Shown piece by piece: positions 1 through 63,919 of a stretch of DNA of 63,919 nt. Each line of letters begins with the position of its first letter. Within the stretch, counting starts at the first letter, position 1. The stretch lies in contig NC_068982.1 in assembly GCF_001194135.2 (NCBI RefSeq), forward strand, positions 98,442,197 through 98,506,115. The letters run 5' to 3'. A program made the translations under genes and the position numbers. The DNA comes from Octopus bimaculoides (taxonomy: Eukaryota). The notes below the pieces were generated by a model. That model did no database searches, was not told the DNA's origin, and saw only the letters and a list, made by a program, of their open reading frames with translations.

Positions 1-321
1 TACAACGAGGTTATAATCACAACAGCAAGAAAGTATGTACATGATCACCTTCTTTTACGAAACTTCATTGACTTTCATATATTTATATTGATATACATAT
101 ATATACGTGTGTTTGGGTGCGTGTGTGTATATACATCTCTATATATAAAGATGATGCGTAGTCTAGACGGCGTTTTTAGATAGCATTATTCTCTTTAACC
201 CGGGCAACGCCGGGTATTTCTGCTAGTATCAATATAAATATATGAAAGTCAATGAAGTTTCGTAAAAGAAGGTTATCATGTACATACTTTCTTGCTGTTG
301 TGATTATAACACCTCGTTGTA
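1..321. mobile_element. Foldback/MITE-like inverted repeat (arms 1-93 and 227-321; left arm may continue beyond the window start)
   Basis: 227-321 is the reverse complement of 1-93 with few differences (tacaacgagg...ttatattgata versus tatcaatataa...acctcgttgta). Confidence 0.8.
136..226 (+). mobile_element. Mini non-autonomous Helitron (91 bp)
   Basis: 5' A|TCTCTATATATAAAG; subterminal hairpin CCCGG-GCAACG-CCGGG at 199-214; terminal CTAG|T at 223-227. These are the canonical Helitron termini and AT target. Confidence 0.7.
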
Positions 322-474
322 AACTATGTTCCTTGTTTTCCCTTGTGGAGCATATACGTGCATGCATAAGTACCTTACGCACTTTCACTTATATATACAC
401 ACACAAGGATACAAATGAAAATATAAACTTGTGCCTATACGTAGACACACACACTCACTCATATACACATACAA

Positions 475-512
<38 letters not shown>

Positions 513-859
513 GAATCGGTAAACGTTTGTGGTTACAAGCGAAAATTAGTACTCAATACATAGAGTAGAATACGTATATTTTGTTAGAAGGTAAAGCTTC
601 CTGAATAGTAATTCCTAGCTTCATGTTAAGTGTTATTCGAAATACTGAAGTAAGGAAGTAGCGCGACAATATGTAGGCAGCAATATTTGTACACATTTCG
701 AAATGTAAATAGCCAAAACTAAATAGAAATTTGATTGGTAGCAGAAAATTCTCAGTGTGCAAGCAAGACGGTTATTGTTGATGAATAAATTAAGGCTGTT
801 TTTATTGATTTATATGCCCATCTTCCAGGGTATGGCAAATTCATTATGTAAAAATAAAT

Positions 860-1480
860 TGTCTAAAGGAGTTGGTAGATGGAAATTTCTGAATAATAAG
901 CGACAGAGCATCTGCTAGAATTCTCTAAAACGGTAATCCAATGTTCATCGAGAGAGATAAATCACAGTCGATTTATATTTGTTAACCCTGTTATCTTTTT
1001 AACTCCAGGTATATTGACACGCAAGTAGTAAGGCGTCTTACCAAGTACCTGAAAGAATACATATCTCGTGAGAATATTTTTTCTGAAAGAATTTGCGGTA
1101 AGCTTCATGGAACATCATTTTCATGTTAACTGCAAGGGATACTCCACAAAGGTAAACTATTGCTTTTGAAAGAACATTGTTGAGTAGACAGCTATTAGGA
1201 TTCTTGGAATTACAACAGGGGAAAACTTGCTTGTCTTGCTAGAAAGGTTTGTTCTGTTTATCCCGAATATAGAAGCAGCGAAACTTTGATGCATATACAG
1301 TTCACCATAGCATTGAATATCTTACGCTACTTATGGTGTACAGGAAAATGCTTGTTCAAAGGTTTAGGAAAATTCTGGCAAAATCAAAACAAATATTTAA
1401 AATACAGTGAGTATTGTACCACATAACAGTTCATTTCTTATTGATATTAGCATTTTTCTGCGTTCAACGTATTCTGTCTT
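860..1480 (+). mobile_element. Highly degenerate hAT-type transposase relic
   Basis: Frameshifted translation around 1173-1260 gives NIVE-R-LLGFLEL-TTGENLLVLLERF, resembling the hAT (ZMYM1-like) motif VERFLGF.EL..TTGE.L. Many stops and frameshifts. Confidence 0.35.
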
Positions 1481-2295
1481 TGAGTGCGTCACTATAATAC
1501 TAAAGTTGTCTACTAAAGTTGTTACATAATATATATATATATATANNNNNNNNNNNNNNNNNNNNNNNNNNNNNNNNNNNNNNNNNNNNNNNNNNNNNNN
1601 NNNNNNNNNNNNNNNNNNNNNNNNNNNNNNNNNNNNNNNNNNNNNNNCATATATATTTAGACATACTACTTTCCTTTCTAAACATGTCTGAACTACAAAC
1701 GATAATAAGATTTAGATTTATGAAATCGATTGTCCGTTAAAGAATACACGTAAGCCTATATTTATGCCCTAGATCTAATTTGTTTCTCGGAGAAACATGT
1801 TACTACACTTTACCATTTTTAACTATTTCAAAATATATAAATGAATGAATAAATAAATGATCGTAATTGGGGAAAGCTTGCAGCACTATTTATTATTTTC
1901 CAACAACCAGCCAGCAAAAACAGTTTGCTTTTTTTAAATAATGAATTTGCTACACTCTGAAAGATGGTCATATAAACTGTAAACAGCGTTAACCTATTCG
2001 CTAACACCGAAACTTCATTAACAGTAACCAGTCTCTTTTGCATACGTGTGATGTATACTTGTAATACACAAAAGAGGTATACATAATGCGAACAGATGAA
2101 AATATGCGCATGACAAGGGAATGGATATTTTTAACAAGTTTTTCAGCAACCAATCAAATATCTATATGGCGTTGACTTATCATATTTTGGTGCGCTTACC
2201 GATAGATTTGTGTATATGTATTGCCACGTAAAGGCTATCTTGTAATGGTTAATTGTTACGATTCAGAGAACCTGATACATACATACATACATACA

Positions 2296-2326
<31 letters not shown>

Positions 2327-2345
2327 GCATACATTTATGTGTATG

Positions 2346-2377
<32 letters not shown>

Positions 2378-3125
2378 CTCGATATTAATTAATATATGAT
2401 TAATTACCAGATTTTATAATAATATTTTACACATTACCCATTTTCTCATACTGAATATATACGACGCAGTAAATATTTTCTGCAGATATATTCCTGGAAT
2501 TAGCGCGCCAAAACGAAGACTTTTGAATTTTACCATTAAGCTGTAATTATCAGAACCATATACACGCGCACCCATGGCGGTGGGCAACTCTGTATACGAT
2601 TCTGATGATTGCGGTTACATTACNNNNNNNNNNNNNNNNNNNNNNNNNNNNNNNNNNNNNNNNNNNNNNNNNNNNNNNNNNNNNNNNNNNNNNNNNNNNN
2701 NNNNNNNNNNNNNNNNNNNNNNNNNNNNNNNNNNNNNNNNNNNNNNNNNNNNNNNNNNNNNNNNNNNNNNNNNNNNNNNNNNNNNNNNNNNNNNNNNNNN
2801 NNNNNNNNNNNNNNNNNNNNNNNNNNNNNNNNNNNNNNNNNNNNNNNNNNNNNNNNNNNNNNNNNNNNNNNNNNNNNNNNNNNNNNNNNNNNNNNNNNNN
2901 NNNNNNNNNNNNNNNNNNNNNNNNNNNNNNNNNNNNNNNNNNNNNNNNNNNNNNNNNNNNNNNNNNNNNNNNNNNNNNNNNNNNNNNNNNNNNNNNNNNN
3001 NNNNNNNNNNNNNNNNNNNNNNNNNNNNNNNNNNNNNNNNNNNNNNNNNNNNNNNNNNNNNNNNNNNNNNNNNNNNNNNNNNNNNNNNTATATATATATA
3101 TATATATATATAAAACCATCTCCAG

Positions 3126-3179
<54 letters not shown>

Positions 3180-3735
3180 GTCTGTCTATCTAACTCAGTA
3201 TGTGTGCACGCGCGAGCGCGTGTATTTACATATATATTTACATATGCATATAAAAGCTGCTTTACTTTTACGTACACAAATTCATTTCTACAACAAATTT
3301 GAAATTTTTAGTTGTTTAATTTTCTTCTCCGTAAAATCATAGCGGCGTCAGCCACTTATACAATTTACACGAATTCTGTTCTTTTTATCATTCTTCCATC
3401 TGTATTTCATATATTTTATTTTTCCTTTGTTTATATCACAGAAGTCTTGTTCATTATTATTATCATTCTTATTGTTACTGATATTTTTATTTTTATATTA
3501 TTTTATTTGCACTTTTTTTTATCTCCACTGTGGAATATTAATGAGGTTGTAACATTGTAGTGTATATTATGGTAGTTATTTTAGTTTCTGAATAAGACAA
3601 CAAATAAAATAGGATTAAAAGTAAAACCAATTGTATACACACACACACACACACACGCACAAACACTGCCTGAAACACTGATGTATGTGTACAAAAACTC
3701 TTTTATATATGTATAAATATGTATATATAATGTAA

Positions 3736-3782
<47 letters not shown>

Positions 3783-4058
3783 ATATGTATATTATATATG
3801 TGTGCATATATATATATGTATGTATGTATATCTATATCTATATATANNNNNNNNNNNNNNNNNNNNNNNNNNNNNNNNNNNNNNNNNNNNNNNNNNNNNN
3901 NNNNNNNNNNNNNNNNNNNNNNNNNNNNNNNNNNNNNNNNNNNNNNNNNNNNNNNNNNNNNNNNNNNNNNNNNNNNNNNNNNNNNNNNNNNNNNNNNNNN
4001 NNNNNNNNNNNNNNNNNNNNNNNNNNNNNNNNNNNNNNNNNNNNNNNNNNNNNNNNNN

Positions 4059-4102
<44 letters not shown>

Positions 4103-4263
4103 TATACATACACGTGTGTCTCTCTCTATGTATATGCATTTCTATATACACACACAATACTTCCTACACAAACTTATGTGTACAAAACTTCCTACGTATA
4201 GAAAATACATACATATATGCATACACACATATATGCATACACACATACACGTACATCTGCGCT

Positions 4264-4301
<38 letters not shown>

Positions 4302-4687
4302 CATCACGTAATGTGTGTGTGCCTCAGATATGAAATTTATGATTATCTCTTGCAATGTATAAACATATATATGGGTACATTTGTGTATGTTTATGTATGT
4401 AAACACACACACTCACACACACACACACAGGTATGAATGAATGCTAATTATGAAGATATATGAGGTGTTTAACAAAGCTTATTGAACATAAAATGTCTGC
4501 ATGGGTATTGCCGACTTTGGTCATTGATCGTCTTATTTCGACGTTAGAGTACATTCACCATGAATAGAGGCATGCGTATAAGAATACTGGTATATATNNN
4601 NNNNNNNGAAAAGACCATGGTAACCTCAGCAGGGAATAGACACATGAGAGCAAAGTGATTTCTCTCTCTCTCTTTTTTCTCGATTTA

Positions 4688-4710
4688 TAGATAGATAGAT
4701 AGATAGATAT

Positions 4711-4778
<68 letters not shown>
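4688..4778. repeat. (GATA)n microsatellite
   Basis: Direct reading of the tandem repeat. Confidence 0.95.
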
Positions 4779-4811
4779 TTAGATATGCACACGTTTGTGC
4801 AAATGTACATA

Positions 4812-5023
4812 TGAGGGGGTGCTGAAAAGTTCCTCACTTTAAGGGTGTCGTGAAAGGTCTGGTTGGAGTCCCGACCTTTTAAGGTCTTTTACAGAAAGTA
4901 AAGAAACTGAAGGACCACTGCAATAATTGTGTGAATCTGAGAGGGAAAAATGCTGAATAAAATCATAATTGACTGATCGTTTTTTCTTTTACCCAAAGCC
5001 TGGAACTTTTTAGCACCTCCTCA
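4812..5023 (+). mobile_element. Internally deleted mariner (MITE) with TIRs and TA target duplication
   Basis: TA|TGAGGGGGTGCTGAAAAGTTCC ... GGAACTTTTTAGCACCTCCTCA|TA. The interior encodes the mariner C-terminal remnant KLKDHCNNCVNLRGKNAE*. Confidence 0.85.
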
Positions 5024-5977
5024 TAAGCATGCATGAATGTGTGTGTGTATGTGTGTGTGTATGTATGTGTGTGTATATATATATATANNNNNNNNNNNNN
5101 NNNNNNNNNNNNNNNNNNNNNNNNNNNNNNNNNNNNNNNNNNNNNNNNNNNNNNNNNNNNNNNNNNNNNNNNNNNNNNNNNNNNNNNNNNNNNNNNNNNN
5201 NNNNNNNNNNNNNNNNNNNNNNNNNNNNNNNNNNNNNNNNNNNNNNNNNNNNNNNNNNNNNNNNNNNNNNNNNNNNNNNNNNNNNNNNNNNNNNNNNNNN
5301 NNNNNNNNNNNNNNNNNNNNNNNNNNNNNNNNNNNNNNNNNNNNNNNNNNNNNNNNNNNNNNNNNNNNNNNNNNNNNNNNNNNNNNNNNNNNNNNNNNNN
5401 NNNNNNNNNNNNNNNNNNNNNNNNNNNNNNNNNNNNNNNNNNNNNNNNNNNNNNNNNNNNNNNNNNNNNNNNNNNNNNNNNNNNNNNNNNNNNNNNNNNN
5501 NNNNNNNNNNNNNNNNNNNNNNNNNNNNNNNNNNNNNNNNNNNNNNNNNNNNNNNNNNNNNNNNNNNNNNNNNNNNNNNNNNNNNNNNNNNNNNNNNNNN
5601 NNNNNNNNNNNNNNNNNNNNNNNNNNNNNNNNNNNNNNNNNNNNNNNNNNNNNNNNNNNNNNNNNNNNNNNNNNNNNNNNNNNNNNNNNNNNNNNNNNNN
5701 NNNNNNNNNNNNNNNNNNNNNNNNNNNNNNNNNNNNNNNNNNNNNNNNNNNNNNNNNNNNNNNNNNNNNNNNNNNNNNNNNNNNNNNNNNNNNNNNNNNN
5801 NNNNNNNNNNNNNNNNNNNNNNNNNNNNNNNNNNNNNNNNNNNNNNNNNNNNNNNNNNNNNNNNNNNNNNNNNNNNNNNNNNNNNNNNNNNNNNNNNNNN
5901 NNNNNNNNNNNNNNNNNNNNNNNNNNNNNNNNNNNNNNNNNNNNNNNNNNNNNNNNNNNNNNNNNNNNNNNNNNNNN

Positions 5978-6015
<38 letters not shown>

Positions 6016-6205
6016 ACGTGTGTGAGTGTGTACACACATGTACTCACACACAAATACATAGTCCAATATATATATATATATATACAGAGTGAGAAGGAGA
6101 GAGAGGGAGAGAGAGAGAGGGAGAGAGGGAGAGAGGGAGATAGGCAGACCGACATACGGACGGATAGAAAGACAGATGTGTTATACTGTGTGTGTGTTTA
6201 TGCCT

Positions 6206-6240
<35 letters not shown>

Positions 6241-6701
6241 CGTTTGTATATAAACTTTCAGATATGTACGTGTGCATTATGTAAGTGTGAAAGTTCTATT
6301 ACTTCTTTGTCTATGAAATAGACATAAACATACGTGCATACACCAGTATACACCCCAAAATTCTTCTTTCTTTCTCTCTCTCACTCTCATTATCTATCTA
6401 TCTATCTATCTACCTATCTATCTATATATATCTATCTATCTATCTATCTATTTCTAAACCCATGTTTCTGTAAAAACCCTCCCTATATATAACATTATAT
6501 GATAAACTATCTCTTATTCTTGGCTTTTGTTTTTCCTTCATTCTTCGTCTAGCTGACACGTATTTAAATGCACACCCGAAAAGCTATAAGGACTGTGTAG
6601 GGTAGATACTCAACACTTATGCACATAAGGAAGAAAGGTGTAGTATGTAAAAAAAAAAGAAAGTAACCAAACGGTATTTACACACGCGCACATACAAACG
6701 T

Positions 6702-6757
<56 letters not shown>

Positions 6758-7005
6758 GCACACACGCACACATGCTACTCATAAGAGGTGGGGGAAAGAA
6801 TCGCTTATAGCGGCACATGTTCTTGGAAAATATCCGATAAATGGCTTTAAAGATGCGAATCCTGCTTAATTAGTGGACTAAAAATAGAAATGCGTCAAAA
6901 CGTGTAATGTCACTGCTGCTGCTGATGCTGCTGATGGTGATGATGATGATGCAACATGTTAAAATACACAAAATTGTATGAATTATGTTTGCAAGTGAGT
7001 AAGTA

Positions 7006-7039
<34 letters not shown>

Positions 7040-7080
7040 AACATATAATTATACACACACTCACACACATACACACACAT

Positions 7081-7123
<43 letters not shown>

Positions 7124-7871
7124 TTTGTGTGCATTTATAGGTTCAACATTGATTTCCGGAATCCTTGATTCAAAAGCCTTTCCAGATTATTGATTTTCCC
7201 GAACCAGGGGTGGTCACCTTGGTCAACACGCCCTAACTCAAACAAGTATTACATCTGCTTAAATAATGGAATGAAATACAAGTAGTTGTACATTAGTATA
7301 AATAATTTTGGGTTGGTACATAATTAACCACCGTTTTATGATATAATTTACTACAAAAGCAAGACCAGTGACTGTATGACACTCTTTTTCTATATATCGC
7401 AAGCTGGGGTCAATTACTGCAATATCTAGCAGACAAGTAACCGTCATTGAAAATGATCAAAATGAGGTCGATATTTCGTGATCTGGTGATCTCAGAGCTG
7501 AAATACTAAGGAGTCTTCTCCCCGCTTATAATATATATCGAGCGCGAAGCGCACTGATTAACCAGTTGGAGGAGGTGTCCACGTGGGTTTAAAATGGCAG
7601 TATCATCTGTTCTTACAGAACATCTGCGTTTAGGTGGCGATAAACATTGCTTCTCAGCATAAATATAGTATGAATACTGCTTTCAAATAGAGATTTTCTA
7701 AACGAGCTAGTTTGCTAAAAGTTTTATTTAAAATTTAGAATTTTAAAAAAATGATCGTTAATTATGCACCAACTCAATACAAGTCGATTAATACTGTAGT
7801 GTACAAGGTAGAAGTAGACTAATCGGGCGGCCACAGCAATTTAATGCTCCTTCTCGCTGACTACATACATA

Positions 7872-8100
7872 CGAGGTCTGATAAAAAAAAGTATCGGGTC
7901 TGGTGCTATAAAAAGATAACGACAACACATTTCAATTCAGTATTTAATCTCCATCGAAGTTGTCCTTTTCTGAAGCCACAAACTTTATTCAGCGTAGTTT
8001 CCATTGATGGAAGCATTCCTGAAACTTCTCTTTTGGGATAGCGAGCGTCTGCCTCGATTTCCTCGACGTTTTCAAATCTCGTTGGCGGGTCTTCCACTGC
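7872..8100 (-). mobile_element. Mariner 3' end fragment (transposase C-terminus plus TIR)
   Basis: Minus strand reads TRFENVEEIEA and IPKEKFQECFHQWKLR*IKFVASEKDNFDGD*. The end TA|CGAGGTCTGATAAAAAAAAGTATC is a mariner-type TIR. Confidence 0.8.
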
Positions 8101-8591
8101 GAAGTCTGAATCTTGGTTTCGGGATTATATATATCGAAACGCTTAGTTTAGAATGGTGGCAGCTGATGAAGGAAATGTTCTCTATGAAGCTTGTGTGTTT
8201 TCTGTACTCTGTTTTGTTCTGTTTTTCATTTTGTCTACGTTTTTTTTTGTGATGTCCTGTACCCAGATATGCATCTATATATACATGTAGATGTAGGTAT
8301 GTACATACATGTACGTATATATGCATATGCTCACATATTATTTGTATTATATATATATATATNNNNNNNNNNNNNNNNNNNNNNNNNNNNNNNNNNNNNN
8401 NNNNNNNNNNNNNNNNNNNNNNNNNNNNNNNNNNNNNNNNNNNNNNNNNNNNNNNNNNNNNNNNNNNNNNNNNNNNNNNNNNNNNNNNNNNNNNNNNNNN
8501 NNNNNNNNNNNNNNNNNNNNNNNNNNNNNNNNNNNNNNNNNNNNNNNNNNNNNNNNNNNNNNNNNNNNNNNNNNNNNNNNNNNNNNNNNNN

Positions 8592-8641
<50 letters not shown>

Positions 8642-9240
8642 ATGTATGTATATATGTATGTACCTGTCAGGGTCCCATCTATGAGAGGCTGTTGCTATTT
8701 TTGACAAAGCTGTGGGGAAGGCAGCTCTTCCAGGAGAAAGATGCTCTGACTTAAAACTTGCAGTCAAAATAGTACCTGTCATCTTGCAATGCTTGTCATT
8801 GGAACCTGCTATGCCAATCGAGAGAGTTGCAAAATAGTCGTACAGGGTTTTATCATTTAAATCGAATAATGTACAGATGTTTCCTTATCATTTCATTTCT
8901 TGATCCGTTTTGTATTTTCTAAATTCCTATGGCGACGGTTATCTGCTCACATGCAAGGATGAAAGTAAATCAGAAGAATCACGTTGAATTTGAGTCAGCT
9001 ACCATCTGAAAAAGATGAGGCACGTATGTCTGAATGCATGTATATATGTCTAGTATGTATGTCAATGTATGTGTTATGTGTATGCGTGAATACAACTTGA
9101 AACGGCATATGAGCGTCGGTATAAAAACTTAAAACTTTTAACGAACCAAGTCAGAATAAGAAAGAGAAATTAATAAGAGAATTAATATTTTAATGGCTAT
9201 GCATCGTAACCTACAGTCTTATATTTTAAAATCTGAATAA

Positions 9241-9483
9241 GCGCAAGGGTGGCTGTGTGGTAAGAAGTTTGCTTCTCAGCTACATGGTTTCGGGTTCACC
9301 TTGAGCAAGCGTCTTCTACTATAGCCTCGGGCTGACCAGATCCACTGCCCGTCGTATGCGTGTGTGTGTCTTCGTGTATGCGTTTGTCCGCCACCACAGC
9401 TTGACACTCGGTGTTGGTGTGTATACGTCCCCTTAATTTATCGGTTCGGTAAAAAGAGACTGATAGAATAAATAGCTGGCTTT
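9241..9483 (+). mobile_element. Abundant tRNA-derived SINE (family A), degenerate and internally deleted
   Basis: Head gtggctgtgtggtaagaag and core ccttgagcaagcgtcttctactatagcctcggg, shared with the copies at 12387, 43125, 44471 and 60995. Confidence 0.8.
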
Positions 9484-9485
9484 AC

Positions 9486-9526
<41 letters not shown>

Positions 9527-9527
<1 letters not shown>

Positions 9528-9892
9528 TGTATCAATACCAGCAGATGACAACGTTTCCCTAAAAGAAATGGAAAAACTTTCAAAATACAAAGACCTGGAA
9601 ATAGAGGTAACTCGAATGTGGAATCTAAAAACAGAAACAATTCCTATCATAGTAGGTGCCTTAGGTATAATAAAAAAATATTCAGACAAATACATAACAA
9701 AAACACCAGGACTTACAAATATATATAACATACAGAAAATTGCACTACTGGGCAGTGCACACATCCTACACAAAACACTTTCAATACAGTAACCATAAGA
9801 GCATCACAGCAAACCACAGCACATACCCAAGGCACACAGAGCTGTGCTAGGTAGTGAAGTGAAAGCACGTTATAAAAATAAAACTACTGAAC
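9527..9892 (+). mobile_element. R4/Dong-type non-LTR retrotransposon 3' fragment (RLE domain C-terminus plus 3' UTR) in (TAA)n
   Basis: VSIPADDNVSLKEMEKLSKYKDLEIEVTRMWNLKTETIPIIVGALG...KIALLGSAHIL, typical of the restriction-like endonuclease end. Flanked by (TAA)n on both sides. Confidence 0.85.
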
Positions 9893-10769
9893 AATAATAA
9901 TAATAACTACTGGGATCGATTTGTTCAACTAAAATTCTTGAATGCGGCGTGGCCGCAGTTCAATGATTGAAACACGTGGAAAATAAAAGATGATCATCGG
10001 ACCAGTAAAAGACAGCCAAGAAGATATTAGCAAAAAGCTGAGCGATTGTGTTTTTCTCTTCCGCCAATTATTCAGATATTCCTGAATATTAAACTTATAA
10101 CGTAACCACCCCGAAAATTATAATTATCATAATGCAAGTACATTTCCGAGCAAATGATGATGCGGAACCTCGTTTAATCTGGACATAATTATGTGAGGAA
10201 TCTTTAATTTTAGGTTGCCAATATTAATGTCATTTTCGTCACATGGTTCTCACTACATACATGGGTTTAGTAACAAGTAACATATCACGATGGCAGAAGC
10301 ATTCTCCATTCACTTGTCGTAAATCATATGAAGATGCAAATGTTTAAAACTAGATCTAACACCGCGTACTAACCGCCTAAGAACCCTTTCTTTAGGAAGA
10401 ACAAGTTGACAGATAACTTATCTTCACTACAAAGAATATAGTGTTCCACCATGAAAAAGGAAAAGGAAAACATACGCCCTTCCTTGTTACGTTTCCAGAA
10501 AATGTCCAGCGAAGGCCCAGTGATTTAGTAGCTTGAGATTTAGTTTTAAGTATTTTCACCTTCATGTTATTATAGAAGACTGCAAGAATTTATCAAACTT
10601 TATAACATGATTCTAGTGAATAAACAAAAGTTTAATGGCGAAAGTGTTAAAGTGGTCGTAGACTTCTAAGAATTTACTTCAGAATTTCTTTATGTAAGCT
10701 CTGTTAATCCGGCAAAATGAATAATCTGGCACGCGTCTTGACCAAAGATGCCGGAAAATTGATGTTCCT

Positions 10770-10905
10770 ACATACAATACATACATACGCACAAACATAC
10801 ATACATACATACATACATACATGCATGCATGCATACATACATACATACATACATGCATGCATGCATACATACATAATACATACATACATACATACATATA
10901 CACCC

Positions 10906-10936
<31 letters not shown>

Positions 10937-10947
10937 CACATACACCC

Positions 10948-10978
<31 letters not shown>

Positions 10979-11132
10979 CATACACATACATACATACATA
11001 CACATACATATATACATACATACATACAGTCATACATACATACATACACATACATACATACATACATACAGGCATGCATACATACATACATACATACATA
11101 CATACATACATACATACATACATACGTACATA
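10770..11132. repeat. Long imperfect (CATA)n microsatellite
   Basis: Direct reading of the tandem repeat. Confidence 0.95.
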
Positions 11133-11134
11133 CA

Positions 11135-11960
11135 CGGGAGTGTTGGGATGCATTCGAACAACTTTTGGCAAACAAAACTATACGGCTTGAAGTGGAAAAC
11201 AAACACCATAGGAGCCTTGCAACAGTATGGTTGATTATAGGGAGACATTCGACTCTACAGTATTCCCCACTCATGGCTGCTGATGTGTCTCCGTTTGGCC
11301 CGCTATCATAGATGTTGCCATTGAGACGCTCTCAAAGACTTGGTCAACAATTCTTACACTTAAAACTGAGAGCGGAACGATTGTCTCCAATGTTACAAAT
11401 ATTTCAAAGGGAATATTCCAAGGAAATAGTCTTTCTGTAATTCTGTTCATTTTGACATTGAATCCATTATCATTCCTGCTACAAAAATCAAATGGCTACA
11501 TGCTATGGTCTGCAACTGCGAGAGATATTAATGTAATCCTTAATTTCTTCGTGGATGACCTCAAGATTTATGCTAAAAATGTTAACAATGCCCTAAAAAT
11601 AACACAGTTGGTATTAATAAAATTTTCAGCCGACAGGGATAGAATTTGGCCAAAAGAAATGTTCATATTTGATTGTTGAACGGGGAAAATCAGTCCCCCA
11701 AACCCCAAACCTGTATATCAATGGTAACGCTATCTCTCCTGTCCGACATAAAGAATACTACAAATATCTAGGCATTGATGAAGACATACGAAAGTACTGT
11801 GAATAAAGATTGAGTGACACGAGAATACTATGCCAGACTTAGAAAAATATGGCAATTGTAATTCTCCTCATACAGCAAGACAATATCCCACAATGCATTT
11901 GCAGTACCGATGCTGATTCCGGCATTTAGGATTCTTGGCTGGTTTGTAGAGGAAAACTAT
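11135..11960 (+). mobile_element. R4/Dong-like reverse transcriptase relic
   Basis: Motifs EQLLANKTI, WxDYRETFDS-PHSWL, KGIFQGNSLSVILFILTLNPLS, FFVDDLKIYA and YKYLGIDE, with frameshifts and stops. Confidence 0.85.
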
Positions 11961-12028
11961 CCAGCAGCGCTTGTGAAATTGATAAATCTGGATTTCTGTG
12001 TTTTTGCACGTTGTGAGCAACATGTAAT

Positions 12029-12029
12029 C

Positions 12030-12121
<92 letters not shown>

Positions 12122-12133
12122 ATCTATATATCT

Positions 12134-12167
<34 letters not shown>

Positions 12168-12185
12168 ATACATATACATATATAT
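12029..12185. repeat. (TATC)n/(TA)n microsatellite
   Basis: Direct reading. Confidence 0.95.
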
Positions 12186-12186
12186 A

Positions 12187-12340
12187 GGGAGAATTCACGA
12201 AAAAACAACAGACGAAGACAGGTAGTGTAGAAAACAAACAGATGTATTAGTATAACGCTCGGGAATTGAAAAAGTCTTTAACGTTTCGAGCCTACGCTCT
12301 TCCACAGAAAGAAACACAGAAAAAAAACAAGGAGAGAAAC
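12187..12340 (-). mobile_element. Penelope-like terminal repeat with a hammerhead-like motif
   Basis: Minus strand TCTTT-CTGTGGAA-GAGC-GTAG-GCTC-GAAAC-GTT-AAAGA. Same family as the two copies at 19751-20050. Confidence 0.6.
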
Positions 12341-12386
12341 ATATATATACTGTGTATGTGCATATATATACTTATGTGTGTGTATA

Positions 12387-12756
12387 GGCGCAGGTGTGGC
12401 TGTGTGGTAAGAAGCTTGCTTCCCAACCATACGGTCACGGGTTCAGTCTCGTTGCGTGGCACCTTGGGTAAGTGTCTTTTACTATAGCCTCGGGTCAACT
12501 AAAATCCCACGTGTGGATTTGGTAGAAGGAAACTGAAAGACGCCCGTCGTATACATACATACATACATACATACATATATNNNNNNNNNNNNNNNNNNNN
12601 NNNNNNNNNNNNNNNNNNNNNNNNNNNNNNNNNNNNNNNNNNNNNNNNNNNNNNNNNNNNNNNNNNNNNNNNNNNNNNNNNNNNNNNNNNNNNNNNNNNN
12701 NNNNNNNNNNNNNNNNNNNNNNNNNNNNNNNNNNNNNNNNNNNNNNNNNNNNNNNN

Positions 12757-12789
<33 letters not shown>

Positions 12790-13030
12790 GTATACATGTA
12801 TGAATGTATACATATATGTGTGTGTGCCTTTGTGCCCATGTTTGTTCTCCCATCATCGCTCGACAACCGCTGATAGTGTGCTTACGTCCCCGTAACTTAG
12901 TTGTTCAGCAAAAGTGGCCAATAGAATAGATACTAGGTTTACAAAGCATAAGTCCTGGGGTCATCGACTAAAACCTTTTAAGGCGGTGCTCCAGTGTGGC
13001 CGCAATCAAATGACTGAAACAAGTAAAAGA
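12387..13030 (+). mobile_element. SINE family A, full length, with internal microsatellite and gap
   Basis: tRNA-like head ggcgcaggtgtggctgtgtggtaag, core ggcaccttgggtaagtgtc, tail aaggcggtgctccag...tgactgaaacaagtaaaaga. Confidence 0.9.
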
Positions 13031-13035
13031 ATATA

Positions 13036-13417
13036 CAGGGTCTTGTAGATAAATTAAGACCAAGTTTAAGCAGTTGACATAGTGGGTTTAACATTTCATT
13101 TTTTGACAAAACCTTGCTTGCTTGAAAATCTAGTCTTCCTCTTTATTTTCCAGGTAAATAGCAAACTGATTCAACAACAGAAAGTCATGGAACAACAGAA
13201 TCGTTCCGCCATTGTTGTTTTGGCGCACGCCGGGCACACTGCCAATAAAATCGTTAAGTTGGCGAAACTTCCAAAAGCAACAGTTTACTGTGTGTATAAA
13301 CAATTCAAAGAGGATAAGATTGATAAAAAAGAATACAAAATTCGAAGTCATTCCAAGCGCAATCCAAAGTTTCTCGCTGGCCTCAAATGCTCGATTGAAG
13401 CCAACCCAACTAAAAAA
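13036..13417 (+). mobile_element. Tc1/mariner-superfamily (maT-like) 5' fragment encoding the transposase DNA-binding N-terminus
   Basis: TA|CAGGGT terminus. MEQQNRSAIVVLAHAGHTANKIVKLAKLPKATVYCVYKQFKE is HTH-like. Confidence 0.7.
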
Positions 13418-13419
13418 TA

Positions 13420-13880
13420 TTCTGGAGCAAAACGAGTGGCAATCCCAGAGTCAAGCACAGTGTGTTACCTGGGGATTGATATGAACAACAACTCGTTTCA
13501 TGTACATACCACCAAGGTGGCAACCTGCAAGCGGAAGATCGGATGGATTCTGAGAACTTTCAGATCAATGGTCTACGAAATTATGCTAATCCTATGGAGG
13601 ACGTTTGACCTCAGTCGTCTGGACTTCAACTATGATCACCCGTCTGTTTTCAATTATGATCACTCCACAGTATCAACTTAATAGCGCAGCTCGAAGCAGT
13701 TCAACGGTGTTACACCAAGAAGATTGTATCAATGAAACACTTGAGCTACTGGGAGAGATTGAAAGGATTGCGAATCTACCCCATAGAGCGAAGACGGTAG
13801 AGGTGTGTGGGGATACACTCTCACGAATAGTCATCTTGCCATCTTGGAATCTTATCTGCATAATATCCTACAACCCGGAG
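13420..13880 (+). mobile_element. CR1/L2-like LINE 3' fragment (RT thumb and C-terminus)
   Basis: STVCYLGIDM...KIGWILRTFRS...LWRTFDLSRLDF and QLEAVQRCYTKKIVSMKHLSYWERLKGL. Confidence 0.8.
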
Positions 13881-15320
13881 CAAAGCATTAATATATGCAT
13901 ACATACATACATACATACATACATACCTTCATGCATACAGTTACATATATACATACGCACATGAGTGCGTACTTAAGCGCGCGCGCGGATCCGTGTATGT
14001 ATAGTAATATTTACATTTATGTGAGCGTCCCGCCCACCTCAACTTTACCATTCACTATTCGGGGTGAAGTTCTGAGGTCAGTAATATCAACTATTCTCTT
14101 CCTTAAATTTTTTGGTTCTGTGCTGCTAGTGTTACAAACCAATATCTATTCCTGCTTTTGGTGCCTAGTTATTCTCCATATTTATACTTTATGGCATCGA
14201 ACGCAAATGGAAACAATTTTTCTTCTATCCATTCAACCAATAAATTTTATGGGTGCTAAAATTAGGAATAATTATTTCTTTTAGTTCCTACCGTTTTGAA
14301 CTACGAAAGTGCCAAATTTTCATTGTTAATGCATAATATATTACTGAAATCAATTTAATATTGTTTTATGAGCTCACAACTAGAGAGTTTAATACTTTAG
14401 TCGACAGTCAACATCATCTTGATATTAACATAGGCTAAAACCCCGGAATCCGATGAAATTAGTGATGGTCTGCTAACGTTGAACATGCTTTCAAGTTAAA
14501 ATAATAAATCTAACTTAATATGAAATAATCACATGCATAGATTAAGATTTAGGGACAGTTTAATGGTTATCATTTCGTCATTGGCCCTTCCATCTGTATC
14601 TCTATCACATATCACACAGATTTATTTCTTTGTTATATGCAATGTCACGAAAGATTTGTTTTACGTATTTTATCTAATAACATCATTTCACGTTAGATAA
14701 TATTATCTAAGGTAAATGCTTCACACACACGCAACTATGCTATTTCTCATCTATAACATTTTATCCAGCTTAGACATACCATAATTCCACAAGAAACGTG
14801 AAAAGAAACAGAGTGCCTGTGTATATTTCAATCTTCGTATCTAGAATTCGATGTTTTCATAAAGAAAATAACAAGATAAGACATAAATGAGAAGTATTTT
14901 CTTGTGTTCAGACAATTAATGCTATTTCCTCATATAAATTAATTTTTATCTGATAGTATGTTCTTTATTTTTTTTCTTCTATTGTCGCCTGTCTGGTCTC
15001 TCATTATTAGAGTCACCACCCTGTAAGATATCACCGTATATAATGATGTCTTATTTATAGTTATTATTTATTTTGATCATTTTCTTCTTTTGATGTTACA
15101 ATTAGTAACAATTTGTACACTGAATGACATATTCAGTAGAGCTTGTATTATTTGCGTCTCTTTACATTCTGAGTTCAAATCATAACCGGATCAATATAAT
15201 CAAACATGCAAATTTATAGCGTTGTATCTTTGTTGTGGTTGTTTTGGTGTCAGCAGCACATCATTTCGAGTTGGTCGTAAGTTTGTCCGTCGGTTCGAAT
15301 GTTCAAAAGTTGTTAATTTA

Positions 15321-15380
15321 TCCTTTATCCTTTTACTTGTTTCAGTCACTGTAACTATGGCCATACTGGAGCATCGCCTT
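15321..15380 (-). mobile_element. SINE family A 3' tail fragment, directly downstream of the 7SL copy
   Basis: Minus strand aaggcgatgctccagtatggccatagttacagtgactgaaacaagtaaaagg matches the tail of the other family A copies. Confidence 0.8.
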
Positions 15381-15392
15381 AATTTTATTTTT

Positions 15393-15692
15393 AAAGGTTG
15401 GAGTCCAATTATATATCGAACAGGCTACCAGCCGACGACTATTCACAGGCGCGATCCAACTACTGCTCGACACGGGGTCTTTTGCTTGCTGCATTTCCAC
15501 CCTCAGCCGAAGTGACCCTCCTTAGACAATCTGGTCCTGATGAGCTACCTCTCCAGTACCATACTGATGCCAAGCTTAGCACGGGCATCCGATTGCCATA
15601 TAAAACCAACTACCATGACTCTCATCCTCAAACCGGCCAACCAATCAGGCCTTCGAGTAAATGGATTATAGGAGCACGCTACAACTCCCGAA
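15393..15692 (-). ncRNA. 7SL: 7SL / SRP RNA full-length copy (probably a retroposed pseudogene)
   Basis: About 300 nt, colinear with metazoan 7SL as I recall it: Alu-like 5' end CGGGAGTTGTAGCGTGCTCCTATAATCC..TACTCG; TATGGCAATCGGATGCCCGTGCTAAGCTTGGCATCAGTATGG; TTGTCTAAGGAGGG; helix-8-like AGG-GTG-GAAA-TGC-AGCA; CAGTAGTTGGATCGCGCCTGTGAATAG (15439-15465); ends CCTTT followed by AAAAATAAAA. Confidence 0.9.
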
Positions 15693-15735
15693 ATTTTGTT
15701 ATATAATAGTCGTTTGAGCCAGTAAGAACTCGCTG

Positions 15736-15813
<78 letters not shown>

Positions 15814-18270
15814 TATTCATTTTGTTTTTTGTTTGTTCGTTTCCTGCCTTTTTTGGAAGAAGCATTTTCAAATTTTATGTTTGAAAAGCACTTTTTTTAT
15901 TACAAACATGGCATCGCCTTCCACAGTCCGCAAACTGATAGAAGAGGCAGTAAGTGACTGGCAGCAGAACGATTTTCACGTGTTTACTTCTTCAAAGGGA
16001 AGCCAACAAGATGACGGTAGATATTTATGTTAGAAAAAAAAAGGTGAGACCATCATGGCGAGAACATCGACAGGAGCTAAACAACGATAACAAATTCGCA
16101 AAAGAGTTTGTTATCCTTTAGGCATAGCTTTCCCTGACTAATATTACAGTATAACTGCCTTATTTAATAACTGTCAGAGATCTGGTTGCTATTTCTAGCG
16201 GGTTGAGCGATCACGTAGAGGCTCTCTCCTTGGTTCATTGTATCACTTGCCTCATTTATAATAAAATAAATTTCTTTCACTCTCTCCTCTCTCTCCCACT
16301 CTCCCTCTCGCCTCTTTCTCTCCTCTCTCCCTAATCTATTTTATTTTGGGTGTAGGTAAAGTATGGCCGAATAATTGAAACGTTTCGCTTCGCGATCAAA
16401 GCTCCTGTATTCCAACCCTAAGCGTTGCCTCTTGGACATGTGTCATTTTCTTTGGTTTCATGTCGGCCTATACCTTGTAAGTGAAAAATCGTTCTTGTAG
16501 TTCAGAAGGTACAGCCCTTACGACCATATCACAATGCTTCACGTTGATTCTGGCTAATAATTATTTCAAGAGTACACGTGCCCCTGTGGAATGCTCAACT
16601 ACTTACACCTTAATTCAGGAGCAGGTAATGTAGTAGACCAAACAGCCGAATTCTCATCACTGAACAGCGTTGATCCACCACCATCACCACTACCACCACT
16701 GTCACCACTACTACCACCACCACCACCACCACCACCCTATCTCGGGCAGTGTTGTAATGTCGATGTATATTTAACAGTTTCCACTGACAAAGCGAATCAT
16801 TGTTGCCTCCTTCCATAAAGTCGACGTTAGTCAGAGTCTCCTAGATGCTTAGTGACTTTCTTAATCGAGTTTACATTTGATCTTGGAAATATTTCTGTTC
16901 ATAGTAGCCAACAGTTAACCAGTTGGTACTAGAGTGTGTTAACTCTTTAATGACAGAGAAGCACACTCTTTCTTAGTATGGTTTCTTTCATACAACACAG
17001 TCATCTCTTTACACACATTCACAGTTTCTTTTCTTTAATTAACTTGTCTTTCAACTTCACTCATACATACCTTCGCCTAAACAACTAATCAACAATTGGC
17101 ACAATTTTCTCTTTGTATCCTCTCACTTATTCATGCATTTCATAGTTTAACTGCCACTCTGTTCTCAGTCTCGCTCGCTGTTTCTCTTGGATGTCTTTCT
17201 CATCAGACAGCTCATACCAAGAATCTATATCTGTTTACGATGGTCGTTCTCTAACATTAAATTTGGTCTTCTGACAGTTGTGGATATACAAATGTTGTAT
17301 TCAAAATCCCAACAGTGTTTTTCTTATTCTCTAGAATAGGTTCTTTATCCTATTTAATATTACGCCCAAACTTAGTTTAACTGTCGGATTTCTGCGTTTA
17401 AATTCTATTTAATACTTTGAATAATTCAAAGATACCATCTGCATAAAAAGCAATAGGGTTGTTAGTATGAATTGATGTGATACATACAACCTTAGAAACA
17501 TAACTAGAAATAGATACGTAGTGAGGGAGAAATCCTATCTGTGAAAGGTTCCCTATATATANNNNNNNNNNNNNNNNNNNNNNNNNNNNNNNNNNNNNNN
17601 NNNNNNNNNNNNNNNNNNNNNNNNNNNNNNNNNNNNNNNNNNNNNNNNNNNNNNNNNNNNNNNNNNNNNNNNNNNNNNNNNNNNNNNNNNNNNNNNNNNN
17701 NNNNNNNNNNNNNNNNNNNNNNNNNNNNNNNNNNNNNNNNNNNNNNNNNNNNNNNNNNNNNNNNNNNNNNNNNNNNNNNNNNNNNNNNNNNNNNNNNNNN
17801 NNNNNNNNNNNNNNNNNNNNNNNNNNNNNNNNNNNNNNNNNNNNNNNNNNNNNNNNNNNNNNNNNNNNNNNNNNNNNNNNNNNNNNNNNNNNNNNNNNNN
17901 NNNNNNNNNNNNNNNNNNNNNNNNNNNNNNNNNNNNNNNNNNNNNNNNNNNNNNNNNNNNNNNNNNNNNNNNNNNNNNNNNNNNNNNNNNNNNNNNNNNN
18001 NNNNNNNNNNNNNNNNNNNNNNNNNNNNNNNNNNNNNNNNNNNNNNNNNNNNNNNNNNNNNNNNNNNNNNNNNNNNNNNNNNNNNNNNNNNNNNNNNNNN
18101 NNNNNNNNNNNNNNNNNNNNNNNNNNNNNNNNNNNNNNNNNNNNNNNNNNNNNNNNNNNNNNNNNNNNNNNNNNNNNNNNNNNNNNNNNNNNNNNNNNNN
18201 NNNNNNNNNNNNNNNNNNNNNNNNNTATATATAAGTAATGGGAAGAAATAACAAGAGATGCATGTTTTCG

Positions 18271-18500
18271 TATACATCCGCTTACTTTCTTCCAAAGAAT
18301 CTACTGCTCTTAGATTAGATTTTCTTGGGGCCGGACTGATTAGAGCAGTCTCGAGATTAACCGGCCGAAACTGCAAAGACGATTTGCTTCTCGACTGATG
18401 ATTGAAAGCTCCGAATGACCCGTCCTTGTTTTTTCCTGTCCTTTTTGCATCACCTACTGTCCGAATGTTTTCTTTTCGCCTGTTACGTTCTTGTTCCATT
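18271..18500 (+). mobile_element. Probable Penelope-like terminal repeat fragment
   Basis: GGCCGG...CCGGCC-GAAAC stem followed by a GCAAA/TTTGC hairpin, CTGATGA and a T-rich tail. The family assignment is pattern recognition only. Confidence 0.35.
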
Positions 18501-19750
18501 TTTTTTTTTTGATTTTTTTTATATATGCATATAGTGGCTTACACTTTTGGTCTCCTGTATGTAAGTACATACATACATACATACATACATACATACACAC
18601 ATACGTACATACATGCACACACTCATATATTGTTTGTTGTACATATATATGCATACACTCATATATTGTTTGTATCACGACAGAACGCACGCGTTACCTT
18701 TATACAGTAAGTTTTAACTATTTTTCTAACGCGACTCTCTCTATTTCTATCTCCCCCTCTCATTCTTTCCTCTACTGNNNNNNNNNNNNNNNNNNNNNNN
18801 NNNNNNNNNNNNNNNNNNNNNNNNNNNNNNNNNNNNNNNNNNNNNNNNNNNNNNNNNNNNNNNNNNNNNNNNNNNNNNNNNNNNNNNNNNNNNNNNNNNN
18901 NNNNNNNNNNNNNNNNNNNNNNNNNNNNNNNNNNNNNNNNNNNNNNNNNNNNNNNNNNNNNNNNNNNNNNNNNNNNNNNNNNNNNNNNNNNNNNNNNNNN
19001 NNNNNNNNNNNNNNNNNNNNNNNNNNNNNNNNNNNNNNNNNNNNNNNNNNNNNNNNNNNNNNNNNNNNNNNNNNNNNNNNNNNNNNNNNNNNNNNNNNNN
19101 NNNNNNNNNNNNNNNNNNNNNNNNNNNNNNNNNNNNNNNNNNNNNNNNNNNNNNNNNNNNNNNNNNNNNNNNNNNNNNNNNNNNNNNNNNNNNNNNNNNN
19201 NNNNNNNNNNNNNNNNNNNNNNNNNNNNNNNNNNNNNNNNNNNNNNNNNNNNNNNNNNNNNNNNNNNNNNNNNNNNNNNNNNNNNNNNNNNNNNNNNNNN
19301 NNNNNNNNNNNNNNNNNNNNNNNNNNNNNNNNNNNNNNNNNNNNNNNNNNNNATATATATATAAATTCTGTATGACTCTTACTCTTTCCTTTAGCCTCTT
19401 TCACACTTTCTTCGTTCCTTCCACTTTTCTTTTTCTCGTTTCCACGCTCTCTCACATTTCTTAGCACTCCTTTCATTCTCATCACTTTACCTCCTCCTTT
19501 ACCTCACTCTGTCCCTTTCTTTTTCTCTCTTTCTCGTCCCTCCCTAATTCTTCAAACCCTCTACCTACCACCGCTCTCCTCTCCTTCCACATGACCGGTG
19601 TTCGGCCAAGCCTGACTTGTTCGACTATAATATGGGTGGCTAATTCGCTATTTTACAGCCTAAAAGCAAAAATATATACGCCACTAAATTGTGCAAGGGT
19701 TAAATCATCACCAGTATTGCTAGAAATAAGACTCAAAAGTCAGAAAAGCA

Positions 19751-20050
19751 CTCGAAGAGCGTAGGCTCGAAACGTAAAAGACTTTCTCACTTTCCCGGGC
19801 GTCAAACTAATACACCTGTTTGTCGTGAATACACTTGTCTACGTCTTTTGTTTTTCTGTAAATTTCAACTATGTATATACGTATATATATATATATATGG
19901 GAGAATGTACGAAAAAAAACAACAACAGACGAGGACAGGTGGTGTAAACAACAAAAGGATGTATTAGTATGACGCTCGGGAATACGGAAAGTCTTTAAAG
20001 TTTCGAGCTACGCTCTTCAACAGAAAGAATACGGAGACAAGGAGAAAAAC
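19751..20050. mobile_element. Inverted pair of diverged Penelope-like terminal repeats around (TA)n
   Basis: 19751-19870 (+) and 19899-20050 (-) are homologous to each other and to 12187-12340. Confidence 0.65.
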
Positions 20051-20394
20051 ACGGAGAAAAAAATGAATAGTGTTCAGTCAGCGGTCAATCATAGTAATGG
20101 CTAATCATAGTAATGGCTGACAGGAAGTTAGAGATTTTTTTTCACAGGAGAGCTAAGAAAAGGGGGAGAAAGAACGGTGATCGAAGAACGAGGGGCTGTG
20201 TGTGTGGGAGATAGAATGCTGGTGATCTTGACGTATGTGTGTGTGAAAATGGGGAAGGGAGAAAGGAGTTGGTCAGTTGTAGTGTGTGCGTGGTGTGATG
20301 TGAGGGTGTTGGTGTGATGTGATGTGAGGGTGTTGGGAGGTGGGGAAGGCATGGGTGGAGTGTGGGTTAGGCTGAGGGTGGGGGTATATATATA

Positions 20395-21689
20395 CAGGGT
20401 GCGTAAGATATTTGAGGACAGATTTATGTTTGTAAAACACGGATATATAATAACAGATAACTCTATCAAAAGATGCTATGAGGATAAAAATAAACTTTCT
20501 ATTCTATAATGTTATTTAATAAAGCCACCTTCAGCTTCAACAACTTCTATAAGAGATCTAAATCATCTACATGCTCGAATCAAGTGGTCCTGGTTCATTT
20601 TTGCCATTACTCTGACTACGGCATCTTTCAAAGAATCATTGGTGTTATGGAAGTGTTCAATGACCTCTCTCTCAACAACGCTCCACATGTAATAGTCCAA
20701 TGGATTGAGAACTGAGGAATTAGGAGGCCAAATGTTAGGGGTTATGTGATCATGAAAATTGTCAGGTATTCATTCCTTTGTTAACAGAGTCATGTGTGAC
20801 AGCGCAAAGTCTTACTGAAACAAATATGGCTTTTCATTGCATACACTGTCTATCCAGAGCTTAACAATTATTTCCAGGACTGCAATGTAGGCAGCAGAGT
20901 TAACTCTAAGGCCTTGTGGAAAGAAGTAAGGAGGCATCACATGTCCTTCATTGCTGACAACCCCTAAAACCATGACACTTGCAAGAAATTNNNNNNNNNN
21001 ATCACATGTCCTTCATTGCTGACAACCCCTAAAACCATGACACTTGCAAGAAATTTTGTATGCATAACACTTGGAACTTCAGAAGGGTTTGCACATAACC
21101 ATCTGTCATTTTTCTGTTAACTTAATGATTTTGGTCGAAGTTTTTCCGGTTTGAAAAAAAACAAATCAAATCTGCTGAATTTTTCAGTTTGTTTAAGAGC
21201 CTTTTAGATCTAATGTAGTGATTTTCTTTCGCTTTTTCTAATTGACCTTTCCTCATCATATAAGACTTATATCTGATATCTTCGTGGGCATTTCTGACTA
21301 TTCCTTCTGACACATGGAGATCATGTGCAATTGACCTCATGGACTTTCTGATATTGTAATCAATGGTGTGTTGAACTTGCTGGATAAATTCAGGTATTCT
21401 GATGATTCCAGAGCGTTCAAAATGTATTTTATATTTTGATACTGGTGATACGTCTCCATTTTCTGTCTCTAACTCCTTACATAACTTGTAGACAAAAGAT
21501 CTGGCAAGATTTAAAAATCGAGATATTTCTAAATCGCTATGTTCAGCCTTTATAACCACAATAACACCATGCCTCTTCATTTCTTGAGTAAGCTGAAGGT
21601 CTGCCATTATTATTTTCTGAAACAAAGATTTAGCAAAAGTGCAGCAATGACCCCAAAAAGGTATGTCCTCAAATACTTTACGCACCCTG
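20395..21689 (-). mobile_element. Full-length degenerate maT/DD37D-like Tc1/mariner transposon
   Basis: TIRs CAGGGTGCGTAA..TATTTGAGGAC at both ends with TA outside. ORF 21122-21685 gives the HTH region. Further on the minus strand are NDRWLC, SVMVLGVVSNEG, FFPQGLRVNSAAY and WPPNSSVLNPLDYYMWS; frameshifted. Confidence 0.9.
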
Positions 21690-22479
21690 TATATNNNNNN
21701 NNNNNNNNNNNNNNNNNNNNNNNNNNNNNNNNNNNNNNNNNNNNNNNNNNNNNNNNNNNNNNNNNNNNNNNNNNNNNNNNNNNNNNNNNNNNNNNNNNNN
21801 NNNNNNNNNNNNNNNNNNNNNNNNNNNNNNNNNNNNNNNNNNNNNNNNNNNNNNNNNNNNNNNNNNNNNNNNNNNNNNNNNNNNNNNNNNNNNNNNNNNN
21901 NNNNNNNNNNNNNNNNNNNNNNNNNNNNNNNNNNNNNNNNNNNNNNNNNNNNNNNNNNNNNNNNNNNNNNNNNNNNNNNNNNNNNNNNNNNNNNNNNNNN
22001 NNNNNNNNNNNNNNNNNNNNNNNNNNNNNNNNNNNNNNNNNNNNNNNNNNNNNNNNNNNNNNNNNNNNNNNNNNNNNNNNNNNNNNNNNNNNNNNNNNNN
22101 NNNNNNNNNNNNNNNNNNNNNNNNNNNNNNNNNNNNNNNNNNNNNNNNNNNNNNNNNNNNNNNNNNNNNNNNNNNNNNNNNNNNNNNNNNNATATACATA
22201 TGTATATCTATCTGTGTGTATATATATGCATGTACGTATGTAATGCATGTATCTACGTATGTATATTTCTCGCATATTTTATAATCCATTTTGTATGAAA
22301 CGCTTTATACTCTGTGTAGGAATCGTTGTGGCCAATAAAGAATTGTTCCCATTGTTGTCGATTTTGCTGTTTTCGTCATTATAAGTATTTATGCTTTTGC
22401 GACTGTTGTTTTTGGTGGTGATGGTCGTGGTATGAATATTGTTCATATTAATATTTTGCTATTGATATATTACTGTTTA

Positions 22480-22974
22480 TTATCATCACGATGAAGACCT
22501 CCACCACGATTATAATCATCATCATATCCATCCTCCTTCTATTTCTCATCCTCCTTCTCATCATCATCCTCGTCAGCATCAGCAGCAGCAACAGCAGCAG
22601 CAGCACCACCACCACCACCACCACCACCACCACTACCCCAATCACTACCACCACCATCACCACCATCATCATCATCATCATCATCATCATTACCACCACC
22701 ACCACCGCCACCGCCACACCACGACCACCATCACAACCACGACTCTAACCACTACCCCACCACTACCACCACGATTATCATCACCATCATCATCACCATC
22801 CTCATCCTCATCGTCGTCGTCGTCGTCGTCGTTCCCATCATCCTCTTTTTCATCACCATCAGCAGCAGCAGCACCCTATCATCATTATTATCATTATCAT
22901 CATTCCCACCATCCTCTTCATCATTATCATCATCATCGTCATCATCATCGTCATCATCATCGTCATCATCATCG

Positions 22975-23040
<66 letters not shown>

Positions 23041-23060
23041 CCATCACTGTTATCCCTATC
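22480..23060. repeat. Compound (CAT/CAC/CAG)n trinucleotide tract
   Basis: Direct reading. Confidence 0.9.
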
Positions 23061-23653
23061 GCCATTAATATTATTCCATAGTTACGTATATGGTTCGACT
23101 CTTAACACCAGGTGCATCCAATGGATCCTCAGGTGTTTGTACCGTTGTTATTTTTTTGTTGTTGTTGATGATTAGATTACAGATAATTCTGCATCTTTCG
23201 ATTTGATTTCTTTTTTTCTTTTTTCATTTTATATATAATATTGCTATTGTTGTTGTTGTTGTTGTTGTTAATTGTTATTATGATGCTGTTGCTGCAAAAT
23301 GTTATTTTAGTGTTATGATATTTTATTGATAGCATCAGATGCAGTCGGTAGAATATTTGAGTCATGTTACTGTATTGAGGAGAAGATTATGTATAGCATA
23401 TGTTCTGTGCCCAGCGGGGCTATTATTTTGATTGTAAGTAACGATGCAGGAACCTGCTAGGGTGATTATAGTTTTCCAAATGTTCCTTCCTATCATACCC
23501 AGTGATCTACTTATTATCGATACAGCCTCCATAGTCTTATTCTTCTTTTCCATCTTGCTTATTTCAATTTCAAGTTCTCGTACATTGATTATCTTTACTC
23601 TCTCTTCAACACTTTCTTTTGCTTATCTCACTCTGCTTCTCTTTCTCTCTTTC

Positions 23654-23704
<51 letters not shown>

Positions 23705-23909
23705 CATCCTATTCTGTCTCTCGTATGCCCACTTTTTCTCTTCCATCTCTTGTTTCCACTACACCTGCCCCACTCTCTCTATACACACATATATATGTAT
23801 ATGTGAGTGTGTTTATGTGTGCGTGGGTGTGTGTGCGTGCGTGCGTGCGTGAGTGTGTATAAATATGCATGCATGTATTCGTAAATATATATATATATAT
23901 ATATATATA

Positions 23910-24074
23910 CTTTATTAAAAAGCAGTAAAAATATCACAAAAACTTTTACACAGAGTTTCACGTTCCCGTTCGTCGGACAGTTTTGCTTAGATTCTAAACA
24001 AAACTATCCCACGAATGGGAACGTGAAACCCTGAGTAACAGTTTTTGTGATATATTTGCTGATTCTTAATGAAG
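23910..24074. repeat. Palindromic hairpin element (76-bp arms, 13-nt loop)
   Basis: 23910-23985 is an imperfect reverse complement of 23999-24074. Confidence 0.8.
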
Positions 24075-24165
24075 CATATTTCTCTACCTCTGGTATTCGA
24101 GTGCTATTTTTTCCACCTTGTTTCCCATTTATGTGCTTACTCTGGTGTATGTATGTGTATGTGTA

Positions 24166-27135
24166 TGTTGGGTGGCCATTGACTGTTCAGGAGTTCTCCG
24201 CCCTTTGACGGGTCTTATTTTTCATCATGCACGGTGTCCAAGAACACCCTCCTCACCAGGCAAGCCTGGTAGGATTACCAGTTTAGTCGCCGACGACCCG
24301 ACCATGCGACAAGTCGTACTGGATGACATGTTACCAGTAGCACTCAAGAGTGACCTGGATGCACCCAAGATCTAAGCACTGGCATCTCATAGATTATATT
24401 CTGATCAGAAAACGTGATATGAAAGACGTTTCTAGATTTCGGGCCATGAGAGAGGCAGAGAGCTGGACTGACGATCGTCTAGTGCGTGGAAAAATAAATT
24501 TTTCGATAATGCCTAAAAATTGACAGCCTGATTCTAAGGTACCCAAAAAGTCCAATGTTGCAAACTTTAAATTATCAAGCAACTTGCAAAGATTCCACGG
24601 TGCTAGGGAAAGTATCAATCTTGACCCAAACATTCTATGGGAAGATTTCAAAACAAAAGTGTTTCAGGCTGCAAGTTCGTCTGTGGGATTTAAATCACAT
24701 AAGTCCAGTGACTGGTTCTCAGATAGATCAGCAGAAATTCATGATCTACTTTTAGAAAAACAAAACTTAGGCAATATACTTCTTTCTCAGTCTTTGAACC
24801 CCAATTCAAACAAAGCTTACAGAAAGCTGAAAAGGGAAAGTGCAGACTTCTCTAGGGAAAATTAAACAGAACTGGTGGAATGATAGAGCAAAAGGGGCAC
24901 GAGAAGCAGCTGATAGAAATGATGCCAAGGGTTTGTACTCTTATGTTAAGGAGGTATATGGCCCAAACTCCTCTTCAACAGCTCCAGTGAGAACAGCAAA
25001 TGGACGTTTGCTTGTGACTGACACCGCTTCTATTCATAAGCACTGGATAGAACATTTTTCTACACTTTTGAATAGACATTCAACCGCTGATATGAGGACA
25101 AAAGAAGAAATCGAACACCTTCCAGTTATAAAAAAATGGCATTTCAACCAACTCTAAATGACATTTATTTAGCTGTGAATAAGCTGAATAACAATCAGTT
25201 TCCAGGGTCTGATGGAATCTGTGCTGAAGTTTTGAAATATGGGGATGACAAAATGTTTTGAACTCTTAAATATATTAATTTGTCACTGTTGGAGAACTGA
25301 GAAAGTGCTTAAAGACTGGATTGAGGCCATTTTAGTCTCCTTGTATAAATCGGGGCCAAAGGGTCTGTGTGGTAATTTTCGTGGAATTTCGCTTTTGTCT
25401 GTAGTTGGAAAGGTACTTGCTCGTATTTTGTTAGAACGTTTAAATACCTTCATTGTTCCAAATATAGTGTCTGAGTCTCAGTGTGGTTTTTGTTCCTCCA
25501 GGGGCACAGCTGATTGTATCTTTACTATCAGACAATTACAAGAAAGTGCATTGAACAGAATCTTGCGCTATTCCATTGCTTTGTTAATTTGAGCGAAGAA
25601 TTCGATACTGTTAATCGAAATACTCTGTGGCTAATTCTAAGAAAAATAGGTTGCCCAGAAAAATTTATGAATATGATCAGGGCTTTGCATCAAGATATGA
25701 AAGCTAGAGTTAACTTTGGTGGTAGGCTCTGAATCTTTTGCCGTGGAAAATGGAGTAAAGCAAAGAGACCTTGATGCACCCACCCTCTTATACTTTGCTG
25801 TGTTGTCTCATACTTTTCAAAACTTTGAGGAGGGTATTTACATAAAATATCGAACAACGAGGAATATTTTTAATCTAATCAGACTGAAATTCAAAACGAA
25901 GATTTTTACTTCACTCATTAGGATTGCGAAGCAGGATTCTGAAACAGGTCTGCAATCTCTTGTATCTGCACTTGACTCAGCTTGTGATGATTTTGGCTTG
26001 ACCATCAACTTGGAAAAGACAGTTGTAATGCATCAACCTGCGTGTGGTGCTGTTTGTAACTCCGCTAAAATTTTTGTTAAGGGGAAGTTACTTGAGTTTG
26101 TCGATTCGTTCATCTACCTTGGAAGCTCTGTAAAAAATTATGGAAATCTTGATACAGAAATACATCTGCGAATTCAAAGGGCAGCAAAAGCATTTGATGG
26201 ATTGGAGTCACGCGTTTGGTGCCAACGACATATAAATAAGAATACAAAGCTGGCTCTTTACAAATCATTTGTCTTACCATCCCTGTTGTATTCTTGTGAA
26301 ACATGGACTTGTTATGAATGGCATTTTAAATTGTTAGAACAATTCCACCAAAAATGCCTTTATTGTATTTTAAACATTAAATGGAATTCTTTTACTGAAA
26401 ACACAGATGTCCTTGCATCTTCAGGCATCACCTCAATTAAAGCTACGATTTTGAGGAACCAAATGAGATGATGTGGCCATATTTTTCGAATGGCGGATGA
26501 ACGCATGCAGAAACAGCTGTTTTATGGTGAACTTGAAGAGGGGAAATGCTATAGGTGTAAACCTAAAAAAGGGTTTAAGGAAGGCATAAGGACTACTATG
26601 AAGTCACTTGAAATGGATCCAGAAAACATAGAAACCCTTGCTTCGGATCGAGTTGGATGGCGAAGAAAAGTGTGGAGTGGAGTGAAAGCGTTTGAAGAGG
26701 CCAGGATAACGCAAGTAAGACTCAAAAGAGATCTAAGGAAGAATGTTACAACCGAGAAGGTGAATCACAATGATCTTTTTGCGTGCGCAGTTTGTGACAG
26801 CTCATGCCTTTCTTTTGCTGGCCTCAAATCTCATCTGCGAACGCATGGAAAACGAACTTCCACCAACTATTCTGCCTATATGTATGTGCACACCTTTGAA
26901 TGCAGTGTATTCCAGAAGGTTTGCAAATCTAACGGGGGCCTCAAAAGACATTTTAAGATCCACAAAGATCAGAATTTATCTGCAGCTCTTGGTGGTCCAA
27001 ATCGGATTTGCGATCTATGTGGGTGACTTTTCAGAACATTGTCTGGTTTAAAAAGCCACATCAGATACCAGAATGGTTCTAAGGGGTAGGTACAGGAAGT
27101 GGTCAAACTCTACATAAGGATTAGACAACCACCAT
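24166..27135 (+). mobile_element. RTE/BovB-like LINE, near full length but internally deleted and frameshifted
   Basis: TWMHPRSKHWHLIDY (APE C-terminus) at 24353; RT motifs FRGISLLSVVGKVLARIL, ESQCGF, GVKQ, GLTINLEKT, FIYLGS, SLLYSCETW; catalytic ADD motif missing; C-terminal C2H2 fingers; (TA)-rich tail. Confidence 0.95.
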
Positions 27136-27158
27136 ATATACCATATGTCTATATATAT

Positions 27159-27440
27159 ATAAACAATTATAAATAAGGGCAAAAGATATAATTTCCATGC
27201 TAATATTCTGAGAAATAGACTTTAAATCGTCAATCACCACATACAATATACATCACTATGAGTACACGGTCTGCTGAAATCGAGGAGATAACGCGTTTTA
27301 AAAAAATTCCGTTAACTTGCTTTCCTCGAACGTGTATTCATAGTGATGTATATTGCATGTGGTTATTGACGATTTAAAGTCTATTTCTCAGCATATTGGC
27401 ATAGAAATTTTTCCTTTTGCCCTTTTTTATAATTGTTTAT
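27159..27440. mobile_element. Foldback MITE (about 110-bp arms, 62-bp spacer, TA context)
   Basis: 27159-27268 is an imperfect reverse complement of 27331-27440. Confidence 0.8.
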
Positions 27441-27536
27441 AATTTTCACCTTTAAAAGTATTTTAATATGCTGGCCACTTGATGAAATTTAGAAAAAATT
27501 TTTTTTTCCTATATTAGAAGTATATATATATATATG

Positions 27537-27586
<50 letters not shown>

Positions 27587-27922
27587 CATACATATGTATA
27601 TACATATATGCATAGACACACACACTCGCATGCATACACGCGCACACACATACACACACACGTATACCTACTTCTACTTGGACTTGCAGCGGGGTGGGTT
27701 TTGAGACACCTCCGACCTGCTCGGTGTTTCAGTGGGTAATACGAATTCACATGTGGTCCCCAGTCATATGTGTACACAGTTTGGAATATTGTGGCCCGAG
27801 CAGATGTAGCCTGGGTTCAAAGTGGGTTCTAGAGACATGATTTAACATAAGCGAAGGGTTGTCTCACTCCCAGTGGTCTTTCAGCACGCCGAGCACTAAT
27901 CCAGAATTTCTGAGAGCATATG

Positions 27923-28815
27923 TACGGTCTGATCAATAAGTATCCGGGTTGTTGCAATAGAAACGAATATAAAGCACGCAGAGTGAAGCCGCTTGGCAAC
28001 GATTGATCTTGAACTCTTCTGTGCATGCACACTAAGTTTTAATGTTCTAGCTTACGTCCACTGTTTACAGACAGCAGTGCTTGAAAGGAAGGTATGTAGC
28101 TTGTGTGATCGTCGCATTGACCATGACAGAGAAAGTTGTCATGGCGATACTTGCTCAGAGGCCTACGCAATGTTGCAGAAAGTGTATGGAGAGGAGTGTA
28201 TGAGCTGCACACAAACGTACGAGCGGTTCAGGCGTTTCCAAGATGGCCGAAAAAATGTCGATATTGACGAACGTTCTGGGAGACCCGTAACTAGCAGAAC
28301 TGAGAAAAACATCGCAGATGTGCATGCAGCTGTAAGAGGAAATCGTCGAATCACCATTCATGAGTTATCAGAGGATGTGCGGATTAGTTAAGGTTCAGTT
28401 CAGTCCATTATCTTTGGATATGAGATGCGTGTCTGTTAAGTTTGAGCCAAAACTGCTTTCAGTTGACCAAAAAGACACTCGGGTTTCAGTTGCACAAGAT
28501 CTCCTTGATTGTGTCGAGAACGATGAAAACTTTTTGAAAACTTTGCTTAGGCCTCTGAGCGGGTATCGTCAAGCCTTTGGCAAAATTTGATGCAGATTCT
28601 CTGCTCAACTTTCTCTGTCATGGTCAATGTGACGATCACACGCTACATACCTTCCTTCCAAGCACTGCTGTAAACAGTGGAAGTGAGCTATAACGTTAAA
28701 ACTTAGTGCGCATGTACAGTAGAGTTCAAGATCAATTTGTGCCAAGCAGCTTTACGTTGCGTGGTTTAGTTTCGTTACTATGGTGACAGTCCGGATACTT
28801 ATTGATCAGACCATG
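27923..28815 (+). mobile_element. Mariner-derived element made of two inverted 5' ends
   Basis: TIR GGTCTGATCAATAAGTATCCGG at both ends. Transposase N-terminus SEAYAMLQKVYGEECMS...RSGRP...NRRITIHEL on +. The right arm (about 28542-28815) is an inverted copy of the left end and ORF start. Confidence 0.85.
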
Positions 28816-29877
28816 TATATAAATGTATGTACGCACACAAACACACACACACACACACACACATTCTCATGCACACACATACACACGCACGCTCACGCGC
28901 GCATACACATGCGCATAGAAAATCATGCACACACATATACATGCATGCACACTAGAGTACACACACACACATATACATGCATGCACACTAGAGTACACAC
29001 ACACACATGCACATGTATATTAGTGGCGTCAAGTGTATGATTGCAATGAATAATCATGACTGCAAATAACAAATCCAATCTTAGTCTTATATTGTTTCGA
29101 GACAACTTCAAAACCCAACTTTACTGATATGATTTTAATTTTTAAAAGAAAAATTTCTAAAGGAAGATGAAACATTGTCAAATTAAACACAAGACATCAC
29201 TCGTCTTCAGGTTTAATATAGTGGTTTCCAGTATTTTACACAAGTGGACCCTTTTAGTAAATCAATAATCCCCACGACCTCCTTTGATTTATATATANNN
29301 NNNNNNNNNNNNNNNNNNNNNNNNNNNNNNNNNNNNNNNNNNNNNNNNNNNNNNNNNNNNNNNNNNNNNNNNNNNNNNNNNNNNNNNNNNNNNNNNNNNN
29401 NNNNNNNNNNNNNNNNNNNNNNNNNNNNNNNNNNNNNNNNNNNNNNNNNNNNNNNNNNNNNNNNNNNNNNNNNNNNNNNNNNNNNNNNNNNNNNNNNNNN
29501 NNNNNNNNNNNNNNNNNNNNNNNNNNNNNNNNNNNNNNNNNNNNNNNNNNNNNNNNNNNNNNNNNNNNNNNNNNNNNNNNNNNNNNNNNNNNNNNNNNNN
29601 NNNNNNNNNNNNNNNNNNNNNNNNNNNNNNNNNNNNNNNNNNNNNNNNNNNNNNNNNNNNNNNNNNNNNNNNNNNNNNNNNNNNNNNNNNNNNNNNNNNN
29701 NNNNNNNNNNNNNNNNNNNNNNNNNNNNNNNNNNNNNNNNNNNNNNNNNNNNNNNNNNNNNNNNNNNNNNNNNNNNNNNNNNNNNNNNNNNNNNNNNNNN
29801 NNNNNNNNNNNNNNNNNNNNNNNNNNNNNNNNNNNNNNNNNNNNNNNNNNNNNNNNNNNNNNNNNNNNNTATATTGT

Positions 29878-30255
29878 GGAGGCGCAATGGCCCAGTGGTT
29901 AGGGCAGCGGACTCGCGGTCGTAGGATCGCGGCTTCGATTCCCAGACCGGGCGTTGTGAGTGTTTATTGAGCGAAAACACCCAAAAGCTCCACGAGGCTC
30001 CGGCAGGGGATGGTGGCGAACCCTGCTGTACTCTTCCACTACAACTTTCTCTCACTCTTACTTCCTGTTTCTGTTGTGCCTGTAATTCAAAGGGTCAGCC
30101 TTGTCACATTGTGTCACGCTGAATATCCCCGAGAACTACGTTAAGAGTACACATGTCTGTGGAATGCTCAGCCACTTGCACGTTAATTTCACGAGCAGGC
30201 TGTTCCGTTGATCGGATCAACTGGAACCCTCGACGTCGTAAGTGACGGAGTGCCA
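29878..30255 (+). mobile_element. tRNA-derived SINE family B (Arg-like head)
   Basis: GGAGGCGCAATGGCCCAGTGGTTAGGGCAGCGGACTCGCGGTC head with A/B-box-like motifs; near-identical to the copies at 55059, 58926 and 63614. Confidence 0.92.
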
Positions 30256-31244
30256 GAATATATTATATTATAGTATATTATATTATTATATATTATGTTA
30301 TATTATTATATTATATTATATCATATTTACGTCCGTATACCTATTTTATGACTGCTTTGATGTCATTAAAAACCGCCTGTCCAGCTTTTATATTAGGTTC
30401 TTGGTTCGGTCTGAGCACTAATTGTGTATATGTACTGTATGCCTTTTCTCGACGTATTCCTACTCATTACAAATTATTCATGAATATTTCCAAGGAAAAG
30501 ATTTTGTCATCGCGACCCTTTCAAAATTATACCACGGCCTTTACGATAGGTACGGCTGATTTAGAACGAGATTTAATATATATTCTCCTACAATTTTAAT
30601 TAAGGCAATTATTCGACGATGTATCGCAGGATTTTTGTCGCTTATTGTTACGCTTGCAACAACAGTTGATTGATTAACTGTGGATAACATATAGTTTGCA
30701 TGCAGTCTAATTAGTGAAATTATGCCTTCTACTATTGTTAACCTGAATAAGACTCAATAAGATCCACATTGCGAATGTTTTCTAGAGATTTTCATTCCAT
30801 ATTTAGCTTAGAGCATGATTAATTGTTTTCTTATTCTTAATTAAGTGTTCTATTTTAGTGAGAACTGGAACTTTACTTTCTAGTTAACGTTGAACATTCA
30901 CAGCAGAAAGATTTCGATGAGGATTAGAAGACAGGTCAGAGTCGAAACGTTAGTGAATAGTAAAACATCGCGTGAAAAAGAATATGCATGGGTGGGATTC
31001 GAGGAATTTTGTTGGTGTTTCACGAAGTTACAATGGGAGCTAAAGAAAGTTACTCATATTCATATGTAAGTTAACATCAGCTTAAACTGATGATGATAAT
31101 GATGATGATGATGTTGATAATGATGAGGAGGAGGAGGAGGAAGAGGAGGCAAAAGAGTTGAAGTAGAGAATTTTGATGAGACGTGAAATGAAAATAAAGA
31201 GGAAGATGTAGATTCCTTGTTGTGGATGAGGATGATTATGGCCT

Positions 31245-31246
31245 CC

Positions 31247-31280
<34 letters not shown>

Positions 31281-31576
31281 CGACGATGGCGATGATGACG
31301 ATGATCAGGAGGAGGAGGAAGAAGAAGACTGCACCGTCGCCGCCTACTCCGCTGCCAATGACGACGACATAGACGACGACGACGATGATGATGATGATGA
31401 CGGTCGTGACGATGATGACAATGATGACGACAGTGATGATGACAATGACGATGATGATGATGATGATGACGATGACAATCATGACGACGATGACAATCAT
31501 GACGACGACGACGTCAATGATGATGATGATGATGATGATGACGATCATGGTGACGACGATGGTGATGATAACGATA

Positions 31577-31618
<42 letters not shown>

Positions 31619-31770
31619 GCGCGGACGACGATCATGACGTCGACGACGATGACAGCGACGACGACGGCAGTGACGACGACAACGACGATATGGACGACGA
31701 TGACGACGACGATGACGATGACGATGATGATGATGATGATGATGATAACGACAACGCCACAGCGACGACG
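31245..31770. repeat. (GAT/GAC)n imperfect trinucleotide tract
   Basis: Direct reading; gives the poly-Asp ORF 31222-31800. Confidence 0.9.
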
Positions 31771-32660
31771 ACGATATGGTGTGGTAAAGCTGGAAATTAG
31801 AGTAGCATGTCTCCTGAGGTGATTGGAGAGATTCAGAGGAGACTTAAGCGTATAATTTTTAATAAGAGAAGCTCTCTCTTATGCTAATAGATTCGGCTGG
31901 CCCGAAATATAAAAGTCGCCTCATTAATGACCTCATCTGACATGTGGTCAACCGTAAATATCATGTCAGAGAACTGAGAAATAAGATGTGTAAGATGTAA
32001 TTAATGAAATTAATCAAAACCAATTATGTATACGGTATTAGTTAAGCGTTGCATCGTTCTACTTCTTCCTTACCATTGACTGATGCCATTACAAGTTATC
32101 GCTTACGATCCGGTTTGAATTTCCGGTAGAAACCAATTTCATTCACTTAAGCTGTTACACTCCTGGAAGAGATGTATTTACTGGCGCGAGTTGACTATTA
32201 AAACAATAAAACCACTCATTTGCAGCACCAATGGATGCGTCTTTTGTGTGGTTATTTTTTCAAAGTGCTGGGTTTATTATGGTGCAAATGGTAAATTGCA
32301 ATTTATTTTTTAATAATCTTTAATCTTTAATCTTTAATCTTTAACTAGTTTCAGCTTGAAAGCTGCGGTAATGCTGGAGCACTACCGTTGGATTTGCTAC
32401 ACCTTCATTATTTGAGACCTTCTCTGATGTGTGGCATTTGCTGAATGTGGAAGTTTGATGCCGCTGTCCTCATCTGTGTTTCTTGCCGTGACGTAGGCTC
32501 ATCCAGAACCCTTGACGGGAGGAGCTCCAGTTTTGTTTTGAAGGCACCCACATTGTCACCAAGCAGTACAATTGATTGGTTGCACTTAGAGCATCAGTTA
32601 TCCCTATTCCGGCCATGTGTCTATGTTACATACTGTTATTATTATTATTATTATTATTAC

Positions 32661-32706
<46 letters not shown>

Positions 32707-33974
32707 GTTGTTGTTGTTGTTGTTGTTATTCGTTTCACTACAATGCTCCAGCCTGTAGCTAAAAAAAAGAAAGTACTACAAATGTGTGCCGTTTACGTTT
32801 CCGTAACTATGGAAACAAGAGAACCGTGTGGTATCAGGAGCAGAGGACGTAATTGACCAAACGTCTTTGTGCATTAAGAAACGGTTCCTTCGAGTTGAGT
32901 TCAAATATATCGAGGGTTAACTTAGCTATTTTCGTCGTTCGGTAACATTTATAAATACTTATTTTTAGGTTAATTTTGGGATTTAGTCAGAGGAGGAAAG
33001 GCACCGCCCATAACCGTCTGATGAATCTCCAAGACTACTGAGTGAAAAAGAGGAAGAGGAACGACGGTTCTAAATGGTTTTACAAGAAAGGAGTCAATTA
33101 AAGGGACCCAAAGTCCAGCCGATGGTGTTAAACCAGACGTGCACCGATGTCTCAGCGTATCGATTCCACATACTTCTTCAAAGATTAATCAAGTCCTTAA
33201 AAAATCCTGAATCATGAGAACAGCCAACAATGAGTCGATTTCATGATCCGGTCTTTCTCCTATTGCTCACTCTTTTTTATTTCACTTTATAACATTAAAT
33301 CTTCAGACAAAAAGGTTAACTCCACCACTCCCCACTTCGTGTTCTCTATGAATCTCAAAGCGCTGATGGCCAAATGTTAATGGTACCAGGTAGGCAGTTT
33401 TGGACGGCTTGAGGGGTAATGGATACTGACCTACCTTTGAAAGATTCTACCTTGTCCCAGGCACTGCATTACTGCATGATTGGAATTTAACTCTCATTAG
33501 CTAAATTCAGCAAGTACCAGGTAGGTAAGGTATGTGGTAGAACACCTGGTTATGAACAGCTGTAGCATTGTGACGAGTGAATTGTTGGTATGTAGTGTTA
33601 ATAAAAATTCAGTTGGCGTCATCCTTTCCAGGGAATATTTATTTCATATCCACTTAGCGTTGCCGGAAACAGGGGTAAGATAAGCATGTTATTTGGTAAA
33701 AGATTAACTATATATCTGAAACCTTGTACTTTATCAAAATACATAATTGTAGAAAAGGGAGTAAATGGACAAATTAATGTGATTTATAGTCTGTTAGTTT
33801 ATTCCGCTTATCCCTTTTCTGATTACAGTCATTGCATTGAGGCCATGGTAGGGCACCACTACAAATACTTATTTCAACCTGACACTTATTTTATCGTTTT
33901 ATACTAATCGAATAGCTAAGTTAAATTCTTGATATATAGTGAGTTAACCTCGACACATCAGTTTATACCACTAT

Positions 33975-34125
<151 letters not shown>

Positions 34126-34304
34126 TGTGTATATGAAGGTTGGTGAGACATGATTATGTTGGTGTCGATTTTCCTATTAGTCCCTCATGTTTCCTCTGAA
34201 ACAATAACGCCCCTAAATCTGTTAATCTATTTACATTTTTAAGACATTCACCGCCACATCATCAGGCTATACTAAAAGTTACTAGCTTAATGTACCGAGC
34301 AGTA

Positions 34305-34706
34305 AGACGACGAGCTGGCAGAAACGTCAGCACGCCGCTACGTTCTGAGTTCAAATTCCGCCGAGGTCGACTTTGCCTTTCATCCTTTCGGGGGTCGATT
34401 AAATAAGTACCAGTTACGTACTAGGGTCAATATCATCGACTTAATCCGTTTGTCTGTCCTTGTTTGTCCCCTCTGTGTGTAGCCCCTTGTGGGCAGTAAA
34501 GAAATAAGAGACGTTAGCAGGCTGAGTTAAATGCTTAGTGGTATTTCGTCTGTCTTTACGTTCTGAGTTCAAATTCCGCCGTGGTCGATTCGTCTTTCAT
34601 CCTTTCGGAGTCGATAAATTAAGTACCAGTTGCGTACTGGGGTCGATCTAATCGACAGGGCTTCCTCCCCCAAAATTTCGGGCCCTGTGCCTAGAGTAGA
34701 AAAGAA
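34305..34706 (+). mobile_element. Two tandem SINE family C copies (34305-34509 and 34510-34706) with different 3' ends
   Basis: Shared ttctgagttcaaattccgccg.ggtcga..gcctttcatcctttcgg.gtcga..aataagtaccag domain (Meta-domain-like by recollection). The tails differ. Confidence 0.85.
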
Positions 34707-35946
34707 TATACCGAGCATTGATTTCGATCGCAAACCATATGGTCTCGAAACACCCATCTTAACTACACAATCATTCCTGAGTTTATAGACTGTTAACTTG
34801 CTTTATTATTCTCTGCTTTTATGCGCTTCAGTCCTAAGGCTGTGGCTATGCTGGAGCACCGCCAGAGAAAAACAGGTAATGGGTGTATGACATTGTTCAG
34901 GCGTTCTTGCTCTTCCATCAACATCACATTTGCTTTTTGTTATTTTTTTGTTTATTCTTTCCTTAGAAAAAATTCCTTTTACCACGCAAACATCATTATC
35001 TCGTCTACTGTATACTGATGGACATAATTAGAAGTCCGTTGAATAAATGGCAATTAAGTAAATTTGTCATGACGGTTAAACAAATATAATTACAAGATGT
35101 GATATAATATCTTTAGATGTGCAATGACAGAAAGGTAACGGTTTTTAAATATATAATGTCGGATAGGAACGGCTAAGATAATTCTTAAATGTGGCCTGTC
35201 TTGCCAAGAAAGTGAGAGATATGGAACAACATAATACTTTTTCTTTTTGAAGTCCTTTCCTTATAAATTAAAGGAGATTCGGTGTCTGCTGTTTACGTCA
35301 TCTGTTAGGCGGATGAAATCTGATGGTAGACATTTCAATGTGCTATGATGGGCAGAATAGGGATGTTAATGCCATGAAATACACCCATTTAGGTAGGTTA
35401 ACTGCCGAAAATATTATCTTAAATCTACGAAAAAATGTCGGTAAAAAAAAATTAGAAGCATATGATCTGAAATGGGTCAGTTCAGTTCAAACGAATGAAG
35501 TACACAAACATACACACACACAATCACACACACACACACATACACACACCACACACACACACACACACCACACACACACACATACACACACAACTCACAT
35601 ACACACACACATACCTGCACTCACACGCACGCACACATGCAGGAACGCACCCAAACATACACATACTTAGACTCACATAGGTATCATCGCTTGTCATCTC
35701 TGGACGAACAGAACTATGACCATAGGCGCTCCAGATCTGGATATCTCGTTTTATTTCGCGACAGTGTGTAATCTAAAATCTTATTATCCAATTCATCTTT
35801 TATTTTCTAAGGTAGTATGATGTGAATTAAAGTTGGATCCTTAGGGTTGTGTTACGATAATTTGAGAAAACACATTTCACATGAACAGGTAAACGAATGT
35901 ATATATATGGGTAATTACGGGGCAGGGGTTAATGATTATTAAAGCA

Positions 35947-36005
<59 letters not shown>

Positions 36006-36489
36006 NNNNNNNNNNNNNNNNNNNNNNNNNNNNNNNNNNNNNNNNNNNNNNNNNNNNNNNNNNNNNNNNNNNNNNNNNNNNNNNNNNNNNNNNNNNNNNN
36101 NNNNNNNNNNNNNNNNNNNNNNNNNNNNNNNNNNNNNNNNNNNNNNNNNNNNNNNNNNNNNNNNNNNNNNNNNNNNNNNNNNNNNNNNNNNNNNNNNNNN
36201 NNNNNNNNNNNNNNNNNNNNNNNNNNNNNNNNNNNNNNNNNNNNNNNNNNNNNNNNNNNNNNNNNNNNNNNNNNNNNNNNNNNNNNNNNNNNNNNNNNNN
36301 NNNNNNNNNNNNNNNNNNNNNNNNNNNNNNNNNNNNNNNNNNNNNNNNNNNNNNNNNNNNNNNNNNNNNNNNNNNNNNNNNNNNNNNNNNNCTCACACAG
36401 ACATAGAAATGATCACATGTACATGCGACACCTCCATTTATAGATGCATACACAAAGAAACATACATACCTGCAGACACACACTCACGC

Positions 36490-36543
<54 letters not shown>

Positions 36544-37119
36544 CATATACATATATACACACGCAAATATACATTTATATGTATGTATGTATGTATGTAT
36601 GCGTACTTTTTATGTACAGGGCACAGTCATACAGAAAATATTAAAATGCAATCACAATAATGCACAACTTACACAAAGCTTAAGTCTACACGAAGACCGA
36701 GACACGCAAAAGCATTCATACACACATACACACATACATAAACACATACATAGCATTTATACACAAACACGCTGGCAGAAAATCACATGATGCACACTCC
36801 AGTACAGTCTCATATACAAAGACACACACACACACACACACGCACACGCACACACACACGCACACGCACACACGCACACACACACGCACACACGCGCGTA
36901 TGTGTTGTGTTTGTGTGTATATGTGCATGTGTGTATGTGTGTGTGTATAAACCAGACTAGTTATGGGCAGGAGCCAATTACAGATGAACGACTCAACTCG
37001 GGATTAGATGTCGCGATTAATATAATCTATTAGATTATTTAAAATCTTTACGTAATTTGTGTGTGTGTAAATACACAAACACACACACATATATAAGCGT
37101 GTGTGTATGTGTATGCATG

Positions 37120-37165
<46 letters not shown>

Positions 37166-37194
37166 TATATGAACTACTAGCGTTCTACCTCAGA

Positions 37195-37368
37195 TTTGCG
37201 TTTGGCCGTACGGCTTTTGAATGTTGTTTTCACTGTCCATTTTTTCCTGTCTTGGTTTGTGTTTGCCACCTTGGAATCCTCTGTGTAGTGGGTTGATCCA
37301 CTACTCAGGAAGAGACTATTCTAGAGTACGTCCTGTCTGGTCTTCGAAACGTCTAGATAGAATAGAGA
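37195..37368 (+). mobile_element. Possible Penelope-like terminal repeat fragment
   Basis: CTCAGGAAGAGAC...GGTCTTCGAAACGTCTA resembles the CUGANGA(A)...GAAACGUH motif; runs into a gap. Confidence 0.35.
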
Positions 37369-38117
37369 NNNNNNNNNNNNNNNNNNNNNNNNNNNNNNNN
37401 NNNNNNNNNNNNNNNNNNNNNNNNNNNNNNNNNNNNNNNNNNNNNNNNNNNNNNNNNNNNNNNNNNNNNNNNNNNNNNNNNNNNNNNNNNNNNNNNNNNN
37501 NNNNNNNNNNNNNNNNNNNNNNNNNNNNNNNNNNNNNNNNNNNNNNNNNNNNNNNNNNNNNNNNNNNNNNNNNNNNNNNNNNNNNNNNNNNNNNNNNNNN
37601 NNNNNNNNNNNNNNNNNNNNNNNNNNNNNNNNNNNNNNNNNNNNNNNNNNNNNNNNNNNNNNNNNNNNNNNNNNNNNNNNNNNNNNNNNNNNNNNNNNNN
37701 NNNNNNNNNNNNNNNNNNNNNNNNNNNNNNNNNNNNNNNNNNNNNNNNNNNNNNNNNNNNNNNNNNNNNNNNNNNNNNNNNNNNNNNNNNNNNNNNNNNN
37801 NNNNNNNNNNNNNNNNNNNNNNNNNNNNNNNNNNNNNNNNNNNNNNNNNNNNNNNNNNNNNNNNNNNNNNNNNNNNNNNNNNNNNNNNNNNNNNNNNNNN
37901 NNNNNNNNNNNNNNNNNNNNNNNNNNNNNNNNNNNNNNNNNNNNNNNNNNNNNNNNNNNNNNNNNNNNNNNNNNNNNNNNNNNNNNNNNNNNNNNNNNNN
38001 NNNNNNNNNNNNNNNNNNNNNNNNNNNNNNNNNNNNNNNNNNNNNNNNNNNNNNNNNNNNNNNNNNNNNNNNNNNNNNNNNNNNNNNNNNNNNNNNNNNN
38101 NNNTATGTGTATGCATG

Positions 38118-38160
<43 letters not shown>

Positions 38161-38161
<1 letters not shown>

Positions 38162-38320
38162 TACGACGAGCTTCTTTCAGTTTCCGTCTACCAAATCCAC
38201 TCACAAGGCTTTGGTCGGCCCGAGGCTATAGTAGAAGACACTTGCCCAAGGTGCCACGCAGTGGGACTGAACCCGGAACCATGTGGTTGGTAAGCAAGCT
38301 ACCTACCACACAGCCACTCC
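38161..38320 (-). mobile_element. SINE family A 5' half
   Basis: Nearly identical to 61245-61407. Confidence 0.9.
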
Positions 38321-39355
38321 AGTATGTGTATATATGCGTATAAATGAGTGACTGCATGAGTCGTTGTTGAAGTTATGCGTTTGCGAGTGCGTGTACATGT
38401 ATTCATTCGAAGTTATGATTCTTTATCTATGCGTCGACATACGGCATACGTGTATTGTCATGTGATTTACTCTTTGCGGGTTTGTCTATTAATGCGTATA
38501 TATGTGTGCGTGTATGTTTTTGTATGTATATATATATATATTTATGCATACGTACGGTATGTATAAGTTGGGTATTTGTGCGCGCGCGCACATGTGTGTG
38601 TGCACATTAATGTTAGGTCACGAGCATTAGTTTGTAAGAATGTATGCAACTTGTGTATATGCATACGTTAGTGTGTCTATTAATACGTGTGTATGTGTGT
38701 GTGAGTGTATATATATATATATATATATGAACCTGCGTGCATCCGTATACGTTTGATAGTGATGTGCATGCGTGTCTATGTTCATTGATGTATAAAGTGC
38801 ACACCTTTGTGAGAATATTATGAGCATATTTATACATGCGCACGCACGTGCGCGCGCACACTAACGCACACATGCAGACACACACACGCACACACACAGA
38901 CACACACACACACACACATACACACACACACACTTTCACACAAAGTTACAAACATACAGGTTCTAAAGAAAACGACAAACGTATCCTTGATGTTTATACA
39001 CACATCCATACACACGTGTATGGATGCACTGAAAAACACAACTTTCTCATCAAACATTAACAGAAACGTCATCACTTCGATACACGAAAGTATATTGATG
39101 CCAAGCACGAGGCATATGGAGTAAATACTCAAGATAAATACACACACACACACACACACGCAAGTACGGACACAAATACAAAAGCGCGTGCACACGCACA
39201 CACATACACACGCACATAAACAAAAGCACACACATGCGCACACACACGCATACACAAACACACACACTTCTACCAGAATTCAAAGTTGGGTGAGAGCTGC
39301 TCAAGTATGCAAACATGTGTAACCAAAAGTACAACATGATATCTATATATTATAT

Positions 39356-39560
39356 TCTTTTCACTCTTTCACTCGTTTCAGTCGTTTGACTATGGCCATG
39401 CTGGAGCACCGCCTTTAGTCGAACAAATCGACCCCAGGACTTTTGTAAATGTAGTACTTTTTCTAACTCTCTCTTTTTGGCTGAACCGTTAAGTTACGAA
39501 GACGTAAACACACCTGCATCGGTTGTCAAGCGATGGTAGGGTGAACAAACACACACACAC

Positions 39561-39600
<40 letters not shown>

Positions 39601-39727
39601 CGGGCTTCTTTCAGTTTCCGTCAACCAAATCTCCTCACAAGGCATTGGTCGACCCGAGGCTATAGTAGAAGACACTTGCCCAAGGTGCCTCCCAGTGGGA
39701 CTGAACTTAGGACCATGTGTTTGGAAA
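39356..39727 (-). mobile_element. SINE family A
   Basis: Tail, internal (CA)n and core present; the head runs into a gap. Confidence 0.9.
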
Positions 39728-40332
39728 NNNNNNNNNNNNNNNNNNNNNNNNNNNNNNNNNNNNNNNNNNNNNNNNNNNNNNNNNNNNNNNNNNNNNNNNN
39801 NNNNNNNNNNNNNNNNNNNNNNNNNNNNNNNNNNNNNNNNNNNNNNNNNNNNNNNNNNNNNNNNNNNNNNNNNNNNNNNNNNNNNNNNNNNNNNNNNNNN
39901 NNNNNNNNNNNNNNNNNNNNNNNNNNNNNNNNNNNNNNNNNNNNNNNNNNNNNNNNNNNNNNNNNNNNNNNNNNNNNNNNNNNNNNNNNNNNNNNNNNNN
40001 NNNNNNNNNNNNNNNNNNNNNNNNNNNNNNNNNNNNNNNNNNNNNNNNNNNNNNNNNNNNNNNNNNNNNNNNNNNNNNNNNNNNNNNNNNNNNNNNNNNN
40101 NNNNNNNNNNNNNNNNNNNNNNNNNNNNNNNNNNNNNNNNNNNNNNNNNNNNNNNNNNNNNNNNNNNNNNNNNNNNNNNNNNNNNNNNNNNNNNNNNNNN
40201 NNNNNNNNNNNNNNNNNNNNNNNNNNNNNNNNNNNNNNNNNNNNNNNNNNNNNNNNNNNNNNNNNNNNNNNNNNNNNNNNNNNNNNNNNNNNNNNNNNNN
40301 NNNNNNNNNNNNNNNNNNNNNNNNNNNNNNNN

Positions 40333-40395
<63 letters not shown>

Positions 40396-40444
40396 GTCGT
40401 ATGAATGTATGCAGGTAGGTGTGTACGTATGTGTGTGTATCTTT

Positions 40445-40694
40445 ATCTCTTATCTTTTAGTTGTTTCAGTCACATGACTGCGGCCAAGCTGGGACTTAGC
40501 CGAACAAATCGACCTCCATACTTACTTTTTAAAGTCAGGTGCTCACTCTATCGAGTTCTTTTCCGAAACCGCTCAGTTATGGGGACGTAAACAAACCGAA
40601 ACACACACGCACAAACACACACACTCTCTCTCTCTCTCTTTCTCTCTTTCTCTCTGACTGTCTGTCTATCTCTCTTTCTCTCTCTCTCTCTCTT

Positions 40695-40743
<49 letters not shown>

Positions 40744-40860
40744 AAATCTGGTACTTATTCTATCGGTCTCTTTTGCCGAACTACGATATTGCTGGGATGT
40801 AAACTAACACCAGTTGTTAAGCGGTGGATGGGGGTGACAAACACATACCCAAAAACACAC
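40445..40860 (-). mobile_element. Two degenerate SINE family A 3' fragments separated by (CT)n
   Basis: ttgtttcagtca..tgactgcggcca and tacttattctatcggtctcttttgccgaac. Confidence 0.7.
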
Positions 40861-40896
40861 ACATAACACACACACACGCACGTACACCCATCTGTA

Positions 40897-40955
<59 letters not shown>

Positions 40956-41463
40956 TTGTGTGTGTTTGTGTGTGTATATATATATATAAACAATATATAT
41001 TAACAATTGCAGCGTGGAAGATGTTTGTAAGCCATTCAAGAACCCACAACAAAGAATGTTAGTTTCCCTTCAACATTTAAATGATGCAGCACAAAGTTTT
41101 ATCTCAAAGGATAGCCCAAATCGATTAGGGCTATCCTTTGAGTAAACAACGCACAGAGTACTCCGGATACGATATGATATATATCCACCTTTGCTACTAC
41201 AATTATCTCCGGAAAATACCCATGTTTACTGCTGGAATGAAGCTACACTCCAAGTACTGTTTCTTCTTTGTTCTTTTTTCAGCGCATCACTCTCACTTCC
41301 TACTACAAATCTTTTCTTATAGATGTAATAATCCATTCCTCTACTATTGCCGTCTCCGATAGAGGGATACATTGGATTTTCCCTGAAACAGCTGTAAGAC
41401 TTTATCCATAAAATAAATTTCTAACTTTGCCATTGGTCTCTTTATCTTTTTCTCTCTTTATAC

Positions 41464-41496
<33 letters not shown>

Positions 41497-42313
41497 NNNN
41501 NNNNNNNNNNNNNNNNNNNNNNNNNNNNNNNNNNNNNNNNNNNNNNNNNNNNNNNNNNNNNNNNNNNNNNNNNNNNNNNNNNNNNNNNNNNNNNNNNNNN
41601 NNNNNNNNNNNNNNNNNNNNNNNNNNNNNNNNNNNNNNNNNNNNNNNNNNNNNNNNNNNNNNNNNNNNNNNNNNNNNNNNNNNNNNNNNNNNNNNNNNNN
41701 NNNNNNNNNNNNNNNNNNNNNNNNNNNNNNNNNNNNNNNNNNNNNNNNNNNNNNNNNNNNNNNNNNNNNNNNNNNNNNNNNNNNNNNNNNNNNNNNNNNN
41801 NNNNNNNNNNNNNNNNNNNNNNNNTATATATATATCGTCGTCGTCGTCTATCAAAATCATTCACAAAGAATCGGTTGGCCCAGTTACAGTAAAAGACAAT
41901 TGCCAAAGATAACACTCAGTGGAACTTAAACCAAAACCATGAGGTTGCAAAACAAACTTATTAAACACTCAACCATGTGTGCGACTACGTTAATCAGTGG
42001 CTAAGTTGCAATCTCAAAAGGCTGGCTTGGTCAGCCAAAACACCTAAGCTAATGCACTCTTTGAAAATACTATTTCTTAATGGAACAGAATAACTCGAAA
42101 ACTTTTCTAAAAACTTTTTCAATGCGTGTCATAGCGTTTGTGTTATTCGATTTTCAGTGAAGGAACATTGTTTCTTTATTAAAAATCGACTCCTTCCAAC
42201 TCCTTGGTTTTAGGAATAATTCAAATAATAATAAAAGAATAACACACACATACACACACACATACATATATTAATACATACTTACATACATACATACATA
42301 CACACATACGTAC

Positions 42314-42553
42314 ATAATTATTGGGGCCCTGGGATATGTAACGCACTGCCTAAATACCAATCTTGATAAATTAGGCTTCTCAAAACCAGAAAGGAGAAAG
42401 CTAATTCGAAGACTATAGATCCAATCCATCACTGGAACTGTAAAAATCTGTAAAACTTTCCTGAAGTTTATCATTTGAATATATATGAGCATGTCTAGAT
42501 ATGCAACCATATGCATGAGAATACATACATAAAGGAAAACATACCAATCTGCA
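42314..42553 (+). mobile_element. RLE-type non-LTR 3' fragment flanked by (CATA)n
   Basis: IIIGALGYVTHCLNTNLDKLGF...IQSITGTVKICKTFLKFII* followed by a 3' UTR; (CATA)n on both sides. Confidence 0.7.
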
Positions 42554-42773
42554 CACATACATACATACATACATACATACATACATACATACATACAAAG
42601 AAAAATACCCTATTGCTGATGTTGAAATTTCAATGAAGGAGCCTTGGATCTAGGTTTGAAACCAGCTCTTTCTCTATTGTCAAGAAATCTTGAAATAAAA
42701 CTAAACAACGACATACATGCGTACATACATTAATACATACATATATGCATACATATATACATGCATACATACA

Positions 42774-42807
<34 letters not shown>

Positions 42808-42844
42808 CATACACACATACATACATGTATGCATGCATACATAC

Positions 42845-42875
<31 letters not shown>

Positions 42876-42876
42876 C

Positions 42877-43123
42877 AATGTTGTCAACATCTCTTTGAAA
42901 AGAGAAAGAGGATGACTATGGAGAACTGCTTCGAAAACCACAGTTTCTATATCTCGATTCTAACTTCACATTTATACCAATAATAATTGGAGCACTTGAT
43001 TTTTTCGGTAAATGCCAATTTGGATACCCTAGGGTTTTCGGAAAATAAATCAACCAATGAACTTGCGCATTATAAATACAATCTATAAGTGGAACAGTAA
43101 AAATATGCAAGAATTTTCTCAAG
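42877..43123 (+). mobile_element. Second, older fragment of the same RLE family, directly after (CATA)n
   Basis: DDYGELLR...FTFIPIIIGALD...IQSISGTVKICKNFLK. Confidence 0.65.
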
Positions 43124-43124
43124 T

Positions 43125-43422
43125 AGGAGTGGCTGTGTGGTAAGTAGCTTGCTTACCAACCACATGGTTCCGGGTTCAGTGCCACTGCGTGGCATCTTGG
43201 GCAAGTGTCTTATACTACAGCTTCGGGCCAACCAAAGCCTTGTGAGTGGATTTGGTACACGGAAACTGAAAGAAGCCTGTCGTATGTATGTATNNNNNNN
43301 NNNNNNNNNNNNNNNNNNNNNNNNNNNNNNNNNNNNNNNNNNNNNNNNNNNNNNNNNNNNNNNNNNNNNNNNNNNNNNNNNNNNNNNNNNNNNNNNNNNN
43401 NNNNNNNNNNNNNNNNNNNNNN

Positions 43423-43464
<42 letters not shown>

Positions 43465-43660
43465 TCCCCCCAACATCGCTTGACAACCGATGCTGGTGCG
43501 TTTACGTCCTCGTAATTTAGCGGTTCGGCAAAAGAGGGAGATAGAATAAGTACTAGGCTTCCAAAGAATAAGTACTGGGGTCGATTTGCTCAATTAAAGG
43601 CAGTGCTCCAGCATGGCCACAGTCAAAAGACTGAAACAAGTAAAAGAGTAAAAAAGAGTA
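43125..43660 (+). mobile_element. SINE family A, full length with internal gap
   Basis: Head, core, internal (TG)n and tail all present. Confidence 0.9.
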
Positions 43661-44470
43661 AGTTTGAAATGTGACATTGTTTTTGTTGTCTACATTCCAA
43701 CGATGGAGCTTTGTATCCTTGTTATAAACCAGTTCCTTTCCCAAAGTAAGAATTTAAATGATTAAAAACAGAAGAGAACATACAAATATACAAGCTCACT
43801 GAGTTATGTAACAATATATCTTTTTATAGAAAATCCTAGAAATGCTGAGCTTGACCAAGAAAGATGAAACAAGCTGATTCGAATTCGCCCGAACTGTAAC
43901 GCAGTAAACGCTTGTAAAGCGTTCCAGGGATTCTTCATTTGAGGTGCCTTGGATGATCACGTGAACACAATCATATGGAGATACCAAATCACATACACAG
44001 AGACACACACATGCTATTAATGAAACACACGCACACACACTACTAAAGTAACATGCTCTTTCACTGCACGAGTACAGATTTGTAAACACACACGCACACA
44101 CAGACACATGCAAGCACATATACACATACTCATACACACACGCATGCACACACACAAACAAATTCACATACCAATAAGCACCGAGAGCTACCTTGCGTTA
44201 AATAAAAGTGCATTGCCGTACTGTTAGTGACTAACTTGAATTCCCGAAGGGTAAAAAAACATTAGATCTCATACATACAACCATCTATCCTTACATAAAT
44301 ACATACATATACACAGGGATACAAGTTACTTGCGTATATACATAAATAGATAGACAGGCAGACAGACAGACAGTTAGACATCCGGTGTTTGCTTGTTTAC
44401 GTCTCCGCCACATAGCGGTCCACCTAAAGAGACCGATGGAATAAATACCAGACTTTTAAAAAAACACACC

Positions 44471-44910
44471 GAGTGGCTGTGTGGTGAGAAGCTTGCTTCC
44501 TAACCTTATGGTTCCAGGTTCAGTCCCAGTGCCTGGCACCTTGGTCAAATGACTTCTACTATAGCCTCGGGCTGACCAAAGCCCTGTGAGTGGATTTGGT
44601 GAACGGAAACTGAAAGAAGCTCGTCGTATATATATGTGTATATATATGTGTATGTATATATATATATATATATATNNNNNNNNNNNNNNNNNNNNNNNNN
44701 NNNNNNNNNNNNNNNNNNNNNNNNNNNNNNNNNNNNNNNNNNNNNNNNNNNNNNNNNNNNNNNNNNNNNNNNNNNNNNNNNNNNNNNNNNNTATATATAT
44801 AGGAAAATGAAAAAAAGCCAGAATGCTGAACTGGGAGTATAATTTAATAAAGATTTTTTCTAACCGGTTTTCTCCACGTGCGGTTAACACAACCCCACTA
44901 TTTACTGACT

Positions 44911-44941
<31 letters not shown>

Positions 44942-45180
44942 GTATGTGTGTCTTTGTATCTGTGTTTGCCCACCCCCCAATCAACGCTTGACAACCGATG
45001 CTGGTGTGTTTACATCCCTGCAACTTAGCGGTTCGGAAAAAGAGACCGATGGAATAAGTACTAGACTTACAAAGAATAAGTCCTCGGGTCGATTTCCTCG
45101 ACTAAAATTCTGTAAGGCGGTGCTCCAGCATGGCCGCAGTCAAATGAGTGAAACAATTAAAAGAATAGAAGAATAGAAGA
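44471..45180 (+). mobile_element. SINE family A with internal gap and extra sequence
   Basis: Head/core at 44471-44627; tail at 44945-45180. Confidence 0.85.
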
Positions 45181-45680
45181 ATGCTAGAGTCCGTTTTCTC
45201 GACTAAACCCTTCAAGACGGAACCCCATCATGGTCGTCGTCCAATGACTAAAACAAATAAAAAACAGAAAAATACAAAAAGACAATAAATGAAGTATTGA
45301 GAAACGTTACGTGACAACATTTCAGCTATAACATAAGATTTCTGATAGTGGCTGTTGAAGCACTTGGTTATGTAATCGTCTCCGTTGCCAACCAGGATTT
45401 ATAAGACTAGAACCATACACAACTAATTAAGAAATGTTAATTACAGATCATTAAAGGTGAAAATGTGTAAAATAGGTAAAGTTTACTCCGTAATAATTAC
45501 TCATAGACATGTAGAAGTAGATATACGAATATACACACACGCACACATATAAAGAGAGAGACAGAGAGATATGTATGTATGTACGTATTTATGTATGCAT
45601 GTATGTGTACATATGTCTACCCAAAACCAGATCCACTCCTATAATGACATGCAAACACACATACAGGCACACACGCACGA

Positions 45681-45715
<35 letters not shown>

Positions 45716-46361
45716 TGTATACATTCAAACATGAAGACAGACAGACATACATATATGACTATTATGATGAAGAAGTGGGTTCGAAACCGGTTCTTTATTG
45801 TTGAAAAATTTGAAATTATTTAGAAGACCGTGCATGCATACGTACGTGCATACATATGTATATATACCCAAAGATTTACAAAACATAGACATAAGCAAAA
45901 TGAAAGAGCGGAAGAGAAATGGAGAGATGGAAAATGAAGACGATGGGATTAGGAGAGGGAGGAGAGAGAGGGGGAGGCATGGAGGGAGAGACAGACAGAT
46001 AAAGAGGTAGAGAGGGGGGGACAGATAGTGAGGTAGAGAGAGAGAGAGAGAGAGAGAGACTAAGAATAGAAAAAGCAGACAAAGGGAAACAGGAAAAGGA
46101 GTGAAAAAGCTAGACAAAGAACGTTTATATACATACATATACACACACACTTATAGATGTGTGTATGGATGCATACATACAAACACACATATGCATGCAT
46201 ACATATACACACACATGCTTACAAAAAAACATATCTACATACATAAAGACATGCATGCATCCATCCATCCATCCATCCATACATACATACATACAAACAT
46301 ACATACTCATATCCGTATACATTTATACATAGTACAAATATACACATACATGTACACATAC

Positions 46362-46398
<37 letters not shown>

Positions 46399-46760
46399 NN
46401 NNNNNNNNNNNNNNNNNNNNNNNNNNNNNNNNNNNNNNNNNNNNNNNNNNNNNNNNNNNNNNNNNNNNNNNNNNNNNNNNNNNNNNNNNNNNNNNNNNNN
46501 NNNNNNNNNNNNNNNNNNNNNNNNNNNNNNNNNNNNNNNNNNNNNNNNNNNNNNNNNNNNNNNNNNNNNNNNNNNNNNNNNNNNNNNNNNNNNNNNNNNN
46601 NNNNNNNNNNNNNNNNNNNNNNNNNNNNNNNNNNNNNNNNNNNNNNNNNNNNNNNNNNNNNNNNNNNNNNNNNNNNNNNNNNNNNNNNNNNNNNNNNNNN
46701 NNNNNNNNNNNNNNNNNNNNNNNNNNNNNNNNNNNNNNNNNNNNNNNNNNNNNNNNNNNN

Positions 46761-46796
<36 letters not shown>

Positions 46797-47048
46797 ACAT
46801 ACATATATTTACACATGTCAGAAACGCGAACATACAGAGAGAAAAGGTGAGGTGTGTGTCCATTTTGGGTGGGGGGTAAGAAACACCGGGAAAGAACAAT
46901 GTATACTCATACACTACAAAAGATTCTGTACCACCCAGGTACAAACATATAGAGGCAAAGACAGAGAACACACACACACACACACACACACATGTACACG
47001 CATACACAATCTAGGCAAAGAGCACAGATACAGGAACAAAGAAAAGAT

Positions 47049-47097
<49 letters not shown>

Positions 47098-47739
47098 NNN
47101 NNNNNNNNNNNNNNNNNNNNNNNNNNNNNNNNNNNNNNNNNNNNNNNNNNNNNNNNNNNNNNNNNNNNNNNNNNNNNNNNNNNNNNNNNNNNNNNNNNNN
47201 NNNNNNNNNNNNNNNNNNNNNNNNNNNNNNNNNNNNNNNNNNNNNNNNNNNNNNNNNNNNNNNNNNNNNNNNNNNNNNNNNNNNNNNNNNNNNNNNNNNN
47301 NNNNNNNNNNNNNNNNNNNNNNNNNNNNNNNNNNNNNNNNNNNNNNNNNNNNNNNNNNNNNNNNNNNNNNNNNNNNNNNNNNNNNNNNNNNNNNNNNNNN
47401 NNNNNNNNNNNNNNNNNNNNNNNNNNNNNNNNNNNNNNNNNNNNNNNNNNNNNNNNNNNNNNNNNNNNNNNNNNNNNNNNNNNNNNNNNNNNNNNNNNNN
47501 NNNNNNNNNNNNNNNNNNNNNNNNNNNNNNNNNNNNNNNNNNNNNNNNNNNNNNNNNNNNNNNNNNNNNNNNNNNNNNNNNNNNNNNNNNNNNNNNNNNN
47601 NNNNNNNNNNNNNNNNNNNNNNNNNNNNNNNNNNNNNNNNNNNNNNNNNNNNNNNNNNNNNNNNNNNNNNNNNNNNNNNNNNNNNNNNNNNNNNNNNNNN
47701 NNNNNNNNNNNNNNNNNNNNNNNNNNNNNNNNNNNNNNN

Positions 47740-47740
<1 letters not shown>

Positions 47741-47803
<63 letters not shown>

Positions 47804-47830
47804 TAGATAGACAGACAGACAGACAGATAC

Positions 47831-47900
<70 letters not shown>
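47741..47900. repeat. (GATA/GACA)n microsatellite
   Basis: Direct reading. Confidence 0.95.
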
Positions 47901-48179
47901 CGCGAGAGTGAAATCGTTAGACTTCTGTAACGGCGGTTATGGATTGCTTGAGAGAAAGTGAAGATGTTAGTTGTGGTGAAAATTCATTCACGTCTCCTGT
48001 GATGACTCACCTTTCTGCTGCTTCGCTTTACAACTTAATCATAGCTGGCGCACTCACGTACATATACATATATATATGCGCACATACATGCATACATACA
48101 AACATACATACATACATACATACATACATACATGCATACACACATATGTACATGTGTGATGTGTGTGTGTGTGTGTGTA

Positions 48180-48218
<39 letters not shown>

Positions 48219-48704
48219 ACACCCAAACATTTGAATGCACGTATACATCCGTGCATTCACATAAATACGTGTTTGCATCCATATATATATATATATACAC
48301 ACACGCACACACNNNNNNNNNNNNNNNNNNNNNNNNNNNNNNNNNNNNNNNNNNNNNNNNNNNNNNNNNNNNNNNNNNNNNNNNNNNNNNNNNNNNNNNN
48401 NNNNNNNNNNNNNNNNNNNNNNNNNNNNNNNNNNNNNNNNNNNNNNNNNNNNNNNNNNNNNNNNNNNNNNNNNNNNNNNNNNNNNNNNNNNNNNNNNNNN
48501 NNNNNNNNNNNNNNNNNNNNNNNNNNNNNNNNNNNNNNNNNNNNNNNNNNNNNNNNNNNNNNNNNNNNNNNNNNNNNNNNNNNNNNNNNNNNNNNNNNNN
48601 NNNNNNNNNNNNNNNNNNNNNNNNNNNNNNNNNNNNNNNNNNNNNNNNNNNNNNNNNNNNNNNNNNNNNNNNNNNNNNNNNNNNNNNNNNNNNNNNNNNN
48701 NNNN

Positions 48705-48735
<31 letters not shown>

Positions 48736-49043
48736 AAAAAAGCTACATATTTACATAGTCATAAATTTATAATTACGCACGTACACATCTACTCTCACAG
48801 GAGCGTTAACGCGCGCGCACTCACACACATGCACACTCGCACACACGCAGAGATACGCGTGCACATCTCACACACACAGACACACACATGCACACACCCA
48901 AGACATGCATGCTGCAGAAGTTAGCCTTGCACAAATGTACTTTAGGAGACCCGAGTGTCGTGATAGTGGTGTTACTGGTTGAGAAAGAGTGTGTGTGAGA
49001 GAGAGATGTGCGATAGACGGGTGGATCAGAAGGTGTCATTGTT

Positions 49044-49081
<38 letters not shown>

Positions 49082-49332
49082 TACAGCAGCAGCAATAGTA
49101 GTAGTAGTAGTAGTAGTTGTTGTAGTAGTAGTAGTAGTAGTTAAAAAGAGGGGTGAAAGGGTGGAGGACAGCGGGAATAGAATGCTGATGATGGAAATGA
49201 CAGTGTGGAAGAAGAAAAGGTAAAAAAAAACAAAAAACTAATAAACGCAACAATAGCAACATCAGTAAAAACAATAGCAACAATGACAATAACATGAACT
49301 ACTATTACTGCTGAAACTACTACTACTACTAT

Positions 49333-49392
<60 letters not shown>

Positions 49393-50045
49393 AGCTGCTG
49401 CTCCTGCAGAGAACCTATACTGCAATTGTGACAAGAATAGCAACAGCAATCAATGCAGCGAAATATTAGCAACAATTAACCACAATGACTGCAACACCAA
49501 TAATAGCAACAATACTGAAGCAATAAGCGGCATTCGCAACAGTAACAATAACATATACTGCGATAGCAGCAACTTTGAGTACAAGGATTGCTAATTTGAG
49601 GGGAGTGGGTGAGTCGAAAGCAACGAGTTCGGAACTTGACAAGTAATTCCTGTGTTGACTTCAGTGGGACTTCCACTGAGAAGGAGTTTGAGCTGGGATA
49701 AATACCGCAAGGCATTTTGTCTGGGGTTCTAACGTGTAGCGGCATGAGCAACAAGAGTTGTATCAAAAACAACAATAGCAACAATGATATTATCCACAAT
49801 AGCAAGAGTGTCAATGACAACGATTACAGTCACCAACACCAGTAAGAACAAACTTAGTCATGGACAATAGCAACAAGAATAACAATGACAACGACATTAA
49901 TAGTTGTAGCTTTAACAGCAATTACAGTGACAGCAATGACAACGATTGCAACAATAGTAATCACAGCAATAACGATAGCAACAAAAAAAACTACGATAGC
50001 AACATAAGGGACTATAGCAACCCAAATAACAATTTCAACAACCTC

Positions 50046-50123
<78 letters not shown>

Positions 50124-50254
50124 CTACTGACTTGTAATAAGATGCACCATCCAAAGGCAGGCGTGGATCGTCTTTACCTCCCCAGAGCTCAGGGAGGTCG
50201 AGGCTTGATCCAGCTTGAACTTACGTACAAAACCACCACAATCGGACTGGCCAA
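50124..50254 (+). mobile_element. R4/Dong-type LINE fragment starting in (TAA)n, running into a gap
   Basis: MHHPKAGVDRLYLPRAQGGRGLIQLELTYKTTTIGL, the conserved post-RT motif of R4/Dong elements. Confidence 0.85.
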
Positions 50255-51399
50255 NNNNNNNNNNNNNNNNNNNNNNNNNNNNNNNNNNNNNNNNNNNNNN
50301 NNNNNNNNNNNNNNNNNNNNNNNNNNNNNNNNNNNNNNNNNNNNNNNNNNNNNNNNNNNNNNNNNNNNNNNNNNNNNNNNNNNNNNNNNNNNNNNNNNNN
50401 NNNNNNNNNNNNNNNNNNNNNNNNNNNNNNNNNNNNNNNNNNNNNNNNNNNNNNNNNNNNNNNNNNNNNNNNNNNNNNNNNNNNNNNNNNNNNNNNNNNN
50501 NNNNNNNNNNNNNNNNNNNNNNNNNNNNNNNNNNNNNNNNNNNNNNNNNNNNNNNNNNNNNNNNNNNNNNNNNNNNNNNNNNNNNNNNNNNNNNNNNNNN
50601 NNNNNNNNNNNNNNNNNNNNNNNNNNNNNNNNNNNNNNNNNNNNNNNNNNNNNNNNNNNNNNNNNNNNNNNNNNNNNNNNNNNNNNNNNNNNNNNNNNNN
50701 NNNNNNNNNNNNNNNNNNNNNNNNNNNNNNNNNNNNNNNNNNNNNNNNNNNNNNNNNNNNNNNNNNNNNNNNNNNNNNNNNNNNNNNNNNNNNNNNNNNN
50801 NNNNNNNNNNNNNNNNNNNNNNNNNNNNNNNNNNNNNNNNNNNNNNNNNNNNNNNNNNNNNNNNNNNNNNNNNNNNNNNNNNNNNNNNNNNNNNNNNNNN
50901 NNNNNNNNNNNNNNNNNNNNNNNNNNNNNNNNNNNNNNNNNNNNNNNNNNNNNNNNNNNNNNNNNNNNNNNNNNNNNNNNNNNNNNNNNNNNNNNNNNNN
51001 NNNNNNNNNNNNNNNNNNNNNNNNNNNNNNNNNNNNNNNNNNNNNNNNNNNNNNNNNNNNNNNNNNNNNNNNNNNNNNNNNNNNNNNNNNNNNNNNNNNN
51101 NNNNNNNNNNNNNNNNNNNNNNNNNNNNNNNNNNNNNNNNNNNNNNNNNNNNNNNNNNNNNNNNNNNNNNNNNNNNNNNNNNNNNNNNNNNNNNNNNNNN
51201 NNNNNNNNNNNNNNNNNNNNNNNNNNNNNNNNNNNNNNNNNNNNNNNNNNNNNNTCTTAAATACATGTTTTACCTATGAATTTGCGTGTGTAAATTGGGA
51301 ATGCATACAACGTTTCTCTGCCCTAGGTGTACGGAAAACACTCGGCGAGAAATGGGAAAAAATTTGAAGAAAGAAGAAAAAAAAACATAATAATAATAA

Positions 51400-51490
51400 T
51401 CAATACAGTAACCATAAGAACACCACAGCAAACCACAGCACATACCGAAGGCGCACAGAGCTGCACTCGGTAGTGAAGTGAAAGCACGTT
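51400..51490 (+). mobile_element. Dong-type 3' UTR-only insertion in (TAA)n
   Basis: Matches 9781-9871 (caatacagtaaccataaga...gtagtgaagtgaaagcacgtt); TAA repeats on both sides. Confidence 0.85.
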
Positions 51491-51500
51491 AATAATAATA

Positions 51501-51544
<44 letters not shown>

Positions 51545-52578
51545 AATAATAGCAATAACAAAAACAACTTCAAAAATATCTACAACAACGTTAATAATTA
51601 TGACGATACAAATCGTGGCAAAGACACCTGTAACATTAGCAACTGCCAACAAACAACCTTGTCATTAGCAATGATCGCAAGAAGTAACATTTGCAATATT
51701 AACATCAACGATAGCAACCTTAAGAGAAACAACAACAATATCTCAATAACAACAGTAAGATTACCGCCAGGAGAAAGCCATAGCAACGACAACAACAATA
51801 TAAATAATAATAATAATAACAATAGCAACTTAAGGAGCAGTAACAATAATATAAACATCAGCAGCGACACCAGCAATATTGATAACAGTAACGTTAGCAA
51901 TCAGAAAATATCAACTATACCAACAAACAACAAACACAACAACAACAACAACAACAGCGTCAACTGTTACAACAGCAGTAACAACAACTGCCGCAGTAGC
52001 ATGTGTACCAACAGCAACGAGAGAAATTACTGCAGTAACCACAACAACAACAATGTCTGCGTCAGTGAAATGATTGCACCAACAACTGCAGCAATCTCAA
52101 CAACTGCAGTAGGTGGTGGTGGTGGTGGTGGTGGTAGGAGGGGGTAGGGGGGTAGGAAGAGCAATAAGGGCGATGGGAATATAAACAAGTTGAGAAATAA
52201 TAATAATAATAATAATGTCAATAATAACTGTATTGATGTATAATAACTGCAGCAGTAGAGACAACGTCGACAACAGCAGCAACAGCATGATGAATAATAA
52301 CAACATCATCATCAGCAGCAGCAGTAGCAGTAGCAGTAGCAGAAACAGCAACAGCAAAAACAAAAAACAAAAACAGCAGCAGTAGCAACAACAACCACAG
52401 CAGCATAAATGTTAGCAAGCAACTGCAGCAACGGAAATAACAACAGCAGTGATTACAACTGCAGCAGGTTTTAACACCATTAACATCAACAGGTGCATCT
52501 GGAACAACAGCAAATAGTTGCAATGGGAGCAACTGCAGCAGCAGTAAGAACGTTAACAAAAGCAGCAGCAGCAGCAGC

Positions 52579-52610
<32 letters not shown>

Positions 52611-52657
52611 CAACAACAACAATAATAATAATAATAATAATAACAATAATAATAATG

Positions 52658-52715
<58 letters not shown>

Positions 52716-52761
52716 TGATGATGATGATGATGATCATGATGATAATAATAATAATAATAAC

Positions 52762-52816
<55 letters not shown>

Positions 52817-52817
<1 letters not shown>

Positions 52818-53030
52818 TTTCTACTAAAGGCACAAGGCCAGACATTTTTTGGGGGTGGGGCGGGTAAGTCGATTACATCGACTCCAGTACTCAGCTGGTA
52901 CTTATTTTTTATCGACCTCGAAAGAATGAAAGGCAAAGTCAACCTCAGCGGCATTTGAACTCGGAACATAAACACGAACGAAACGCCAATAAGCGTTTTG
53001 CTCATCATGCAAACGATTCTGCCAGCTCTC
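52817..53030 (-). mobile_element. SINE family C, degenerate
   Basis: Reverse-complement homology to 34510-34706. Confidence 0.8.
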
Positions 53031-54686
53031 GCTGCCTTAATAATGATGGTGATGATGATGATGATGGTGACGGTGACGACATTAACAGCCTCAGTAAAAA
53101 CTGGAGCAGCCGCAGCAATGAGTACAACAGCAACTGCAGCAACAGCAGCAGCAGCATTAACGGCAACAAAAGGAACTGCAATAATAGAAAGTAAGCGAGG
53201 GGATCCCCTATAGTATTGCTTGACATGCTAGAAGCAGTAGCCAGTTCCCCCTGAAATCGTTTTTAGCAAAAGAAGTGTTACGCTGATCCTGAACAATTGT
53301 GGCTGACCTGGAGCAAAGTCACAACAATAATAATAACATGAACAAGAATAGCAAATAGAAGCAACTGCAGCAAGAACACAAAGTGCAACATCGGCAACAA
53401 TGACAACAACATCACTGCCGCAAACAGCGACGGTAACATAGGAAACAAGAAGCACATTGCCAAGACTAACGTAGACAGTAACAACATCAACAATACAAAC
53501 AAACAGCAACACCCGACATCGCTTGTACAACGACACCAGTGCCGCCACCTCCACCATCAACCACAGTAACGTCAGCGCCGATGCGGACACCAACGCCACC
53601 AGCGTCTCTAACATTAGTACAACAAGAAAAGCAAGTTCACAGTTACAAACAGCACCACCACCAATAATGACAACAATAGCAACAGCAGCGACACCTACAG
53701 CAAGATTAACAGCATTGGCAATATTAAAACCGCCATCACCAGCATCATCAATCGCCAACACCAAGAACAAGACCAACAATAAATATATCAACGCTACCAG
53801 CATTAACACCTTCACCGCCAACGTCAGCAAAGCCAACGCCGACATCAACGCCACCTATAGCAGCAGCAACAGCAGCAGCAGCAGCAGCAGCAGCACAACG
53901 TTGACACTACCAATACCGACATCAATATTACCGTCGTCACCAATAACAACAACATCAGCGACACCTGCATCAGCAGCAGCAGACAGCGCCGAGAAGTAGC
54001 AGAAGTCGAAGACGGACAACAACATTGCCTTGAGTGTCGGTGTGAGGAGAAGGTAATGTGTACTGTGAAAGGACAGCATTATCGATTAGTAGCGCCTGTC
54101 TAGTGTGCCGTAGGTCCATGACTCACTCGGTGCTGGGTGAAATTGTTCACACTATTGCATTGGCCGTTCATCACTACACACTTCGTCATCGCCTTCCTAC
54201 TGTTGCTGCTGTCGCTGCTGCTGCTGCTGCTGCTGCAGCTGCTCCTGCTGTCGACGATGGTGCAGATGTTGTTGTTGTTGTTGTGTAAGTAGTGGTAGTG
54301 GTGGTGGCGGCGGCGGCGGCAGCGGATGTGGTTATTGGCGTTGGTTGGTAATGATGTTGCGAATGTTTAATCTGGCAAACATGGCTGCTGGTGGTGTTGC
54401 ACAATTTTGTTTGTTACCCTTGCTGATTGTCGTTATTGTTGCTCTTGATGTAGGTATAGCTGGTAATATTGTTGTTAATGTTGCTATTGTAAATGGTGGT
54501 GGTGGTGGTGGTGGGGCAGTTATGAGATTTTTTTTTGATGATGCAGTGATGGCTGTCGTTAGTAGTGGCTGTAAATATTAATATATTATTATTATTAATT
54601 AAATATTATTATTATCATTGTCCTTTAATATTTTGATTTATATTAGCCCTTGTGGCCAATAAAAGAATTATTATTATTATTATTAA

Positions 54687-54746
<60 letters not shown>

Positions 54747-55058
54747 CATCATTATTTCCCCTGGGCAGTTAATGTCACAGAGCCTTCTTACACGCGCTGC
54801 TTGTTGTTGTTGTTGTTGTTGCTGCTTAGCCCCCGGATAATTTTGATCCAATTGACACATAATCAAAGACATTCAAAGCATAACCATCTGCTAGATGTTA
54901 CATCTCAGGCTGCAGTTTCCAAGATATTTTTTCATTTTTAGGTGGCAGTAAGGTTTTCTTTAAGAGAGAATTTAGATGCTGTTCAAAGCAGGCCCATAGA
55001 CCACTTGGAGGTCTATTTTAGTGTGGAGGTCTATGTTAGTGTGTTAGTGTAATGGAGT

Positions 55059-55434
55059 GGAGGCGCAATGGCCCAGTGGTTAGGGCAGCGGACTCGCGGT
55101 CATAGGATCGCGGTTTCGATTCCCAGACCGGGCGTTGTGAGTGTTCATTGAGCGAAAACACCTAAAGCTCCACGAGGCTCCGGCAGGTGAACCCTGCTAC
55201 TATACTCTTTCACCACAACTTTCTCTCACTTTTACTTCCTGTTTCTGTTGTGCCTGTAATTCAAAGGGTCAGCCTTGTGACACTGTGTCACGCTGAATAT
55301 CCCCAAGAACTACGTTAAGGCTACACGTGTCTGTGGAGTGCTCAGCCACCTTCACGTTAATTTCACGAGCAAGCCGTTCCGTTGATCGGATCGACTGGAA
55401 CCCTCGACGTCGTAAGCGACGGAGTGCCAACAAC
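55059..55434 (+). mobile_element. SINE family B
   Basis: Near-identical to 29878-30255, with a short internal deletion and a (CAA) tail. Confidence 0.92.
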
Positions 55435-55959
55435 AGTATTAGTGTAACAGTAGTGTGATAATGTAGTGATGACTATGTTAATGTAGTAGTATCTATTGGC
55501 TTCGAAGTGCTTTAAAAAAATTAAAACACACACGCACGCACACACACAGACACCACACACACATACAACCACACATAAACACAGATACACGCACATGCTT
55601 TATTTTTAAAATACTACTTTTTTAAAAAGTATTTTTCAAATTACTAGTTTTAAAAATATTCGAAATATTATTTTAAATATTACTTTAAATTTTACTTCAA
55701 CAACAATACAATTTCCTGAGGTCAGGTCTTAGAGTAGCTTCATTAGTATGAAGTTTAAGATGCTTGGAGTATTTTCACCAGAGCTAGAAATGAAATGAAA
55801 AACGTGTATTGAAACAGTCGTTTTTGCACGTGTTGCTTGTACAATATTTAAAAATCATTATGATAAGCATAATGTTACTTTCATGTAACATTCCAAAATA
55901 CTAAATATTCAAGCAACAGATAATTGAAGAGAAAATTCTCTATAAAGTTTATCTTACCC

Positions 55960-56900
55960 ATCGTTTGGTTCCATCTACTAAAAACTTTTCATTCTACATG
56001 TCAATAACGTATTTGATGTTATGCCCCCAAACGCTCGTTCTTTTGCTGATGATACCATGCCTTTCCTAACCTTCTGAATCTTAAACACCATCCACATGCA
56101 ACTTAACATCTCACACCAAACTTGCACTGATTCTAGGAACAGAGTATTCAAATGTGTCGGCCAAAACATCGTGCTAATCTTGTCTCATTCAACAGCAAGA
56201 GCAGAAGCACTGCTTCTATCATGGAGAACTCTATCGTGCCTCTTCCACCTTAAACAAGAGACGTACACAACCAGAACCCTAGCAATCACTTCTAATGCCT
56301 CTTTACCACTGATGATCTCTTATGGCACACACGCATTCTTATCATAGCTAGGACCGCATATTAAAGCCTGGTCTTCGAGACCAGAAACTTAATTTAACCT
56401 TCCACGATTACAAACCTTCTACGAAGCTTCTGTATCGGGAACGCGGACGCTACCGCTACTGCTGTATGCACAGACATGTTGGATTGTATCCAGACGGATA
56501 CAATTTAGGATGAATGTGTATGCAGACTGATTGAAATCAGTCTAAGGCCACTTGACTGATTGGCATAAAACCAATCACACACACGCTAGGTAAGCTATTT
56601 CTTTTCTGTGTCTTTTCTATCATCACTATAGTGGCCGCTGGTTGACATCATCTCACCTCTACTCAGATACCTGCAACTCATACGTCTCCACTCCTCTCAC
56701 CCTGCATGTTGTGTCCACCCAAGCCTCTTTCTATCCACTATTCCTACTACCCCTTCCTCCCAAGAATGTTGGATCTCGAGAATTCTCTCTCTCACATGTT
56801 TTCCCTGAAGTATTTGACTTGTAACAGTTTAAGTACAACGTTAACTGCATCAATCTTACCTGTTTCAGAGTTTCTGCAAAAGCTCATGGATTATAACCTC
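55960..56900 (+). mobile_element. Degenerate CR1/L2/Jockey-group LINE 3' part
   Basis: FILHVNNVFDVMPPNARSFADDT (RT catalytic motif, starting 55988) and the terminal SHVFPEVFDL*QFKYNVN motif. Confidence 0.65.
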
Positions 56901-57290
56901 TTCATCGAGACCTAATGAGTCACTTATTTGACTGAAAATCATGGCTTTTTAAAGATTACCACTTAAATATTTACAAACATAGCCGAGTGCACAAATAATT
57001 TTAGGTAGAAATGAGCGTATATAAACTGTAGGTTTCTAAGCAGCTGTCTGTAAATTCATGATTTTAATTTTCAGGTTCAAGCAACTATAAAATGATTGTT
57101 GTGTTTGCAAATGGGTGGAATTTTGGTTGGAATGTTCTGCATATTCATTGAATTGATAACTTGCTATGTCTTCAGTAACAAAGGTACTCTTTCTATTTAT
57201 CCTAGTGCAGTCTTTCCTCCGAGTGCAGCAACAGCATCATGGAGAATTTTAGGGTTCCACTCAATCTTTTGTTTCTTTTCTTTTAGATAC

Positions 57291-57324
<34 letters not shown>

Positions 57325-58529
57325 TGTATGTATGTATGTGTGTGTGTGTGTGCGTACGTACGTATCCTCATAACATATAGACACAACGCTAACCAGAAGG
57401 TCTTGAAGAACATTGGTTACAATTCTGTGGGAATTGCTGGAAAGAAATGCCAATTCAAATGTGCCGTTGACCGATTCAAAGTAACTGTTTCTCGGGTAAT
57501 TTTTACAAATTAATTGGTTTGTCGAGAACTTACAGAAACGATACAAAAAGAACTTCCTAGTTACACTGAGCAGTTACTGAATCAATATGAAGACAATTTA
57601 CTGAGCATCTATTAGGAGAACAGTGTACATTGGGGTAACAGAGTTTTAAATACATCATAGTGATAACATTTTGCCAGCCCAATTAAATTTGTAGAGCCCA
57701 GTAAGTGATTTCAATTGTAGAGACACTTGGAAATCAACATTTACACCTGTCACTCACACGTGATGTGAAATAAGATTATGCTATCAGCAGTTTTCGTCTA
57801 AATCAGGGCTTCTCAAATTATTACTTGACACGGATCTTGTAGCAAAATTTAATTTTCATGCAGCTTCATACTAACCAAACCCCCCAAACATATTAAATCA
57901 CAAGGCGTAACTAATTTACAAGTGTTTCATATAACGTGCATGAGAAAATATCAGAGAAACCATAAATACAGACGCACCTTCAACATTAGACTGTTTTTGA
58001 TGAGAAAAAGTTTGGTGAGCATTGAGAAGATCATGTACATAGGTTACAGGTTTGTGAGTTTGAGCTGCAAAATCAATACGTTTTATGTTCAAAGTGTTCT
58101 TCCGTTTGCTTAATAAATATTGAACATGACTAAATCCAGTACGATATCTGGCAACTATTCTACTTGATCTAGCGAACTTTGTTCTCTTGATATAAAGGGA
58201 GTTTTAAAAGTAAAATAATACATTTACTCTGTGGACCCCTAAGTTTTTATTTGCCCCTTCTAAAATACTCTCACCCTGGAGTCTATCTATATTGACCACT
58301 TTGAGCAGCTCCGGTTTAATTCAACGTGATCTACATCACCTGCGTATGTGCATGTGTGTGTGTGTGCATGTGCGCGCGCGCTCGTGCGTATGTGTCTGTG
58401 TGTCCGTGCACGTGTGCGTGTGTGCCTGTGTGTGCGCGCGCGCACAAAGCAAAAGCGGAAAACTAGTATACTTAATAATTACATAATTAAAAATATGTAA
58501 AATATTATATTCTGCTTTTCACAATGTGC

Positions 58530-58780
58530 TCAAGTGTTACGCTTTTAACAACGTCAACTATGGAATGAAATGAAAGACATAATCGAAATATTTGGCAACA
58601 GGAAACATGTAGGAGGAGCGTTACACATTCAATAACGTTAACTATGGAACGAAATCTGGGACATAATCAAAATGTTTAACAAAGTGAAATAAATAAGAGC
58701 GTCACACAACCAACATCAACTATGGAACAACATCGAAAACATAATTCAAATTTTTTACATCATGAAACAATTTTAAGAAG
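58530..58780. repeat. Three diverged tandem units of about 80 bp
   Basis: AACTATGGAA at 58556, 58640 and 58718 (periods 84 and 78), each followed by ACATAAT. Confidence 0.75.
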
Positions 58781-58925
58781 ATCTATATACTTCTATATCA
58801 AAATGAGAAGATAAACATTTATCAAATTTATAAAACGTGCAATTTCCACAGGTCTCGCTAGTTTATATTATTTGCTTAAAGAAACACTATAAATTAAGAA
58901 TTATATCACAATACATACGTCTGGT

Positions 58926-59314
58926 GAGGTGCAATGGCCCAGTAGTTAGGGCAGTGGACTCACGGTCATAGAATCGCGGTTTCGATTCCCAGACCGGGCG
59001 TTGTGAGTGTTTATTGAGCGAAAACACCCAAAAAGCTCCACGAGGCTCCCGCAGGGGATGGTGGCGAACCCCGCTGTACTCTTTCACCACAACTTTCTCT
59101 CACTCTTACTTCCTGTTTCTGTTGTGCCTGTATTTCAAAGGGCCAGTCTTATCACACTGTGTCACGCTGAATATCCCCAAGAACTACGTTAAGGGTACAC
59201 GTGTCTGTGGAGTACTCAACCACTTGCACGTTGATTTCACGAGCAGGCTGTTCCGTTGATCGGAACAACTGGAACCCTCGACGTCGTAAGCGACGGAGTG
59301 CCAACAACAACAAC
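58926..59314 (+). mobile_element. SINE family B with a 10-bp target-site duplication
   Basis: TACGTCTGGT at 58916-58925 and 59316-59325; (CAA)n tail. Confidence 0.95.
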
Positions 59315-59731
59315 TTACGTCTGGTAATCTTTTTGATTAAATCCAGCTATAAGATAACGTGTTCGCCATTTGTAGACGAACTATTTGCATCTTCTACACT
59401 GCTAGCCTTTACAAAAGCGTATGACACTTGAAGCCTGGCTTGTCTTTTTATTTGAATGGTCCACCAGCAATACTTCTCTCATGTTACTTCATACATTCTT
59501 CCAACGTCCAATCTATCGTATGGGTCACTTTGAATATAGTTTATTCCAATGGGAAAGTAGTACCTTTGGGTATTTTGTGTAGCTTCTGATAAAACGAGTG
59601 CTAACTTCCATGTTTCTTTAACAGTACAGTTGACCGTTGAGAACCATCTTTATCTCGTGTTAATCATGTACTTAGTTGTTAATTCCGCCTCTTTCAAGGT
59701 GAAGGCGTGTCTTCTAAGGTGGAAAATGCGT

Positions 59732-59776
<45 letters not shown>

Positions 59777-59941
59777 TGTGTTTGTGCGTGTGTATGTGTG
59801 AGTGCGTACGTGTGTATGCATGTGTGTATGTGTGCGCGCGCGCGTGTGCGTTAAAACTTTTGTATGTGCGCGCGCGCGTGTGCGTTAAGACTTTTGTATG
59901 TGCGCGCGTACACACATATACATACATACATATATACATAC

Positions 59942-60292
59942 AATTTGAAGAAAAGCAACAAAAATGTATTAGGTTATAGCAGTACGTACGTTTCGTACAA
60001 ACTTCATTTATTTATGTAGTGAGAACACCACATAAGATGTGCAATGAAAATGTACTCCTCAGCTGCATAAGGGAAGTTTATTTCAGAAAGTCATTTTGTA
60101 AATGTGTGCAAATACAAGAGTAGGAGATGAAGAAAATACCATCTTGACTGGGCTGTTAATCAACAGTCTAGCTGAGAAGTACATTTTCATTGCACATCTT
60201 ATGTGGTGTTCTCACTACATAAATAATTGAAGTTTGTACGAAACGTACGTACTGCTATAACCTAATACATTTTTGTTGCTTTACTTCAAATT
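59942..60292. mobile_element. Foldback element (about 123-bp arms, 105-bp unique spacer)
   Basis: 59942-60064 is the reverse complement of 60170-60292 with only a few mismatches. Confidence 0.85.
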
Positions 60293-60994
60293 TTATTCAC
60301 CAAATTTCTTGATTTTGTTTTTGGTTTTTACCCTACCAAATTCTGGTGCCTCAAACATTTTAAGTACCACATTTAATCTTTTGATTAAATCTATATTATT
60401 ATACATATATACATACGTCAGATTAAGTGAACTTGACGAAACGTTGAAGTCTCTGTCAATCTTTTGCTTATAAAAATTAATGTGATTCTACTCCACTGTA
60501 TGATCCCATACAAACTACTTCCACCTCGGATAAGTTGTTTCTGTTGATGTGAAATTTACCAATTAACAGTTTGTTAATACTTTCCAGGTTTTGATGACCA
60601 GCATGCAGATTCCATCAGGTTTTTAAATATTGTTACTAACATTGGACATGTCTAGTGACGATGTCATAATTAGTTCGATGTTATTGTTGCTCCAGGTGTC
60701 GGCCATGTTTGAGCAGACCTATGATCAAACACATTCAAAGCTATGACCTATCCCATCTTTTCCCCCCCATATGTAGAGGATTCTTGACAACGTTCTATAA
60801 TGAAGCCTTTTCTTCGAAGACGGGGTGTTATTTGAGGAAGAATTTTTTTCTCTGTAGATATATTTATATGTGTGTGCATGTGTTACCAATCTTCTTTTTT
60901 ATTCTTTGAAATTTTTTTGTAAACAAACATTTGATTCCTAACTAACAAAACTCCATTGTTGAAATTTGAACAACAACGATATCTTATATTGAAC

Positions 60995-61407
60995 TTTACT
61001 CTTTTACTTGTTTCAGTCTTTTGACTGCGGCCATGCTGGGGCACCACCTTTTAGTCGAGCAAATCGACCCCAGAACTTATTCTTTGTAAGCCTAGTACTT
61101 ATTCTATCGGTCTCTTTTTGCCTAACCGATAAGTTACGGGGACGTAAACACACCAGCCTCGGTTGTCAAGCGAAGTTGGGGGGACAAACACAGACACACA
61201 AACATATACACACACATACATATATATATATATATACATATATACTACGAGCTTCTTTCAGTTTCCGTCTACCAAATCCACTCACAAGGCTTTGGTAGGC
61301 CCGAGGCTATAGTAGAAGACACTTGCCCAAGGTGCCACGCAGTGGGACTGAACCCAGAATCATGTGGTTGGTAAGCAAGCTACTTACCACACAGCCACTC
61401 CTGCGCC
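60995..61407 (-). mobile_element. SINE family A, complete and ungapped
   Basis: Head ggcgcaggagtggctgtgtggtaagtagc, core, internal (TA)/(TG), tail. Confidence 0.95.
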
Positions 61408-62874
61408 TTTAGAAGAGTCTTGCAAATTTTTACTATTCTGCTTATATTTTATATTTTTCATGTACGTGTTAGCTGATAACTTTTTCTGAAAACCTCATAT
61501 TTCGGAGTTTACTCTTAGATATTTACTAATATAGTTGAGTGCACCAATAATAATAGTTATGAGAATTTAAAATCGGCATTGAGAAGCTTTAAGTTTTGGA
61601 GTAGTCACCCATAAAACATTCTCCCCATAATTTATTTTTTTTTAAATGTCCACATTTGTAGGGTGCTGACTATTTTTACTTTCCTGTCCGAAACACTTCT
61701 ATCAGCCATATTTGCACATGGCGGATTTTTATGGCATGATCCACCTATATTCTAAATGTTAATACGCATATGTACTTTGCAACAGAAGTATAGTTTCTAT
61801 ATGTATTCAGAGATATATTTCTTATGGATAGACTTGTATATATTTTTAGCTACAACATCTTGCCGAATCGGAAAATAGCACTTTAATGGCACTATTGGGA
61901 AGCTGCTGATGAAATGTGCGAAATGTACAATATCTTTCACATAAATTTTAGTATAATCGACATTTTTAGCCACATCTTGGGAATATAATGGTTTCACTGT
62001 CTTTTCTATTTATCAGGTATTTTGTCGATATCTCCTACACTTTGATTAAAAAAGCATAACCTTCGAATTCAGAGATGATATAATGATCACAAGTCCAAGA
62101 GAAGTTACAACTGTTAATGTTAGCATCGATCTCAAGTTTACAGGAAACATATGCATGCATAACTTTTCTTCGGTACGCTAAGTCTTTCTCTACGGGTCTT
62201 TGAGTGGTGCCATAGACACCTTGAGTAAGCCATGAACAATCAATGATTGTCTGCACTAGTCTCGGGCTCCTTCCCCGCTCTTTTCTTCTGAGATAAGAAT
62301 ATCAATATTGATGTCTGAATCTTGCGGATGTTAATATATTTTAAATGTTTGTATCAGTACCGGTGCTACAAACGCATCATGAGATAGTATCTTGCTGAAA
62401 AAGAGAAGCATTAACTGATATATATATATATATANNNNNNNNNNNNNNNNNNNNNNNNNNNNNNNNNNNNNNNNNNNNNNNNNNNNNNNNNNNNNNNNNN
62501 NNNNNNNNNNNNNNNNNNNNNNNNNNNNNNNNNNNNNNNNNNNNNNNNNNNNNNNNNNNNNNNNNNNNNNNNNNNNNNNNNNNNNNNNNNNNNNNNNNNN
62601 NNNNNNNNNNNNNNNNNNNNNNNNNNNNNNNNNNNNNNNNNNNNNNNNNNNNNNNNNNNNNNNNNNNNNNNNNNNNNNNNNNNNNNNNNNNNNNNNNNNN
62701 NNNNNNNNNNNNNNNNNNNNNNNNNNNNNNNNNNNNNNNNNNNNNNNNNNNNNNNNNNNNNNNNNNNNNNNNNNNNNNNNNNNNNNNNNNNNNNNNNNNN
62801 NNNNNNNNNNNNNNNNNNNNNNNNNNNNNNNNNNNNNNNNNNNNNNNNNNNNNNNNNNNNNNNNNNNNNNNTAT

Positions 62875-62916
<42 letters not shown>

Positions 62917-63299
62917 TCAGTCTGATAGAATATTCTTTGTGCACCATAGCTTTATATTATATATTTGCATCAATAAGTATTTGTTACAATCTCCGTGCAG
63001 AACAAAGATGATAGAAGCAACGTTAATGTAAAGCTTTTGGGTTTCATAAAGAGATTTTTCGTGATCAACTATCAAATATGAAGGATCCTAGTGGTGGTCT
63101 TCTACTTCCTGTCTACGTATGTAAGTTTCTGTTGTTTTTACTTTCCCTGTCTGTTGTAGCTCGTCGCTCAAACATCGGTGAAACTCTACCATTTTCCCTC
63201 TTTTACCGTCATCTTAACCCTGAAAATTTTTTTTATACAAAACGGTTGTCTCCTTGAGACAATTTCACTATTCTCTTTCTGCCGCTTTTATCAACTATG

Positions 63300-63590
63300 G
63301 ATATTCCTTTCGGTCAAATTCTGTCTGACTTCCAGCAGATGATCTGTTACATAATCCATTTCTTGGTCAGTACTGTAAATATTTCTTCAACAAAGAAAGT
63401 GTTATATCGGTGTCTCTATAACAGATCCATTGGATTTTTGTTAAAGAAACGTTAGTGGACTAATTGTAAAATAAATAGAAGTACAAACAGGCTTCCACCT
63501 TGACATATTCCCTTTGAAATAATTCTAACATCGGAGATAATCCTTCTGCTTTCTGTTGACCAGGTCTTGATGAGACGTTCAATAGCAGCA
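63300..63590 (-). mobile_element. R4/Dong-like RT relic homologous to 11330-11520
   Basis: Minus strand agacctggtcaac...tctccgatgttagaattatttcaaagggaatatgtcaagg aligns to agacttggtcaac...tctccaatgttacaaatatttcaaagggaatattccaagg. Confidence 0.65.
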
Positions 63591-63613
63591 ACTTAGGTAC
63601 GGTTTTTTTATGT

Positions 63614-63919
63614 GGAGGCGCAATGGCCCAGTGGTTTGGGCAGCGGACTCGCGGTCATAGAATCGCGGTTTCGATTCCCAGACCAGGCGTTGTGAGTGTT
63701 TATTGAGCGAAAATACCTTAAGCTCCACGAGGCTCTGGCAGGGGATGGTGGCGAACCCTGCTGTACTCTTTCACCACAACTTTCTCTCACTCTTACTTCC
63801 TGTTTCTGTTGTGCCTGTAATTCAAAGGGTCAGCCTTGTCACGCTGTGTCACGCTGAATATCCCCGAGAACTACGTTAAGGGTACACGTGTCTGTGGAGT
63901 GCTCAGCCACTTTCACGTT
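63614..63919 (+). mobile_element. SINE family B, cut by the window end
   Basis: Near-identical to the other family B copies. Confidence 0.92.

What the first reader, a model, noticed from the sequence alone, without database searches (positions are those of the whole stretch)
15321..15692. Full-length 7SL RNA copy joined to a SINE 3' tail: possible 7SL-SINE chimera in a mollusc
Seen: on the minus strand a 300-nt 7SL copy ends CCTTT, continues AAAAATAAAATT, then runs directly into the 3' tail of SINE family A in the same orientation. Established: snRNA/7SL-retroelement chimeras arise by template switching, and the 7SL-derived SINEs I know of are from vertebrate lineages. Inference: either (a) a chimeric retrotranscript or nascent 7SL-headed SINE, or (b) a 7SL retrocopy inserted next to or into an older SINE. 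The near-repeat AACAAAATT (5' flank) / AATAAAATT (3') could be a target-site duplication, which favours (b).
Basis: partly seen in the sequence, partly recalled or inferred. Interest (0 to 1): 0.75.

Follow-up and report, generated by a model that had tools for sequence, protein, structure and literature searches.

The report
Dead 7SL copy with retroposon tail
A worn-out, full-length copy of the 7SL (signal recognition particle) RNA gene in an octopus-type genome sits directly in front of the short two-hairpin 'tail' that the local jumping elements use to get copied; it is most likely a one-off accident of reverse transcription, and nothing here shows a new family of mobile elements.

Summary
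Rfam finds one full-length metazoan SRP RNA at 15692..15393 (minus; 169.6 bits, model 1-299). It ends CCTTT, is followed by AAAAATAAAATT, then by a ~64-nt retroposon tail in the same orientation (15380..15317).

The 7SL copy is very probably dead:
- A24 replaces the G of the UGUNR U-turn.
- A13 and A40 hit loop L2 and helix 4.
- A TTTT run lies inside it (nt 88-91), and only TTT stands at its end.
- Helix 5 is weak.

The "SINE tail" is a self-contained module of two covarying hairpins plus A-rich repeats. It also occurs alone at three other places in the window, always starting at the same point.

The 5' flank is not SINE sequence.

My ranking:
- One-off template-switch chimera, about 0.45.
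- Two separate insertions, about 0.3.
- Live gene plus a SINE scrap, about 0.08.
- 7SL-headed SINE family, about 0.05.

The decisive tests are genome-wide copy count, an orthologous empty site, and reads.

The parts
15393..15692 (-). Full-length 7SL (SRP) RNA copy, 300 nt, very probably a pseudogene
   Evidence: Rfam RF00017, 169.6 bits, model 1-299/299. The S-domain motifs are intact. A13, A24 and A40 sit at conserved G positions. 89 of 120 consensus pairs are canonical.
15602..15605 (-). TTTT run inside the 7SL copy (7SL nt 88-91), a Pol III stop signal in the middle of the RNA
   Evidence: T-run listing.
15381..15392 (-). A-rich spacer AAAAATAAAATT between the 7SL end (CCTTT) and the tail. 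Its last 7 nt (TAAAATT) may already be SINE-derived.
   Evidence: Sequence. MAFFT places TAAAATT against CTAAAATT of SINE copies c45k and c9k. The significance of that match was not tested.
15317..15380 (-). Retroposon 3' tail module: hairpin 1 (15378..15359), hairpin 2 (15357..15343), then GAAACAAGTAAAAG and (GATAAAG)-type repeats
   Evidence: blastn and nhmmer matches. 86% identity to the in-window consensus. Two-hairpin fold with covariation across 10 copies.
15305..15308 (-). First TTTT downstream of the 7SL 3' end, 9 nt past the end of the tail
   Evidence: T-run listing.
15693..15708 (-). A/T-rich 5' flank TATTATATAACAAAAT(T).
   Evidence: Sequence. The duplication is not above chance. 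No SINE homology.
15739..15812 (-). (GA)n microsatellite 47 nt upstream of the 7SL copy; context only
   Evidence: Sequence; matches other GA repeats in the window.

Best explanation
A single, decayed, full-length 7SL pseudogene is joined at its 3' end, through a short A-rich spacer, to a complete copy of the roughly 60-nt 3' module carried by the local SINEs (two hairpins plus A-rich repeats), which is presumably also carried by their partner LINE. I think one event made it. A LINE reverse transcriptase began target-primed reverse transcription on an RNA carrying this tail. It copied the tail as far as the base of the first hairpin, then switched template to the 3' end of a 7SL RNA and copied that to its 5' end. 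What is shown: the three parts, their order and orientation; the damage to the 7SL; the hairpin structure of the tail and its occurrence as a stand-alone unit. What is inferred: that both parts arrived in one event, and that the 7SL part came through RNA at all.
For: (1) The architecture is that of known template-switch chimeras: a full-length small RNA ending at its own 3' terminus, followed by the 5'-truncated 3' end of a retroelement in the same orientation. (2) The 7SL is not a working gene. It has A24 in the UGUNR U-turn (G24A/G24C reduce SRP9/14 binding, PMC11581171), A13 in loop L2, and A40 breaking the middle pair of helix 4. 12 of 68 highly conserved model positions are changed, 8 of them G>A or C>T. 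31 of 120 consensus pairs are non-canonical. The whole-molecule fold has z = +0.7. There is an internal TTTT and only TTT at the end. (3) The tail is a functional-looking unit. Its two hairpins pair in 84.6% of cells, against 19-48% in slid controls, and 5 pairs change on both sides (2 of 500 shuffles reach this). It occurs alone three more times, starting within 3 nt of the same point. This is the piece a tail-dependent reverse transcriptase would copy first. (4) Chance adjacency is unlikely. With 3-4 stand-alone tails per 54 kb, a same-strand tail starting within 13 nt of a given point is expected about 5e-4 of the time (my arithmetic). (5) The 5' flank is not SINE, so the 7SL did not land inside a full element. 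(6) The tail here is the most diverged copy in the window: 86% to consensus against 90-94% for the others, and 5 of its 7 changes are G>A or C>T. That is the same decay spectrum as in the 7SL, compatible with one old event. (7) There is a precedent in the same window: an 85-nt SINE 3' fragment sits directly behind the tail of a full SINE (45182-45266).
Against: No target-site duplication encloses the whole unit. The best candidate, TAACAA, reaches only P=0.07 window-wide and P=0.53 AT-matched. Described chimeras are usually fused directly, and here there are 5-12 extra A/T-rich bases. AAAAA could be a single T>A change away from a TTTT terminator, so the A-run does not prove an RNA intermediate. 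A dead DNA-level gene copy with a later tail insertion gives the same picture. A/T-rich sites may attract insertions, which would raise the chance-adjacency figure. No second copy, no empty site and no reads could be examined. The real 7SL of this species is unknown to me, so 'damage' is judged against the Rfam consensus and the literature on mammalian 7SL.
Confidence: 0.45

Rival explanations
1. Two separate events. In one order, a 7SL pseudogene (a retrocopy or a dead DNA duplicate) was already there and a severely 5'-truncated tail-only retroposon copy later inserted into the A/T-rich sequence 12 nt past its end. In the reverse order, the 7SL retrocopy landed at the 5' edge of an older tail fragment.
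For: Tail-only fragments starting at the same point are common in this window: three others, at 32388..32331, 33859..33819 and 34863..34812. A stand-alone insertion is therefore an ordinary event. The spacer is A/T-rich, the kind of site many LINE endonucleases prefer (own knowledge). Short repeats exist for both orders, AAATT around the tail and AAYAAAATT around the 7SL. The tail fragment behind SINE copy c45k could equally be an insertion into a tail.
Against: Both short repeats are at chance level (P=0.74 and 0.42 AT-matched). Expected chance adjacency in the same orientation within 13 nt is about 5e-4 before any target preference. The 5' flank carries no SINE sequence.
Confidence: 0.3
2. 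It is a live 7SL gene of this animal, with a lineage-specific Alu domain, that happens to have a retroposon tail fragment 12 nt downstream.
For: It is full length with a high Rfam score. The S domain is intact: helix 8 GGAA loop with flanking AGG/AGCA, helix 6 GUAG (GNAR), and GGAUCGCGCCUGUGAAUAG identical to human. GC is 50% in a roughly 35% GC window. The upstream sequence is A/T-rich and TATA-like. It is the only 7SL in the window.
Against: A24 replaces the G of the U-turn whose G24A/G24C mutants lose SRP9/14 binding (PMC11581171). A13 and A40 are at conserved positions. TTTT at nt 88-91 would stop Pol III, and there is no T4 at the 3' end. Helix 5 is no better than shuffles. The TATA-like run lies at -16..-7, not near -30. 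Box A matches 6 of 10 positions, and box B matches at most 7 of 11, and only out of place at nt 7.
Confidence: 0.08
3. It is a member or founder of a 7SL-headed SINE family: a 7SL head providing the Pol III promoter and the hairpin tail providing recognition by the LINE. Read-through past the weak TTT to the TTTT at 15308..15305 would give a mobilisable RNA of about 388 nt.
For: Head plus complete tail module is the blueprint of a SINE. The hagfish SINE1-1_EBu arose in just this way, from a 7SL sequence and an older tRNA SINE (PMC7245038). The first T4 after the 7SL end lies just past the tail.
Against: There is one copy in 64 kb where the tRNA SINE has about 9. It keeps the whole S domain, whereas the described SINE1 lineages (Alu/B1 and the hagfish family) carry a large central deletion of the 7SL (PMC7245038). 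The Alu domain, thought to be required for SINE1 spread, is damaged. The internal TTTT would end most transcripts at nt 91. The tail copy is old.
Confidence: 0.05

Closest known systems
Template-switch chimeric retrocopies (U6, 5S, 7SL and other small RNAs fused to LINE-1 3' ends in mammals; tripartite chimeras in Magnaporthe)
   Same: A full-length small RNA at the 5' side and the 5'-truncated 3' end of a retroelement at the 3' side, in the same orientation. 7SL is among the RNAs recorded in such chimeras (bioRxiv 10.1101/2025.02.02.635956; PMC2104539).
   Different: The host is a mollusc. The 3' partner is a structured hairpin tail of the kind used by tail-dependent LINEs, not an L1 poly(A) end. 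There is a 5-12 nt A/T-rich spacer, and no demonstrable target-site duplication.
SINE1-1_EBu, the 7SL-derived SINE of hagfish
   Same: A 7SL sequence joined to the tail part of an older tRNA-derived SINE that an RTE-type LINE mobilises (PMC7245038). That is the same kind of join as seen here.
   Different: The hagfish element is a family with 2363 full-length copies, has lost the S domain, and keeps a foldable Alu domain. Here there is one decayed copy with the S domain and a damaged Alu domain.
Processed 7SL pseudogenes of mammals (Ullu and Weiner 1984, as cited in 10.1101/2025.02.02.635956)
   Same: A dispersed, non-functional 7SL copy followed by A-rich sequence.
   Different: According to my own knowledge, the mammalian ones are mostly 3'-truncated and flanked by clear direct repeats. 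This one is full length, has no significant repeats, and carries a foreign tail.
Shared 3' stem-loop tails of LINE/SINE pairs (Kajikawa and Okada 2002, cited in PMC10886601)
   Same: The tail module here has two conserved, covarying hairpins followed by short repeats, as expected for a 3' end recognised by its LINE's reverse transcriptase.
   Different: The partner LINE was not found in the window. Recognition is inferred, not shown.

Membership tests
Metazoan SRP (7SL) RNA, Rfam RF00017 | Covariance-model score above gathering over the full model | tested here: met
   169.6 bits against 70, model 1-299/299.
Metazoan SRP (7SL) RNA, functional gene | S-domain motifs: helix 8 tetraloop with SRP54-binding loops, helix 6 GNAR loop, 5e/5f region | tested here: met
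   GGGUGGAAAUGCAGCA, GUAG, and GGAUCGCGCCUGUGAAUAG read off the alignments.
Metazoan SRP (7SL) RNA, functional gene | UGUNR U-turn with G24 (SRP9/14 binding) | tested here: not met
   The sequence reads UAUAA. G24A/G24C reduce binding (PMC11581171).
Metazoan SRP (7SL) RNA, functional gene | Loop L2 to loop L1.2 tertiary pairs (G13-C37, G14-C34 in human numbering; own knowledge, Huck et al. 2004 not held in the library) | tested here: not met
   A13 faces C, G14 faces U, and G33 is replaced by U.
Metazoan SRP (7SL) RNA, functional gene | Pol III terminator (at least 4 T) at the 3' end and none inside | tested here: not met
   TTT at the end, TTTT at nt 88-91.
Metazoan SRP (7SL) RNA, functional gene | Stable helix 5 | tested here: inconclusive
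No cephalopod reference was available.
Metazoan SRP (7SL) RNA, functional gene | Expression as an abundant RNA of about 300 nt with this exact sequence | not testable with these tools
Processed small-RNA retropseudogene | Target-site duplication flanking the RNA-derived part | tested here: not met
   AACAAAAT/AATAAAAT: P=0.20 window-wide, 0.42 AT-matched.
Processed small-RNA retropseudogene | Homology to the parent gene stops at the RNA ends; A-rich tail | tested here: inconclusive
   The copy spans exactly model 1-299 and is followed by AAAAATAAAA, but the parent gene's flanks are unknown.
Template-switch chimeric retrocopy | Full-length small RNA followed by a 5'-truncated retroelement 3' end in the same orientation | tested here: met
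Template-switch chimeric retrocopy | One target-site duplication enclosing both parts | tested here: not met
   Best candidate TAACAA: P=0.07 window-wide, 0.53 AT-matched.
Template-switch chimeric retrocopy | Both parts absent together at the orthologous site of a relative | not testable with these tools
   No cephalopod DNA in any searchable collection.
SINE1 (7SL-derived SINE) | Many dispersed copies sharing the head-tail junction | tested here: inconclusive
   One copy in 64 kb and no further SRP-like hit down to E = 1.
SINE1 (7SL-derived SINE) | Head reduced to a foldable Alu domain with the S domain deleted | tested here: not met
   The full 300-nt 7SL is present and its Alu domain is damaged. 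Comparison with PMC7245038.
SINE1 (7SL-derived SINE) | 3' tail shared with a LINE or an older SINE | tested here: met

The most novel reading that the evidence does not exclude
The locus is a relic of, or a source for, an independently born 7SL-headed SINE in cephalopods. A whole 7SL RNA would have been captured onto the two-hairpin tail that octopus LINEs recognise, the same route by which the hagfish SINE1 arose. That would make it the first such element outside vertebrates.
Probability: 0.05. Interest if true: 0.75.

Novelty: new member of a known kind. Interest (0 to 1): 0.3.

Why it matters
If the one-event reading is right, this shows that the reverse transcriptase behind the huge octopus SINE load can switch template onto an unrelated Pol III RNA and paste it in with a mobilisation tail attached. 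That is the raw step from which new SINE heads arise, as proposed for the hagfish 7SL SINE. As a single decayed locus it changes nothing else: it is neither a working SRP RNA gene nor a demonstrated mobile family. The practical by-product is a clear definition of the roughly 60-nt two-hairpin tail module, which also occurs on its own and is useful for annotating retroposon scraps in this genome.

Tried and rejected
I therefore did not feed it accession numbers found in papers, and no read evidence was obtained.

(2) I looked for other copies through spurious ORFs that overlap the 7SL, the junction and the 3' flank. Exact look-ups found nothing, and a homology search of the antisense 102-aa ORF found nothing.

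(3) I tried to sample more of this genome through its transposon proteins. The LINE RT ORF gave 4 ENA hits at 43-50% identity. The mariner ORF gave 3 hits at 67-71%. None led to cephalopod assemblies.

(4) Metagenome scans with a 7SL pattern and with a SINE-tail control, plus a viral-contig control, all returned 0. Because the controls found nothing, the negative 7SL scan is uninformative.

(5) By eye, the 5' flank seemed to continue the SINE body (CGACTA, AGTTCT). This idea was rejected. The best local score was 12, below the null mean of 14-15, and the profile-HMM score of the reconstructed empty site was 34.9 against a null of 34.7 (P=0.33).

(6) None of the three target-site duplication readings (7SL alone, tail alone, whole unit) is above chance.

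(7) Sub-domain fold z-scores (S domain, first 50 nt) do not separate this copy from human 7SL and were not used.

(8) ARAGORN finds no tRNA in the window. The tRNA origin of the SINE head rests on the literature (PMC8967140, PMC4758252) and on box-like motifs seen by eye.

(9) The partner LINE was not found. The LINE fragment at 24.5-27.0 kb does not share the tail.

Full report
**What is there.** A scan of the whole window against Rfam gives a single hit above threshold. It is a metazoan SRP (7SL) RNA on the minus strand at 15692..15393: 169.6 bits, E 2e-44, covering model positions 1-299 of 299. A permissive scan down to E = 1 adds no other SRP-like piece; its other hits are microRNA models firing on TG/TA microsatellites.

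Read on the minus strand, the order is as follows:
- a (GA)n repeat (15812..15739);
- 47 nt of unique, increasingly A/T-rich sequence ending TATTATATAACAAAATT;
- the 7SL copy, ending GGACTCCAACCTTT;
- AAAAATAAAATT;
- AAGGCGATGCTCCAGTATGGCCATAGTTACAGTGACTGAAACAAGTAAAAGGATAAAGGATAAA (15380..15317);
- TTAACAACTTTTGAAC.

The AAGGCG... stretch matches the 3' end of a SINE that occurs about nine times in the window. Copies lie at 12383-13033, 39727-39360, 43125-43652, 44471-45167 and 61415-60985, with fragments elsewhere. A profile of seven copies gives 34.3 bits, E 5e-10.

From its SINE and its microsatellite-bounded gaps, the genome looks like an octopus. Published work describes octopus genomes as dominated by tRNA-Core and tRNA-Deu SINEs (PMC8967140, PMC4758252). 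ARAGORN does not call the SINE heads as tRNAs.

**Is the 7SL a working gene?** Probably not; I put the chance that it is dead at about 0.85.

In its favour, the S domain is well kept:
- the helix 8 GGAA loop with its flanking AGG/AGCA;
- a GUAG (GNAR) loop on helix 6;
- a 19-nt stretch, GGAUCGCGCCUGUGAAUAG, identical to human.

The Alu domain, however, carries changes at positions that are conserved across the family:
- The U-turn UGUNR reads UAUAA (A24). G24A and G24C are reported to weaken SRP9/14 binding (PMC11581171).
- Loop L2 reads UAGC instead of UGGC (A13), and its partner loop has UU where G and C are expected.
- A40 breaks the middle pair of the three-pair helix 4.

Further signs of decay:
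- 12 of the 68 most conserved model positions differ, and 8 of those are G>A or C>T.
- 31 of 120 consensus pairs are non-canonical, though some of these reflect alignment register.
- The whole-molecule fold is no better than shuffles (z = +0.7).
- The two strands of helix 5 give -44 kcal/mol with z = -0.6.
- As a Pol III template the copy is wrong way round: it has TTTT inside at nt 88-91 (15605..15602) and only TTT at its end.
- The TATA-like run upstream lies at -16..-7, not near -30.
- Box A matches the human box in 6 of 10 positions, and box B matches at most 7 of 11, and only out of place at nt 7 (boxes as quoted in PMC7245038).

I could not compare it with the real 7SL of this species, so this verdict rests on the family consensus and on mammalian biochemistry.

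**What the "SINE tail" is.** A profile search of the window shows that the last ~57 nt of the SINE also occur on their own. They lie at 32388..32331, 33859..33819 and 34863..34812 (E 7e-6, 1e-3, 2e-7). Each starts within 3 nt of the same point as the piece behind the 7SL (profile positions 128-132). Their upstream sequences are unrelated to each other and to the SINE.

The module folds into two adjacent hairpins followed by A-rich short repeats; the consensus fold is -17.8 kcal/mol with z = -3.2. Across ten copies:
- 84.6% of cells are paired, against 19-48% when the partners are slid.
- Five pairs change on both sides, a count that 2 of 500 shuffles reach.
- The copy at 32.3 kb has both stems rewritten compensatorily.

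This is what the 3' recognition element of a tail-dependent LINE/SINE pair looks like (Kajikawa and Okada 2002, cited in PMC10886601). The partner LINE itself is not in the window. The piece behind the 7SL is thus a complete mobilisation handle rather than a random fragment, and it need not come from "SINE family A" as such. Its two stems are still pairable. It is 86% identical to the in-window consensus, against 90-94% for five other copies, and 5 of its 7 changes are G>A or C>T.

**How the two came together.** I tested the three possible target-site duplications against random site pairs from the same window:

| Reading | Candidate repeat | P, window-wide | P, AT-matched |
|---|---|---|---|
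| Around the tail alone | AAATT | 0.27 | 0.74 |
| Around the whole unit | TAACAA | 0.07 | 0.53 |

None is informative.

The 5' flank is not SINE. Its best local alignment to the SINE body scores below the null mean. Adding it to the tail does not raise the profile score beyond what random flanks give (34.9 against 34.7, P=0.33). I had thought I saw CGACTA and AGTTCT in register; that impression did not survive the tests. So the 7SL did not land inside a full SINE.

What remains is adjacency. With three or four stand-alone tails per 54 kb of called sequence, a same-strand tail starting within 13 nt of a given point is expected about 5e-4 of the time. Target preference for A/T-rich sites could raise this several-fold.

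Template-switch chimeras have exactly this layout and are documented for 7SL and other small RNAs with LINE-1 in mammals (bioRxiv 10.1101/2025.02.02.635956) and in a fungus (PMC2104539). In a genome whose main reverse transcriptases need a structured tail, template switching would also be the easiest way for a tail-less RNA such as 7SL to be copied at all; that last point is inference. The window holds a parallel case: an 85-nt SINE 3' fragment directly behind the tail of a full SINE at 45182-45266.

I therefore rank the readings as follows:
- One-event chimera, about 0.45.
- Two separate events, about 0.3.
- Live gene with a downstream retroposon scrap, about 0.08.
- 7SL-headed SINE family, about 0.05.

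The 12-nt spacer is the main loose end for the chimera. Its last seven bases (TAAAATT) align with CTAAAATT of a SINE subfamily. That would leave only AAAAA between the two RNAs, but I did not test this for significance. AAAAA is also one T>A change away from a TTTT terminator.

**Comparison with what is known.** 7SL-derived SINEs are described only from Euarchontoglires and from hagfish (PMC7245038, PMC10886601). The hagfish family is reported to have arisen by fusion of a 7SL sequence with an older tRNA SINE that an RTE-type LINE moves. That is the same kind of join as here, which is why the locus is worth a note.

The differences are large. The hagfish element has 2363 full-length copies, has lost the S domain, and keeps a foldable Alu domain. 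This locus is single in 64 kb, keeps the S domain, has a damaged Alu domain, and carries an internal Pol III stop. I therefore file it as a new example of a known kind, a chimeric or composite small-RNA pseudogene, not as a SINE.

**Limits.** No route to other cephalopod DNA worked:
- ORF look-ups;
- protein searches;
- pattern scans with a negative control.

Copy number, the orthologous empty site and expression decide between the readings, and all three remain untested. They are listed as next steps.

Noticed in passing
window 32331-32388, 33819-33859, 34812-34863 (all minus strand): Three stand-alone copies of the ~57-nt two-hairpin tail module lie within 2.5 kb, in the same orientation, and each starts within 3 nt of the same SINE position. 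Their upstream sequences are unrelated to each other. The copy at 32.3 kb has both stems rewritten by compensatory changes and a (TTAAAGA)n tail.
   Followed up: partly
window 45182-45266 (+): An 85-nt 5'-truncated SINE 3' fragment sits directly behind the repeat tail of the full SINE copy at 44471-45170. This is the same 'element plus appended tail' layout as the 7SL locus.
   Followed up: partly
window 15343-15378 and all SINE 3' ends (alignment A2): The SINE/LINE tail forms two adjacent hairpins with covariation: 84.6% of cells are paired, and 5 pairs change on both sides. It is probably the reverse-transcriptase recognition element. The partner LINE is not in the window.
   Followed up: yes
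window 24584-27026 (+): A decayed LINE fragment with RVT_1 and a C-terminal zinc-finger-like ORF split over several frames. Its nearest database proteins are only 43-50% identical, from metagenome assemblies. It does not share the SINE tail.
   Followed up: partly
window 27993-28391 (+): A mariner-type transposase N-terminus (HTH_48), with 67-71% identity to three short database proteins.
   Followed up: partly
window 12978-13000, 45100-45120, 9940-9960, 45200-45216: A SINE subfamily carries 8-9 extra bases (AAACCCTTC or AAAATTCTKT) just before the tail module, right at the body/tail boundary. One variant resembles the 7SL 3' end (GACTAAACCCTTC against GACTCCAACCTTT, 9 of 13). This may be coincidence.
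   Followed up: no
window 15911-15955 (+): An ATG is followed 42 nt later by GTAAGT, about 220 nt from the 7SL start and pointing the other way. It could be a first exon. The 66-aa ORF containing it has no Pfam match.
   Followed up: partly
whole window: There are 9,534 N in many blocks, nearly all bordered by TA, TG or GA microsatellites, so these are assembly gaps in simple repeats. Rfam E-value hits to mir-297, mir-466, mir-3149 and similar all fall on such repeats and are artefacts.
   Followed up: yes
window 49100-54000: A long low-complexity tract of AAT/AAC/ATT-type trinucleotide repeats gives spurious poly-N, poly-D and poly-I ORFs on both strands.
   Followed up: no
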